From NCBI GenBank assembly GCA_963733195.1, contig CAVTCR010000059.1:1-64000 (forward strand): a DNA stretch of 64,000 bases, written 5' to 3'. Positions within the stretch are counted from its first letter, which is position 1. Every line of letters begins with the position of its first letter. Of the stretch, positions 1 through 64,000 are shown piece after piece. The stretch comes from an uncultured delta proteobacterium. GTDB taxonomy: Bacteria; Desulfobacterota; Binatia; Bin18. The notes beneath the pieces are model-generated. The model searched no databases and was not told where the DNA came from. It saw nothing but the letters and a program-made list of their open reading frames with translations. A program made the position numbers and the translations under genes.

Positions 1-231
1 GAATCTGAACCGATTAAATCCCTTTACGCGCCAAATGCGCAGATGCTGCAGTAGGGGATGGGCCGTTTCATAGGCTCGTCCCGCCTCCGGGTGCTCAGCC
101 AGGAACTGAAATGCTTTGCGGGCTTCACGCACAAACCGTAGCGCTGCCGCAGGCCGTTCTTCCCGGATATAAGTCACGGCTTCGGCCATGTCGGCTTCTG
201 CTGCCCGCTCGATCTGGATGCGCCGTGTCAC
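1..231 (-). CDS. ParE/RelE-family toxin (3' end beyond window)
   Basis: Not in the ORF track. Manual translation from GTG at 231 (GTGA overlap with the antitoxin stop) gives MTRRIQIERAAEADMAEAVTYIREERPAAALRFVREARKAFQFLAEHPEAGR...LRIWRVKGF, a ParE-like pattern. Confidence 0.8.
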   Translation of the reverse strand, partial: MTRRIQIERAAEADMAEAVTYIREERPAAALRFVREARKAFQFLAEHPEAGRAYETAHPLLQHLRIWRVKGFNRFRF

Positions 232-524
232 GGTTTCTCGCGTCGGCGTTTGCGCGGTGGAATCGGTTTTCCCTTGGCAAGTGTCTCCATCCGCTGCCAA
301 AACTCCGGGGTCACGTCACGATAGTCGCCCCGTTCCACCGCTTCTAATAACTTCCCCTCCACGCGTTGCCGGGCAGCCTGCTCCTGATCGGCGCGAATGA
401 GCGCTCGAACATATTCACTGACAGTGTGGAATCCTTGAGACGCCACTCGTTCTTTGACGAATGTCTCTAAGGTGCGGGGGATCGGGATACTGAGAATCTT
501 GGCATCGGTCGATGCAGTACGCAT
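228..524 (-). CDS. ParD-like ribbon-helix-helix antitoxin
   Basis: LSIPIPRTLETFVKERVASQGFHTVSEYVRALIRADQ is a ParD/CopG-type RHH, coupled to the ParE-like ORF. Confidence 0.8.
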   Translation of the reverse strand: MRTASTDAKILSIPIPRTLETFVKERVASQGFHTVSEYVRALIRADQEQAARQRVEGKLLEAVERGDYRDVTPEFWQRMETLAKGKPIPPRKRRREKP

Positions 525-906
525 ACGCCAACTCTAGCCAATTTATGATCTTTTCACAAGAAATCGCACAAAAGGGAAACAGAGGAGACATCCCAAAAAA
601 GAGAGTCGATGGACTCAACGGACAAAGAAAATGCGGGAAGGACAGAGTGCTGACTGAGACAGCATATCAGAAGGGGATGATCGAGAAGCGAAAGCCTCTG
701 CTCACAGAGTGTTTTACGGCTTCATAGATTGGTGGAAATTTTTGCTCTCTCCGTATTTTACTGACGGTGTTTCCAGGCCCGCTAACAGGGGTGCAAGCAA
801 CTACTCACAATCAGAGAGTTTTCGGGTGTTAGCAACGCCCGCATCCATGCCTTGAAAACACAGGCCTTTTGTGGGGGCAACCTTGACATACGAAGCCCTT
901 ATCGGT

Positions 907-2883
907 GTGTGCCGCGCAAAGGTGTTGTGTGACAATTGGTGAAAGTCCAATCCCAGGAATTGTCGGTATGCCTGGGTAGCTACCTGGGAGGCACAGTGGG
1001 TGACTGCTGGGTCGAAGCTCCAGGGACAGAAGTCTCTATGATTGAGAGATTAGCAACTGTACGGGCCGCAACGCGAGTGAAGCCTGAGCAGGCCTCGAAA
1101 GACTTAATGCGGGGGTCGAGCCGCCCTGATAACGGCGAAGACCAGTGGTGTTCATGTCGGAGAACCGAAGCGCATGGGCACCCCCGCCGGGGTATTGGGC
1201 GCAGCACGTACAGACGCCACATAACGCAACACGGGAGATCTGTCACGGAGGCCCGGAACACGGGCCACCTGTCTGCAGAAGGCGGGCCGTGGCAGAAGTC
1301 GGAGGAGCCCATACGAGCGAAGAAGCCGGGCAATGCCGGTCGAGCAAAGGGGCTCTGGTTCGGTGTGTGTCACAACGAGTTTAACGAGCGGGGATTGGCG
1401 TGAGCCTACGAACCCCAGTAAAGCTCCAGGGACTCCGCGCGGCACTCTACCACAAGGCCAAATGGGAGCCCAATTATCGATTCTATGCCTTATACGACAA
1501 GGTGTGGCGAATGGATATTCTGGCCCATGCCTATGCGCTCAATCGTCAAAACGACGGAGCCCCAGGCGTGGACGGCCAGACGTTTGTGGACATCGAAGCG
1601 TATGGCGTGGAGCGGTGGTTGGGAGAGCTACAGGAAGAACTGCGAACAGAACGATATCGTCCCTTGCCAGTGCGCCGGGTACTGATACCAAAGCCCAGTG
1701 GGGTCGGAGAAAGGCCGTTAGGAATTCCTCCGATCCGTGACCGGGTGGGCACAGATGGCGGCCAAACTCGTACTGGAGCCGATCTTTGAGGCGGAGTTTG
1801 ATGACGCTGCCTATGGGTATCGGCCTCAGACGCAGTGCGGAACACGCTGTGCGTAAAGTCCATGAAGCACTCTGGCACGACCATTCCGAGGTCATAGATG
1901 CCGATGTCTCCCGGTATTTCGATGAAATTCCGCACACCGATCTCATGAAGTGCGTGGCCCGGCGGGTGAGTGATCGGAAACTGCTGCATCTCATCAAGCT
2001 GTGGCTGAAGGCACCGGTGGAAGTGAGAGATGACCACGGAAGGACCCATCGAACAGGTGGTAAGAAAGCTAGACGCGGAGTGCCGCAGGGTGGTGTGCTC
2101 TCGCCCTTACTCTCGGTGCTCTATATGCATCGCTTCATCAAAGCCTTTCGCAAGGCGGAACTCGACCGTCGCTATGGAGCCGTATTGGTGGTCTATGCCG
2201 ATGATTTCGTCGTGCTGTGCCAGCATCATGCGCCAGCAGGCATTAGCGATCATCCGGCGCTGGTTCACGACGATGGGCTTAGCGCTCAATGAGCAAAAGA
2301 CCGCAGTGAAGCACGCACGAAAAGAAAGCTTCGACTTTCTGGGCCACACGTTTACGATGCTCCACTCCTATAAGACGGGCACGCGGTATCCGGGGTGATG
2401 CCGTCCAAGAAAGCTGTGCGCCGGGTGAAAGACAACGTGCGCGAGTGTTTGCAGCGAACGAATCTACAACCGCTCCCGGAAGTAGTCGCTACCTTGAACC
2501 ACAGATTGCGAGGGTGGGCGACCTACTTTCGGTATGGCAGTGTGAGGCGGACGCGACAGAACCTCGATGCGTTTGTGTATCAACGGGTGCGGGGCTTCTT
2601 GCGGCGGCGGCATCAAGTGCAGACGCGGGCGAATCGGCGCTTTTCGCGCCGTTACGTCTACGAGGAGTTGGGGGTGATCTCGCTCAAAGCGCTAGGTGGC
2701 TCGGCATGAATGCCTGGTGGTGAAAGCCGTCCGAGAGCTGGATGACTGAAATAGTCACGTCCAGTTCGATGAGGAGGCAGGGAAAACCGATTCACGGAAC
2801 GTCTAGTGAGGCACCCGGCAATCGAAAGAGCCGGGCAACAGATAGGATGTTCCTACCAACGCGGCGTCTCTGCCTTACTCTAC
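907..2883 (+). mobile_element. Group II intron (RT without endonuclease domain; class F-like by RT N-terminus)
   Basis: 5' end GTGTGCC at 907 (906/907 ambiguous). Domain V GAGCTGGATGACTGAAATAGTCACGTCCAGTTC at ~2735-2767 has the AGC triad. A long DVI ends in ...CCTTACTCTAC at 2883. Internal RT ORF present. Confidence 0.9.
1400..2709 (+). CDS. ltrA: Group II intron reverse transcriptase/maturase (split by about 3 frameshifts)
   Basis: Motifs APGVDG, RPLGIP, VIDADVSRYFD, GVPQGGVLSPLL, YADD, FDFLG and LRGWATYF (maturase X) across ORFs 1400-1789, 1786-2292, 2030-2398 and 2395-2709. Confidence 0.92.
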
Positions 2884-3724
2884 AAATGCACTGGACGGCT
2901 TCGTCGCGCCTGCCTTCTTGCCAGAGTTTGCGAAATCCTTGCATATCCTCGCCAAAGCCGTAGCGGGTGAACATATTCACATAGGAATCAACAAATCCAT
3001 ACGAGGACAGTTCGCGTTTGTACGCTTGGGCAGCAGTTTGTACATCATCAGTGACACAGCAGCGGACATACATGGCAAAATCGATAGTATTGGGATCACG
3101 CCCAGCTTTGCGTGCACCGTTCTGTACTTCAGCAATCATTGGGCCGATGGCTTCTGGTGGTGAGTAGTTGAACAACACACCATCCGCAAGTTCGCCAGCG
3201 AGCCGGAACATTGGTGGATTCAACGCGGCGATGTAGATCGGTACTGGTTTGTCTTTAGGCAGTGAGAGCCCCAACTGGAAGCCTTTGGAGCGATAATACT
3301 TTCCCTCAAAGTTGGTGCGTTCGCCATTCAGCACTTGCCTCATAACGGTAATCGCTTCACGCATAGCCGGGACAGGCCGTGGATACGGCACTCCATGCCA
3401 ACGTTCAGCAATAATCGGACTGCCAACGCCAAGGCCGATTATCGCCCGGCCTTCAGAGAGTGCATGAATTGAGGCAAAACTCATCGCCGTCATCACTGGA
3501 GTTCGTGAAGACAAGGCAATCACCGCCGTCCCAAGCTGCACGCGTGACGTAACGGTGGCGTAGGTTGCCAGCACTGTCAGCGCATCGTAGCCACTGACTT
3601 CTGCAGTCCACAGCGAGCGATATCTTAGTTGTTCCGCCTCTTTGGCTAACTCGATGCTTTTACGAAAACCAATACTCTCCCGCACTGGGAGTGCTAAACC
3701 AAGACCGGCTTGCATGATAGACAT
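2884..3724 (-). pseudogene. LLM-class flavin/F420-dependent oxidoreductase, interrupted near its C-terminus by the intron
   Basis: LLM motifs WTAE, QLGTAV, GRAIIGLG and PIYIAALNPPMFRLAGELADG. After AVQCI the frame runs into intron antisense sequence. Confidence 0.85.
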
Positions 3725-3765
3725 TCATTGCTCCTTTCCCTGAGAGCACTGCGTCTGAGAACGGG

Positions 3766-4270
3766 CTATCTGTTTGCAGCCACGCCAAACACATCACGCT
3801 GGCGATACAGGAACCACTCAAGAGCGACAATGATAGCCAGGGCCTCAAAAAAGAAGCGAGTCTCACTTGTTCGATATGGTTCAGGATAGGGCTCTCCAGT
3901 CAGGAGGCCCCACGGGTAGAGTAACGTAAATACACCAAGTGAGATTATGATATAGATGAGATAACCGACAATCAGATACCATGCCCATTTCCGATGGGTC
4001 CACAATCCGTAGGTTGCGGCGCTGTACAGAGAGAATATGGGGAATGCGGAGCAGTTGTCCGGTGAGGCCACTGAACGCATAACCAAACCACACTTGTGAT
4101 GCAGAGTATTGTAAAGCGAGAAAGCCGAACAGTACGTAGCCGTCGCGTTCGCCTGAAAACATTGCCATAAAATTCTTAAACGCGCCCAAGGCTGCGAGTA
4201 GCGCAAGCCCGCCCGCGATCGTCCCGGCACGAAAGGCCCGCTGATCAAAGGCAGTGGAAGCACCATCCAT
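3766..4270 (-). CDS. Hypothetical integral membrane protein (frameshifted)
   Basis: Hydrophobic segments are divided between ORF 3881-4270 (N-part) and ORF 3766-4266 (C-part). Confidence 0.55.
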
Positions 4271-4272
4271 CC

Positions 4273-5674
4273 TCAGAACTCCATCGCGCGTACATCGTTG
4301 GCGATACGCAGCGGTGCTGCTGTGGCTGCCTGCACTTCATCTACTGTCACTCCAGGTGCAACTTCGCGCAATAGAAACCCTTCTTGATCAATCTCAATGA
4401 GGGCAAGATTGGTCACAACCCACGAAACTCGGCCACATGCAGTCAATGGATACGTGCACCTCTGCAAGAGCTTTGACTCACCATTTTTTGTGGTGTGAAA
4501 CATAATGACAATCAGCGTTCGTGCTCCGGCAGCAAGGTCCATCGCACCGCCAACCGCACCAGCGCTCATGTGCGGAGTTTTCCAATTGGCCAAGTCACCA
4601 TTCTCTGCGACCTGGAAGCCACCGAGAATGACGGTGTCAAGATGTCCACCACGCGCCATACCGAAAGCATCGGCACTGTGGAAAAAACTTGCGCCCGGCA
4701 ATAAGGTCACAAGCTGAGAACTGGCGTTGTACAGATCAACGTCTTCTTCTCCCGGCGGAGCAATTCGCCCATACCCCAAGATGCCGTTCTCCGCGTGCAG
4801 GGTGACATCCGGAGAAATGAAATCAGACACCAATGTCGGGAGCCCAATCCCAAGGTTCACATACTGTCCAGATTCGAGTAGTCGCGCGGCGCGCAAAGCC
4901 ATCAACTCTGGCGAAAGTCCACGGCCGCCTTCATTCCCAGTTTCAGCGACTTTCACATTCCGTCCCATGCTGCGCATCATCTCGAAGACGGTTTCTTTGC
5001 GTAGTGGTGTCTCGCGGCGGACAAGGCGCTGAACAAAAATGCCAGGAGTTGCTACTGCCTCTGGGTCCAACTGTCCAGGCTCAACGATTTCATCGACTTC
5101 AGCAATCGCCACGTTGGCGGCAGTGGCGAACGGAGGGTGGAAGTTGCGTGCGGTACGACGATAGAAGAGGTTGCCAGAGGTATCAGCACGATGGGCACGA
5201 ATAAACGCAAAGTCTGCGCGGATGGCGGTTTCCATCAGGTAGGTTCGTCCATTGAAGACGCGTTTCTCTTTTCCTTCTTCGACAACCGTTCCGACTCCTG
5301 TTGGAGTGAAGAACGCCGGAATACCAGCACCGCCCGCGCGAACGCGTTCGACCAACGTGCCTTGCGGGACCATTTCAAACTCGACTTCTCCGCGACCGAT
5401 TTGTTCAGACAAAGGAGTCGTGCGGTACGAGTAACCTCCAAATGATGCAACAAGTTTCTTGATTTGACGATTCTCAGCCAGAATTTGAGGTGAGAAGGGT
5501 CCAAACCCTGGCGAGTTGCAGATGAGCGTCAAATCTTTAGTGCCACGTTCACGCAGGGCGAAAAATAATTCATGTGGCCAGCCCTGCAGAACGCCAAAGC
5601 CACCGACGAGAATGCTGGCACCATCGGCAATGTCGGCAACGGCTTCACCCGCAGAGAGCAAAGAGTTTATGCAT
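4273..5674 (-). CDS. 3-oxoacid CoA-transferase, A and B subunits fused in one chain
   Basis: LVGGFG, PQGTLVER, GAGIPAFF, YVNLGIGLPT, catalytic AENG, GGAMDL. The likely ATG at ~5674 is separated by an indel. Confidence 0.88.
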
Positions 5675-5694
5675 AGGAATATATACTCATCACG

Positions 5695-6108
5695 TCAATT
5701 TACGAGTTCGAAGCGGTACGAGCGATGTCCACGTTGGAAGCGATAAGTCTCAAAATCTTGCCGATCGATAGTAAAAATTTTGCCAGTTTTTAGAACTTCG
5801 GCAGCAACGACGAGAGAAGCATCTGCGAGATCCATAGGATGATCTGCATACTGTTCCATCAAAGTAAAGGCTCGCTGGACAGCCGGAGTATCCATAAACC
5901 ACAAGAGCGCTCCTCCTTGGAGGATGAAGTCTCTGAGACGGTCTGCGCCGATGCTTTCCGGAGAGAGCATATGAAACACTTCAGTGAGCACCGGCACAGT
6001 TGTGTAAAGAGGTTCTCGTATCTTTTGGAGGATGCTTCGACAGCGTTGATGTTGATCGTCTCGCGGGTCAAATAAAGCAACGAAAGGGCCAGTGTCTATC
6101 AGGATCAC
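5695..6108 (-). CDS. PIN-domain (VapC-like) toxin
   Basis: ILIDTGPFVAL...VLTEVFH...MDLADASLV...IFTIDRQDF acidic PIN motif. Confidence 0.9.
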   Translation of the reverse strand: MILIDTGPFVALFDPRDDQHQRCRSILQKIREPLYTTVPVLTEVFHMLSPESIGADRLRDFILQGGALLWFMDTPAVQRAFTLMEQYADHPMDLADASLVVAAEVLKTGKIFTIDRQDFETYRFQRGHRSYRFELVN

Positions 6109-6365
6109 CGTCGTAGCTTTCTCTTAAGTGCTGCTTGAACTCCACGACGCGTTTGAGTGGACGGTGCGATAGCGTAACCACCTGGCCCGAGGTCCAACGT
6201 TTGATAGAGGTCATACGGAGTGCGTTGTGCACGGTGCGTTACTTCCTCTTGCAGGGTCAACAAACCTTTTTTGAGCGCGGCAGACATGGAAAGACCCGTA
6301 ATCTCAATGATATGGCGCAACGCTTGTTCAGTTTCTTCATCGAGTCGGACGGTTCGAGTGCTCAT
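6105..6365 (-). CDS. VapB-like/RHH antitoxin
   Basis: MSTRTVRLDEETEQAL..., overlapping the PIN start by 4 nt. Confidence 0.75.
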   Translation of the reverse strand: MSTRTVRLDEETEQALRHIIEITGLSMSAALKKGLLTLQEEVTHRAQRTPYDLYQTLDLGPGGYAIAPSTQTRRGVQAALKRKLRR

Positions 6366-6434
6366 AATTCCTCTCTGGCTCGGGGGCGTATTACGTGACG
6401 TAATACGCTTGAACAACGCCGTCAATAGACCACG

Positions 6435-6809
6435 TTAGTTCCCGTACATATTTCTGCCGGTATTCACGTAAATCGTATAGTCTTTCACGTCAGTGAGCCG
6501 CTTCGGTTGCGTACGAAATGCCGCTGTGCCTCCAGCTTGAACGTCAGCGAGTGTCACCGTTTCCTCCGAGAGTTTCTGACCTTGGTGGTTAAAGAGGGTG
6601 ACTTCGACGTTGATGGCTGATGCGCTTGTGGTGGTGTTGTGAACTTCCCCACTCACGATCACCCCAGCGTCGGTCTGTTCCAATTTTTTCGAGACCACTC
6701 GGAATACTTCCTCTGACCGCAACGCCCAAAAGAAGTAGCCAATAAAAGCGATTACGACGCCAAGCCACAAGATCGTGCGTTGCGTTCGTTTGCCTTCACT
6801 CCTTGCCAT
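6435..6809 (-). CDS. Membrane-anchored FxLYD-like domain protein
   Basis: N-terminal TM followed by VSGEVHN...VEVTLFN...FRT Ig-like pattern. Confidence 0.65.
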   Translation of the reverse strand: MARSEGKRTQRTILWLGVVIAFIGYFFWALRSEEVFRVVSKKLEQTDAGVIVSGEVHNTTTSASAINVEVTLFNHQGQKLSEETVTLADVQAGGTAAFRTQPKRLTDVKDYTIYVNTGRNMYGN

Positions 6810-6894
6810 TGTTGGGGCTCCTCCGTAAGATGCCGCCCAGCGATTATGCTGTCCTCTCTGGGAGAGTGCAATCTGGGCCGAAGGAGAGAAGCTT

Positions 6895-7191
6895 GTGGCC
6901 GAGCGGCGTTGTGATCTCTGTGAGCTTGCCCGTTACACCCAGTGGTATGCTGAATTCCACTATCCTGTGCGCTTCACTATTCTTGATTGTGACGCATGTG
7001 ATGTCCCGATCGCAGTATTGGGGGAACATCGAGTAGAAGTGACCTCAGAGGAAGTGGCCTACATGGAAAAAGCCCTCAACCTCGTGGCCGAGCAAAAGTT
7101 CGCGGGAAAATTCCCCAAATGGATGTTTGATCACAAGATGCGGCAGATTCCCGATCATTATCATTTTCACGTGCGTCCGCTGTTATGGTAA
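6895..7191 (+). CDS. Small HIT-like protein with two CxxC motifs
   Basis: CDLC, CDAC and C-terminal HYHFH histidine triad. Confidence 0.55.
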   Translation: MAERRCDLCELARYTQWYAEFHYPVRFTILDCDACDVPIAVLGEHRVEVTSEEVAYMEKALNLVAEQKFAGKFPKWMFDHKMRQIPDHYHFHVRPLLW

Positions 7192-8228
7192 GCCAAGAAA
7201 CAATGCAGGCGGTTTTTCTTCTCAGCCCAGGGCAACTTTCCTGCCAGCAACTGCCACTGCCTCAACCTGGTGCGGATGAGATTGTTGTGAAGGTCGGGGC
7301 GGCCCTCACCTGTGGAACCGATCTCAAAGCTTTTCGTCGTGGGCATCCGAAATGGCCTATGCCGACCCGCTTTGGTCATGAGTACGCAGGTACGGTAGCG
7401 GCATGTGGTACAAACGTTACTTCAGTGCATGAAGGTGACGAGGTCATGCTCGCACCGACTGGTCCCTGCGGCTCCTGTTTTTATTGTCAACGCCAACAGG
7501 AGAACCTCTGTATCTCACTGATGGAGACCATGGTCCTGGGAGGATACGCTGAGTACATTACGATTCCTGCGCGTGTGCTACGAACGAACCTCTTTCAGAA
7601 GCCAGCCTCGCTCTCGTTCGCCGAGGCTGCGTTATTAGAGCCGTTGTCCTGTGTGACATTCGGCCTGCAACAAGCCAAACTGCGACCGGATGATACTGCC
7701 ATTGTCATTGGTGCTGGAGCAATCGGATTGTTGCATGTCGTGGCCCTGCGTGCTCTTGGCGTCGAACGCGTATATGTCGTCGCGCGTAATCCGCAACGTG
7801 CACAGACTGCCCGAGAGCTTGGGGCGCATGGAATCATCCCACTTGCTGCCGAGGAAGCGCGAGAGACAGTATTAGAACTCACAGATGGTCGGGGCGCTGA
7901 TGTGGTGGTCGAATGCACGGCACAGCCCCGTGTGTGGGAAGAATCATTGTTCCTCGCACGTCCCGGCGGACAAGTTGTACTATTCGGTGGATGCCCAGCG
8001 GGAACAACCGTGTCGCTCGATACCTATCGTATTCACTACGATCAGGTGCAAGTGTTGAGTCCTTTTCACTTCACCCCCAAGGCGGTACGTGCGTCATACG
8101 AGCTGCTCGCCGCGGGTTTGATTCCGACCAAGAAGCTGATTAGTGGTACGTTCCCACTCTCCCAACTGTCACTTGCGTTTGACCTCTTGCAGCGTGGTGA
8201 GGGAATCAAGTATGCAGTGGTACCTTAA
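7185..8228 (+). CDS. Zinc-dependent (MDR) alcohol/polyol dehydrogenase
   Basis: CGTD, GHE, structural CGSCFYC..C, GAGAIG. Confidence 0.9.
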   Translation: MVSQETMQAVFLLSPGQLSCQQLPLPQPGADEIVVKVGAALTCGTDLKAFRRGHPKWPMPTRFGHEYAGTVAACGTNVTSVHEGDEVMLAPTGPCGSCFYCQRQQENLCISLMETMVLGGYAEYITIPARVLRTNLFQKPASLSFAEAALLEPLSCVTFGLQQAKLRPDDTAIVIGAGAIGLLHVVALRALGVERVYVVARNPQRAQTARELGAHGIIPLAAEEARETVLELTDGRGADVVVECTAQPRVWEESLFLARPGGQVVLFGGCPAGTTVSLDTYRIHYDQVQVLSPFHFTPKAVRASYELLAAGLIPTKKLISGTFPLSQLSLAFDLLQRGEGIKYAVVP

Positions 8229-8329
8229 ATAGGCTATAGGCTACAGGCTATAAGCTTTAGGGATACCATTTTGGTGACGACTTCCCTGCTAGAAAGCCGC
8301 AGGCCAATCGCTGAGAAGTATGAGGAATT

Positions 8330-9574
8330 ATGAAACTGGTTACGCCGAATGAAGCGATCCGCGCTATTCCCGACGGCAGCATCGTCATTTTTCCGCACGG
8401 TTGTGTGGAGCCCACCACGCTATACACGGCGTTTCAAGAGGAAGTTGAGCGATTTCAGAACCTGACCATCTATTCGGGGCTAGCCTTTGGTGAATATCCG
8501 TTTCTACGCAAAGGGTTGGGAACCAATTTTCGTTACCTGACGTGGCAGGCGGCACCACGTATTCGCCAGGTATTCAAGGAGAAAAAAGCTGGCTTTGTGC
8601 CTATGCGTTTTAGTGAAATTACGCGCCTGGTAAACAAAGACGGCCCAATTAAGCCTGACGTGGTAGTGACTCAGGTTTCGCCGCCAGATTCTGACGGGAC
8701 AGTGAGTCTCGGCATTGGCGTGAGCCTGTATCAGGATTTCATTAAGAGTGCCAAACTCGTGATCGCTGAAATCAACAGCCATATGCCGGTCACTGCAGGT
8801 GACAGTAAAGTCCCCATCGACAAGATTCATCTTGCGGTTGAGTCTTCGGCGCCACTTATGACATACCACACCCCACATCAAAGCGAACGGGACACCAAGA
8901 TTGTCGAGTATGTACTTAATCTGATTCCTGACCATGCGTGGGTGCAATTAGGCATTGGCTCGGTGCCTGACATGGTGCTGTACCGCTTGGCAGACAAGCA
9001 AGGCATCAATTTATACTCTGGCATGTTATCGCAAGGATTGATCCACTTTGTTGAACATGCGCGACACGCGCCGCAGATTGTAACTGGTGAGCTTGCTGGC
9101 GACCAAGAGTTATTCGACTTCTGTGGCCGTACCCCGCAAGTCAAAATGGCCACAGTCAACGTGACGCATAATATCCTATCGCTAGCGAAGTTACCGCGTT
9201 TCACCTCGATCAACTCGGCGGTAGAAATCGACCTGCATGGGCAAAGTAATGGAGAAACGATTGGTGAGGTGCAAATTAGCGGTGTCGGTGGCAGCTTAGA
9301 TTATGTCGAATCTGCTGCGCTTTCCGAAGGTGGCGTGTCGATTATTGCACTGCCCTCGACGACAGAGGACGGCAAACACTCGAAGATCGTTCCTCGCCTT
9401 GCACTAGGTTCGGTAGTGACAACGCCCCGCTTTTGTACAGATTACATTGTGACGGAATACGGTACTGCTCGGATGAAAGGGAAAGACTTGCGCGCGCGTG
9501 CTGAGGCCTTGATTGCGATTGCCCATCCGAGTTTCCGGGATGAGTTGGCGAAGAACTTTGAGCATAAAACGTAA
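8330..9574 (+). CDS. Acetyl-CoA hydrolase/4-hydroxybutyrate CoA-transferase family protein
   Basis: IAEIN, QLGIGSVP, SINSAVEIDLHGQ, SGVGG, VTEYG. Confidence 0.88.
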   Translation: MKLVTPNEAIRAIPDGSIVIFPHGCVEPTTLYTAFQEEVERFQNLTIYSGLAFGEYPFLRKGLGTNFRYLTWQAAPRIRQVFKEKKAGFVPMRFSEITRLVNKDGPIKPDVVVTQVSPPDSDGTVSLGIGVSLYQDFIKSAKLVIAEINSHMPVTAGDSKVPIDKIHLAVESSAPLMTYHTPHQSERDTKIVEYVLNLIPDHAWVQLGIGSVPDMVLYRLADKQGINLYSGMLSQGLIHFVEHARHAPQIVTGELAGDQELFDFCGRTPQVKMATVNVTHNILSLAKLPRFTSINSAVEIDLHGQSNGETIGEVQISGVGGSLDYVESAALSEGGVSIIALPSTTEDGKHSKIVPRLALGSVVTTPRFCTDYIVTEYGTARMKGKDLRARAEALIAIAHPSFRDELAKNFEHKT

Positions 9575-9686
9575 TACTTTTTAACGATGAATACTGAACG
9601 ATGAACGATGAATAAACACGTAGCCCTTCCTCTATACATTCTATCATTACTGCATTTACATCATTTTCTTTTGTGAGGGTTTCCTT

Positions 9687-10970
9687 ATGATCGAACGTGC
9701 AGCGATTCTCAGTACTGGCGACGAGATTACCACGGGAAAAGTTGTTGATACGAACTCGAACTACCTTGCCGATAAATTGGTTGAGACTGGGATTGAGGTT
9801 GCTGCAGTCCTCACCGTCGGCGATGTTGCCGAGCGTATCCTCTGGGCTTGGCAGCAAGCGATAGAAAAGGCTGACGTGATCATTTCAACCGGTGGGATTG
9901 GCCCGACAGCAGATGATCTGACGACTGAACTGGTTGCGAAGGTTGCCGGTGTGGATCTGTTCTTCTCTGAGGAAGTAGCGGAGAACATTCGTCGCCTCTT
10001 TGCGTCGCTCAATCGACCGATGCCTGAGAACAACCTCAAGCAGGCAAAGTTTCCCAGAGGTGCTGAGATTATCCCCAATCATTTAGGTACAGCGCCCGGC
10101 TATCGGGTTGATCTGGATACTCCCCATGGCAAGAAACACCTAATTATTCTTCCTGGCGTACCACGCGAACTGAAACCGATGATGGAAGATACGGTTCTGC
10201 CGTGGCTACGGAAGATGCGTGGAGACGGAGATGTCTTTCTCACCCGCGCATTTCAGACCTTTGGCATCAGCGAATCTGGCCTTGATGAAGCAGTAAAAGG
10301 TACAGTGAGTGAGGAAGAAGGTCGCCTCGCTTTTCGCGCGAGTTTTCCGCAGATTTCGCTCAAAGTCACTGTCCGTGGGAAACCAAACGAAGTGGAAGCT
10401 CGTCTGGAAGAACTCTCAAATCGTATCCGCGCACGCGTTGGTGGGTATGTCTACGGCGAAGGCGATGTGACGATGGAAGAAGTTGTCGGCAAATTACTCA
10501 AAGAAAAAGGCAAGACGCTCGCTATTGCCGAAGCGTGTTCTGGTGGTTTGGTTAGTCACCGGGTGACGAACGTGCCAGGGAGTTCGGCATACTACCTAGG
10601 AACAGTGGTCGCCTATGCTGATACAGCAAAAATCCAACTGCTTGGCGTCAAACCAGAAACGCTCAAACTGCACGGCGCGGTGAGTGCAGAAACTACGCGT
10701 GAGATGGCAGTGGGTGTCCGTGAACGGCTAGGTGCGGATATTGGCGTCGCTGTCACTGGTATTGCTGGTCCTGGCGGTGGCACCCCGGAGAAACCAGTCG
10801 GCCTTGCCTATCTGGCGCTTTCTTCTGGCGACACATTAGTCGCACGTGACTACAAGCTGTGGGGCAACCGCGAGTGGATCAAGACGCTGGTTGCTCAACT
10901 CGTACTGGATTGGGTCCGTCGCTCCTTACTCGGTATCAATATCGCTGAAGCAAGCTTTCTCCGGAGATGA
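9687..10970 (+). CDS. cinA: Competence/damage-inducible protein CinA
   Basis: STGDE..G...DTN, TGGIGPTADDLT, PGVPRE, HGAVS, TGIAGPGGG; canonical position upstream of recA. Confidence 0.93.
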   Translation: MIERAAILSTGDEITTGKVVDTNSNYLADKLVETGIEVAAVLTVGDVAERILWAWQQAIEKADVIISTGGIGPTADDLTTELVAKVAGVDLFFSEEVAENIRRLFASLNRPMPENNLKQAKFPRGAEIIPNHLGTAPGYRVDLDTPHGKKHLIILPGVPRELKPMMEDTVLPWLRKMRGDGDVFLTRAFQTFGISESGLDEAVKGTVSEEEGRLAFRASFPQISLKVTVRGKPNEVEARLEELSNRIRARVGGYVYGEGDVTMEEVVGKLLKEKGKTLAIAEACSGGLVSHRVTNVPGSSAYYLGTVVAYADTAKIQLLGVKPETLKLHGAVSAETTREMAVGVRERLGADIGVAVTGIAGPGGGTPEKPVGLAYLALSSGDTLVARDYKLWGNREWIKTLVAQLVLDWVRRSLLGINIAEASFLRR

Positions 10971-11083
10971 GATTAAAAATTAAGAATTAAGAGTGAAGAA
11001 TTGAGGGAAGAAGGAATCCCTGCTATTTTCTACTAATTCTTCACTCTTCACTCATAACTCTTCACTTTCTTGAGGTTTCCCTC

Positions 11084-11645
11084 TTGATTCGCGCCTTCAT
11101 CGCGGTTAATCTGGCTCCAGCAGTAGGCGAAGAAATAGCGAAAATACAATCTACGCTGAAAGAAGCGCAGGGAGATATTCGCTGGACCCGAGTTGAGAGT
11201 ATGCATCTGACGCTTAAATTCCTCGGTGATATTACTCATGCGCAAGTTGAGTCGATTCTTGTGGCCCTGCGCAATGCGCTGTGCGATCAACCACTCCTGC
11301 ACGTACAGGCACACGACCTCGGGGCGTTTCCTAGCCTCAAGCGACCCAAAGTTCTCTGGGCTGGGTTAAGTGGAGAAGGGCTCGCTGGACTACAGGAAAA
11401 GGTCGAGTCCGCTCTGGTCGCATTGGATTTTCCCCGAGAGGAGAGAGGCTTTACGCCACATTTTACCTTAGGCCGTGTACGTTCGCTGCGGGGATGGGAA
11501 CAAGTTCTGGCCGTAGTCAGAAAGCATGAGCACGTGCAATTTGGCGAAAGCGTTATCGACCACGTAACTCTTGTATCAAAGCACTCTTCGCCCGGATGGA
11601 GCAGTGTATAGTCCCCTTGGAGCCGTACCTCTGCAGCAAGCGTGA
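11084..11645 (+). CDS. thpR: RNA 2',3'-cyclic phosphodiesterase (2H family), C-terminal frameshift
   Basis: [21 protein letters not shown]; cinA-thpR-recA synteny. Confidence 0.9.
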
Positions 11646-11668
11646 GGAAACAAAGGAGCAACGACAGT

Positions 11669-12720
11669 ATGGCAAACGAAAAAGACAAAGATAAAGATCG
11701 TACCCGAGCCCTTGATCTGGCAGTGAGTCAGATCGAGAAGCAATTCGGCAAAGGTGCGATCATGAGACTCGGGGAAGAGGCGATTGTCCAGGACATCCCG
11801 GTGATTTCTACCGGCTCGCTTACCCTTGACCTCGCCCTCGGGATTGGCGGTTTGCCACGTGGTCGGGTGGTGGAAATCTACGGACCTGAGTCCTCAGGGA
11901 AAACGACGATGGCACTTCAGGTCGTTGCTGAGGCGCAGAAGATCGCAGGAACCTGTGCATACATCGACGCCGAGCATGCGCTCGACCTGGGTTACGCGCA
12001 AAAGATTGGGGTGAAAGCCGACGAGCTGCTGGTATCCCAGCCGGACAATGGGGAACAGGCGCTGGAAATCACCGATACGCTTGTTCGCAGTGGAGCGGTT
12101 GATGTGATTGTGGTCGATTCTGTGGCCGCTCTTACTCCACGTGCTGAGATCGAAGGGGAAATGGGCGAACCGCAAATGGGGTTGCAGGCACGATTGATGT
12201 CACAAGCTTTACGAAAACTGGTCGGGACCATTTCCCGTTCGCGTACGTTGGTAATTTTTATCAACCAAATCCGTATGAAGATCGGCGTGATGTTTGGCAA
12301 TCCCGAGACTACGACTGGTGGGAATGCACTCAAATTCTACGCCTCCGTGCGACTCGATATTCGTCGTACGGGTGCGGTGAAACAAGGCGAAGAAGTTGTC
12401 GGCAGTCGCACGAAGGTGAAAGTCGTCAAGAATAAAGTTGCCCCCCCGTTTCGTGAAGCAGAGTTTGATATCGTCTATGGCAGTGGCGTGTCGAAAGAAG
12501 GAGAACTGGTAGATATTGGTTCCGAGAATGGAGTGATCGAAAAGTCCGGCGCGTGGTATTCGTTCAATGGTGAACGTATCGGCCAGGGGCGTGAGAATGC
12601 CAAAGACTATCTCAAAGAGCACGTCGAAATCGCTCAGGTTGTCGAAGGAAAGATTCGCGAGAAGTTTGGGATAGCGACGGCGTCGGCGCAAGAGGCGAGA
12701 CAGAATAGGATATTCGGTAG
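11669..12720 (+). CDS. recA: Recombinase RecA (true stop ~12709-12720; ORF track shows an artefactual read-through into Uma2)
   Basis: [53 protein letters not shown]. Confidence 0.97.
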
Positions 12721-12728
12721 GAGAACGT

Positions 12729-13306
12729 ATGTCGTTGCAACCGAAAACATTCCTCACTCCCGAAGAATACTTAGCCATCGAGCGAAGGCTGAGTGCAAGA
12801 GCGAGTATTTCAATGGCGAAATGTTCGCAATGTCAGGGGCAAGTCCGAGCCATGTCCTAATCGTCTCAAACATTGTGGCAGAGTTGCGAGGACAGCTAAA
12901 ACAAAAACCGTGTAGGGTATATTCTGCAGACCTTAGGGTTCGAATCAGTCCAACCGGACTTTATACGTATCCAGATGTTGTTGTCGTTGCGGTCAACCTA
13001 AATTTGCTGATGACCAGAAAGATACGCTGATAAATCCTACACTCATCGTACGAAGTCTTGTCTGACTCTACGCAAGACTACGACCGAGGAAGAAAATTTG
13101 AGCACTATCGCTCTCTTTCTTCCTTTAGCGAGTACCTATTGATCGCCCAAGACCGATGTCACGTTGAGCATTTTGTACGACAAGCGGACAACCGCTGGCT
13201 CTTGTCGGAAACGCAACAAAATTGAAGCATGCTATTTACCTCTCTTCCATTGACTGTAATCTAGCGCTTACTGAAGTGTATGACAAAGTTCGAACTGCCA
13301 GCATGA
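12729..13306 (+). CDS. Uma2-family (PD-(D/E)xK) putative endonuclease, frameshifted
   Basis: Stitched translation: [19 protein letters not shown]...[18 protein letters not shown]...YTYPDVVV...[26 protein letters not shown]...EYLLIAQD. Confidence 0.85.
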
Positions 13307-13836
13307 AGAATCCGCAATCCGCCTGCCCCCTCCGTCGGGGGGCAATCAACAATCCACCATCTTCCCTTACTCCTCTCGACTACGCTTATCGTCTGCTCGC
13401 CCGCCGTCCTCATAGCGAGCAGGCTCTCGCTGACAAACTTCTCACCAAAGGTTTTACTGAAAAAGCCGTCGCTCGTACTGTTGCCCGCCTTAAAGAGCAA
13501 GGTTACCTTAACGATGAAAGCCTTGCCTCAGATCAAGCCGAACGTCTCCGCAAAAAAGGATTTGGAGCGGAGGGCGTCCGAGCAAAATTGGCGCAGAAAG
13601 GCCTTGCCGTTGATACCGTTGAACAGGCTCTACTAGATGAGAGCGGAGGAACCGAAGAGCTGGAATCTGCACAGAAACTCCTTGCTAGCCGTTTTCCAAC
13701 GGACGCGCTAAAACAACCACAGCAGTACGCTCGAGCGTTTCGGTTTTTACTCCGTCGTGGTTATGCTCAGGATGTTGTCGAGAGCCTTCTCGGGAGTCCA
13801 CCAAGTGACGCTCGCGAGACGGAGCTAGAGAAGTGA
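13303..13836 (+). CDS. recX: Regulatory protein RecX
   Basis: AYRLLARRPHSEQ.L..KL, L...GYLND, RFLLRRGY; located between recA and alaS. Confidence 0.88.
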   Translation: MKNPQSACPLRRGAINNPPSSLTPLDYAYRLLARRPHSEQALADKLLTKGFTEKAVARTVARLKEQGYLNDESLASDQAERLRKKGFGAEGVRAKLAQKGLAVDTVEQALLDESGGTEELESAQKLLASRFPTDALKQPQQYARAFRFLLRRGYAQDVVESLLGSPPSDARETELEK

Positions 13837-13869
13837 GATAGAGATAACATAGAAAGAATCATGAAGATG

Positions 13870-14044
13870 GCATGAGTCTAGCACACCGGAATCGTCACCC
13901 TGAACCGAAAGTGAAGGGTCTCTCAGAGAGATTCTTCGCGAAGCCTGTCCTGAGCGTAGATCGAAGGGGGAGTCGAAGGGCTCAGAATGACACAACTGCT
14001 TGGTTGCATTGTAAAGTGTACGAATGGTATGCCCTCTAGTTTAG
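13870..14044. repeat. Composite REP/MITE-like palindromic element
   Basis: GTCACCCTGA...GAAGGGTCTC...GAGATTCTTCGC...CTCAGAATGAC core with a nested CCTGTCCTGAGC...GTCGAAGGG unit. Flank TGTAAAGTGTACGA matches the element at 18152 in opposite orientation. Confidence 0.75.
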
Positions 14045-14063
14045 AAAACTGAGAGACTAACTA

Positions 14064-16701
14064 ATGACTGGTAAAGAAATCCGTGACAGCTTCCTTCGCT
14101 TCTTCGCGCAGCAGGGCCATCAAATCGTTCCCAGTGCCTCTTTGATTCCTGCTAGCGATCCGACCCTGATGTTTACTAACGCAGGGATGGTGCCGTTCAA
14201 GAACATCTTCCTTGGTATAGAAAAGCCGACGCAGCCACGGGTAGTCAACTCGCAAAAGTGTCTGCGCGTTTCTGGTAAGCATAATGACCTCGAAGAAGTC
14301 GGGCGTGACACCTACCATCACACATTTTTTGAAATGCTCGGAAACTGGTCTTTCGGTGACTATTACAAGAAAGAGGCGATTCTGTGGGCGTGGCAATTGC
14401 TGACCGACGTATGGAAATTGCCGAAGGATAAACTCTGGGCGACCGTTTACAAGACCGATGATGAGGCCGAGGAGTGGTGGCGTAAGCAAACCGATATTAA
14501 CAAAGACCAGATCCAGCGTTTCGGCGAGAAAGATAACTTCTGGGAAATGGGTGAGACCGGTCCATGCGGTCCGTGCTCAGAAATCCACATCGACCGCGGT
14601 CCGGGGATGTGCGAGCGAGAAAATACGCCGGGTCATACCTGTCAGGTGAATGGTGGTTGCCCTCGTTACATCGAGTTGTGGAACCTGGTCTTCATCCAGT
14701 ACAACCGCAGCTCCGATCGATCCCTCACTGAGTTACCAGCGAAGCATGTGGACACCGGCATGGGTCTCGAACGGGTGACGGCGGTGTTACAGAACGTACG
14801 CGGCAATTATGACACTGACCTGCTGCGTGACATTATTCGTGCAACCGAAGAGATCAGCGGAAAACGTTATGGCAGTGATCCTGAGAACGACATCTCGTTT
14901 CGTGTGATTGCCGATCACGCGCGAGCTGCTGCCTTTGTGATCGCTGACGGTGTTGTGCCAACCAACGAGGGACGCGGATACGTCTTACGGCGGATCATGC
15001 GTCGTGCGTTACGTCACGGACGCTTGCTTGGTTTTGAAGGAACTTTTTTCTCTCAAGTCACAGAGAGTGTGATTCGGCTATTTGGCCTCAGCCTATCCCG
15101 AATTAGTCGAGCGTAAGAGCTACGTTACTGAGGTGGTGCGGAACGAAGAAGAACGCTTTGCTGATACTTTGGGCAAGGGGTTGGGATTGCTTGAACAGGA
15201 AATCAAAACAGTTCGTCAGAGCGGTAGCTCGACCTTGAGTGGAGAGGTTGCCTTCCGCTTGTATGACACTTTTGGTTTTCCACTTGATTTGACCGAGGAC
15301 TTCTTATCCTCCGAAGGACTTACGCTTGATCGTGCTGGCTTTGATCGGGCGATGGAAGAGCAACGCACTCGTGCGCGTGAAGGACAAAAAGGAACGGTTT
15401 ACATTAGCGCTGGCCTGACTGACCTGCGCTCGAAGTTTGCTGGCGATCGTATTGTCGAATGGGAATCTGAAGTACTCGCCGTTTTGGTCAATGGCGAGAT
15501 GCAGAACGGTGCAGCACGCGAAGGCCAGGAAGTCGAAATTGTCACCGCTGAGACACCCTTCTACGGTGAGTCCGGCGGTCAAGTTGGCGATACTGGCAAG
15601 ATCGAAACTGCGCGCGGCGATCTCGTAGAAATCTCTGATACTCAGAAGCCGCAACCGTTTCTGACGGTTCATCGAGGCAAGGTAGTACGCGGAGCAATTC
15701 AAGCTGGCGATAAAGTGAAATTGGTAATCAATGCTGCACGACGTGAAGCTACACGACTGAGTCATTCAGCTACTCACATTCTACATTCCGCACTGCGCGA
15801 AGTTCTTGGTACGCATGTAAGGCAGGCGGGTTCGTTGGTGACCCCTGATCGTCTGCGTTTTGACTTTACTCATACCAGTCCAGTGAAAGACGATGCCCTC
15901 GCTCGTATTGAAGACATCGTGAATACTCATATCCGTGAGAATGCTGAAGTTACCAGCCAGGAAATGTCATTGAATGACGCGCTGAAAAGTGGAGCATTGG
16001 CGTTCTTTGGCGAGAAATACGGCGAACGTGTGCGCGTCCTCAAGATGGGCAATTTTTCGACAGAACTTTGTGGTGGCACCCATGTGAACCGTACCGGTGA
16101 TATCGGTTTATTCAAATTGAAAGCTGAAGTCGGCGTTGCTTCTGGAGTGCGGCGCGTTGAAGCAACAACTGGGGAGGGCGCACTCGATTGGGTCCGGCAG
16201 CGCGAGCAGATTCTCAAAGACGTGAGCAACATTCTCAAAGGCTCAGAAGAAGATGCGGCTGATCGCGTAGAGAAACTGCTTGTGCAGCAACGTGAACTTG
16301 AGAGGCAGCTTGTGCAATTGCAAAGTAAACTTGCGGGTTCTCAAAGTGGCGACATCGAGTCGCGAGCGCAGAAGGTCAATGGAGTTACGGTAGTGGCGAG
16401 TCGTGTCGAAGGGGTTGATGATAAGGCTCTACGAGAAATGGCCGACCGACTGCGAGATAAATTGCAGCCCGCAGTGGTCGTCCTTGGTACAGTGCAAGGT
16501 GACAAAGTGGTGTTGTTGGTTGCCGTTAGCAAAGATGCAACAAAAAGTTATCATGCTGGTAACATTATCAAGCAAATTGCTCCGCTCGTGGGTGGTGGTG
16601 GTGGCGGACGGCCAGATTTCGCCCAGGCTGGAGGAAAAGATGCCTCGCGTCTGGATGAAGCGCTGCAAAAGGTGTATGAGCTAGTGGGAAAAGGAGCATA
16701 A
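14064..16701 (+). CDS. alaS: Alanine--tRNA ligase (one frameshift at ~15085)
   Basis: [68 protein letters not shown]. Confidence 0.97.
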
Positions 16702-16719
16702 AGGAGGAGAGCCGTACAC

Positions 16720-17922
16720 TTGGAGCACGTCAACGACAATACCTCTCGCGTACAATTCGAGAACCATCGTTTCTTTCACGACCTCCTGGGGCACCAAGAC
16801 GAGCACCTACGCGGCATCGAGAAAGCCGTGGGTGTTAAGATGGCGACTGCGGGGAACGCACTTCTGATCACAGGCGACGAAGAGCAACGAACCCTCGCGG
16901 GTCGGATCGCAACGCAACTCTATGGTCTCTTACAAAACGGCTATCCGGTGTATCCGAGCGATGTGGATTACGCGATTCGCATCCTCAGCCGTGATCGTTC
17001 GGCAAACCTCAAAGATATTTTTCTCGATACGGTCTACATTTCGGCGAACCGCCGGACGATTACTCCGAAAAGTATCGCCCAGAAAGTGTACATCGATGCG
17101 ATTCGTCGCTTTGACATTGTTTTTGGTATAGGGCCAGCCGGAACGGGGAAAACCTACTTGGCTATGGCCGTTGCTGTTGCTGAACTGATGAAACATAAAG
17201 TGAGTCGAGTGGTGCTCACCCGGCCAGCCGTCGAAGCTGGAGAGAAACTCGGCTTCTTGCCAGGTGATCTCGCGGAGAAGATTAATCCGTACCTGCGTCC
17301 GTTATATGACGCTCTGTATGACATGGTGGATTATGACCGCGCCAGCAAAATGATTGAACGCGGAACTATCGAAGTTGCGCCGCTGGCGTTCATGCGTGGA
17401 CGAACCCTCAACGATTCATTTGTGATTCTTGACGAGGCGCAAAACACAACCCCTGAACAAATGAAAATGTTCCTGACCCGTCTTGGCTACGGTTCAAAAG
17501 CGGTGATCACCGGTGACGTTACGCAGATCGATCTTCCGGCTGGCACGCGGTCTGGTCTGAAGGAAGCACGGCAAATTCTACGCGGAATCGACGACATCAA
17601 GTTCGCGTTCTTCAGTGAGAAAGATGTCGTTCGTCACCGCCTTGTTCAAGACATCATTACTGCCTATGAGCGAGCGCACGAAGAACGAGAACAATTTGAG
17701 CAGGAAAAACGCGAACTCCGCCGGCAGCGCGCCCAGGAGCGGCGTAACGATCGGCGTTTCTGGCAAGACTCCAGAAGTGAGCCGGCACGAATTACGGCAA
17801 TGGAGCAGAGCGATCTTGCGTCATCTGGGTCAACGGCAAGCAGAGCTGAGTCTCGCCTTGGTAACGGACCCCGAGATCCTCACGTTGAACCGTCAGTATC
17901 GCAAGAAAGACAAACCGACTGA
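16720..17922 (+). CDS. phoH: PhoH-family ATPase (3' end uncertain, overlaps ybeY)
   Basis: GPAGTGKT, RPAVEAGEKLGFLPG, RGRTL, ILDEAQN, DVVRH. Confidence 0.9.
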   Translation: MEHVNDNTSRVQFENHRFFHDLLGHQDEHLRGIEKAVGVKMATAGNALLITGDEEQRTLAGRIATQLYGLLQNGYPVYPSDVDYAIRILSRDRSANLKDIFLDTVYISANRRTITPKSIAQKVYIDAIRRFDIVFGIGPAGTGKTYLAMAVAVAELMKHKVSRVVLTRPAVEAGEKLGFLPGDLAEKINPYLRPLYDALYDMVDYDRASKMIERGTIEVAPLAFMRGRTLNDSFVILDEAQNTTPEQMKMFLTRLGYGSKAVITGDVTQIDLPAGTRSGLKEARQILRGIDDIKFAFFSEKDVVRHRLVQDIITAYERAHEEREQFEQEKRELRRQRAQERRNDRRFWQDSRSEPARITAMEQSDLASSGSTASRAESRLGNGPRDPHVEPSVSQERQTD

Positions 17923-18169
17923 CGTGCTTTCGTTTCCGTTAGCCGATGAACTGCAGCCGTTACTCTTAGGGGATGTGGTGATCTCGATTGAGACGGCTGC
18001 ACGGCAAGCACAACGACGCCACCACTCGCTTCGTGAAGAGCTACAAATTCTGCTCATCCACGGTATCTTGCATCTGCTAGGTTATGATCATGAAGTCTCA
18101 CGTAGTGAGGCGATTCGTATGCATCGCAAAGAGCGAGAGATAAAGGAAATGCTAAATGAGCATGCATGA
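17740..18169 (+). CDS. ybeY: rRNA maturation RNase YbeY (start uncertain)
   Basis: LNRQYR.KDKPTDVLSF, LGDVVIS, HGILHLLGYDH. Confidence 0.9.
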
Positions 18170-18394
18170 CCGTCGTACACTTTACGGGCGACGTTGCAGA
18201 AGTGTCATTCTGAGCCCTTCGACTCCGCTCACCTGTGCCTGCGGACTGGCGCAGGCAGGCTCTCTGCGAAGAATCTCTCTGAGAGTCCCCCTTCGACAAG
18301 CTCACCTGTGTCTGCGGCACTGGCGCAGGCAGGACAGGCTTCGTTTCACTCAGGGTGACAACCTTGGTGTGTCAATCTTTTGTGCTCAGATTTA
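18152..18394. repeat. Nested MITE/REP composite element
   Basis: Imperfect terminal IR CTAAATGAGCA / TGCTCAGATTTAG. GTCATTCTGAGC...CTCAGGGTGAC core carries two CCCTTCGAC..GCTCA units, each interrupted by CCTGTG(C/T)CTGCGG(C)ACTGGCGCAGGCAGG. Confidence 0.75.
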
Positions 18395-18410
18395 GCCGCG
18401 AGAAAAAGTG

Positions 18411-19586
18411 CTATCCAATTGTCCCGGTCGTCCGTAGCGTTACTAACTCTTCGCCTGTAATCCCAAGCTCTGTCAGCACTGTATCTGTATGCTCTCCAAG
18501 CCGTGGCGCGGGAATACGCAGTTCCGCTGGTGTGAGATCGAAACGTGCAGCCGGACGTGGTTGACGCATGCGGCCAAGCGAAGGATGTTCTGACTCGACG
18601 ATAAGTTGGTTTGCCGAGATCTGCGGATCAGTCAGTAAATCTTTACGGCTGAGGACTGGAGCACATGGCACCTGCTCAGCATCTAAGCGAGCGAGCCACT
18701 CTGCCGACGTGCGTGTCGTAAGGACTTCAGCGGTCATTTCCAGTCGTGCATCGGCATACTTCACGCGTCCGGCAGGAGTAGTGAAGCGAGGATCTTCTAA
18801 CCATTCTGGCCGTTCAAGGGCACGGGTGAGTCCTTGCCATTCGGAATCAGAAACTGTCGCGACTGTGATATAGCCATCCACTGTCTCGAACACGAGATCT
18901 CTGGCGTTCGGACGTACGGTCACCTCTTTATCAGTGATAAATGTATGTGCCACCATTGCCTCGGGCCAAAGAAAGGAAACAACCGCATCCAGCATTGCCA
19001 AGCGGACGTGTTGTCCCTGCTTGGTTCGTTCGCGTGCAAGTAATGCTGCCGTCATCGCCTGTGCCGCCGTCATTGCGGTGACTTTGTCCGGCACGATGAG
19101 CCGCATCATGTGGGGTCGCCCGTCGGGATCTGCCTGAATTGATGCAAGTCCGGAGAGCGCCTGAATTACTGGGTCGTACACGCGCTTATGAACGTATGGT
19201 CCAGTCTCGCCGAAACCACTGATTGAGACATACACGAGATCCGGCTTGATACGTCGCAGATCTGCCTCCCCAATCCCCATCTGCTCAGCAACACCAGGGC
19301 GGAAATTCTGCACGAAGAGATCTGCTTTGGTTACGAGACGTGTAAGAATTTCTAAGCCGCGCTGCGTCTTCAGGTTGATGACGACTGAGCGTTTATTGCG
19401 ATTAACAATAGTAAACGTTGGTGACATACCACGTGGACCGCCAAGGGCACGGGTGAGGTCTCCTGTTCCCGGTGGCTCGACTTTGATGACATCCGCTCCT
19501 TGGTCAGCCAATACCATTGTTGCCATTGGTCCAGAAATCATCTGTGTCACGTCAATTATGCGATACCCAGCGAGCGGCCCTGGCAT
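18411..19586 (-). CDS. CaiB/BaiF family III CoA-transferase
   Basis: PLAGYRIID, LADQGADVIKVEPP.GD..R, NRNKRS, QNFRPG, YDPVIQALSG, PRLGEHT. Confidence 0.92.
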   Translation of the reverse strand: MPGPLAGYRIIDVTQMISGPMATMVLADQGADVIKVEPPGTGDLTRALGGPRGMSPTFTIVNRNKRSVVINLKTQRGLEILTRLVTKADLFVQNFRPGVAEQMGIGEADLRRIKPDLVYVSISGFGETGPYVHKRVYDPVIQALSGLASIQADPDGRPHMMRLIVPDKVTAMTAAQAMTAALLARERTKQGQHVRLAMLDAVVSFLWPEAMVAHTFITDKEVTVRPNARDLVFETVDGYITVATVSDSEWQGLTRALERPEWLEDPRFTTPAGRVKYADARLEMTAEVLTTRTSAEWLARLDAEQVPCAPVLSRKDLLTDPQISANQLIVESEHPSLGRMRQPRPAARFDLTPAELRIPAPRLGEHTDTVLTELGITGEELVTLRTTGTIG

Positions 19587-19613
19587 AATAGCCCTCCTTA
19601 TTCTGTTCCACAC

Positions 19614-20192
19614 TCATTGTGCTAACGCCGCGATGCACGCCTCACGGATAGCCCACAACTCGTCGAAGCTATATCCATTTGTGGTGTTTTCCGCCAGCCA
19701 CTGACGTAAAAACTGTTTGTGAACATCAACTTTATACTCACCAATCTGTGCAGGGGAGATTGTTTCCTCATATAAGAATTGGTCAATCAATTCAGTGGGC
19801 TCAGCGCCAGAGCGAGTAATATCGATGCGCTCCCCTTTATAGGTCAAATAGCAGTGTGCTTCAGGAATGAAAGGGAGTTTGTAGCGTGCGAGGATCGTGC
19901 CTACCCCAGGGGTATTGCGGTCGTGCATTTGGTAAATCCCTAGCATAAGCGTAATAGGAAGCTGTTGCTCACGTGCGAGTTCAGCGAGCAGTGCATGTTT
20001 GGTGCTGCAGGTTCCCCGCCCTTCACTGAGGACGAGATGAAAGTTCGTGCGGTCGGTGTTTCTGCCGTACGGAAGGGAGTGCAAATGACGACCAACAGCA
20101 CGAAAGTCGCGGATGCCGGATGCAAGGATCTGAACCGTTACAGGGCCGGCAGATTGTAAGGGGATCTCTGGTAACATTACCCATGATTGCAT
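19614..20192 (-). CDS. Hypothetical protein with a transglutaminase-like Cys-His-Asp pattern
   Basis: LPYGRN, GTCSTKHALL, EAHCYL, IDIT. Confidence 0.6.
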   Translation of the reverse strand: MQSWVMLPEIPLQSAGPVTVQILASGIRDFRAVGRHLHSLPYGRNTDRTNFHLVLSEGRGTCSTKHALLAELAREQQLPITLMLGIYQMHDRNTPGVGTILARYKLPFIPEAHCYLTYKGERIDITRSGAEPTELIDQFLYEETISPAQIGEYKVDVHKQFLRQWLAENTTNGYSFDELWAIREACIAALAQ

Positions 20193-20338
20193 TATTTGTT
20201 CTTTTACCCCTGAGATTCGTTCTCTACCACGTTGGATAGGGGACCGGAATCACCAGTGAGCGAAAGACGCGATACGTGCTTGCGTGGTTTTCGCCCATCG
20301 TCGATTTTTGCAGGACAACGAGAAAGGTACGGAGATCC

Positions 20339-20896
20339 CTAGCGAATCAGTGTGGTACGCTGGCGACCAAGGGAAATAACACGAAGGGAGTTGGTTTCCA
20401 CTTCTAGGACAGTACACGAACAATGGTCGGGCTCGAAGCAGACCAATCGATCATCGCCGGTAGCGAACCCAACTGCAGCATTGATAGCAATGAAATGGGT
20501 GGTCATAACGGTTGAACCCTGACACTCAACCAAACACCGTATTACCTGCTCCCGCCAAGCCTGATGTTCTGACGATAAATCGCTCCACCGCCCACGCAAT
20601 GCCTGAGAGAGCCACACTGCTCGTTTCTCCAAGTTTTCATTGGGAGATGGAATCTCGGCAATCCGCGACTCGACACGTGCGGTAACACCCCATTGCACTT
20701 CGAGCGGTATTGCGGTTTCTCGTGCACGTTTAAGAGGGCTGGTGAGCACAAGAAGCGGTCCAAGCGAAGTAAGTTCTTGAGCGACTGCCTGCGCTTGCGC
20801 ATGCCCGATTTCATCGAGGCCAGGATCAACAGCGTCTGCGAAACCAGCACTGGGCCGTCCGTGACGAATGAGATACAGCCGGAAAGGAGGGGCCAT
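20339..20896 (-). CDS. Histidine phosphatase family protein
   Basis: LYLIRHG, TSPLKRARETA, TH. Confidence 0.88.
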   Translation of the reverse strand: MAPPFRLYLIRHGRPSAGFADAVDPGLDEIGHAQAQAVAQELTSLGPLLVLTSPLKRARETAIPLEVQWGVTARVESRIAEIPSPNENLEKRAVWLSQALRGRWSDLSSEHQAWREQVIRCLVECQGSTVMTTHFIAINAAVGFATGDDRLVCFEPDHCSCTVLEVETNSLRVISLGRQRTTLIR

Positions 20897-20968
20897 ACAA
20901 TGCTCTGTATAACAGCAAAGTGAAGTAAAATGCGGTGAAGTGTAGTGCTGATCAATCGAAGAGGCGTA

Positions 20969-21901
20969 TTACTCTGGCTCTCCGCCTGAGCCACGTTGTA
21001 GCTTTTCAGCTTCTTTTTCTAATGCACGCTGTTCAGGGCTTTGCTTCGGGGGCCCTTGTTCTTCACTTCCAGGAGGATGAACGCTCAATAGGCGGTCTTC
21101 TCCTTCTTGTTTTTTGAGTTCTGTGACAAGGGCAAGTAATGGGTCAATCTCTGGAGGTGGCGCTTTCTCTGTTTGATCTGCAGTTAATTGGTCAGGTTTC
21201 GGCTTAGCGGTTTGCCGGATGGCGAGGGCCTTACCAGCGAGGTCAGCGAGATCTTTCCGGTCAATATCTTCGAGAACTTCTTGGAGATCCCTCAGTGCTT
21301 TGGTGGCAGCATCCGTCTCTGGATACTCTTCTATAACTCGACGTAGCCGCGCTTTCGCTGGGAGGAGAGCGTAGCGCTTCATATGAAATTCTGCGACATA
21401 CAGTTCATGCTCAGCTAACGACTCACGACACGAGCGGCTCTTTTCTTCTGCTAAGAGCGCAAACGAACTTGAACCGTAACGATCGGACACCGCACGAAAG
21501 AAATCATTGGCCTTCTCTGTTACACTCTGGTCGCGATCAATAGAGCGCATTTGGTCGAGATACGACATACCTCGATAATACTGTACGAACGGAAGATGTG
21601 TACTGGTTGGGTAGGTACGCTCGAAATCGCTAAATCCCGAGAGTGCATCAGCATACTTCTTGTCGAGATAGCGTCCGTACGAAATTTTGAGCTGTGCCTC
21701 CTCAGCATATGGATTCAACGGGTATTGATCGAGTAAATCCTGATACTTTTCTGTGGCCGTGACGAAATCTTCTTTAGTAAAGGCTTCGTTACCCTCGGTA
21801 TAGTACTCCTTGGCTGAAAGCCGCCGTACGGTTCCCGAGCATCCGCTCAGGCTTATCAACAGGACTAACCCATAGAGAAAAAATACAACTCGTCTTATCA
21901 T
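20969..21901 (-). CDS. bamD: Outer membrane protein assembly lipoprotein BamD
   Basis: Lipobox LSGC, TPR-like repeats, RDQS, LAEHELYVAEF. Confidence 0.85.
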   Translation of the reverse strand: MIRRVVFFLYGLVLLISLSGCSGTVRRLSAKEYYTEGNEAFTKEDFVTATEKYQDLLDQYPLNPYAEEAQLKISYGRYLDKKYADALSGFSDFERTYPTSTHLPFVQYYRGMSYLDQMRSIDRDQSVTEKANDFFRAVSDRYGSSSFALLAEEKSRSCRESLAEHELYVAEFHMKRYALLPAKARLRRVIEEYPETDAATKALRDLQEVLEDIDRKDLADLAGKALAIRQTAKPKPDQLTADQTEKAPPPEIDPLLALVTELKKQEGEDRLLSVHPPGSEEQGPPKQSPEQRALEKEAEKLQRGSGGEPE

Positions 21902-21909
21902 CGTTCATT

Positions 21910-21939
21910 ACGCTAAAGGATTTTTTCAGGAGTTGTCAA
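21910..21939 (-). promoter_or_regulatory. Putative sigma70 promoter of bamD
   Basis: Minus strand TTGACA-N18-TAGCGT just upstream of the ATG. Confidence 0.45.
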
Positions 21940-21969
21940 CGTCCCAAGTCCCTCTTTGCCCGACTCGTT

Positions 21970-22067
21970 AGTCTTGGCACGTACTGGCCAGAGACCTTGC
22001 CTGGAGAAGCGGAAGAGGTCAAGCCAGTTCCCGCTTCGATGGAGGTTACTTTCGTGGGGCCAAGACT
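21970..22067. ncRNA. Candidate structured RNA (unassigned, possible pseudoknot)
   Basis: Nested helices: 21970-78/22059-67, 21983-88/22023-28 and 21993-98/22015-20. Loop GAAGCGG 22006-12 is complementary to CCGCTTC 22031-37. Confidence 0.35.
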
Positions 22068-22130
22068 GTCCCAATTCCCCTCGGCATTGTCCCGTATCCT
22101 GCCTTGTGGTACCTCAGGGCGAGACACAAA

Positions 22131-22899
22131 ATGTGGGACAATACACGACTTGTCGTTTTCACTGCCATCTGTGCGTCGCTCTACGCAGCGATCCTCATCC
22201 CTTTTAAAGTTATTCCCATTATTCCTGGTGTTACTGAGTTACGGCCTGCCAACGCTGTCCCAGTGATTTGTTCGTTTCTCTTCGGCCCTGCCGCGGCGTG
22301 GGGCGCAGCCATCGGCAATGTGATTGGCGATTTCTTCGGTGGGATTGGCCCAGGGGATTTATTCGGGTTCTTTGGTAATTTTCTGTACGGGACTGTACCG
22401 TACAAAACGTGGCAACTCGTCTCACGGGACCAGCCGGTTCCCAAAACTCCACTTGTCTGGGTGAAGTTTACGTTCACGGTAGTCGTTGGCAAGTGCGCTG
22501 TGCGCGCTCTTTATTGGTTGGGGACTGAATCTCTTGGGGTTCGTTCCCTTTTCGCATCCTCAGCAACATCATCCTGTTTAATAACTTCGTTTCCTCGATG
22601 TTTTTGCTCCGCTTCTTCTGGCCGTTATTTATCCCCGCGTTGCTAAAGGCCGTTTGTTGTACTCTGATCTCCTTGAACCCCGACCTCCCAAGCCACGGAT
22701 GATACGACTGTTTGGATTGGGACTGCTCACGTGTGCAACTATCAGTGGACTCATCGCAGGGAACCTCCTCTCAAGCGGAAGCTGGACTCCTACTCTGTTT
22801 GTGACTCTTGGGTGGGTGACGGAAACAAAAGCGATCGAAGTAGGAGTCGGGTTGCTGCCGTTCATCGTGCTCGCTTGCATAGGATTGGCACTGTTGTGA
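22131..22899 (+). CDS. QueT-family ECF transporter S component (frameshifted)
   Basis: TAICASLYAA, PIIPGVTELRPANAVPVICSFLFGPAAAWGAAIGNVIGDF; GTGA-coupled to the ECF ATPase. Confidence 0.8.
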
Positions 22900-24638
22900 G
22901 TCCAGAGTCTAGAGTCCAGAGTCTAGAGTCCAAACGGGAAGGACAGCGGCCAGACTCCTCGCTTGCGGAGGAAGCGCTCGCTCTCGATCATGTTTCCTTT
23001 ACCTACGCTGACTCGATCGCACCAGCATTACGGGATGTCTCTTTCCAGATCCGCCAGGGAGAGATGGTAGTGATTATGGGTGCCTCCGGGGCTGGGAAAT
23101 CGACGCTGGTGAAATGTTTGAATCGCGTGATTCCTGCTTTTCAGAACGGTCAGTTTGTTGGGGAAGTGCGCGTGTTCGGTAAACGTTTGACGGTGGAAAA
23201 AGTAGGAGAATTAGCCCAAACAATCGGCATGGTTTTTCAGGACTTCGAGGCACAACTCTTTTCTACGACAGTCCGCGACGAAGTGGCCTTTGGGCTAGAG
23301 CAACTCGGGGTCGAACCAACTGAGATGTATCCTCGCTTGACTGAATCGCTCGCCCAGGTTGGGTTGTCGGGATTTGAAGGTCGCGACCCCACGACCTTGT
23401 CTGGCGGGCAGAAGCAACGTTTAGCAATCGCTGCGCTGTTAGCATTACGCCCACGTATCCTCGTTTTTGATGAACCGACAACGGACTTAGACCCGGAGGG
23501 ACGGCAAGAAATTTTTGCCTTGCTCGGGCAGATGCGTAAACAGGGGCATACTCTGGTTGTAGTAGAACATGAAGTGACAGCCGCGCTGGTAGCTGATCGT
23601 CTGCTGATTCTGGCCGATGGTGAAGTAGTAGCTGATGGCCCGCCTCTTGAGCTTTTGCCACGAGTAGACATGCTCGAACGCTACGGCGTCAAGCCTCATG
23701 ACTGCGATCGACTCTTTCCTGTACTCGGCGTGCACGAGTATCCACGGGATGCGGCTGCGGCAGCAGCCCTACTGCAAAAAAACCTGCCTGCCGCGCCGTT
23801 GGCCATTTCTGCGGCAGCAAAGAATGACCGTCAGCAGAAAACCTCGCTCCTCTCATTACATACTATCTCGCATACGTATGCTGAGGGTCCAGCGGCGGTA
23901 CGAAACGTGTCGCTCACTATTGGTGCAGGAGAATTTATCGCCCTGCTGGGGAAAAACGGGTCAGGGAAAACTACGTTAGCGAAACATATGAGTGGGTTGC
24001 TCGAACCCACGCATGGTCAGGTGCTTTTACGCAATCAAGAACTCGGCACTCTTCCGCTTGTACAGGTAGCGCAAGAAGTCAGTTACGTTTTCCAGAACCC
24101 TGACCATCAGTTGTTTGCTGAGACAGTGGAAGCAGAGGTTGCCTTCGGACCTCGGAATATCAGCCTTTCATCGGAGGAAATCCAGTTACGTGTGAACGAA
24201 GCTTTAGCGGCAGTGGGCTTACAGCATGTGCGCGAGCATGATCCGTTTCTCCTTGGCCGCGGAGAACGGCAACGCCTAGCGGTTGCTGCATTGCTAGCGA
24301 TGCGTCCACGTGTCCTAATTCTTGATGAGCCAACGACTGGCCTCGATTATCGAGAGCAACGACAAATGATGGAGCTACTCAAACAGCTGCATCGCGAAGG
24401 ACGGACGATCATTATTATTACGCACGCGCCTTGGGTTGCTGTCGAATACGCAGAACGCGCCCTGTTAATGTCCGACGGGCGTCTACTATGGGATGGTTCT
24501 ATGCGCGAAATGTGTGCCCAGTCTGAACTCTGTGCACAGGCAGCGTTTCGACCACCGGACATTACGTTAATAGGAGCACAACTAGGAGTGACACCATTGT
24601 CGGTTGACGAATTGCTTGCGTGGATTCGCCGTTCGTAG
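22896..24638 (+). CDS. ECF transporter ATPase with duplicated ABC domains (A-A')
   Basis: GASGAGKST/LSGGQKQR/DEPT and GKNGSGKTT/FQNPDHQ/LGRGERQR/DEPT. Confidence 0.92.
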   Translation: MSPESRVQSLESKREGQRPDSSLAEEALALDHVSFTYADSIAPALRDVSFQIRQGEMVVIMGASGAGKSTLVKCLNRVIPAFQNGQFVGEVRVFGKRLTVEKVGELAQTIGMVFQDFEAQLFSTTVRDEVAFGLEQLGVEPTEMYPRLTESLAQVGLSGFEGRDPTTLSGGQKQRLAIAALLALRPRILVFDEPTTDLDPEGRQEIFALLGQMRKQGHTLVVVEHEVTAALVADRLLILADGEVVADGPPLELLPRVDMLERYGVKPHDCDRLFPVLGVHEYPRDAAAAAALLQKNLPAAPLAISAAAKNDRQQKTSLLSLHTISHTYAEGPAAVRNVSLTIGAGEFIALLGKNGSGKTTLAKHMSGLLEPTHGQVLLRNQELGTLPLVQVAQEVSYVFQNPDHQLFAETVEAEVAFGPRNISLSSEEIQLRVNEALAAVGLQHVREHDPFLLGRGERQRLAVAALLAMRPRVLILDEPTTGLDYREQRQMMELLKQLHREGRTIIIITHAPWVAVEYAERALLMSDGRLLWDGSMREMCAQSELCAQAAFRPPDITLIGAQLGVTPLSVDELLAWIRRS

Positions 24639-24691
24639 CAAGGTTATTATGCCTGTATTTCCTCTTTTCTCCCTGGCGAGGAAACAAGAGG

Positions 24692-25105
24692 CTAAAGTTT
24701 CAACAGCGTGGTAAATCCCATCTGCTCAAAGTGATGGTCGCTGGTGAATGCATCCACCATGTTCATCTGCTTCATGACTACAAACGAGGTGCAATCGGTA
24801 AAAGAAAACTCTTTGTCAGCGTACTGTTTGAAAAGCTGCCACGTTTCTTCTTGCAGTTCCTCGGTAATATGCACGATATGGACCGCCTTACTGTTCCGGA
24901 GTCGTTCGCCAAAATCGACCGCAGCAAAATGTCCTACTTTCATACGCAAACCTGTATACGTCTCATCCAGCACAAAGTTGGTGGTGACATAGTGGCGCCC
25001 GCTGCGAAGGAGGCTTTTATTGATATCGACTGCCGCTCTGTGCAATTGATCTCGCTTACTGTTCAGGGCAATCCAGCCGTTCGCATCAGCAAACACCCAG
25101 TTCAT
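24692..25105 (-). CDS. PIN-domain (VapC-like) toxin
   Basis: VFADANGWIAL, TTNFVLDETYT, FSFTDCTSF, AFTSDHHF. Confidence 0.9.
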   Translation of the reverse strand: MNWVFADANGWIALNSKRDQLHRAAVDINKSLLRSGRHYVTTNFVLDETYTGLRMKVGHFAAVDFGERLRNSKAVHIVHITEELQEETWQLFKQYADKEFSFTDCTSFVVMKQMNMVDAFTSDHHFEQMGFTTLLKL

Positions 25106-25347
25106 TACTGCACCTTCTTACCATACAGATAGTGATCAAGATTGATCGAGAGATCCGCGGGAGCCTCGGATTCGTACCCTTCCATCTGAAAGACTGCATC
25201 TTGGGTAACATCAAATGGCTCTTCGCTCTCCGGTAATTGCACGATCCAATCATGAATGAGGGCTTGGATTGATTTGCCAGTACGTTTGGCGGCTTGCTCT
25301 AATCGCTGATAATGAACCTCTGCCAATTGGATCGTAACTGTCGTCAT
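25105..25347 (-). CDS. Putative antitoxin
   Basis: RHH-like N-terminus and DLSINLDHYLYG C-terminus. Its ATG overlaps the cyclase gene stop (ATGA). Confidence 0.75.
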   Translation of the reverse strand: MTTVTIQLAEVHYQRLEQAAKRTGKSIQALIHDWIVQLPESEEPFDVTQDAVFQMEGYESEAPADLSINLDHYLYGKKVQ

Positions 25348-28300
25348 GTTGATGCTCCCTTCGTACGATGCTTCAAATCTTCCAACAACACCTTCGCCTC
25401 TTGCAAGTCCTTCGTGTCAAACCCCTCAGTGAACCAGTTGTAAACCTCTGATAACATCTGGTGAGCTTCGTTGAGCCTGATGCCTGGTACGTGTTGCGTG
25501 GTACGTGATGCGGACTGCGTTGCTTGCTGTTGTCGTAGTCGTACCAGGCTCATCGTTGCACGTAGTTCGAGTGATTTAGCTTGCTGCTTGCGCGCTATTT
25601 CAATAGCCTTCAAAAAATACTCTTCCGCTTCCTCTTCGACTTTAGACTTTGAACCTTGGACTTTGGACTGTTGAAGCGTAAGCATTCCTTTCAGCCGATA
25701 CAGCTCCGCCTCGTAAAACCGCTCCCCGGTTTTATCGATCACAGCCAGTGCTTCGGCCAGCGCGCTGAGCCCTTCCTCCGCTTGTCTTGCTTTCCCGTAT
25801 GCCTCGGCTAGTAGAGCAAGAAAGTACGACCGTGAATAGCTCTGCCCCTGTGGCCTGGTAGGCGGCCAGGCCTGGCGTATCTGGGTAATTCCCTCTTCTC
25901 TCTGTCCCTGCTCGGCGAGCGCCCAGCCCCGCAAGACAGCCCCATGCCGCTAAAAGAGTGGAAATCCCTGTTCGCTCGAGAGCGTAATCACTGCCTCCGC
26001 CCGCTCTTGGGTCTAGTGCTCTCTCCCGGCGGAACTGATGAGACACGGCAGCAAAACATAGGGCAAAAGCCAAGCTGAAGGGATGAGACAGCTCCTGGGC
26101 CAGGGTAAGCGCCTCATGGCTCTTCTTGAGGCCTGGTCTGGATAGCCAAGAAGCCACAGGGCCCTGGCTGCCATGGAAGCAGGCTCACCCCGGGGTCCTG
26201 TCCGTAAAGGAAAGCATGGGAGTGGTGCGCTGGGGGTCGTAGAGGGTAAGCCTTGCTCCAGATGTTCTTGGGCTAGCGCGAACTCTCCCAAGATGGAACA
26301 AGATACTTCCCAGCGCCAAGTGGGCCTCCATGAGAAGAGCCGGGTCTTGCTCCTTCTGGGCCAGGCCGAGGAGTTGCTCCCCCAGCTCGCGCGCCGTCTG
26401 GAACTCGCCCCGCACATGATAAAATGCCACAATCCCCATAGCACCGGGAAGAGCTGAGGGGTCTCACCCACCTGCTGGCACAGCTCCCGGGCCCGGGTGT
26501 AGACTCGCTCCACTTCCGGAGCGGCAAAGCCTTTGGTGGCCATGAGCGGCGCGCCCAGGGTAGATTTGTAAGTGCGAGTTCTTGCTGGGCGCGCTCGGGG
26601 GTATCCGGCAAAGTTTTGAGCAATCTAAGGCAGTCAGTCAAATGCGTGATCGCTTCCTCATTGGCCGAGCGCTGTACGGCCTGTTGTCCCGCCAAGCTGC
26701 AGATAGTCGATCGCTTTCTGCGTGTTCCCACTGCGACTGTAGTGATAGGCTAACTCGCTGTAATGGTCGTCAAGGCGAGAACGGTACACCTCTTCCATCG
26801 CTTGCGCGGTACGCTCATGCAAAACTTTACGCCGTTCCATCAGTACCGAGTTGTACGCTACTTCTTGCGTCAGTGCATGCTTGAAGATGTACTCTACATC
26901 GGGGAAAGCGGGTTGCTCGTAGACAAACTCTGCTGCTTGTAAGCGTGCGAGTAAGCGGTGCAGGTCGGCTTCTGGTTGGGTGACGACTTTGCTGCAGCAG
27001 GCTCGCCGCAAACTCGCGCCCGATCACTGCCAGGGTTTGGAGTAAGGCTTTCTCTTCTGCTGGCAGGCGATCCATGCGGCGGTCAGCACGCCTTGCACGG
27101 TGGTGGGGAGACGGAGGTCAGCATACCGGTGGGCGGTGCCCACCCTACGCGGATCGGTCAACACTCCTTGTTCGCGTAACTCCTGCACGATCTCTTCCAT
27201 GAAGAAGGGGTTGCCTTCGGTCTTGTCGAGGATGAGCTGTCGTAGGGGCACAGCATGCTGCGTCCCTACATCGCCCAAGTAGCGCCGTCAACATCTCCTC
27301 TGCTTGTTCTCTTCCCAACGGATCAAGTCGGAGCTGCGAGAAGTAGGTCTTGCCACTCCAGTTGTGTTGATACTCAGGCCGGTAATTCACCAGCAAAAGG
27401 ATGCGGGTGGTCGCTACACTCTCACTCAAAAGTTGTAGGAATGCCTGGGTCTCGTTGTCTAACCAGTGCAAGTCCTCAAAAATGATCAGTAGCGGCTGAT
27501 TGCGACTCTCACGTAAAAGTAGCCGTTTGATCGCGTCGAGAATCCGTTGCCGTCGAATCTGGCCGTCCATCTGCTGTAACGGGGAGGTAGGCTCAGCAAT
27601 TCCCAACAAGAAAAATAGATAGGGCAGAGTGTCTTCTAATCCCCGATCCAGCGTTAAGACTTTGCCGGTAATCTTCTCTCGGCGTCGGCGTTCGTCATCC
27701 TGGGTTGTCAGTTGGAAATAGTTCTTGAGCAAATCAATCAATGGCAAATAGGGATAGGCTTTTCCATGTGAAACTGAGAAGGTCTCTAACCGCAAGAGTA
27801 GGGGCGTATTGCAATACGCCCCTACAAATTCATGAAACAACCGCGACTTGCCGACTCCCGGTTCACCCATCACCGCTGCGATTTGTCCGTGCCCGGCCTT
27901 GGCCTGTTCCCAGACATGCTGTAACTGCTCAAGTTCACTCTGTCGCCCAATAAACCGCGCGAGCCCGCGTCGCACGGACAATTGTAGCTTGGTGCGTAAC
28001 GGCCCGACGCCCTCGACCTCATAGATATTGAGCGGCTCAGTGAACCCTTTGACCTGTGCTTGTCCTAACGACTTGAACGCGAAATAGCCTTCTGTGAGTT
28101 TGTAGGTCTGTTCGCTGACCAGAATCGAGCCTGGAGTGGCTAAACTCTCCATCCGTGAGGCTAGGTTGGTCGATTGGCCCACTGGTACGTAGTCGGTATG
28201 CAGATCATCCTTACGAATCGAGCGCAGTACTACTTCGCCGGTGTTGATGCCCACGCGAATCTGTACGTTCACGCCCTTTTCGCGCCGCAACTGCTCAGCT

Positions 28301-28935
28301 CGTTTGCGATTCTCCTCTTGCATCAGCAGCGCCGCATACAGTGCGCGTTGGGGATGATCCTCGTGGGCAATGGGCGCGCCGAACAGCGCGAAGATACCAT
28401 CGCCTAGCGCTTGCGCGACATAGCCTTCATAGCGATGTACCGCATCCATCATCAGTTGCAAGGTAGGATCGATAATAGTCCGTGCTTCTTCGGGGTCGAG
28501 ATCTGCTATGAGATCCGTCGAGCCTTTGATGTCAGCAAACAGTGCAGTGATGGTTTTGCGTTCACCATCCACATTGCCTCGCGCTTCCATCGCTTCGCGC
28601 TCGGCTTGAATCCGTTCCGCCAAGTGCGCAGGCGTGTAGCTGACCGGCTTAGGGTCTGGCGTCTGAGCCTTTTGACTTTGGACCTTGGTCTCTGGGTCTT
28701 GGACCTGTGTTGACCCTGGATTCTGGACGCTAGACGCTAGACTGTCCCTGCTCGTCCAAACTAGAAATCGTCCGTCTTCATCCGCAGCGATCCGTTTGGC
28801 GCCAATGAGTTCTTCCTTGAGATCTTCTATATACTCGTCATCCAGAGCAAAGCGTCGCTTTAAGCCGCGATAGGAGACGCGCTGCTCACGTTGCAGCAGC
28901 TCTTGGACCTGCGCGAGGATTTCATCAAAGGTCAT
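25344..28935 (-). CDS. Class III adenylate/guanylate cyclase + AAA (STAND) ATPase + TPR protein (multiple frameshifts)
   Basis: ITALFADIKGST, GDGIFALFGAP, RVGINTG, GEPGVGKSRL, FEDLHWLD, TEGNPFF, FKHALTQEVAY, and C-terminal ELRATMSL...[17 protein letters not shown]. Confidence 0.9.
27128..27148 (-). repeat. GTAG-type REP inside the CDS
   Basis: GTAGGGTGGGCACCGCCCACC, translated as VGTAH. Confidence 0.7.
27242..27269. repeat. GTAG-type REP palindrome inside the CDS
   Basis: GTAGGGGCACAGCATGCTGCGTCCCTAC, translated as VGTQHAVPL. Confidence 0.75.
27798..27825. repeat. Perfect 28-bp GTAG-type REP palindrome inside the CDS
   Basis: GTAGGGGCGTATTGCAATACGCCCCTAC, translated as VGAYCNTPL. Confidence 0.85.
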
Positions 28936-29074
28936 GGTCAGTCCTCACTATCAGTCTACCGGCTCAATCGCTAGAGGAATCAGTTCCAGGCTGCACTCAG
29001 AAACGACTCCTGACAGTTTACTGTCATCGTGCTAAACGAAGCGACACAGCGGATATTTTTATGCTCGTAGGAGA

Positions 29075-29390
29075 GTAGTCAGTCAATGTAATTTTGCGTG
29101 ATCGCGGTTCGTCATGCCAGCGTAAGCTGGCATCCAGGTGCAAGAGGCACTAGCCTGGAGTTATGCCTCCTGGATTCCCGCTTTCGCGGGAATGACGTTC
29201 CTCGGCTATCCATAAAAACTTTCCTGACTGAGTAGTAGTGTTCCGACGCAGTAATTCTGATGGGTACAAAAGATGAGATTCGGATGAGATTGCTTCGCTA
29301 CGCTCGCAATGACAGGGCGGGATGTCATTGCGAGGAACGGAGAGACGAAGCAATCTCTGCCCCGCAAATTTATTGCGGTAGATCAGTAGT
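29075..29390. repeat. Two adjacent REP-doublet/MITE-like elements
   Basis: CGTCATGCCAGCGTAAGCTGGCATCCAGG ... CCTGGATTCCCGCTTTCGCGGGAATGACG, then GAGATTGCTTCG...CTCGCAATGAC ... GTCATTGCGAGG...CGAAGCAATCTC. Confidence 0.75.
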
Positions 29391-29434
29391 CTCGTCGTTT
29401 TGCATTCTACATTCTTAATTTTTCATTATTTTCT

Positions 29435-30224
29435 ATGCCGCTGTTTCTCTATCTTGACCGTCGTACCTTTGTGCATCAGCGTCACCCACTGGTCAAAGTA
29501 TTGGGGTTGCTGCTCTTCTTTATTGCTGCATTCGTGGTTGATCACCCGTTGTTCATTTTGCCGATCAGTCTCGGTGTTTTCGCCTTAATCTGGCTTACTG
29601 ATTCAGTTTCAAACTTGCGTCGCCTGCGAATCCTTTTCTTCTTTATTTTTACTTTTACGATCATCATCTGGAGTGTGTTTTACGGTCGTGGATCGCCGCT
29701 TGCTGCGTTTCCTTCTCTTCCGGTAACTGGTGAGGGAATACTCTTCGGTTTCGGGACCGCGATGAAACTCAGCACCTTCCTTGCCACCGGAATCCTCTTT
29801 TTGTCTACCACACGTATTGAAGAGTTTACCTATGCCTTTACGTTGCTGGGGCTTCCGTATCGGATTGGTTTTACCATCACTTTAGCGTTTCGTTTGGTGC
29901 CACTCTTTCTTGATGCCGCATTCACGGTGATCCAAGCACAGCGCTGTCGCGGGCTCGATATCAGTCGTGGACCACTACTGGAGCGTTTGCGCCGTTATGT
30001 CTTTGTCATGATTCCGGTATTCATGGGAGCACTGCGACGGGCGGACCAGATGGCGGTGGCGCTTGAGGTGCGAGGGTTTAATTCCGGTCGGCCACGCACG
30101 TCCTATCAGCGCATGTCGTGGAACGGGGGAGACACGCTTAGCCCTTTTGGTCGTATTCAGCATAGCCGTCTTGTATCTGTGTTTCTGGCGGCTTGGCTAT
30201 GGCCGGATTGCTGTCATGCCGTAG
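29435..30224 (+). CDS. ECF transporter T component (C-terminal frameshift)
   Basis: HPLVK, LAFRLVP, AQRCRG, ALEVRGF (conserved Arg motifs). Confidence 0.9.
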
Positions 30225-30300
30225 TGGTTGCGGACTGCCAGGAGAGCCATTAAGATTACGCGAACTTCCTCAGTGATTGACTGGTAAAGGCAGGAGATTT

Positions 30301-31551
30301 ATGGACCGCGAGCGACGTCGTGTTGTTATTACCGGGGTGGGGGTAGTCAGTCCGCTTGGAACTGGAGTCGAGAAGAATTGGCAGGCGTTGATGGAGGGCC
30401 GTTCCGGCATTGGTCTGATAACGCGCTTCGATGTCTCTGACTTTCCCACGCGTATTGCCGGTGAGGTTAAAGACTTTACGCCGGAAGATTTCATGGAGAA
30501 GAAAGATGTGAAGAAGATGGACCCGTTCATCCAATACGCCGTGGCCGCCGCGAAAATGGCGATGGATGAATCCCGTCTGCCCATCACGTCGGAGAACGAA
30601 GATATGGTCGGCGTCATCGTTGGCGTCGGTATCGGTGGTCTCACGAGCATTGAGGAGTATCATAAGGTTTTTCTCGACACCCGATTAAAGAAGGTCTCTC
30701 CCTTCTTTATTCCTAAGCTCATTGCCAATCTTGCTCCTGGCCAAATTTCTATTCGTTATGGTGCAAAAGGGATTAGCTATACACCGACGAGCGCGTGTTC
30801 TTCCGGAGCACATGCGATCGGCGAAGCCTTCCGCTTGATTCGCTTAGGAGAACAAGATGCAGTGATTGCTGGTGGCGCAGAGGCAGCACTCACGCCGCTT
30901 GGGCTTGGTGGGTTCATCGCATTGAAAGCGGTATCATCGCGGAACGACGAACCAGAAAAAGCAAGTCGCCCGTTTGATAAAAACCGTGATGGCTTTGTCA
31001 TGTCAGAAGGAGCTGGAGTAGTCATACTTGAAGAACTTGGCATGGCGAAGCGTCGCGGCGCGAAGATTTACGCCGAGGTGGTCGGATATGGGGCAAACAG
31101 CGACGCCTATCACATGACGGCCCCATCTCCAGAAGGGGAAGGGGCTACGCGATGCATACGTCTGGCGTTACGGAGTGGAGAGATTGATCCTTTCGAAGTG
31201 GACTATATCAATGCCCACGGCACTTCGACCCCGTATAACGATGCGACTGAGACGCAGGCTATCAAGCGCGTCTTTGGTGAGCACGCGGCCCGCATCGCAG
31301 TCAGTTCGACAAAGTCGATGACTGGCCATTTGCTTGGTGCGGCTGGTGGGGTAGAAGCCGTCTATTCAGTACTTGCGGTAGATCGTGGGATGCTTCCGCC
31401 GACTATCAACTATGAGGAACCAGATCCAGAATGTGATCTCGATTACGTGCCGAATACCGCTCGTCAGGCATCAATTCGCGTAGCGTTATCGAACTCGTTT
31501 GGTTTTGGCGGCACGAATGTCTGTTTGGCTTTTCGGAAATGGACCGAATAA
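30301..31551 (+). CDS. fabF: Beta-ketoacyl-ACP synthase II
   Basis: [44 protein letters not shown]. Confidence 0.95.
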
Positions 31552-31612
31552 CCGCTCACCCCTGACGGTCTAGCTTTTCCGACATTACCGATAAAACAGA
31601 AAGGGCTTGCGC

Positions 31613-32587
31613 ATGGGCGCACGTATCATTGGCACTGGCTCTGCCGTGCCGCCGACCTGTTTGACAAACGCGGACATGGAAAAACGTGTCGCAACCAGTA
31701 ATGACTGGATTGTCACGCGTACTGGCATTGAAGAACGACGGGCAATGAAACAGCGAGAAGATATTCTCGACCTGATGCACGAGGCGAGTGTGCAAGCGTT
31801 GCAAGCGTCTGGACTGAAAGCCAGCGACTTGCAAGCCATCGTCGTTGCCACGGTTTCTGGAGATTATTATTTTCCTTCGACGGCATGTCTGCTTCAAGCG
31901 CGACTCGGGGTTGATACGATTCCTGCTTTTGACGTGAATGCCGCGTGTGCTGGATTTGTCTATGGCATGTCCGTCGTGCACAGCTATGCCAAGAGTGGTG
32001 ACTATGGTCGCATGCTCCTGGTAGGTGCTGATGCTCTCAGTACGATGGTGAACTGGGAGGACCGTGGTACCTGCGTGTTATTTGGCGATGGTGCGGGAGC
32101 TATTGTGTTGGACGTCCAACCTGGTAACCGTGGGTTACTTAGTACAGTCATTGAGTCAAACGGTGCGTTATGGGAGCTGTTGTACGTTCGCTCTGGTCAT
32201 CGTCAGGCTTTCGACCAAGAAGGAGCGCACCCCAAAGAATGGGGCATTCAGATGAAAGGGCCAGAGTTGTTCAAGGTTGCCGTGCGTTCGTTATCTGATG
32301 TCGCAAGTAAAGCGCTTGAGCGTGCCGGGCTGGCGGCGACCGATATGCATCTGATGATTCCGCATCAAGCCAATCTGCGCATTATTAAAGCTGTAGCTGA
32401 TCGTATGGGTGTAGGCATGGACAAGGTGTATTGCAATGTCCAGCGCTTCGGTAACACCTCTGCTGCATCGATTCCTATCGCACTCGACGAAGCGGTACGC
32501 CAAGGCAAGATCCGCGACAATGACATTGTCGTCCTTAATGCCTGCGGTGGTGGATTGACGTGGGGAGCATCGGTTGTACGGTGGTAA
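31613..32587 (+). CDS. fabH: Beta-ketoacyl-ACP synthase III
   Basis: RTGI, AACAGF, FGDGAGA, PHQAN, GNTSAAS. Confidence 0.93.
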   Translation: MGARIIGTGSAVPPTCLTNADMEKRVATSNDWIVTRTGIEERRAMKQREDILDLMHEASVQALQASGLKASDLQAIVVATVSGDYYFPSTACLLQARLGVDTIPAFDVNAACAGFVYGMSVVHSYAKSGDYGRMLLVGADALSTMVNWEDRGTCVLFGDGAGAIVLDVQPGNRGLLSTVIESNGALWELLYVRSGHRQAFDQEGAHPKEWGIQMKGPELFKVAVRSLSDVASKALERAGLAATDMHLMIPHQANLRIIKAVADRMGVGMDKVYCNVQRFGNTSAASIPIALDEAVRQGKIRDNDIVVLNACGGGLTWGASVVRW

Positions 32588-32590
32588 AAC

Positions 32591-33630
32591 GTGCCACCAA
32601 CGGATTCTGCGCTGACCCCTGCTATTGCTACTCTCTTACAGAAACGCTTGTTGTTCTTCGTTGGAAAAGGCGGAGTCGGAAAGACTACCGTTGCCGTCAG
32701 TACTGCGCTTGCGTTTGCGCGTCACGGAAAGAAAACTCTTCTTATTGAGTTTGATGAGAATACACGCGCAGCGCGGCTGCTTGGCTTTCCTTCGCTAGAG
32801 CACGATCATCGAGAGCCACGTTCGTTTTCTCTATCACTTTCAGTGCTTTCGACTGGTGGCGCTGTCGCTCTGGAAGAATACTTGCGGTTGATTATCCCGG
32901 TCAAACCGCTCCTGCGGGCCATCGTCGAGAGTCGTGCGTATCAGTATTTTGTTGCAGCCGCCCCAGGACTCAAGGAATTATTAACCATGGGGAAAGTCTG
33001 GTACGAAGAGCGCAAGCGTGATCCGCAGACGCAACAACCACTGTGGGACATCCTCTTGGTAGACCTACCTGCCACTGGGCACAGCCTGCAGTATTTGCAA
33101 ATGCCGCATGCCGCTCATGAAGCATTCGGCGGTATCGTCGGCTATGAGGCTGACCGCATCTTGTCGCTCCTTCGTGACACAGAAAAAACCGCGATCAATT
33201 TTGTCACGACAGCGGATGAGTTAGCCGTCAGCGAAACTCAAGATGCCTATCAACAAGTTGCACAAGAATTACACTTGCCAAGTGGAGTGTTGTTCATTAA
33301 TCGCCTTCATCACGCCCCGCTTTCGACACAGGGTATTGATGTCCTGAAGGCGTGCGTCGTCTGCCTCGCCATCCGAGCGACGTGTTGTCGAGCAAATCCT
33401 GAAGTGTGGCCAGGAGGAAGCGGCATTAGCGGAAGCACAGGCTGTTCGGTTACAGCCGTTGGTAACTCTCCCACTTCCTACGATACGACTACCATTTTCT
33501 CCTGTCGCAGAGTTCGATGTCACAACTGTCGAGCAGCTTTCTCACGTGGTGATCCCGTTGCCTACTGAGACAACAGCGGACTCTCCCGACAAAAGAAAGA
33601 AAACTAAATCTGTTTCGTTACGGCGTTCAT
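32591..33630 (+). CDS. ArsA/Get3-like ATPase (frameshifted C-terminus)
   Basis: GKGGVGKTT, APGLKE, DLPATGH, INR. Confidence 0.85.
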
Positions 33631-34834
33631 GAGAGAGAAAAAACAGCAAACTGACCTGGCTTCTGTGATTGCTGCCCATCGTGTGGTGGTCTGTGTTGGC
33701 AGTGGTGGTGTCGGTAAAACGACAACTGCGGCGTCACTGGCTCTCTGGGGAGCACTCTCCGGGCGGCAGACGGCTGTGGTCACCATCGACCCAACGAAAC
33801 GTCTGGCCGACTGTTTTGGCATTGATCCAACTAACGCCCAGGGGAAACCTGTGCCACTCGAGATGTTTCAGGCCTACGGTTTGACCCCGCGAGGTACGTT
33901 AACCGCACTGCTTATCGATCAACCAAGTGCGTGGGATGCCGCTATTAGCCGCTACGCGCCAACTGCAGAAGTTCGCGATCGTATTCTGGCCAATCGATTT
34001 TATCAGGGACTGTCGCGCACGTTCGCAGGCTCACATGAATACATCGCGCTCGACACGCTGGCGTCACTCGTTCAGCAAGGCACGTACGACCTGATTGTGG
34101 TTGATACTCCTCCGGTCCGCCAAGCCTTAGATTTCCTTGAAGCCCCACAGCGGTTGCAGCGATTCCTCGACAGCCGTGCTCGCAAATGGTTTCTTCGTCC
34201 CACTGGTGGTTGGAATATTTTCTCGGCAATGAACAAAACCACTGCCTTTCTTTTACGAAAAATTGAGGAAGCCACAGGCATTTCTGCTTTGGCTGAGATT
34301 TCAGACTTTTTTACTACTATGCAGGGGATGTTTGATGATTTCGGCGAGCGTTTTCAGCGCGTCAGTTCTCTACTTGCGAGCGAGGAAACCGCATTCGTCC
34401 TTGTTTCTACACTTGAGCAAGAAGTGTTGACTGAGGCGACGCAATTTTTGACCGGCTTAGACCGCCTAAAAATTGCTCTAAAGGCGGTGATCTTTAACCG
34501 CACCCATGAGGAACCATCTACGCGGATCTCTGAAGAAAAAGTTGAAGCCTCGCTCATTAAGCAACTGTCCCGTACCGTCCAGCCTTCCCTGGCGAACTCT
34601 GCTTATAGCGAGTGGCTGGTGAAGAACTTTCTTGCTCATCAAACTCTAGCTACTGGAGAAGCTATCCGTTTTTCTCAGTTCGTTAATAACCTGTCACCCG
34701 CAACACCAGTTGTTCGTGTTCCGGTGTTGCCTGCGTTTCCCGGGGACTTTGGCGGGTTGATCAGTCTTTGCTCGTATTTATTCCCGGCAGCGAGAAGATC
34801 ACAACCCCACCGCAAGAGCAGGAGCAAAGAGTAG
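33629..34834 (+). CDS. ArsA/Get3-like ATPase, second subunit
   Basis: GSGGVGKTT, TIDPTKRLA, AGSHEY, DTPP, FLEAP. Confidence 0.88.
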   Translation: MREKKQQTDLASVIAAHRVVVCVGSGGVGKTTTAASLALWGALSGRQTAVVTIDPTKRLADCFGIDPTNAQGKPVPLEMFQAYGLTPRGTLTALLIDQPSAWDAAISRYAPTAEVRDRILANRFYQGLSRTFAGSHEYIALDTLASLVQQGTYDLIVVDTPPVRQALDFLEAPQRLQRFLDSRARKWFLRPTGGWNIFSAMNKTTAFLLRKIEEATGISALAEISDFFTTMQGMFDDFGERFQRVSSLLASEETAFVLVSTLEQEVLTEATQFLTGLDRLKIALKAVIFNRTHEEPSTRISEEKVEASLIKQLSRTVQPSLANSAYSEWLVKNFLAHQTLATGEAIRFSQFVNNLSPATPVVRVPVLPAFPGDFGGLISLCSYLFPAARRSQPHRKSRSKE

Positions 34835-34914
34835 TACTTCATCAGCCTTTCTGACTCTGCCGACTAAAAAATAGTTCCTGATAGTGGCAGCGATGTGTTG
34901 GCTGGAGCTTATGA

Positions 34915-35767
34915 TCATTCTTCACTAAAAAATGTGAGTAGCTGTTCAGTGAGATACTCTGGTTGTTCCTCCGAAATCCAGTGGCCGCATTTATCAATCT
35001 CACCACCACGAACATTTTCCGCCAAGGTTTGCATGGTCGTGAGCGTACGTTTGCCGAAAGCTATACTTGCCGCCGAGCGCGAGCACGGGCATCTTTAATT
35101 TTGTCTTTGCGTTCTCGGTATTGTGTTCAACATCAGTCCAAAGCGCACGGTAGTATTCAAATCCCGCTCGCATTCCACCCGGAGCTGCATAACAGCGAAC
35201 GTATTCATCAATGTCTTCTTCTTCGATAGCCGTAGGATTATAGGCTGTACGATAAAACCAGGTGAGGTATTCACGCTCTTTTCCTGCGACCAGGATTTCA
35301 GGTAAGTCGCGAACGCCATGAAACGACATGTGCCATAGGCCACCGCGCGGAGACGCTTGTGGGATTTTTTCCAAGCCTGCACCAGGAATTGGTACGTCGA
35401 GGATAACGAGGCGGCGGACATCGTCAGGGTGCGCGGCTGCATAGGCATAGGCAACTGGGCCGCCCCAATCATGCCCGACCAGAAAGATGCGTTGAAAACC
35501 AAGCTTCTGCACAAGTTGGTAGATGTCCGCAGCGATCGTGCGTTTATCGTAGCCGGTAGCGGGTTTCGATGAATCTCCAAGACCCCTCATATCAGGCGCG
35601 ATGACGGTGTAGCGTTCTGCTAGCGTAGGGATAATTTTTCTCCATTGATACCACGTCTCTGGCCAGCCATGGAGCAGAACGACCGGATCACCTTGACCAG
35701 CAGTGACGTAGTGCAAGCGGACATCATTGACGAAGGTGGTGTGATGAGTGACGAATGGAGCAGTCAT
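34915..35767 (-). CDS. Alpha/beta hydrolase (epoxide hydrolase-like), frameshifted
   Basis: LHGWPE, APDMRGLGDS, GHDWGG, YYRA; C-terminal GHWISEEQP in a shifted frame. Confidence 0.88.
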
Positions 35768-35977
35768 GTGTGCTTCTCCTTCTCTCCGGCTACGAAAGCA
35801 GAGCAAAGCTCCTTTCGTCAAGCGCCCGGTGGTGGCAAGGGCCGTGTCTGACTGTTATCGTTTTTATCGTCCGTGATAATGTGAAAGAGCATACTAACAT
35901 CCAGGCTATGGACAGTAAGGGGGGAACCGTGGCAAGAGCCGCTACTCGGGAAAGCTCACACTCACAAAGCTATACTA

Positions 35978-36962
35978 GACATTATGCGGAATAACTTTCG
36001 CTCATGTTCGCAGCCGCCGTTTGCGATAACGTACGCGGAGATTGTGTAACCCACAGGCGACAACCATTACTAAATCTGACAGGTCCGTTTTGGTATTGCG
36101 CAAGACGTCCTTCACGATCCGGGAGCGTTTCACGCCAAGCCAAAGCATGCTCCACGCGAACCCGGACACGGGACAGTTTTTGCGGTTGTGGCGCTTTTGC
36201 CACGGGTTAACGCGCCCTTGCGCGGCTTTTTTTCGGCTGGTGGGTCTGCTGCACTTTGGGGGCGTACCCCTGAAAGCCGGTGTCCTGATACAGGATTGTT
36301 CCCCGTGGATAGCGAAGCGGTTCGGTATCGACGATCTTTTTGTCATGCATTGTCCCGGCATACGTCTGACTCAAATAGCCCACGCGCTTGGTCTTGGCAT
36401 TGACCACCACGATGTTCTTGTCACTATGCGTTTTCTGCTTGCCGCTGTAGTGCAAGGCCTGTTGGGCCGGGTTTTTCAGGACGCTGCCGCCGCCGATCGG
36501 TCCCGTCAATAATCAGCTTCGCCCGCTTCCTGGTGGCGGCGTTCATAGCGTGCAAACTTGTCAGGCTCCCGAGTCGGCAAGACGTCCAACTCGTCCAACG
36601 CTTGCTTCAGAATCGGCAGCAACCGCTGGAGCCACCGGTTCACGCGTGACTGGCTCAGTCCAAAAATCTCGGCCAGCACCACCTGCAGAGGATAGGTCTT
36701 CTGATACACCAAGCTAAACAGCAGTTTCTGCTCCGTCGTCCTCAGCTGCCCTTTGCGACCACCTCCCGCCTGTCGCTTGCGGATACTGCCGTCCGCCGTT
36801 TTGTCCTCCGGGTACACGGTCGCATAGGCGGTGCGAAACGCCTGATGCAACACGACAAACTCTTTGCGTGTCAGCCCCGTCAACGCCAACAATCGTCGTC
36901 GGTCTTTTTTCAGTCGGTTATATTCAAGCACCCACCCATTGTAGCTTATTTCGCATAATGTC
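35978..36962 (-). mobile_element. IS5-family (ISL2-like) insertion sequence, about 985 bp
   Basis: Terminal IRs GACATTATGCGGAATAA and GACATTATGCGAAATAA (1 mismatch), each flanked by TA. Confidence 0.88.
36002..36931 (-). CDS. DDE_Tnp_4-like transposase (in frameshifted pieces)
   Basis: LTGL, GGRK, LAEIFG.SQS HTH; YSGKQKTH, GTMHD, DTGFQG, RVRVEH, ACGLHN. Confidence 0.85.
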
Positions 36963-37109
36963 TACTCAGCCAAATTGAGACTTTTCGTAAAATCGTCCTA
37001 AATCCACTCAGTCATGCAACGCCAACAACAGTGACTCGTATGGAGATTCAAGGGGCAATTGATGCGGTGGAGGCGTTAAAGCTCTGGGCATCCCGCTGAG
37101 TTTGTAACG

Positions 37110-37185
37110 GTGTCTTTTGAGATCATCAGCGAGATTACCGACATTGAGCCAATAGCCATTGGGAATTCTATTTGTGACCATTCTT
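37110..37185 (+). pseudogene. N-terminal remnant of a small putative TA-associated protein
   Basis: GTG...MSFEIISEITDIEPIAIGNSI resembles a recurrent FEIIGEITDIETIAVG family (recalled, not searched). It is truncated against the convergent PIN gene. Confidence 0.45.
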
Positions 37186-37189
37186 GGTT

Positions 37190-37630
37190 AAGATATCCTA
37201 GATACGCCACTTTTGCCGCAACCCAACTCCCAAGGTCCGCAGGAAGTCAACGGGCCGCACTATTGGAATACCTTGATAAGATTTGAGGTCACGCAAATGA
37301 CGATCACCAGACACGATCACATCGGCCTTTCCCTCAACCGCACACTCCAAGATGCGATTGTCATCTGGGTCGTTACTGATGACATCGAGCGAGGTGCGAG
37401 GAACGATGATCTCTCCTATCTTGCTCAGCAGCTTTAAGCGTGTTGGTAATGCGGCGCTCGTCCCACTGAAACGTCACGTAACGCCTTTCCTACTTCGGAA
37501 ATAATGGCGGGAAGAGACAAGAAGTTGGTAACGGCGATCCCTGCCGCCCGCCATAGGGGAGCGACACGCCCATGTGGGTGCGTCAGTGCCGAAACGAGAA
37601 CGTTCGTATCAAGAACGGCTCTGATTTCGC
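37190..37630 (-). CDS. PIN-family putative toxin (frameshifted)
   Basis: IRAVLDTNVLVSAL...IISE...DPDDNRILECAVEGKADVIVSGD. Confidence 0.8.
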
Positions 37631-37971
37631 CTCCGTGCGCGGTGCTCATGAATAATCCGGTCTATATCTTTCTCTTTAATGCCAAGCTTTTTAGACTGAG
37701 CTTCCGCGTAGCGGTTTAACTCCTCTTCTTCTCTGTCCATCTCTTCTTGAGTCATAGGACGAAGGCGCTCTTCCTCTTTTGCTTCTCGGATGAGACGCAT
37801 CGCCCATGCCTCGTCGTATTGCTCTTCTTGCTTACGGTAGCGCTCATAAACGCGCACCATTTCGCGAAAGAGTTCGCTTTTCGTGCGGCGCTCTGCCTTC
37901 GCGATACGCGCGACCTGGCGGGCAATAATAGGAGGAACGGAAAAGCCAATGGTTTCTGTAATTCTTGCCAT
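37609..37971 (-). CDS. CopG/RHH antitoxin
   Basis: TIGFSVPP...AKAERRTKSELFREMVR...GIKEKDIDRIIHE. Confidence 0.8.
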   Translation of the reverse strand: MARITETIGFSVPPIIARQVARIAKAERRTKSELFREMVRVYERYRKQEEQYDEAWAMRLIREAKEEERLRPMTQEEMDREEEELNRYAEAQSKKLGIKEKDIDRIIHEHRARRRNQSRS

Positions 37972-37974
37972 ATG

Positions 37975-38027
37975 TTTCCAGTTCAACTTAGCTAAATTCA
38001 TTGTAGGGAACTGGAAAAAAACGTCAA
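37975..38027 (-). promoter_or_regulatory. TA promoter with an inverted-repeat operator
   Basis: Minus strand TTGACG-N16-TACAAT. IR TTTCCAGTTC (37975-84) / GAACTGGAAA (38008-17) straddles the -10 box. Confidence 0.6.
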
Positions 38028-38061
38028 GAAAAGAAAATCTTTAGGAAGTTCTATCCGCATT

Positions 38062-38089
38062 GTAGAGACGTAACTTGCTACGTCTCTAC
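38062..38089. repeat. Intergenic GTAG-type REP palindrome
   Basis: GTAGAGACGTAACTTGCTACGTCTCTAC, followed by another REP half CATTCTCGCGAAAGCGGGAATCCAG at ~38129. Confidence 0.75.
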
Positions 38090-38189
38090 GGATTTTTCAT
38101 TGCCAAGGATGCATCGCAGGTGAATGAACATTCTCGCGAAAGCGGGAATCCAGTTTTGCTCAACGTAATTAGAATTTGCCCTCATTTGG

Positions 38190-39796
38190 TCACTGACTGC
38201 TGATCGCTGATTCCCGTAACGCCAACACACTTCCTTCTCCATCTCCGGCAATGTAAATCGTGCCATCTGATCCGACCGCGAGTCCGCCGGAGAAATCCAT
38301 TGGGCCGCGTGAACAGCCAGGTGGATCGCCAACCGGTAAGATGATGCGCAATCACCTGCGCTTTTTTGATGCCAGATCAACCGCGCTGAAGTTCTTTGCT
38401 CCCTCGATCAAGAACCAACAGCGAACCCTGTCGCAGAGCAAGTCCTTTAGGTTTATCTAGACCATCAATCACTGAAGAAGTTTTCCCTGCACTATCGACT
38501 CGCGTTACTCGCCCATTTCCTTCTTCGCTAACGAAAACTGTTCCGTCATCTGCCGCAACCACTTCACCTGGTTGTGCAAGCCCTTCTGCAATGTCCGATA
38601 CCTGTCCAGCCGGGTCAACGCGTAGCAACTTGCTCGGTTCCAGCCTCTGCTACGATAACCGCTCCATCTGTCAGACGAGCAAGACCATACGGGTTCTTCA
38701 GTTTACGAGCGAGCATATTGAATGGTCGTCCGTCCGGAAAATACTGCACGACATCACCCGCAATGGTTGTGAGCCATAATTCACCAGGTGCACCAGCAGC
38801 AAGGCTCCGCACGAATCCTGGGAAACTGTTGTCCAATAAGCCACCAAGTCGACCAATGGTTTTATCAGGGGAAAGGACAGCCAAACTCAGGCCATCGTTG
38901 AGATACAATTGTCCGCTAGCGCCGCAGGCGATTCCCCAGGGACCGACAAGCCCTGGCGGTACGAGTGTCCGCTCAGTATTGCTTCCGTCGGTAGCGACTT
39001 CTGCAACACCACCATCAACAAAGTGTGAGATAAACATGCGATTGTCTGGATGAAAAGCAAAGTTATCGATTCCCGGTCGGACTTTAGCAATGACGGTTTT
39101 TGTCCCGCTTTGCACGTCAATACGTACCACCTCACCATTACCAGCTTGTGGCACGATCAATTCACCTTTGCGATTAAACTTCACTGCCGGTGGCGATTTG
39201 AGGCCATCGACAACTTTCTCACGTGCTCCGGTTTCGATATCGACACGCCATACTTCACCTTGTGGAACCAACGGAAAATACAACTTCCCATCAGGTCCAA
39301 CCATCAACGCATTTGGCCCACGCAGATCGTCAGCGATTAACCGCGGTGCTTGACCGGAATGTGGATACAGTTCAAAGATACGACCACCACGACGAAACTC
39401 GTCGATAAAGACCCGATCGTTGTGGATCGTGATACCATTCGCACCCGGCAAGTCATCGTTGACGATGCGAGTCTTTCCATCTGGTGTACGCGCACATACA
39501 CGCGCACTCATCACTTCGGTTACGTACATCGTGCCGTATGAGTCGAATGCGACATCGTCTGGCGCGACGATTGGTCCACCAACAGGTGAAATCACTTCGA
39601 GTGCGCCACTCTTGATATTCACTGCGGTGATCTGACTACCAAAAGCTTGCGTCACATAGAGACGACCGTCTGGGCCGAATTGCATGCCGTTCGCTCCATA
39701 TAGCCCACTTGCAGGTAATAATCGTGTAATCTGCCAGCCTGGTGCAGTCTGTGGTTCACGAGCATCAGAACCACGTAACATTTGGTATCTATTCAT
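38190..39796 (-). CDS. SMP-30/gluconolactonase/LRE-family double beta-propeller protein (frameshifted)
   Basis: GANGMQFGPDGRLYV, PDDVAFD, GPNAL..GPDGKLY, GIDNFAF and similar repeated blades. Confidence 0.8.
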
Positions 39797-39856
39797 AATT
39801 TTCCTCCTTGGGACAATATCACTCACCGAAAGCTGGCGCTGTCAATATTCCGACAG

Positions 39857-41285
39857 CTAGTGATTTCCCTTCTCTATCGCTTTGTGTAAGTGGTCCTCCA
39901 ACACTCGTGCCACACAACAGGTGAGTCTTTTCCCAGTTGCGATATCGAGAAACTCGTTCGGTCCATGTGCGTTTGACCGAGGACCAAGGACTCCGGTAAT
40001 CACAAACTGCGCACGAGGGAATTTCTCACCCAGCATTGCCATGAACGGGATCGTTCCCCCCTCACCCCAATAGCATGCTTCTTTACCGAAATAATCAAGC
40101 GATGCTTGCTTGAGCGATTTCTCTAGCCACGGCTCAAGCGGTGGCGCATTCCAACCAAACGCGCATTGTTCGGCTGACAAACGTTACTTTCGCGCCATAC
40201 GGTGGATCTTTCTCAAAAAGCTGCTTGAGAAAGGTTGTTGCAGCGTTGGCATCAGCAGTTGGTGGAAGACGGAGCGAGATTTTTGCTGCCGTGACTGGCC
40301 GCAGGACATTGCCAGACTTATCAAGTGGCGGAAGTCCGGCTGCGCCGGTAATGCCCAATTGCGGACGCCAGGTGCGATTCAGTAAAAGTTCTTTGATGTC
40401 GTTCACAACTGGTTTTGCCCCTGACTGAAATGGATACTCACTGTACACGCTTGCCCCTAACACTTGTGCTGCTGCGTCCGCTTGCTGCAAACGCTCCTCA
40501 GGAACTGAGACATACAACTCCTTAGGCAAAATCTCACCTGTTTGTTCGTTTTCTAAACGACTCAGCAATTGGCGGAGGATGCGAAACGTTGAAGGCACTA
40601 TCCCACTGGCTGCACCAGAGTGCACACCTTCAGTAAGTGTGGAGGCAGTAAGATTGCCATTGGCCAACCCACGCAACGAGGTCGTGATCCACAATTGCTC
40701 ATAATTGCCACACCCAGAATCAAGGCAGATGACCAAACTCGGAGTGCCAATGCGATCTTTGAGCGCTTCAACATAATGTGGTAGATCGAAACTTCCGCTC
40801 TCTTCGCAAGCTTCGATGAGAATTACGCAGCGTGCGTGTGGAATGTCTTGCTGCTTCAGAGCCTGGATCGCGGTCAGTGAGGCAAAAGCTGAATAGCCGT
40901 CGTCTGCACCTCCACGTCCATACAAGCGGCCATCTTTGATAACTGGCTTCCACGGTCCCAGTCCCTCGTTCCAGCCTTCCATCGGCGGTTGTTTATCAAG
41001 ATGACCATAAAGCAGAACGGTTTCTTTCGAGTCACCTGGAATCTCGACAAAGATGAGCGGTGTGCGTTTTTCCAGGCGAATAATGTCGAGCACGAGCCCA
41101 GGAATCTTTTGCATTCGAATCCAATTGGCAATCAGGTCAGTAGCCTGGTCCATATAACCGTTTGTGTTCCAGTTGGGATCGTAGGCAGGAGATTGGTTGG
41201 GAATAGCGAGGTACTCCTGTAGAGCTGGGACGATGCTGTTGTTCCATTGCTCTTCGACGTAGTGACGAGTTTTTTTGATATCCAT
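39857..41285 (-). CDS. M20/M25/M40 metallopeptidase (one frameshift)
   Basis: YGHLDKQP, YGRGGADDG, EACEES, GEGGTIP, NAHGPNE. Confidence 0.9.
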
Positions 41286-41417
41286 AGAAGTGCATTCTCC
41301 TTCATCGTCGTCTTGCAGACCAGAATGGGTTGCTATTGTACCCTCTTGACGACAAGATTGTCAGATGAATAGTGATCAAAGAGGACTACGAAACTCATTT
41401 CGTTTGTGGAGGTGTTT

Positions 41418-41771
41418 ATGGAACGACTTCTCGTCTATCACAACCCCGGCTGAGGGCAGTCACGTGGAGCGCTCGATATACTAAAGGAGCGCGGCGTCGA
41501 GTTCGACGTTATCGAATATCTCAAGAACCCACTGGACCGAGCGACATTTGAACGAATTATGGATATGTTGCCCAATCCGCCGGCGGACCTGGTTCGCAAG
41601 GATAAAAACTTTGAGTCCCTTGGCCTTGATGCGAAGAAGTATGAGACGCGCGAGGCAGTGATCGATTTATTGTTACAGCACCCAGTGCTAATGCAACGAC
41701 CGATCATCATTCGCGGGCAGAAGGCAGTACTTGCCCGACCGTCGGAGAAGGTATTGGAACTGCTGGCCTAG
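41418..41771 (+). CDS. ArsC-family (thioredoxin-fold) reductase, probable selenoprotein
   Basis: RBS GGAGG, then ATG 41418 giving MERLLVYHNPG-TGA(41451)-GQSRGALDILKERGVEFDVIEYLK... in frame with ORF 41559-41771 (LMQRPII). UGA aligns with the catalytic Cys of HNPxCxxSR. Confidence 0.8.
41454..41497 (+). other. Candidate bacterial SECIS hairpin
   Basis: GCGCTC (41469-74) / GAGCGC (41487-92) stem. The loop starts with G, 21 nt after the UGA. Lower stem ACGT/GCGT. Confidence 0.6.
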
Positions 41772-41862
41772 AAAGTTGTCAGGTGCCAGGGCTCAGGTGT
41801 CGATGCGGAAAAGGCTGTAGGCTACAGGGGAGTTCACAATGTGAATTTCCAGCTTTTTCCCA

Positions 41863-44336
41863 TCACCCTTGCGCCCCGGCACCACGTAGAAGATTCACAA
41901 TCTCGGAGTAATTCCCCTCACTGGCGAGCATCAAAGCGGTTTTCCCGCTGCGATCTTTCACTTGTACGTCGGCTTTTTTCGCAAGTAGCGCTTGCACGAT
42001 GCTGACGTGTCCTTTTTCTGCCGCCCACAACAGCGCAGTTTTTCCCTCGTCGCTCTTCTGTCGGATGTCAGCCCCTTTGGCTAATAATGCCTGGACGATC
42101 TCGACTGAGGTCCGTTCAATCTCAGGATCAACATGATCCTGCGCGGCTACCCACAGCAGGGCACTTTTCCCTTCTTTGTCGGTAGTATTCATCGTTGCCC
42201 CTTTAGCGAGCAGCACCTGTACGCAATCGAGATGTGCCTCGATTGCTGCCCACATTAACGCTGTTTTGCCATTCTCGTCAGTAGCATTAATGTCCACCCC
42301 TTTCGTCAACAAGACTTGCAGGATACCAGTCTGACCTTTGATGGCAGCAACCATCACCGCGTTCCTTCCGCCTTTATTGATCAGTGTCGGGTCTGCTCCT
42401 TTAGCCAATAATGCCTGGACGATATCGGGAGAGCTACTGTTAACTGCCCACATGAGTGCCGTTCTGCCCTCGTTATCCTTCAGATTCGGGTCGGCATTTT
42501 TTGTTAAGAGAGCGTTAGCGATATTTAAATAACCAGCGGTAGCGGCGGCCATTAAGGCGGTCGTTCCTTCAGCATTTTGCAAATCGACGAGAGCGCCTTT
42601 AGTCAGGAGAAGCCGGACCACATCGATACGATCATTACGGGCTGCGAACAGCAGCGCCGTATTTCCCTCTTTATCCTGGACATCGAGAGGCGCATTTTTA
42701 GCGAGCAGAATGCGGACAATCGTATCGTATCCGTTGGTGGTTGCCCACATGAGGGGAGTCTTTCCTTCTGCATCACTGACCGTGAGATCTGCGCCATGAG
42801 TAAGTAACACTTGGACGGTGTCGGCGAGCGTCTGCACGAGGGCAAAGCGGTCGAACGAACGACTCGTCGCCCACAGTAAGGCGGTTTTTCCTTCGTGATC
42901 TTTGGCATCAACCTTGGCACCGTTACTCAACAAGAATTGGACAGTATCGGCTGCACCATTGTTAGCTGCCCACATCAACGCGGTTCGGCCCATGTCGTCC
43001 TTCGCGTTCACGTTGGTGCCTTTCTCCACTAAGGCCCGAACAAGATCGATGGAACCGGAACGCGCGGCGAGAATAAGGTCCGTGCCAGGAGCGTCAGCTC
43101 CTGAAGGTTGCTGTGAGGGCGATCCTCGTTCTTCACCCGTTGTATGCTGGGCGTTGGATTCAGGGTTTACTCCCCCGGTTTGAGTTGGCGATTGCACCAG
43201 AAGTGCGTGTTGTTGTCTGTACTGATACCAGATTCCTCCACTGAGCAAGAGGAGTAATAAGAGTCCTCCAATGATGCCACGCCCGAACGAGGAACCTTCC
43301 GACGAGAGAGTGTTGAGAAGGAGGATTTAGTGATTCGCTAATAGTTTCAGCCTGTGACTTTGGGTGAGTGAGGTGAGCCGAATCTTTATTCTGCATTCCT
43401 GCTGGAGCGATGATGGTCTGAGCAATGGAATCAACTTCTGAACGGAGGATAACGGTATGCTGCTCATCGCTACCCGAGAGCGCGGCTTCGAGGGCACGGC
43501 GAACCAGCGTGGGGCTTGTTGGACGATCTTGTGGCGCTTTGGCAAGCATCTGCTCGACTTGGAGCCGGATGCCAGCGGGAACGGCAGAGGGGAGAGGGTG
43601 GGGTGCATTATGGAGGTGTTGATACATCAATCCCATTGCCCCATCTGAGGTGACGAACGGTGATGTCCCTGTGAGCATCTCGTAAAACATGACTCCTAAG
43701 GCGTACAAATCCGCTCGACCATCGATCTCTTTTCCCATCCACTGCTCTGGGGCCATGTAACGAGGAGTGCCAGGAGAAACGCCAGTATGACTGAGGCCGC
43801 TGGTCTCTTCGCCTAAGACCTTGGCGATGCCAAAGTCTCCGACTTTCACCCAATCTTCATCCTGCTGTTCTTCAAGAAAAATATTGGCGGGTTTGATGTC
43901 ACGATGAACGATCGGTTCAGGGAGCCCATGCGCTTCGCCGAGGGCTTCGCAAATTTGACTGACGATACGGACAACACGTTCGACTGGAAGCGTTCCGGAG
44001 CTTTGTATGATCTCTTTCAGCGTCTCGCCCATGAATGATCTCCATGGTGTAGAACAGTTGCCCTTCATTATCGAGACCGGAATCGTATACGGTCACGGTG
44101 TGGGGATTCCGTAACCGCGCCGCCACACGGACCTCGCGGAGGAAGCGTCGAGAGAAGTCGGGATCACGAGAAAGCTCTGGCCGCAGCGTTTTCAGAGCAA
44201 CCTCGCGGAGCACATGGTTCTCGATATCGAGTTGCTCTGCGCGATAGACAACGCCCATCGCTCCTTGGCCAAGTGGGGCGACGACACGGTACTTTCCCCC
44301 AATAAGTTTAGGCTCGACAGCAGCTAGCGTTGTCAT
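41863..44336 (-). CDS. Hanks-type Ser/Thr kinase - TM - ankyrin repeat protein (2 frameshifts)
   Basis: LGQGAMG, VALK, HRDIKPAN, DFG, GTPRYMAPE; then about 12 G.TALM.AA ankyrin repeats after a hydrophobic segment. Confidence 0.85.
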
Positions 44337-44454
44337 GAAGAATTCCCCTTCTTTAGGTGTGGCAAGCCTCGAGAGACGATCCACCTTTAATAAAAGGCCT
44401 ACCTGAAGAGTTTCGGCTGTCTGCTGTGAGAGCTTTAATGGCAAACGGGGTCTA

Positions 44455-46281
44455 TTATGCCCCGCTAGGTAACGAGAAAGAGAAGGTACTCCCTTTTCCA
44501 GATGCGCTTTCGACGCGCACCTGGCCTCCGTGCGCCTCGATAATTTGTTTTACGAGTGCGAGTCCAAGTCCCGTGCCACTGATCTTCCTGGTTTCGGTGT
44601 TATCTACCCGGAAGAACTTGTCAAAGAGCTGAGGGATCGCTTCGGCTGGAATGCCTATTCCGTCGTCAGTAACACGGACCACAACGGATTCCCTGGTGTT
44701 TCGTGCACTGACGATGATCGTCCCGCCGTCGGGAGAAAATTTGATTGCGTTGGAGAGCAGATTAGTAAGCACTTGGCGGATACGTCCGCTGTCAACACGG
44801 ACTGGAGGTAGTGAATCTGGGACGTCAAGGTGAAGCGTGTGCTTCTCAGTTCCATTGACAAAAGGGGCGATGGCCTCTTGCAAAAGCGGGAGCAGTGCTA
44901 CATGGGCAAAGAAATACGTCTCCCGCCCCGATTCGATGCGTTGTAGATCGAGGAAATCGTTAATCAAATCCGTGAGGCGGGTCGCCTCGTCATTCATGAT
45001 AGTGAGAAAACGATGTTGCTGATCTACAGGGAAATCGCGAGTGAGCATGAGTTCAGTAAAGCCCCGGAGGCTCGTAAGCGGAGTGCGTAGCTCGTGACTC
45101 ACGGTAGAGACAAGTTCATCCTTTAGTCGCTCAATTTCTTTGCGTTCGGTTACATCTCGTGAACTAAGAGTGATGCCAGCCACCGCATTGTCATCAAATA
45201 GGTTGCGTATGACACTTTCAACACTCCGCCATCCTCCTCCTTTCTGATGCCATTGTGATTCGAATGTCCGCTCCCCTCCTGATTCTTGAACACATGAGAG
45301 GATGTTCGCAGTGACTCGCTCTTGATCAGTGGGGTGAAGCAGTATCGTGAAGGGTTGTCCAATGAGTTCTTCTGAGGAGTATCCTAACCAGGGTTCAATC
45401 AATGGACTAATGTAACGAATGGTGCCGTCAGCATTGAGGATGGTCACAACGTCAGCTGCATGTTCAATGAGAGACCGGAAACGTTCCTCATTTTTGCGCA
45501 AAGCAGCGTGTGAAGCAGCAAGTTGGAGCCGTGCTTGCTCAGCCTGCTCTTTCGCTGCAGACAAGCTCTGAACGAGATCGAGGTTGGCAAAACGAAGCCG
45601 CAAGGATTCCACAAGAGAGGCATGCATGTAGTTCGCAACAAGCACGAGACAGCCGCTAAAACTGAAACACAACAAACTAATCGTCATGGGAATCGTCTCA
45701 CCGCTGAGCGCTAAGCGGAGAGCTGTGGGAGCCATGAGGAAAAAAAAGAAGAGGAAAAAAAGAGACCGAATCGCTGCCAGATTCGCAGTGGAAACAATGG
45801 ATACCCCGCCCAAGAAAGTGACGAGGAATACCTGATGGGGTAAAGAGTGGGTTGGAAATAAGAAGAATCCTGCTAGCCCCCACCCACAGCCAGTGACAGC
45901 TACACTGACGAACACAAGGGTACGCCAATACCTGAGTTCTTCAGGCCCCCTTGCCCTGCGACGATAGTGGCAAACTAGTGCCCAGCGAGTCAGTGCCACT
46001 GTTGCCATGAAACAGGCCCACGTCAGGAGGCGGACGTGGGAGACCACGGACCACAACAGCAGCACGAGGAGCACAGCGCCGAGAACAAGCGTGATAAGTG
46101 CTGCAGCTGTGGATCGCGTATACAGTAAATGGACCTGCTCTGCCTCTAATCGGTTGGCTTGGACAGCCGAATCTGTAGATGGGACAGTGAGGGGTGCGGC
46201 GTTCACCGTCGGTGTTGGAGACCGTTGGGCGAATTCCTGTTGGCTTGTGAGACGCTTGTTAACCGACCGGGGTATCGCCAT
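44455..46281 (-). CDS. Membrane PAS sensor histidine kinase
   Basis: Multi-TM N-terminus, PAS (EERFRSLIE...DVTERK), SHELRTPL, NLLSNAIKF, DDGIG, GTGLGL. Confidence 0.93.
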   Translation of the reverse strand: MAIPRSVNKRLTSQQEFAQRSPTPTVNAAPLTVPSTDSAVQANRLEAEQVHLLYTRSTAAALITLVLGAVLLVLLLWSVVSHVRLLTWACFMATVALTRWALVCHYRRRARGPEELRYWRTLVFVSVAVTGCGWGLAGFFLFPTHSLPHQVFLVTFLGGVSIVSTANLAAIRSLFFLFFFFLMAPTALRLALSGETIPMTISLLCFSFSGCLVLVANYMHASLVESLRLRFANLDLVQSLSAAKEQAEQARLQLAASHAALRKNEERFRSLIEHAADVVTILNADGTIRYISPLIEPWLGYSSEELIGQPFTILLHPTDQERVTANILSCVQESGGERTFESQWHQKGGGWRSVESVIRNLFDDNAVAGITLSSRDVTERKEIERLKDELVSTVSHELRTPLTSLRGFTELMLTRDFPVDQQHRFLTIMNDEATRLTDLINDFLDLQRIESGRETYFFAHVALLPLLQEAIAPFVNGTEKHTLHLDVPDSLPPVRVDSGRIRQVLTNLLSNAIKFSPDGGTIIVSARNTRESVVVRVTDDGIGIPAEAIPQLFDKFFRVDNTETRKISGTGLGLALVKQIIEAHGGQVRVESASGKGSTFSFSLPSGA

Positions 46282-46381
46282 GTGACGAAACTCCGTTCTT
46301 CCTTAGAGCGCTCTCATAACCCATGATGCGCTCAGAAAAAGGAACAAGACTCAGTGAACCAAGAAGGCGGAAATCGAATCC

Positions 46382-47689
46382 TTATGCGGACGCTTCACCA
46401 ATTAATGTATGTGCAGTGGTCGATGCTACTCGCACCGAAATCAGGTCGCCAGGCTGCGCGCCGCTGCCCGGAAACACGGCTGTTCTAAATTGTCGGGTTT
46501 TGCCTGACAACCATCCTTCCGGGCGTTTTGCTGGACCTTCGACAAGGACCTCAACCGTCTGACCAATGAGCTGACGATTGACCTCTCCGGAAATCCGCTC
46601 CTGCAGCGTAATGATGGCTTGCAGCCGCCGCACTTTTTCTTCCTCTAGCAACGTTTCGCCCCACTTGTAGGCTTTGGTTCCCTCACGTGCTGAGTATTTG
46701 AACATGAAAGCTGAGTCGTAACGAATCGCTGCCATGAAGTCATGCGTGGCTTGAAAATCAACCTCTTCTTCACCGGGAAACCCGACGATAATATCAGTCG
46801 AGAGGGCAAGCCCAGGAATGGCTGAACGCAAGCGTTCGACAAGCGCTACATAGTGCTCGATGGTATATCCACGTTCCATGCGTTCTAACACCCTGTTAGA
46901 AGCAGATTGGAGGGGGAGATGTAGATAAGGGGCGACTTTTGCGCAAGTTGCCATTGCTTCGATGACTCGTTCGCTCATGTCCGAGGGGTGTGGTGAGGTA
47001 AAGCGAATACGCTCAATCCCCTCGATTGCTGCCGTGTAGCGCAGCAGGTCGGCGAAATCATGCTCGCCGTCACGATAGGCGTTGACGGTCTGCCCAAGAT
47101 ACACCACTTCCTTATAGCCCTGGTCAGTGAGCACGCGGACTTGGTCGAGCAGAGCAGCAAGTGGGACACTGCGCTCGCGGCCACGAACGTAGGGTACGAT
47201 ACAAAACGTACAAAACTTGTCACAACCTCGCATGACCGTCACCCAGGCTCGAATACCTTCACCACGGACTGGGGTGATGTCAGCATAGGTCTCATCTCGA
47301 TCGAGGCGAACGGATACCAATGGTTCGTCCTTGTCTTCTTGGGCTAGTAATGCTGGAAGGGTGCGATAGGCATCGGGACCAAGGACAAGATCAAGGTACG
47401 GTGCTTTGTCGAGCAAGAGATCACGGTGGTGTTGGGCCATACAGCCGGTGAGTCCCAGGCGAACGCCTGGATGACGGGCTTTATGGTACATGAGTTCCCG
47501 AAGTCGTTTCAGTACCCGTTCTTCGGCTCGCTCTCGAATCGCGCAGGTATTAAGTAGAATAACATCAGCATGATCCACCGTTTTGGTGGGCTCGTAGCCA
47601 TGGGGTTTGAGCAGTCCGATAAGCAGCTCGGTATCAGCCAGATTCATCTGGCACCCATAGGTTTCGATGTAAACTTTGCGCGTATTCAT
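46382..47689 (-). CDS. miaB: tRNA-i6A37 methylthiotransferase
   Basis: TYGCQMN, NTCAIR, GCDKFCTFC, TDIIVGFPGE, TRAM domain. Confidence 0.95.
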   Translation of the reverse strand: MNTRKVYIETYGCQMNLADTELLIGLLKPHGYEPTKTVDHADVILLNTCAIRERAEERVLKRLRELMYHKARHPGVRLGLTGCMAQHHRDLLLDKAPYLDLVLGPDAYRTLPALLAQEDKDEPLVSVRLDRDETYADITPVRGEGIRAWVTVMRGCDKFCTFCIVPYVRGRERSVPLAALLDQVRVLTDQGYKEVVYLGQTVNAYRDGEHDFADLLRYTAAIEGIERIRFTSPHPSDMSERVIEAMATCAKVAPYLHLPLQSASNRVLERMERGYTIEHYVALVERLRSAIPGLALSTDIIVGFPGEEEVDFQATHDFMAAIRYDSAFMFKYSAREGTKAYKWGETLLEEEKVRRLQAIITLQERISGEVNRQLIGQTVEVLVEGPAKRPEGWLSGKTRQFRTAVFPGSGAQPGDLISVRVASTTAHTLIGEASA

Positions 47690-47890
47690 GGCGATTTCAC
47701 GAGATTTGGTTGTAACTGCTCCTGGAATCCGACGCAATGGCTGCGTTGACATTCTGGCTAAGAGCTTTTAGCTATTAGCTTTTGAAGAAAAGAAAAAGGC
47801 GAAACGGGGAAAAGGCGAAAGAGACGAAAACAGATTGTTTTTCTCTTCCATTTCCCCCTAAGCGAAGCGTTTGAGAAAGGAGTCGAACCA

Positions 47891-48091
47891 GTGGCCACCA
47901 AGCCCAGTTTCGAACAGCTTGAAGCGTCATTACTTTTCTGCCCCCAGTGTCGGCAGGCGATGCCGGTACGCAAGAAGCTCCTCCTGATTCTGATGGAGGG
48001 AAATAAGTTTGAGTATGTGTGCACTAAATGTGGTTCAACCTGTGGCGATAAGATCGAAGCTGACGAGAAAAAGCCACGCCTGCTGATGTGA
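47891..48091 (+). CDS. Small zinc-ribbon protein
   Basis: CPQC...CTKC; RBS GAAAGGAG. Confidence 0.7.
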   Translation: MATKPSFEQLEASLLFCPQCRQAMPVRKKLLLILMEGNKFEYVCTKCGSTCGDKIEADEKKPRLLM

Positions 48092-49041
48092 CGGTTTTTA
48101 TGAGTTCTGCTGAACGTATCATTTCGCTCCTCCCGGGTAGTACCGAAATACTCTGTGCCCTCGGCTTGCGGCATCGTTTAGTTGGGGTTTCTCACGAGTG
48201 TGACTATCCTGCCGATGTTGTTGGCTTACCGGTGCTGACTGAGCCCAAGCTTAATCCTCATGCGATGAGTGGAATCATCGAAGCTCGTGTTCGTGAGCTT
48301 GTTCAGGAGGGCTTGAGCATCTACCGAATCAACACCGATACGCTCCAATCCTTGCAACCTGATCTGATCATCACCCAAGACCAATGTGAGGTGTGTGCAG
48401 TTCCACTCCACGAGGTTGAAGAAGCCGTGAGGTGTGTACTCTCGCCGGAGGTGAAAGTGGTTTCTCTCAAACCACAACGCTTACGTGACATTTGGGAGGA
48501 CATTCGCCAAGTTGCGAGCGCCACGGGTCAGGAGGACATTGCTGAAGAGCTACTGAAAAGCCTCAAACGGCGATTGTGGAAACTTGAGCAAAAAACGCGT
48601 CATCTGCCTCGCCCACGAATTGCGTGCATCGAATGGCTTGATCCTTTGATTGCTGCGGGGAACTGGATACCAGAACTCGTTAACATTGCGGGTGGTGAGT
48701 ACACATTGGCAGAAGTAGGCGAGCACAGTACTAAGCTCACCTGGGAGAGTCTGGCAGAATATCAACCCGATGTGATTGTTCTGATGCCCTGTGGTTTCAA
48801 GATTTCACAAACCCAATCAGAACTCCCCGTTTTTACGGCTCACCCACAGTGGCAGGCCCTTCCTGCTGTACAGAATAACCACGTGTTTCTCGTTGATGGT
48901 AACGCCTACCTCAACCGCTCTGGTCCGCGTATCGTCGATAGCGTAGAAATTCTGGCGGAAATTCTGCATCCACAAGACTGTGCGGGATTAGCACCGGCGG
49001 GTGCGTACATTCAGGCAGGGCGAAAACGGGGAAATAGGTAA
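48088..49041 (+). CDS. BtuF-like cobalamin-binding protein (no signal peptide)
   Basis: RIISLLPGSTEI, GVSHECDYP, TQDQCEVCA, EWLDP, PCGF, NRSGPR. Confidence 0.85.
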   Translation: MTVFMSSAERIISLLPGSTEILCALGLRHRLVGVSHECDYPADVVGLPVLTEPKLNPHAMSGIIEARVRELVQEGLSIYRINTDTLQSLQPDLIITQDQCEVCAVPLHEVEEAVRCVLSPEVKVVSLKPQRLRDIWEDIRQVASATGQEDIAEELLKSLKRRLWKLEQKTRHLPRPRIACIEWLDPLIAAGNWIPELVNIAGGEYTLAEVGEHSTKLTWESLAEYQPDVIVLMPCGFKISQTQSELPVFTAHPQWQALPAVQNNHVFLVDGNAYLNRSGPRIVDSVEILAEILHPQDCAGLAPAGAYIQAGRKRGNR

Positions 49042-49109
49042 ACGGGAGGATGGGAAAAAAGAGAAAGACAATACCGATCTTCATTTCGCCTTTTCGCCTT
49101 TTAATCTGA

Positions 49110-49450
49110 TCATTCCCCCGGTACCACAACCTTCACCGTGCCCGCACGAAAGTCTTTCCCGCGCTCTTTTACCATCTGCGGATACGCGTGATAAAACTTG
49201 CCGCCGAGCCGGAGAAACGATTCTATATCAGTGTCTTCTACGGTAAGTGCTTCAATCGCCCTGGTTGCTTCTTCTTGTGTTTTGGCCGACAGCAATACAT
49301 CGTAAATACGCTGGCAGTCGGAGATCTGAAAATCCTCGCGGCTAGGAAGCGTGTCGCGGTTCTGCATGCTTTGCGGGAAGAAATCCAGCAAATAGCGTAG
49401 CGCTTTGAGTTCATGCCGTTGTTGGTCGAGCTTTCTTAATTGTTTCCACG
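49110..49450 (-). CDS. Hypothetical protein (5' frameshift)
   Basis: Open frame with RBS GGAGG and a GTG at ~49450 offset by an indel. Confidence 0.5.
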
Positions 49451-49505
49451 ACGATCCTCCGCAGGGTTGCGATTACCCCCATGTCAACGATATACATAGA
49501 AACCT

Positions 49506-50024
49506 ATGGCGGTTACCGAACACAAAGACAAGGCCCATCGCGCCGTTCGCTGTGCGGTGATTACGGCAAGTGATACGCGCACGGTCGATACTGATACCAG
49601 CGGTAAGAAAATAAAAGACCTGCTGGCGGCTCAACAACATACCGTGGCATCCTATCAGATTCTGAAGGACGAACCGACGCAGATCTCTGCTGCTGTGCGG
49701 ACGTTACTTGATCAATCAGACGTTGATGCCATTATCATTAATGGCGGTACAGGGATCGCGCCGCGAGATACGACCTTCGAAGCAATTCAAGGCGTATTGG
49801 AAAAAGAAATTAGCGGGTTTGGAGAACTCTTCCGTATGCTGAGTTATCAGGACATTGGCTCCGCGGCGATGATGACACGCGCGACCGCTGGGGTTGCGAA
49901 AGGGAAGGTCATCATTTCCCTTCCAGGGTCAACCGGGGCGGTGGAACTCGGCATGACCAAACTTGTGTTACCTGAACTCGGACATATGCTGTTTGTCCTG
50001 CGAGGCGAACGCCATGCGCATTAA
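49506..50024 (+). CDS. moaB: Molybdenum cofactor biosynthesis protein B
   Basis: ITASD.R...DTSG, GGTGIAPRDTT, GFGELFR, LPGS. Confidence 0.9.
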   Translation: MAVTEHKDKAHRAVRCAVITASDTRTVDTDTSGKKIKDLLAAQQHTVASYQILKDEPTQISAAVRTLLDQSDVDAIIINGGTGIAPRDTTFEAIQGVLEKEISGFGELFRMLSYQDIGSAAMMTRATAGVAKGKVIISLPGSTGAVELGMTKLVLPELGHMLFVLRGERHAH

Positions 50025-50259
50025 CTTGCGTTTTTTTGCCTCACTACGTGAACGACTGAAGAAAAGTGAGGAAGTCCGAGACGTACCTGCTGGCGCAACG
50101 GTTGGTACGGTATGGGAACTGCTGAAACAAGAACATCCAGAACTCGCGGCGGTAGAGAAGTCGATGGCCTTTGCTGTCGCTCAAGAATACGTTGACAAGG
50201 CTCACCCCCTCCAAGATAATGACGAGCTTGCGTTTATTCCTCCGGTTAGTGGGGGCTGA
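50014..50259 (+). CDS. moaD: Molybdopterin synthase sulfur carrier
   Basis: FFASLRE ... PPVSGG C-terminus. Confidence 0.93.
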   Translation: MRINLRFFASLRERLKKSEEVRDVPAGATVGTVWELLKQEHPELAAVEKSMAFAVAQEYVDKAHPLQDNDELAFIPPVSGG

Positions 50260-50339
50260 AGAATTGTAGATTTGCGATTGCAGATTGACGATTGAAGAAC
50301 TTTTGTCTTGTAAAGTCAGCAATCTACACTGGTATGGTT

Positions 50340-50819
50340 ATGGCAGCGGAGCAAAATTCCATTCTCTGTAAAATTACTCAAAGCCAAATCGACATGCAGG
50401 AACTCAGTGACTTTGTTGCTGACCCTACAGCCGGGGCGGTGGCGACGTTTGTTGGCATGACGCGCAATACCAATGAAGGTCGCCAGGTAACGCGTCTCGA
50501 ATACGAATGTTATCCCGGCATGGCTGAGAAAGAGATGGAGAAAATTGCTGCCGAGGTGTTGCAGCGCTGGCCCGTGAAGAAGATTGCCATGATTCATCGC
50601 CTCGGACGCGTGGACATTGGTGAGGCGAGTGTCGCTATTGCCGTTTCCTCGGGGCATCGCCACGCAGCGTTTGAGGCGTGCCATTACGCGATCAATCAGT
50701 TAAAGGAAACCGTGCCGATCTGGAAAAAAGAGCTGTATGAAGGGGGCGAGCTGTGGATTGGCTCGCAAACCGGCACTGTTGGCTCATTGCAAAAAGTGCA
50801 GGAGGAGAAGAGGGCGTGA
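50340..50819 (+). CDS. moaE: Molybdopterin synthase catalytic subunit
   Basis: GAVATFVG..R, LEYE, HRLG, HR..AF, LKETVPIWKKE. Confidence 0.93.
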   Translation: MAAEQNSILCKITQSQIDMQELSDFVADPTAGAVATFVGMTRNTNEGRQVTRLEYECYPGMAEKEMEKIAAEVLQRWPVKKIAMIHRLGRVDIGEASVAIAVSSGHRHAAFEACHYAINQLKETVPIWKKELYEGGELWIGSQTGTVGSLQKVQEEKRA

Positions 50820-51685
50820 GAAACATTCGCAAAGCTGTGCATGCTGGCTACTGTTGGGGAGTCGAGCGTGCCATCGATATGGTGCATCAGACCACGGAAA
50901 CCCATCACGGCGTTCCGGTACGAACGCTGGGGCCGATCATTCACAACCCCCAAGTGGTTCAGTCCCTAGCAGACAAAGGTGCAAGTACAATCGATTCACT
51001 TGATGAGATGCCAACCGGTGGCACGGTGGTCATCCGTACGCACGGCGTGCCGCCGGAAACCTATCAGCAGGCAAAACAGAAAAATCTCACTGTAGTCGAT
51101 GCGACATGTCCCTTGGTGACATTGGTGCAAAATCGTGCCAAACAGCTCGTGAATGAAGGATATCACCTGGTGATCTTCGGCAACTCCAAGCATCCCGAAG
51201 TGATCGGTACTGTGGGACACGCGGGGGGACATGCGACGATTATTGAAAAGCCGGAAGATGCGCGAACGGTAAAGTTGGCGAACAAAAAAGTTGGTTTGGT
51301 TGTTCAAACCACCCAGGAAACTGAACGCCTCAGTGAAGTCCTCTCGTATCTCGCACCACGTTGTAAAGAACTTAAAGTGTTCAACACCATTTGCAACCCA
51401 ACGATTGAGAGACAAGATGCCGCTCGCGACCTTGCGCGTGAAGTGCAACTCATGATTGTTGTGGGTGGAAAAAACAGCTCCAACACGCGTCATCTGGCGA
51501 CCGTCTGCCAGCAAGAAGGCGCAACAACGTATCACATTGAAGAACCCACCGAAGTTGAGCCAGGTTGGTTTGCCGGTGTAAACGAAATCGGCGTGACGGC
51601 AGGAGCGTCAACTCCAGGGTATCTGATGGATCAAGTGATCGCCCGTATCACTGAACTCGAACAGCAGCAGTCATTACCGGCATAG
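50816..51685 (+). CDS. ispH: 4-hydroxy-3-methylbut-2-enyl diphosphate reductase
   Basis: GYCWGV, IHN, RTHG, DATCP, HPEV, QTT, TICN.T..RQ, SSN, TAGASTP. Confidence 0.95.
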   Translation: MRNIRKAVHAGYCWGVERAIDMVHQTTETHHGVPVRTLGPIIHNPQVVQSLADKGASTIDSLDEMPTGGTVVIRTHGVPPETYQQAKQKNLTVVDATCPLVTLVQNRAKQLVNEGYHLVIFGNSKHPEVIGTVGHAGGHATIIEKPEDARTVKLANKKVGLVVQTTQETERLSEVLSYLAPRCKELKVFNTICNPTIERQDAARDLAREVQLMIVVGGKNSSNTRHLATVCQQEGATTYHIEEPTEVEPGWFAGVNEIGVTAGASTPGYLMDQVIARITELEQQQSLPA

Positions 51686-51687
51686 CT

Positions 51688-52548
51688 ATGAAAGACGTTC
51701 GTACTCTCGGTATTGTCGGTTCCGGCCAAATGGGTGGCGGCATTGGACAAGTCGCCGCGCAGGCCGGAATCTCAGTGATTTTGTATGATGTGACTCAACC
51801 GATTGTGAACCGTGCCCTGGACAATATCCATAAAGGCATGGTGCGTCTGACCGAGCGCGGAAAACTATCGGAAGACGAACAACGTGCTGTTCTAAGTCGC
51901 TTGCGTGGAACAGCGAATCTGCATGACCTCCGCGATGCTGATCTCATCCTCGAGGCTGCGCCAGAAGACTACGAGATCAAGAAGAATATTTTCCAACAGC
52001 TTGATCAGATTGCTCGTCCGGATGTCATTCTCGCTAGCAACACCTCGTCGATTTCGCTCACCCAACTTGGCGCAGTGACCAAACGACCCGCCAAAGTTAT
52101 TGGTATGCACTTCATGAATCCACCGGTGGTGATGCAACTAGTGGAGATCGTACGTGGGCTAGCGACTACGGAGGAAACGTTGCAAGTGGTCGACGCGCTC
52201 GCCAAGAAGATGGGTAAGACCACGATCCTGGCCAAGGATTATGCTGGCTTCATCGTCAATCGTATTCTGCTGCCGATGATCAATGAAGCGATTTATGCAC
52301 TTTATGAAGGTGTGGGCGGAGTGACTGACATTGATCAGGGAATGAAACTTGGGACAAACCAACCGATGGGTCCTCTTGCTCTAGCCGATCTCATCGGCCT
52401 TGATACCTGCCTTGCCGTGTTAGAGCGATTGCACCAGGGACTTGGTGACGACAAATACCGTCCATGTCCATTATTGCGCAACTATGTCGCGGCTGGGTAT
52501 CTCGGTCGCAAGGCAGGCAAAGGGTTTTACGATTACGGTAAAGCCTGA
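51688..52548 (+). CDS. hbd: 3-hydroxybutyryl-CoA dehydrogenase
   Basis: GSGQMGGGI, ASNTSS, GMHFMNP, GFIVNR, PMGPL.LAD.IGLD. Confidence 0.9.
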   Translation: MKDVRTLGIVGSGQMGGGIGQVAAQAGISVILYDVTQPIVNRALDNIHKGMVRLTERGKLSEDEQRAVLSRLRGTANLHDLRDADLILEAAPEDYEIKKNIFQQLDQIARPDVILASNTSSISLTQLGAVTKRPAKVIGMHFMNPPVVMQLVEIVRGLATTEETLQVVDALAKKMGKTTILAKDYAGFIVNRILLPMINEAIYALYEGVGGVTDIDQGMKLGTNQPMGPLALADLIGLDTCLAVLERLHQGLGDDKYRPCPLLRNYVAAGYLGRKAGKGFYDYGKA

Positions 52549-52635
52549 GGAATAATGCGTAAAACGTAATGCGTAAAGAGAAAAGGACTTGGAGTTTTTG
52601 ACTTCCTGTTTTCATTACGTTTCACGTTTTAGGTC

Positions 52636-53302
52636 TTACGCCTCCAGTATCCCCATCCGTTGGAGCCGTGTCAGATGCATCTGAATGATGGCCATGGGAA
52701 ACCCAGCAATCATTTCTTCTAACGGGTCCGCTGGTGTTTGGCCATTAATAACACCCGCATAGTGCTGGACCAACTGCTCCTGCATGACTCAGGAGCTGCT
52801 CGCGCAATGTTGGTTGTTGCGCGAGGTATTGCATGATTTTACGCTCCCCATACTCGACGTGACTTTCTTCATCGTGAATGACACGTTGCAGCCCACGACG
52901 AATCGGCTGGTCACTTATCACGTCGTGGTAAAAATAGATCAGCACCAAAGCAAGTCCTTCGCCAACGACCATCGACTCAAAGAGCATTTCTTCCCAGGTG
53001 TGACTGACGACTCCATGCAATTCGTCCATGTCACTCACCAAGGCGGCGGAAGGCTCAGCTCCGTAGCGCTGTAAGAGACGACGAAAAATCCCCGCATGGC
53101 GGGTTTCGTCACGGGTTTGCTTGACGATCTCCCACATTCCTTCCATGTCTGGCGCTTTGGTGACCCACTGGCCGATTTTGACCGCGCCAACTTCGCCGTA
53201 AAACAAATGGCTGAGGGCGCGAAGAATAACCTCACGATCCTTCGCAATCGAGAACCGGGGCGCACCGTGATACAACGTCATTTCCTCTCGTTTTAGCAAC
53301 AT
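52636..53302 (-). CDS. Ferritin-like diiron protein (C-terminal frameshift)
   Basis: E...DETRH...E...DEESH diiron ligand pattern. Confidence 0.8.
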
Positions 53303-53338
53303 AAACCACCTCCCCCTTCGCGGTTATTTCGAGGAACG

Positions 53339-54322
53339 TCAACGGTCGTGCTCTTTCGCGTACATTTCATATCGTACCTGACGGAGCAGTATCATCAATC
53401 GGTGAAGCTCACTCAATGTCATAGGTTGTTGGGACCACAGCGCGCCAACGCCATCTGGCCCTCCGAGTGCGGCAAGTCCAAGGCGACCGACTTCATGAGT
53501 TATCTCCCCAATTGCCCAAGCAAGAGCCTGCGCTACGCGCTTGCTCTCTAGTGTGTGAGTAACGCTGAGATGATGATAATGTGCAGCGATGGCGGCTTCA
53601 AGCTTATCGAGGTTGAGATTCGTCACTGCACTAACCGCAAGCACTGGACGAGCCCACGATTGTTGCTCAAGTGACAACGCAGCTTTGACATCGGCCATCG
53701 CCTTGCGGGCTAACGCTTCATCATCAGCTTTATTGATTGCAAGAACGTCAGGAATCTCCATCACTCCGGCCTTAATGAATTGCAGTACGTCACCGGAAAA
53801 TGGCTGAATGACCATGACAACCGTATCGGCAATGTGAGCAATGTCGGTTTCACTCTGCCCGACGCCAACAGTTTCAATCAGTAATACATCGCAGAGATGG
53901 CGGAGGAGAAATACGGCGGCAAATGCTTCGCGACTTAAACCGCCAAGGCGATCGCGCGCGGCGAAGCTGCGAATGTAGACTGGTGCGCCCACGGGAATCT
54001 GCATCCGTCCACGATCACCGAGTAATGCACCACCTGAGACCTTGCTGGATGGATCGACGGCAATAACGGCGAGGCGTTTTCCTGTCTTGGCAGCATGTTC
54101 GATCAACCGCGAAATCAACGAGCTTTTCCCCACTCCTGGTGGGCCAGTGATACCAACAACATGTGCTGGTACCGGGTACGTGGTGAGTTTGTCAAGCAGC
54201 GCCAGCGCTTGTTCCTGTCGCGCAGGACGCCGATCTTCAAGCAGATTCAACGCCGCAGCAATGGCTGTGCGATCGAAGCGGAGGAGGCGAGAGATATCGA
54301 TGTGAAAACGATGAGTGGTCAC
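53339..54322 (-). CDS. meaB: MeaB/ArgK GTPase chaperone of B12 mutases
   Basis: GITGPPGVGKSS, VDPSS..SGGALLGDR, IETVGVGQSE, KAGVME, NKAD. Confidence 0.92.
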   Translation of the reverse strand: MTTHRFHIDISRLLRFDRTAIAAALNLLEDRRPARQEQALALLDKLTTYPVPAHVVGITGPPGVGKSSLISRLIEHAAKTGKRLAVIAVDPSSKVSGGALLGDRGRMQIPVGAPVYIRSFAARDRLGGLSREAFAAVFLLRHLCDVLLIETVGVGQSETDIAHIADTVVMVIQPFSGDVLQFIKAGVMEIPDVLAINKADDEALARKAMADVKAALSLEQQSWARPVLAVSAVTNLNLDKLEAAIAAHYHHLSVTHTLESKRVAQALAWAIGEITHEVGRLGLAALGGPDGVGALWSQQPMTLSELHRLMILLRQVRYEMYAKEHDR

Positions 54323-54357
54323 AGGAAAGATATTGGGAAACGGGATACGATTCGCCT

Positions 54358-54415
54358 AAATCCCCCCGCGCTCCGCGCTACCCTCCTTTTGCAAAGGGGG
54401 GAAGGGAGGATTTCT
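54358..54415. repeat. REP-like palindrome between ecm and meaB
   Basis: AAATCCCCCC...CCCTCCTTTTGCAAAGGGGG...GGAGGATTT. Confidence 0.55.
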
Positions 54416-54430
54416 CTCTTTACAAAAAGG

Positions 54431-56426
54431 TTACCCATACGCCGCCTCCGCGACATCCACCATATCCGAGAGGATGCGTAACATTTCAAAATCTTTCGGC
54501 GTGTACACACGAGCAACACCAGCTTTGCGCAACACTGCCGCATCATCTTCAGGAATAATCCCGCCAATGACAACCGGAACATCACTCAGTCCTTCAGCTT
54601 TGAGGCCAGCGATCACTTCAGGAACAAGACGCAAATGTGACCCAGAAAGAATGCTCAAGCCAATCAGATGCACTCCTTCATCTCGTGCACTGTTCACAAT
54701 CTGATCTGGAGTGAGGCGGATTCCCTCATAGACGACTTCCATTCCAGCATCGCGGCACCACACGGCAATCTGCTCGGCGCCGTTAGAGTGACCGTCGAGG
54801 CCAGGTTTACCAATCAATACTTTGAGTGGTCTCCCCAGTACATCGGCTGACTTGCGCACTCGAGCGCGTAGGGTTTCCAAACGTTCACCTCCCTGCCCGT
54901 TCGCGCTTCGTGTGACAACTGCAGCCCCCGATGCCTGTCGGCGCGCGGAATTCGCCAAACGCCGTACGTAACGTCTGCGCCCATTCACCAGTCGTGACTC
55001 CAGCATGCGCGCAACGAATCGACACCGGCATGATGTTATCGCCGTTGACGGCAGTGTCACGTAAGGCGGTCAATGCTGCCGTTACCTCAACTTGATTCCG
55101 CGACGCACGAAACGCATGTAGGCGGGCGAGTTGATCACGTTCTGCTTCTTCGTCCACTTTCAGAATGGCCGAGGAATCCCCAGTGTAGAGCGGGGACAGT
55201 GCAGTTTCAGTGAATTTGTTTACACCAACAACGGTTTGCTCACCGGCATTGATGCGTCGCACGCGGTCAGTGTGGCTGGCCACGAGTTGTTCCTTGACGT
55301 AGTCCAACGCTGCAATAACACCGCCAAATTCTTGCACGCGTTCGACCTCAGCCCAGGCTGCACGTTTAATCTCGTTAGTCTTGGCTTCGATAACCTTACT
55401 ACCCTCGAAAATATCCTCGTATTCAAGAACATCCGTTTCATACGCCAAAATCTGTTGGATACGTAAACTCCACTGCTGATCCCACGGACGTGGAAGGCCA
55501 AGCGCTTCATTCCAGGTGGGAAGTTGTAGAGCACGACAACGTGCATCTTTGCTTAGCGTTACTCCCAACGCTTCGAGCACAATACGTGGAACGTTATTCT
55601 CCGGTTGCGCTTCGGTGAGACCGAGTGAATTGACCTGCACCCCGTAACGACACCGACGCAGTTTGGGGTCAGTGATACCGTAGCGAACACGCGTGAGTTC
55701 GTCCCACAATTGCCCAAACGCGCGCAGCTTGCAGATCTCTTCAATGAAGCGGAGACCGGAGTTGACGAAAAAGCTGATCCGTCCAACGGCTTCGGCAAAC
55801 TCGGCCGTACTTAATTTGCCGGAAGCGCGTACCGTATCGAGAACCGCGATCGCCGTGCAGAGCGTGTAGGCGATTTCTTGGACTGGCGTGGCGCCGGCTT
55901 CTTGCAAATGGTAGGAGCACACGTTGATAGGATTCCATTTGGGAACGTGGGCAACAGTGTAGATAATTGTATCGCGTGTCAGACGTAAGCTTGGTGCGGG
56001 TGGAAAGATATAGGTGCCACGCGAAAGGTATTCTTTGACGATGTCGTTCTGCGTCGTGCCTTGCAGGGCTTTGGCATCAACCCCCTGACGTTCCGCTGCA
56101 GCTATATAAAGTGCTAATAACCACGCCGCCGTGCCATTGATGGTCATCGACGTGTTCATTTTATCCAGCGGGATACCGACAAAGAGTGCTTCCATATCGC
56201 CGATGTGGCCAATCGGAACCCCAACTTTGCCGACTTCGCCGCGTGCGAGTTCGTGGTCGCTGTCGTAGCCGGTCTGTGTCGGGAGATCGAACGCCACAGA
56301 CAAACCCGTCTGCCCTTTGCTCAAGTTGAGGCGATACAGCTCGTTACTCGCCTTGGCGGTGGAATGACCAGAGTAGGTGCGCATGACCCAGGGATTGTCG
56401 TTTTTCATCTTTCGTTCCTCGCTCAA
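54431..56426 (-). CDS. ecm: Ethylmalonyl-CoA mutase (MeaA), one frameshift at ~54930
   Basis: PWVMRTYSGHS (His, as in Ecm rather than Mcm), GLSVAFDLPTQTGYD, QPENN, B12-binding KPGLDGHSNGAEQ. Confidence 0.9.
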
Positions 56427-56436
56427 TATCGAAAGC

Positions 56437-57276
56437 CTATCGCCGCGAGATCAATTGCAGCAACACTCCATGTGTATGTTTCGGGCTGATGAAAGCCAAC
56501 TCGCTGCCGTCAGGAGCTTTGGCGACGTTTGCTTTGATACCTTTTTCTCCTAGGGCTGCGATCGCACCAGGCAGATAGTCGACATCAAGAGATAGCAAGT
56601 ACATGCCTTCGCCGTTCTTGGTGAGGAACTGCGCAATCGGACTGTTGTCGCCGAGTGGAGAGACGATCTCAATCTTGGCATCACTAATCGGCAAGAACGT
56701 ATTGCGAATACCAAGCGCAGGAACTTCACCCGCTGGTTCACGCGAGAGACCAAAGTTCTTCTGATAGGTTGCCACTGCAGCTTCGAGATCTTTCACAGCA
56801 ATGACCACATGATCAAGCCGTTTGGTCGTGAACCGACGGTTACGCGCTTCGCCAAGAAGAGAGGCGTGCTCGCTATGATCGACCGGTTGCGCGTACTCGA
56901 TCAACGCACCACAACATGCCTGCGGATGAAAAAACGCAATAATTCCAGCTAGGCCTAGGCGCGGCTTCTGGTCGATCACTCTGATGCCTTTGTCTATGGT
57001 CGCTTGGAGTTCGGCTTCAACGTTATCCGTTTCGAAACAGATATGATGCAACCCGCCGCCTTTCTTCTCCAGAAATTTCGCGACCCCGGAGTCTGCAGTG
57101 ATCGGTTCCAGTAGTTCGATCTCACTCTCGCCAACTGGAAGCAATGCAGCTTTCACACCTTGATCCTGAACCGTTGCCATCTTGCCTAATGGCAGGCCAA
57201 GTGTGTCTTTGTAAAATTCAAAGGCTTCTTCGAGTTTACGAACGACGATACCGACATGGTGAATTTTTTTAAGCAT
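56437..57276 (-). CDS. (Ethyl/methyl)malonyl-CoA epimerase with two tandem VOC domains
   Basis: IHHVGI...EIELLEP...GLHHICF...LIE, followed by a second LDHVVIAV...KIEIVSP...GVLLQL domain. Confidence 0.85.
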   Translation of the reverse strand: MLKKIHHVGIVVRKLEEAFEFYKDTLGLPLGKMATVQDQGVKAALLPVGESEIELLEPITADSGVAKFLEKKGGGLHHICFETDNVEAELQATIDKGIRVIDQKPRLGLAGIIAFFHPQACCGALIEYAQPVDHSEHASLLGEARNRRFTTKRLDHVVIAVKDLEAAVATYQKNFGLSREPAGEVPALGIRNTFLPISDAKIEIVSPLGDNSPIAQFLTKNGEGMYLLSLDVDYLPGAIAALGEKGIKANVAKAPDGSELAFISPKHTHGVLLQLISRR

Positions 57277-57366
57277 GAGAGTTCCTCAACAGTGAAGAAT
57301 TAAGAGTGAAGAGTTGAAGGACAATGCGAAATTTTTTCATTCTTCATTTAACACTTTTTAGTGGCT

Positions 57367-58405
57367 TTAGCCGACCCGCTTCATCTGCTCCAAAATATCG
57401 TAGCCTGTGATCCCTTTGCTCTTCGCCGCTTGTTCGGCGAGGTAGGCAGAGCTGACCTTTTCCGCTTGCACTGCTTTGGCCAGGTCCATCAGGGCGATTT
57501 TGATCGTGGCTTCGTCGATCATTTCGCCGGTCTCTGGATCAGGCATCGAGCCACCACCCTTCTGGTGGTAGAGGTCGAGAACACGAGTCGCATACTGAAT
57601 CTGCTTATCAGTGGGCGTGTAGCACTCGTTGGCAATCTTGCGCTTGCTGAGGATGAATCACCCAGGTGCCATCCATGCCCAGGTTGGCTGCACCGATGTT
57701 TTTATCGCGCAAACCGGCTTCGATCTCAGCAACTTTCTCTTTGGAATCTTCCTTGCGCCATAACGGGAGGTACACGTTATCAACCGCATGCAGTCCTGCG
57801 GCTTTGGCGGCGATGACTACTGCTTGCTTGGCATATAAGAAATTAATGTTCTGATTCTTCACGACTTCGCGGATGCCAAGAGTCGCAGCGAAATCGGCGA
57901 TACCAAAGATCAGTCCAGCCATGCGATCTGAAGCAGTAGCGATATCGTAGGCTTTCACCACAGCTTGGGGAATCTCAATCAATGACTCAAGTTGCAGACG
58001 AGTTTTCCAGCCAGCTTTCTTTTCCAGGCTATCAAGCAGTGAGGAGACATACTTGATGTCATCCGGACCATGAATCTTTGGTAGGATCAAGCCATGAAAC
58101 TTATCCGGTGCGCCGGTGACGATGGCTTCGATGTCACCAAGGAAAAACTCTGAGCGGACATTGTTCGGTCGGACGGTAATAACTTTTTTGCCGAAATCGA
58201 GAGTGTTCAGGGCCTCAACAACACATTGTCGGCTCTTTGGTCCTTTGAACTCGTACGGGCAGGCGTCTTCAAAATCCATCATCACGTGGTCAACTGGCGA
58301 CTTCACCGGGTCCGCAGCATTTTGGTGCAACTTCATGCTGTGACCTGGGTAGGTCATCTCAGTGCGGGGAATTACAAACCGCTTGCCTTTATCGAGTACA
58401 AACAT
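57367..58405 (-). CDS. CitE-family CoA-ester lyase (probable malyl-/beta-methylmalyl-CoA lyase), frameshifted
   Basis: MDFEDAC, VRPN, LPK, LIE, FGIADF, WVIHP.Q; ethylmalonyl-CoA pathway context. Confidence 0.8.
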
Positions 58406-58673
58406 GGAATCCTCCTGAAATAACTGTCAGTTATCAGTGGTCAGTTTTCAGCATGCAATACGGATGAGATAGTCTCCCTCGTTATTGACTGAGTGCTGAA
58501 AACTGCTGACTGAGTGCTGTCTTCTAGCAGATTGCGCCACCCTAGCCCAGGGCGGCGGGGAATGTTAGAACCCTTCCCCTAACCTAGTATACTCAAGCGA
58601 CGGATTCCTTTTTCTCCTATCTTCCCAAAAGTAGGGAGAAAATAGGACCGACGAATACACGAGGAGATACTGC

Positions 58674-60309
58674 ATGACCGATATACTCCGCCAAACCACC
58701 GCCATTGTTGACGCCTTGCAGAAACTGCGAGATGAAGCGTTGCACTACGGGCGCAGAATCACTGACAATGGCAAAGGTATCGATGATCATCAAGTCCACA
58801 CTGAGCGGCTTGCCTATCTGGCGACTGAAGTGGAAGCCGCTCGGGCGTTAGTGGCGTATGCCACCGGCGCCCAAGCCACGGTGACTCAGAAGCCAGTGAG
58901 ATGGCCTCGGGTTTGCTGCCGAGATCGGTCAGAAACATCTGAACCAAGCGGATACCCATCTGACCGACTTTGGTTTTCCTGAATCAGTGCTTGCCGAGAC
59001 GCTTGGTCGTTCCGATGTGAAGGCGGCGATGCGCGTGGGTGCGCATGAGAATCGCTTTCGCAGTATCGGCCGGTCGGTGATTGCGAGTCGTGGGGTGAAT
59101 AACTCTTGGCTGGAAAGTGACATCGCGGCTATGACGCGCGACTCGGTACGGCAATTCGCCCGCGCTGAGGTGTCACAAGTCGCCGAGCGTGTGCACCGTC
59201 ATGACGAATTGATCCCCGAAAATATCATTAAGCAAATGGCAGAGCTGGGCTTCTTTGGTATGTCGGTTCCTGAGGAATATGGCGGCGGCGGTATGGGCAA
59301 CCTGGCGATGATTATTACGACTGAAGAACTGTCGTGTGCATCACTAGGTGTTGCTGGCAGTTTGATTACCCGTCCCGAAATTCTTACCAAAGCTCTCCTC
59401 CGTGGTGGAACAGAAACGCAGAAGAAGAAATGGCTACCGCCGATTGCAGCAGGAGAATTGATGGTTGCGATCTCGGTGACTGAGCCAGATACCGGTTCAG
59501 ATGTTGCCTCAGTCAAATGTCGAGCCGAAGCGGCAACTGTCGGTGGCAAACAAGGGTACGTCATCAACGGAGCCAAAGCGTGGTGTACGTTTGCTGGGCG
59601 GGCAAACATCATTGCTATGCTAACGCGCACGAATCCTGATGCCAAATCCGGTGCGCGTGGACTCTCGCTGTTTATTGTCGAGAAGGATCAATTCCCTGGC
59701 CATACGTTTGAGATGCGTCAACCCACTGGTGGCGTACTAGGTGGAACCGCGATTCCTACGCTGGGATATCGTGGGATGCATTCGTATATCATCAATTGTG
59801 ATAATTATTTTGTTCCCGCAGAAAATTTGGTTGGTGAAGAAGGCGGGCTCAACAAAGGCTTCTATTTGCAGATGGCGGGATTCGCCGCAGGTCGGTTACA
59901 GACCGGCGGTCGCGCCACTGGTCTCGCGCAGGCTGCACTAGAAGTGACAGCGACCTACGCCAACGAACGCAAACAATTCGGAACTGCGCTGGGAGATTTC
60001 CAACTGACTCAATACAAACTCGGGCGCATGGCAACCTACATCGCCGCCGCACGACAGCTCTCCTACGCGGCGGCCCCAGCCATGGATAAAGACGAGGCCG
60101 CTGCAGTCATTGCCGCAATGGCGAAGTTACTGGCGTGCGACGTTGCCGTGTCAGTGACGCAAGAAGGGCAACTGATCCACGGCGGTTGGGGCTACGGTGA
60201 AGAGTACGCAATCTCGCGTTACGTCGTTGATGCCCTCGTGCTGCCGATTTTTGAAGGAGTAAAGCCGATTTTGGAACTGAAAGTGATTGGGCGGACGCTG
60301 TTGGCGTAA
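58674..60309 (+). CDS. Acyl-CoA dehydrogenase, probable (2S)-methylsuccinyl-CoA dehydrogenase (frameshifted)
   Basis: N-terminal extension, GSLITRPEI, TEPDTGSD, LGYRGM, GRLQT, QLIHGG.GY, IFEG; pathway context. Confidence 0.82.
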
Positions 60310-60393
60310 GACCGAAAGCTGTAGACTTCAGGTCTTAGGTGAGAGGGGAGATTCAGTCTTTCCTTGTAGCCGTAGATGATGTGCTCTGTATCG

Positions 60394-60431
60394 CGTTTCG
60401 TCATTCCCGCGCAGGCGGGAATGACGAAACG
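60394..60431. repeat. Perfect REP-derived hairpin between convergent genes (possible bidirectional terminator)
   Basis: CGTTTCGTCATTCCCGC-GCAG-GCGGGAATGACGAAACG, 17-bp stem. Confidence 0.65.
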
Positions 60432-60541
60432 GGAAGATATCGCCATTCTCGCAAAAGCGAGAAACTAGATTTCCGTACTAGGGGGAGATAATGAGGCCTA
60501 GGCTCTAAGGATGGGCCCCTACAGCCTATAGCTTTCAACCT

Positions 60542-61600
60542 TCACGCATAGTGACTCCTCCGTTTCACCGCCATCTCCCGCTCTAAATAAAAGATCTCCA
60601 TCTTCTCCCACGCATCAGCTTTTTTGATGAACTTATGACCACGTAGGATGGTCGCAATGATACCGAGGTCTGGCCGACCAGGGTAATCACGTTTGCCAGT
60701 GATCTCAGTTGCTGCAAAGACCGTATCACCAACAAAAACCGGGCCGGTGTGACGACCAGTGATATAGCAAGTATCTCCGAGTGCGTTGTCGCCAACATCT
60801 GGACACGACAGTCCCAGGCAGAGATTAAACGGAATGCCACCATACACAATCAACTGTCCGCCAATGTATTTCTGCGGATTCTGGTCGACCAGGTACTGAT
60901 TGCTATGGACCTGTGAGGTGTTATCAAGCATTGCCGTCCATTCCATATGTGCCGTGGTCACAGTACGCCCACGTGAGTGCTCAATGACATCCCCAACGTT
61001 GAAGTCTTCAAAGTAGGTGTCGGAATTGGTGAGATGGGCAAGCTCCTGATACTTACGGTTTTTGTCGTAGGCAGGAACGTGGAGGTCGCACGGGATGGTG
61101 GGAATCTCAGACTGTGAGGCCGCCTCGACTTTTGCCTCTTGCTTGTCTTTCCAAATCTGAACTTTCCGCTGTAAGGTGAGAACGACTTCACCATTCTGAT
61201 TGCGGCCAGTCGTTTGCACATGCACCACGCCACGGTCAGGTTCTTTGGACGATGGTTGCACACCAACGATCGTGGTTTCAACCTCGATGGTATCGCCAAT
61301 GTACACCGGCGCGCCGAAGCGCATGTCACGGTACTCCAGGTTTGCGCGGGCATTTTCAGAGATATCCTCGACGCTCTGACTGAACACGATGTTCATCACT
61401 AGTCCTGGAGGAGCAATGAGTCCTTTGAACCCGTAGCGCTGTGCATAGCGCAGGTTCTTACTCAACGGGTTGGTGGTCATACCAAATTCAGTGAAGGCAT
61501 TAAACAAACCTTCGGTGACAGTCTTACCAACCTTGTGGCGAAAGAGCTGACCAACACGAAAGTCTTCAAGAAAATTGCCACGTTTCTTGCGAATGATCAC
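60542..61600 (-). CDS. Double hot-dog MaoC hydratase, probable mesaconyl-CoA hydratase
   Basis: GNFLEDFRVGQ, SVEDIS.NA.ANLEY, YFEDF..GD.I.H, YGG, H.GP.F.GDT; pathway context. Confidence 0.82.
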   Translation of the reverse strand: MIIRKKRGNFLEDFRVGQLFRHKVGKTVTEGLFNAFTEFGMTTNPLSKNLRYAQRYGFKGLIAPPGLVMNIVFSQSVEDISENARANLEYRDMRFGAPVYIGDTIEVETTIVGVQPSSKEPDRGVVHVQTTGRNQNGEVVLTLQRKVQIWKDKQEAKVEAASQSEIPTIPCDLHVPAYDKNRKYQELAHLTNSDTYFEDFNVGDVIEHSRGRTVTTAHMEWTAMLDNTSQVHSNQYLVDQNPQKYIGGQLIVYGGIPFNLCLGLSCPDVGDNALGDTCYITGRHTGPVFVGDTVFAATEITGKRDYPGRPDLGIIATILRGHKFIKKADAWEKMEIFYLEREMAVKRRSHYA

Positions 61601-61683
61601 ACGATGCTCCCTCTTGCAGGATTTAGCGGGAAAGTAAGGTACAGGAGTTCACCAGACAGGACAAGCGAATGGTTCATACATTA

Positions 61684-61822
61684 CTAATGGTGCAATTCTT
61701 CGATCAGTGCCTTCGCCTCTTGCAGGTCTTTCGTATCAAACCCTTCCGTGAACCAGTTGTAGATAGGGACAACGTGTTACGTGCCGCGTGCCTTAAGGTT
61801 ACTACAGGCGCGCGAGGCTCAT
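61684..61822 (-). pseudogene. Orphan, decayed 3' end (about 45 codons) of a cyclase/AAA/TPR gene
   Basis: MSLARL** ... HAARNTLS / [26 protein letters not shown]. Core 61705-61761 matches 62377-62433 at 55/57 nt. Confidence 0.85.
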
Positions 61823-62061
61823 CGGTGCGAAGCTTCCAGGATGGTCACCCCTACCAAATTCTTCCCCTTGTAATCGAAAATGATCCCATCCTCTCCCATT
61901 TCGCTGTGCGTTGAGTTCACCTCGTCAACGAAATGGACGTACAGCACATCGGCCTCCTCATCATAATCCAACCACATCCGACGCTTTGGCAGTTGTACGA
62001 GGTGGGAAACAGCTTTAAGCAGATGTCCCAGACTTTTCTTTGCTAGCGCTTCTTTGGCCAT
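61819..62061 (-). CDS. DUF2283-domain putative antitoxin
   Basis: LDYDEEADVLYV.F...S.HSEM..DGII.DY....LVG.TIL.AS. Confidence 0.85.
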   Translation of the reverse strand: MAKEALAKKSLGHLLKAVSHLVQLPKRRMWLDYDEEADVLYVHFVDEVNSTHSEMGEDGIIFDYKGKNLVGVTILEASHR

Positions 62062-62349
62062 ACGATTGTTCTTTTGTTCACCTTACGGGCGATGAAGGCG
62101 GTAATGATGAATCGCGTCAGTTCGACTCACTTCTCGATAGACCACATGGAGATATTCTTGTTTCGCAAGAGTCAGGACGGCAACGGAAGCTCCAGCGTAT
62201 CCTCGCAGAATCCAGGTCGGACGTTCGACGGTATCGAGTACGCTTTCATAGTAGGGTTCCATATAGGGTTTGATTCGCTGACAATATGCTCCCATCTCTC
62301 TGGTGTGAGACGAATATGGTACGCCATTGACCGAGTATACGACATCCAC
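62030..62349 (-). CDS. Putative RelE-like toxin partner of DUF2283 (frameshifted)
   Basis: MDVVYSVNGV.IRLTPERWEHI...E..VL.TVE.P..I...YLHVVYRE....FIITAF in stitched frames. Confidence 0.7.
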
Positions 62350-62352
62350 ACC

Positions 62353-64000
62353 TCAGCCCTCTGCAAGTTCCTCTAACAGTGCCTTCGCCTCTTGCAAGTC
62401 TTTCGTATCAAACCCTTCGGTGAACCAGTTGTACACCTCAGACAACAGCTTGTGAGCTTCGGCTTCTTGCCTTGTTGTTGCCACAGCCGAGCCAGACTCG
62501 TCGCGGCGCGGAGTTCCCAGGATTTGGCCTGCTGCTTCCGGGCAATGTCGATGGCTTTCAGAAAACACTCTTCGGCTTCGGCTTTGGGTCGGGAGTCAGG
62601 GTCGGGGTCAGTAACTTGAAACTGCTCTGACCAACTGACGACTAGCTGTGGAGCGTTAGCTCGCCCTTCAGCCGATACAGTTCCGCCTCGTACGAAACGC
62701 TCCCCAGTTTTGTCCACTACGTCAGCGCCTCGGCCAGCACGTTCAGTCCTTCCTCTACCTGCCCCATTTCCTCATACGCCTCGGCCAGAAGGGCAAGAAA
62801 ACATGGCCGATCCAGCTCTGCCCCCATGGCCCGCAAGGCGGCCAGGCCCTGGCTGTATCTGGCAATCCCTTCTTCTCCCTGTCCTTGCTCAGCCAGAGCC
62901 CAGCCCCGCTCGATAGTTCCCTACGCTAACCAATGCGGAATCCATGCTCGGTTGAGAGCGTAATCGTTGCCTCTGCCCGCTCTTGGACGCGCTGCTCCTC
63001 TCGGCGGAAAAGATGGAGAACGGCAGCACAAGCCGAGGGCATTGCCAGCTAAAGGGGTGAGACAGCTCTCGAGCCAAGGTCAGAGCCTCATGGCTTCTCT
63101 TCAGGGCCTGGTCTGGATAGCCAAGAACCACAGAGCCAAGATAAAGGACAGGCAATCTACCCCGGGGTCAGCCCGTAGAGAAAGGCATGAGGCCACGGTG
63201 CTGCTGGGGGTCATAGAGAGCAACGCCTTGCTCAAGGTGCTGGCGAGCCGGGGCAACTCTCCAAGGTAGATCAAGGTGTGCCCCAATGCGTAATGGGCCA
63301 TCGAGAGGAGAGTCGGATCTTGTACATTCTGGGCCAGACTCAGAGCTGCTCCGCCATCTCCCGCGCCGTCTGGTACTCTCCTCGTAGTTAGATAAAATAG
63401 CCACAGTCCCAACAACACCGGGAAGAGCTGAGGGGTCTCGCCCACCTGCTGGCACAGCTCTCGCGCCCGGGCATAGGCCCTTCCCACCTCTGGGGCGGCA
63501 TAGCCCTTGGTGGCCATCAGTGGCACCGCCCAGGGCAAGTTGCAGCGTGAGTTCTTGCTGGGCGCGCTCGGGAGTATCCGGCAGGGTCTTGAGCAGCTCC
63601 AGCCCTTTGGTGAGGTGGCTGATTGCTTCCAGATTGGCCGAGCGCTGGATGGCTCTCTGGCCGGCCTTCTGCCAGTAGGGAATGGCCTGCTCGATGAGAC
63701 CGGCCTCGGTGTAGTGATGGGCCAGCAGTTCAGGTTGGGTCTCTTTGGTCTCGGAAAGCGTTCTCCTCCAATACCTGGGCAATCTGTTGGTGATACTGTT
63801 GCCGGGTGCTTTTGAGCAAGGATTGATAGGCGGTGTCCTGGATCAGTGCATGCTTGAAGAAGTAGCGTGTTTGCTGCACCACGCCCGCGCTGATAGAGAA
63901 TTCGGCTTCCACGAGTTTCGCAAAGCCTGCTGTAAATCGGTTTCGCTGAGTGGCGCCACGGCCTGCAGCAGTTCATAGGAAAACTCTCGTCCCAGCGTCG
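62353..64000 (-). CDS. Second cyclase/AAA/TPR (STAND-type) protein, C-terminal part (frameshifted; 5' part beyond window)
   Basis: [80 protein letters not shown]. Confidence 0.9.

Follow-up and report, generated by a model that had tools for sequence, protein, structure and literature searches.

What does a second, decayed copy of a gene's 3' end represent when it lies directly behind a putative toxin-antitoxin pair that itself follows the first copy of that end? This question is raised by a locus near the end of the window, i.e. the whole 64,000-nt stretch that was analysed, which lies on contig C59 (C59, C1, C71 etc. denote contigs of the studied genome, and G010, G011, G016 and G024 denote other genomes). 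On the minus strand, a cyclase-AAA-TPR family gene ends with its stop at 62353; behind it come a toxin-like ORF, a DUF2283 gene, an orphan copy of the family gene end and, downstream of the orphan at a spacing of 84 nt, mch. An earlier note had explained this arrangement by Campbell-type integration of a circle, with family ends acting as attachment sites. According to our analysis, the orphan is best read as a scar left by deletion or by displacement within a plastic array of genes. The features of the locus are as follows.

62353..64000, minus strand: 3' part of a class III cyclase / AAA_16 / TPR gene, which runs past the window to about C59:65576; frame broken many times
62368..62433, minus strand: attached copy of the conserved end segment, a direct repeat and one of 184 end matches in the genome
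62083..62366, minus strand: toxin-like ORF paired with the DUF2283 gene and split over three frame pieces; its stop codon overlaps the DUF2283 start (three-frame translation and tblastn)
61819..62061, minus strand: intact DUF2283 antitoxin-like gene, 80 aa (Pfam PF10049, E 2.7e-12, full profile 1-49)
61684..61822, minus strand: orphan family gene end, 139 nt, made up of a 19-nt consensus stretch, about 40 nt that have diverged and contain in-frame stops, a 66-nt core and the stop
60542..61600, minus strand: intact mch, mesaconyl-CoA hydratase (Pfam MC_hydratase, E 7.9e-20)

The gene order and the ATGA overlap at 61819-61822 were as the earlier note had described them when read from the sequence, and the duplicated gene end was also recovered: the 57-nt cores at 61705-61761 and 62377-62433 differ at two positions. 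The single direct repeat found pairs 61696-61761 with 62368-62433 over 66 nt at 92% identity (five mismatches in the printed copies), and the longest perfect run among the window repeats is 21 nt. The end repeat is far above chance, the segment being shared by a family with 184 tblastn matches in the genome. The orphan is indeed a copy of the terminal segment, but its homology is interrupted, the consensus stretch and the core being separated by diverged sequence, and chaining recovers only 72 nt of contiguous family homology. The TGA of the antitoxin falls within the family consensus GCGATGAGCCTCGCG. No promoter-like sites were detected, the one terminator-like site lies inside mch, and the sole match of an Rfam search was at chance level. 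Genes for Omp85, TamB and a sigma-54 activator are neighbours of the locus and argue against the Chloroflexus-type organism that mch by itself would suggest.

Members of the family are proteins of about 1200 aa that unite Guanylate_cyc, AAA_16 and TPR domains, the domains being defined on intact relatives; two of these (L077) matched Guanylate_cyc with E-values of 2.8e-22 and 2.2e-22, AAA_16 with 4.3e-20 and 9.1e-21, and TPR_12 with up to 2.2e-12. With an intact family member as a tblastn query, C59:62362-65576 is covered by query residues 109-1208, and the same gene appears in the ORF list as pieces of 71-299 aa in differing frames. Many single-base indels are seen in multi-copy genes of this assembly, and the many frameshifts in its family copies are probably consensus errors; genuine mass pseudogenisation of the family was rated less likely. 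Related genera carry tens of family copies per genome, with 30-180 per genome across several genera. The last ~25 codons before the stop are the most conserved DNA of the gene, showing 84-95% identity across genera compared to 73-82% for mch. Synonymous codons of this segment, analyzed in 168 copies, are far off the genome usage: TTG encodes Leu19 in 75% of the end copies vs. 17% genome-wide, and CAA encodes Gln20 in 93% vs. 49%. It is a robust result that DNA-level conservation of the end segment exceeds the needs of the protein. Homology among the copies ceases a few codons ahead of the stop codon, which is what coding constraint would predict.

The toxin-like ORF has no Pfam match in the window. 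Its intact 128-aa homologue was identified by tblastn at C1:14209-14592, and this homologue matches DUF4258 weakly (E 0.01, 16.6 bits, under the cut-off of 25 bits). The ORF described in the earlier note is present, but not as a single frame: it is broken twice, and the cyclase gene is likewise split over many frames. Contigs of relatives differ from the window by one base at 62114 and at 62273, at or beside both frame changes. The DUF2283 gene of the window is one of six DUF2283 matches in the genome.

Wrong joining of paralogous ends during assembly, which the earlier note had named as a way in which its reading could fail, would be in keeping with the many single-base indels in multi-copy genes and with the location of family copies at many contig ends. 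We consider it very unlikely. The junctions between mch and the orphan (61582-61732) and between the orphan and the DUF2283 gene (61775-61925) are each contained in an independent 151-nt short-read contig, with two differences and no gaps (two soil runs); a relative with ~90% identity has the DUF2283 gene, the toxin and the family end in the same order, and other assemblies show the same architecture. No clean circle or empty-site junction was found in four runs, the depth being inadequate: the best share of the window's words in any public run is 0.09. Joints at 61764/62527 and 61756/62442 (13 letters between) are ambiguous at 85% likeness and are most readily explained by paralogue ends that align as two separate pieces. 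A contig from run X4 (62460/61804, 23 letters between) may come from a relative with an undecayed orphan behind its DUF2283 gene.

Orphan ends were counted genome-wide as the earlier note had proposed, a short orphan being an end with at most 300 nt of family homology and a paired one lying at most 3.5 kb behind another end on the same strand. With 37 short orphans among 178 ends, the arrangement is no one-off. Ten of the 37 are paired, and the other 27 are lone, with no family gene upstream. At least nine more end-cargo-orphan cases were identified in G010 and G016, and the recurrence of the arrangement in three genera is robust. In about 11 of 19 pairs from three genomes, the genes enclosed by the paired ends are toxin-antitoxin-like, a tally that includes by-eye calls where Pfam gave nothing. 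Other cargo includes SDR, GST, F420-dependent reductase and luciferase-like oxygenase genes. No cargo is common to any two of the 19 pairs, save in one distant case (32-37% protein identity). In most pairs the cargo lies within 20 nt of the orphan. The 5' boundaries of 45 remnants are spread over ~190 nt (model positions 94-280 of 324) and do not converge on one crossover point.

Similarity ranking revealed how the two ends of a pair are related. The end neighbouring the window orphan ranks 9th of 161 among the orphan's relatives; in eight other pairs the partner ranks are 1, 12, 48, 1, 99, 13, 59 and 1 (one further pair had no partner match, and C45 was left out as a real tandem partial gene). 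By these ranks, the orphan and the end next to it differ in origin. Local duplication as the source of both ends was rejected for most pairs, the partner being seldom the best match, and is possible for C71 and C65.

The excess of short 3' remnants is robust. In the studied genome, 37 remnants retain at most 300 nt of homology vs. 20 spanning the range of 300-2400 nt, and only 4 of 82 N-terminal modules have at most 300 nt of downstream homology (two N+C mini-copies and two chain breaks). A crude open-frame count in relatives gave short ends in 16 of 71 (G016) and 20 of 83 (G010) cases and short N-termini in 5 of 51 (G016) and 11 of 39 (G010, three at contig edges), the 3'/5' asymmetry by this count being less marked than in the studied genome. 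Protection of remnants by a coupled downstream gene was not borne out by any enrichment: the share with a co-oriented ORF beginning no more than 100 nt away is 17 of 37 for remnants, 73 of 121 for full ends and 368 of 600 for controls, in a test weakened by a loose ORF criterion (at least 60 aa). Two-remnant chains that enclose cargo are present in G011:C6 and on C17 and C65 of the studied genome.

Complete counterparts of the window arrangement exist. Family genes are often arranged head to tail in the genome and its relatives, with small unrelated genes, very often toxin-antitoxin, packed tightly between them. At C1:14258-14882, a 128-aa toxin-like gene and a DUF2283 gene lie between two full-length family genes, and this pair shares 51% and 58% protein identity with the pair on C71, which has an end on one side and an orphan on the other. 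The earlier note had conceded that a full second paralogue at this site in relatives would point to simple deletion of a tandem gene, and the paralogous array on C1 has such a full second copy. Similarly, PIN, PIN_3, DUF433, CopG/BrnT and AAA_14-DUF4143 genes are found between complete tandem copies (C1, C55, C68, G010:C65 and G010:C19).

Deletion derivatives were also observed. In G010:C72, part of the N-terminus of a family member (query 7-27) comes just before the orphan behind a PIN pair, and copies consisting of N- and C-terminal pieces only are present in G010:C113, in G010:C18 and in the studied genome at C65:104508 and C62:272509. These internally deleted copies keep the first 20-96 and the last 70-100 codons, so large internal deletions do occur. 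Comparison across genomes sets full genes against remnants: G016:C12 has a full gene with cargo where G024:C962 has a 77-codon end with the same cargo (87% nucleotide identity), and G016:C33 has a full gene with a DUF433/DUF5615 pair where G011:C6 has a 22-codon end with that pair (74%). At G016:C33, synteny with two congeners picks up ~40 nt past the orphan. In the comparison of mch loci for empty or alternative cassettes, suggested by the earlier note, no family gene, toxin or DUF2283 gene was found in 12 relatives over the 1-7.9 kb compared upstream, which left neither kind of cassette to be scored at this site, and blastn similarity to the window starts at 61588-61604, i.e. at mch.

The explanation that we tentatively favour, and that comes close to an even call, is that the orphan is the passive scar of a deletion in a second family copy, which implies no dedicated exchange machinery. 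The ancestral unit would have been a family gene, the toxin and DUF2283 genes, and the next family gene, of which the 139-nt segment would be the remainder. A deletion would have removed the promoter, the N-terminus and the body of that next gene, leaving its last ~46 codons, with the endpoint right at the antitoxin stop codon; one reaching deeper into the antitoxin would free the toxin and hence would not survive. We infer both the deletion at this locus and the placing of its breakpoint by selection for the antitoxin. Counting for this explanation are the complete arrays with the same kind of cargo, the deletion derivatives, the full gene vs. remnant pairs across genomes, the different origin of the two ends, the 27 of 37 lone remnants and the presence of both orphan junctions in independent contigs. 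Counting against it, random deletions fail to predict the skew in remnant size or the scarcity of 5' remnants, the cargo-orphan spacing is tighter than chance breakpoints suggest, the protection test gave a null result, and no ancestor of the locus was found at the 12 mch loci of relatives over the 1-7.9 kb compared upstream. A scar accounts neither for the preponderance of 3' over 5' remnants nor for the synonymous codons conserved in the end.

A possible but less probable history is C-terminal displacement: the resident family gene once ended 84 nt before mch, and the 3' part of an incoming paralogue, together with the toxin-antitoxin pair, recombined in the gene body and was joined illegitimately near the resident end, pushing its last codons downstream as the orphan. 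Such a mechanism has been published for other families (PMC5361080). It would place the orphan at the exact border of variable and conserved DNA, which is where it lies, similarity to relatives beginning at mch, and the return of synteny just past the orphan at G016:C33, the different origin of the two ends, the predicted and observed preponderance of 3' over 5' remnants, and the two-remnant chains with cargo all fit. However, 27 of the 37 remnants have no upstream family gene, the N+C deletion derivatives are left unexplained, the illegitimate join would have to be strongly concentrated in the final 300 nt, and no donor/recipient pair was identified. The circle model, in which one end segment plus cargo integrates by a single crossover into near-invariant family ends, so that ~180 of them form dispersed attachment sites exchanging cargo, we regard as improbable. 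It accommodates the recurrence of end-cargo-end structures (ten pairs in the studied genome and at least nine in G010 and G016), any of which could in principle loop out, as well as the end being the most conserved DNA of the gene (84-95% across genera vs. 73-82% for mch), with skewed synonymous codons that fit gene conversion among ends. Yet the cargo is unshared apart from the one distant pair, orphan boundaries vary, most orphans are lone, the same cargo types occur between complete tandem genes, and reads of inadequate depth contained no circle junction. The perfect identity of the window repeats is at most 21 nt, under the length usually needed for RecA-dependent exchange. On these grounds the mechanism put forward in the earlier note was not upheld.

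A site-specific recombinase acting in trans on the end, integron-like or 3'-end-island-like, is very improbable, even with the DNA-level conservation of the end and the tight cargo packing as indirect hints. As the earlier note had observed, no integrase is visible: none of 13 flanking ORFs (C59 54.9-80.8 kb) has a recombinase, transposase or integrase Pfam domain, and no inverted repeats of at least 14 nt were found in 61000-64000. The scatter of remnant 5' boundaries (94-280 of 324) leaves no fixed crossover core, and the halt of homology a few codons before the stop codon fits coding constraint. It is also conceivable, but unlikely, that the family ends serve as dispersed homology sites through which small gene sets, especially TA pairs, are taken up, displaced and swapped behind family genes. 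This would be an integron-like trade in cargo that depends on general recombination instead of an integrase, and the synonymous codons would be the trace of constant gene conversion keeping the sites compatible.

Known systems share parts of this organization. Like integron arrays, in which TA cassettes are common, the window has small promoterless-looking genes packed between short repeats, but it has neither an integrase among the 13 flanking ORFs nor an attC-like inverted repeat of at least 14 nt in 61000-64000, and its repeats are paralogue coding sequence with varying boundaries. The 3' end of a tRNA gene or of a protein gene can serve as the integration site of islands and prophages, which bring a replacement end. 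As in such islands, a direct repeat of the gene 3' end brackets the insert and the gene stays whole; unlike in them, the insert is ~0.6 kb without an integrase, the repeats are 92% identical over 66 nt, and repeat length varies by site, the 45 remnants lacking the constant extent expected of site-specific integration. Repeated genetic elements can also give internally deleted, non-autonomous derivatives. The copies keeping only the first 20-96 and last 70-100 codons resemble these, whereas the family has no terminal repeats or transposase and is an ordinary signalling-type Guanylate_cyc/AAA_16/TPR gene.

A further parallel concerns Rhs genes and the type VI effector-immunity arrays of Vibrio cholerae, for which C-terminal displacement has been proposed; a conserved segment serves there as a homology anchor, small genes including toxin/protector pairs are added behind it, and displaced 3' pieces become downstream orphans, much as in the window (PMC5361080). 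Orphan fragments downstream of a main gene are likewise found here, in the ten pairs of the studied genome and at least nine in G010 and G016. To our knowledge, no recombinase is known for either those arrays or the present system. In Rhs/CDI systems, it is the large protein's own C-terminal domain that varies, and an immunity gene comes after it. In the present family, by contrast, the conserved segment is the extreme C-terminus, and the large protein has no internal motif with a toxin domain behind it; the cargo genes lie past the stop codon as ORFs of their own, belong to unrelated families and include type II TA pairs. A full-text literature search found no published description of this end-cargo-orphan arrangement.

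If the orphans are only scars, they document the co-organization of a very large signalling-gene family and toxin-antitoxin pairs in plastic arrays, and they serve as a warning that orphan gene ends can pass for attachment sites. They also raise a testable question, namely whether the conserved ends of expanded families may act as recombination anchors that shape downstream gene content.

The arrangement of a family gene end followed by two small genes and an orphan copy of the same end is real and recurrent. The family is greatly expanded, and its intact relatives encode a class III cyclase, an AAA_16 (STAND-like) ATPase and TPR repeats.

Features of the window locus
Stop at 62353, minus: 3' part of the large family gene; the window ends within the gene
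62083-62366, minus: toxin-like ORF behind the large gene, in three frame pieces
61819-62061, minus: DUF2283 gene, 80 aa (Pfam E 2.7e-12)
61684-61822, minus: orphan copy of the 3' end of the large gene, 139 nt, behind the DUF2283 gene
60542-61600, minus: mch, intact (Pfam MC_hydratase), 84 nt beyond the orphan

The sole direct repeat returned by the repeat finder joins 61696-61761 and 62368-62433 (66 nt, 92% identity); the two copies share a longest perfect run of 21 nt, and the 57-nt cores with two differing positions counted in the earlier note agree with the sequence. The family consensus (...GCGATGAGCCTCGCG...) contains the antitoxin's TGA and the DUF2283 match spans profile positions 1-49 of 49 (Pfam), so that the junction between DUF2283 and the orphan lies within a few bases of the domain's end. 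In a three-frame reading, the final piece of the toxin-like ORF terminates within the start of the DUF2283 gene. The orphan's in-frame stops fall in 61775-61925, a stretch matched gap-free by an independent contig. The repeat finder detected no inverted repeats in the region, where no promoter-like sites or known RNAs were found either. The flank at 54885-61600 carries a cluster of ethylmalonyl-CoA type, with genes for methylmalonyl-CoA mutase, a glyoxalase-fold epimerase-like protein, HpcH aldolase, acyl-CoA dehydrogenase and mch. On the opposite flank of the same contig (66305-80845) lie genes for a histidine kinase, a sigma-54 activator, Omp85 and TamB, a set that points to a diderm bacterium.

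Chaining of tblastn pieces upstream from each end gave the contiguous family homology at 178 ends of the window's own genome. This homology exceeded 3 kb at 105 ends and was 2.4-3 kb at 16, 1.2-2.4 kb at nine, 0.6-1.2 kb at seven, 0.3-0.6 kb at four and at most 0.3 kb at 37. Ten of these 37 short remnants have another same-strand end within 3.5 kb upstream and 27 are lone. Small cargo genes between paired ends were found repeatedly in this genome (contigs without prefix), and two other genera (genomes G010 and G016) supplied nine further end-cargo-orphan cases.

Cargo between paired ends
Window: toxin-like ORF and DUF2283
C71: pair homologous to the window's, in reverse orientation
C29: DUF2281-like gene and PemK/MazF gene
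C84: PIN-like pair (broken frame, called by eye)
C65: TumE pair and alcohol dehydrogenase
C11: SDR and GST
C81: F420H2-dependent reductase
C17: AAA_14-DUF4143
C6 and C76: unknown ORFs
G016:C33: DUF433 and DUF5615
G016:C7: DUF2281-like gene and PIN-like gene
G010:C20 and G010:C113: UPF0175 and DUF3368
G010:C48: Zeta-toxin-like kinase
G010:C72: PIN pair
G016:C79: luciferase-like oxygenase
G016:C12 and G016:C90: two ORFs without family match

The 37 short remnants and these cargoes bear out the expectation of the earlier note that orphans are common and often accompany toxin-antitoxin genes. Elsewhere in the same genome, another DUF2283 gene (C5:56363-56572) has a fragment of a family end (27 nt, 96%) 37 nt upstream. 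Locus L083, from a further relative (G011:C6), carries two 22-codon end remnants (1850-1912 and 3195-3260) separated by 1.3 kb, the first followed by an AAA_14/DUF4143-like gene and the second by DUF433 and DUF5615; both start just ahead of a Trp codon, and the ~25 nt upstream of each look alike.

The 6.95-Mb genome holds 184 matches to the 32-residue end peptide, and a full-length member matched 193 loci totalling ~476 kb. The end segment is present in 21 of the 41 genomes searched (own genome counted), and genomes of several genera each hold tens of candidates. It is the best-conserved DNA of the family gene (84-95% identity between genera versus 73-82% for mch), and homology among copies runs out a few codons ahead of the stop codon. 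Across 168 copies in the own genome its synonymous codons differ strongly from those of the genome at large: TTG encodes Leu19 in 75% (17% genome-wide), CAA encodes Gln20 in 93% (49% genome-wide), and two Phe codons four apart show opposite preference (Phe10 TTC in 80%, Phe14 TTT in 89%). Such position-specific codons suggest a constraint at the DNA or RNA level, or gene conversion. In a rock metagenome run (X4), summed contig depth was 277 at 61670-61786 and 1991 at 62372-62488 versus 3-20 in neighbouring DNA, so the end segment is abundant there, in many organisms.

Almost all of the ~150 long family copies in the own genome are split into short frames by single-base indels (in the window, 25344-28935 and 62353-64000), and close paralogues differ by ~1 such indel in 100-170 nt; in G010, G011 and G016 most ends lie within open frames of 1000-1240 aa. 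Between the members of the closest paralogue pairs (91% and 89% nucleotide identity) there are 19 and 40 indel events, chiefly of one base; third codon positions take half or more of the mismatches, so the pairs diverged as working genes. Outside the family there are 205 ORFs of at least 700 aa; unique genes are intact, and two-copy repeats mostly so. Against the window, contigs from relatives show single-base differences at 62114 and 62273, positions that coincide with or adjoin the two frame changes of the toxin. The family indels are probably consensus errors in multi-copy regions, and neither the family gene nor the toxin is therefore called a pseudogene. A second repeated family (~20 copies of 2-2.5 kb; C5:4778-7361, C62:341948-356678, C70:44947-47332 and ~17 more) is likewise fragmented.

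The earlier note had proposed that cassettes are exchanged at family ends by Campbell-type integration of circles. We do not accept this mechanism, since the same cargo types lie equally tight between tandem family genes that are complete: C1 has a PIN pair, a PIN_3 gene and a toxin and DUF2283 pair, and there is PIN on C55, DUF433 on C68, CopG/BrnT on G010:C65 and AAA_14-DUF4143 on G010:C19. The C1 pair shares 51% and 58% protein identity with the C71 pair, which is bracketed by end and orphan. A full second paralogue, the case that the note had set against its own proposal, was thus found at paralogous sites (C1 and others) and not at the orthologous one. Among 107 ORFs from 19 pairs no cargo recurred at a second site, one distant pair (32-37% protein identity) being the only similarity, and an orphan's closest relative is usually not its neighbouring end. 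Among 45 remnants the 5' boundary is scattered over positions 94-280 of a 324-position model. As the note had observed for integrases, none of 13 flanking ORFs has a recombinase or transposase domain, nor were inverted repeats, promoter-like sites or known RNAs found in the region. On this evidence, exchange that propagates itself through the conserved ends is improbable.

The main rival to a deletion scar as the explanation is C-terminal displacement, in which a homologous anchor is combined with an illegitimate join, a model put forward for Rhs genes and for type VI effector-immunity arrays (PMC5361080). Displacement fits the excess of short 3' remnants, which is far above random-truncation expectation (at most 300 nt in 37 of 57 truncated ends), and the near-absence of 5' remnants in the own genome, where 4 of 82 N-terminal modules have at most 300 nt of downstream homology and none is a clean orphan. 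It also fits the weaker 3'-over-5' asymmetry in G010 and G016 (a crude open-frame count) and the position of the orphan precisely where conserved synteny starts, both in the window and in G016:C33. Retention of remnants through the next gene's dependence on them found no support when tested.

Also against cassette exchange, the family has many deletion derivatives, including mini-copies with only the first 20-96 and last 70-100 codons (loci L046, 1832-2133; L047, 406-992; L056, 2549-3071; own genome, C65:104508-105033 and C62:272509-272954). The two termini alone are kept in G010:C113, G010:C18, C65:104508 and C62:272509, and in G010:C72 a piece of the family N-terminus lies immediately ahead of the orphan. 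In two cross-genome comparisons that count against exchange as well, where one genome has a full gene another has a short end remnant, and the cargo behind it is conserved (G016:C12 versus G024:C962, 87% nucleotide identity; G016:C33 versus G011:C6, 74%). The arrangement most likely marks a scar of deletion or displacement in a plastic array that combines family genes with small cargo genes.
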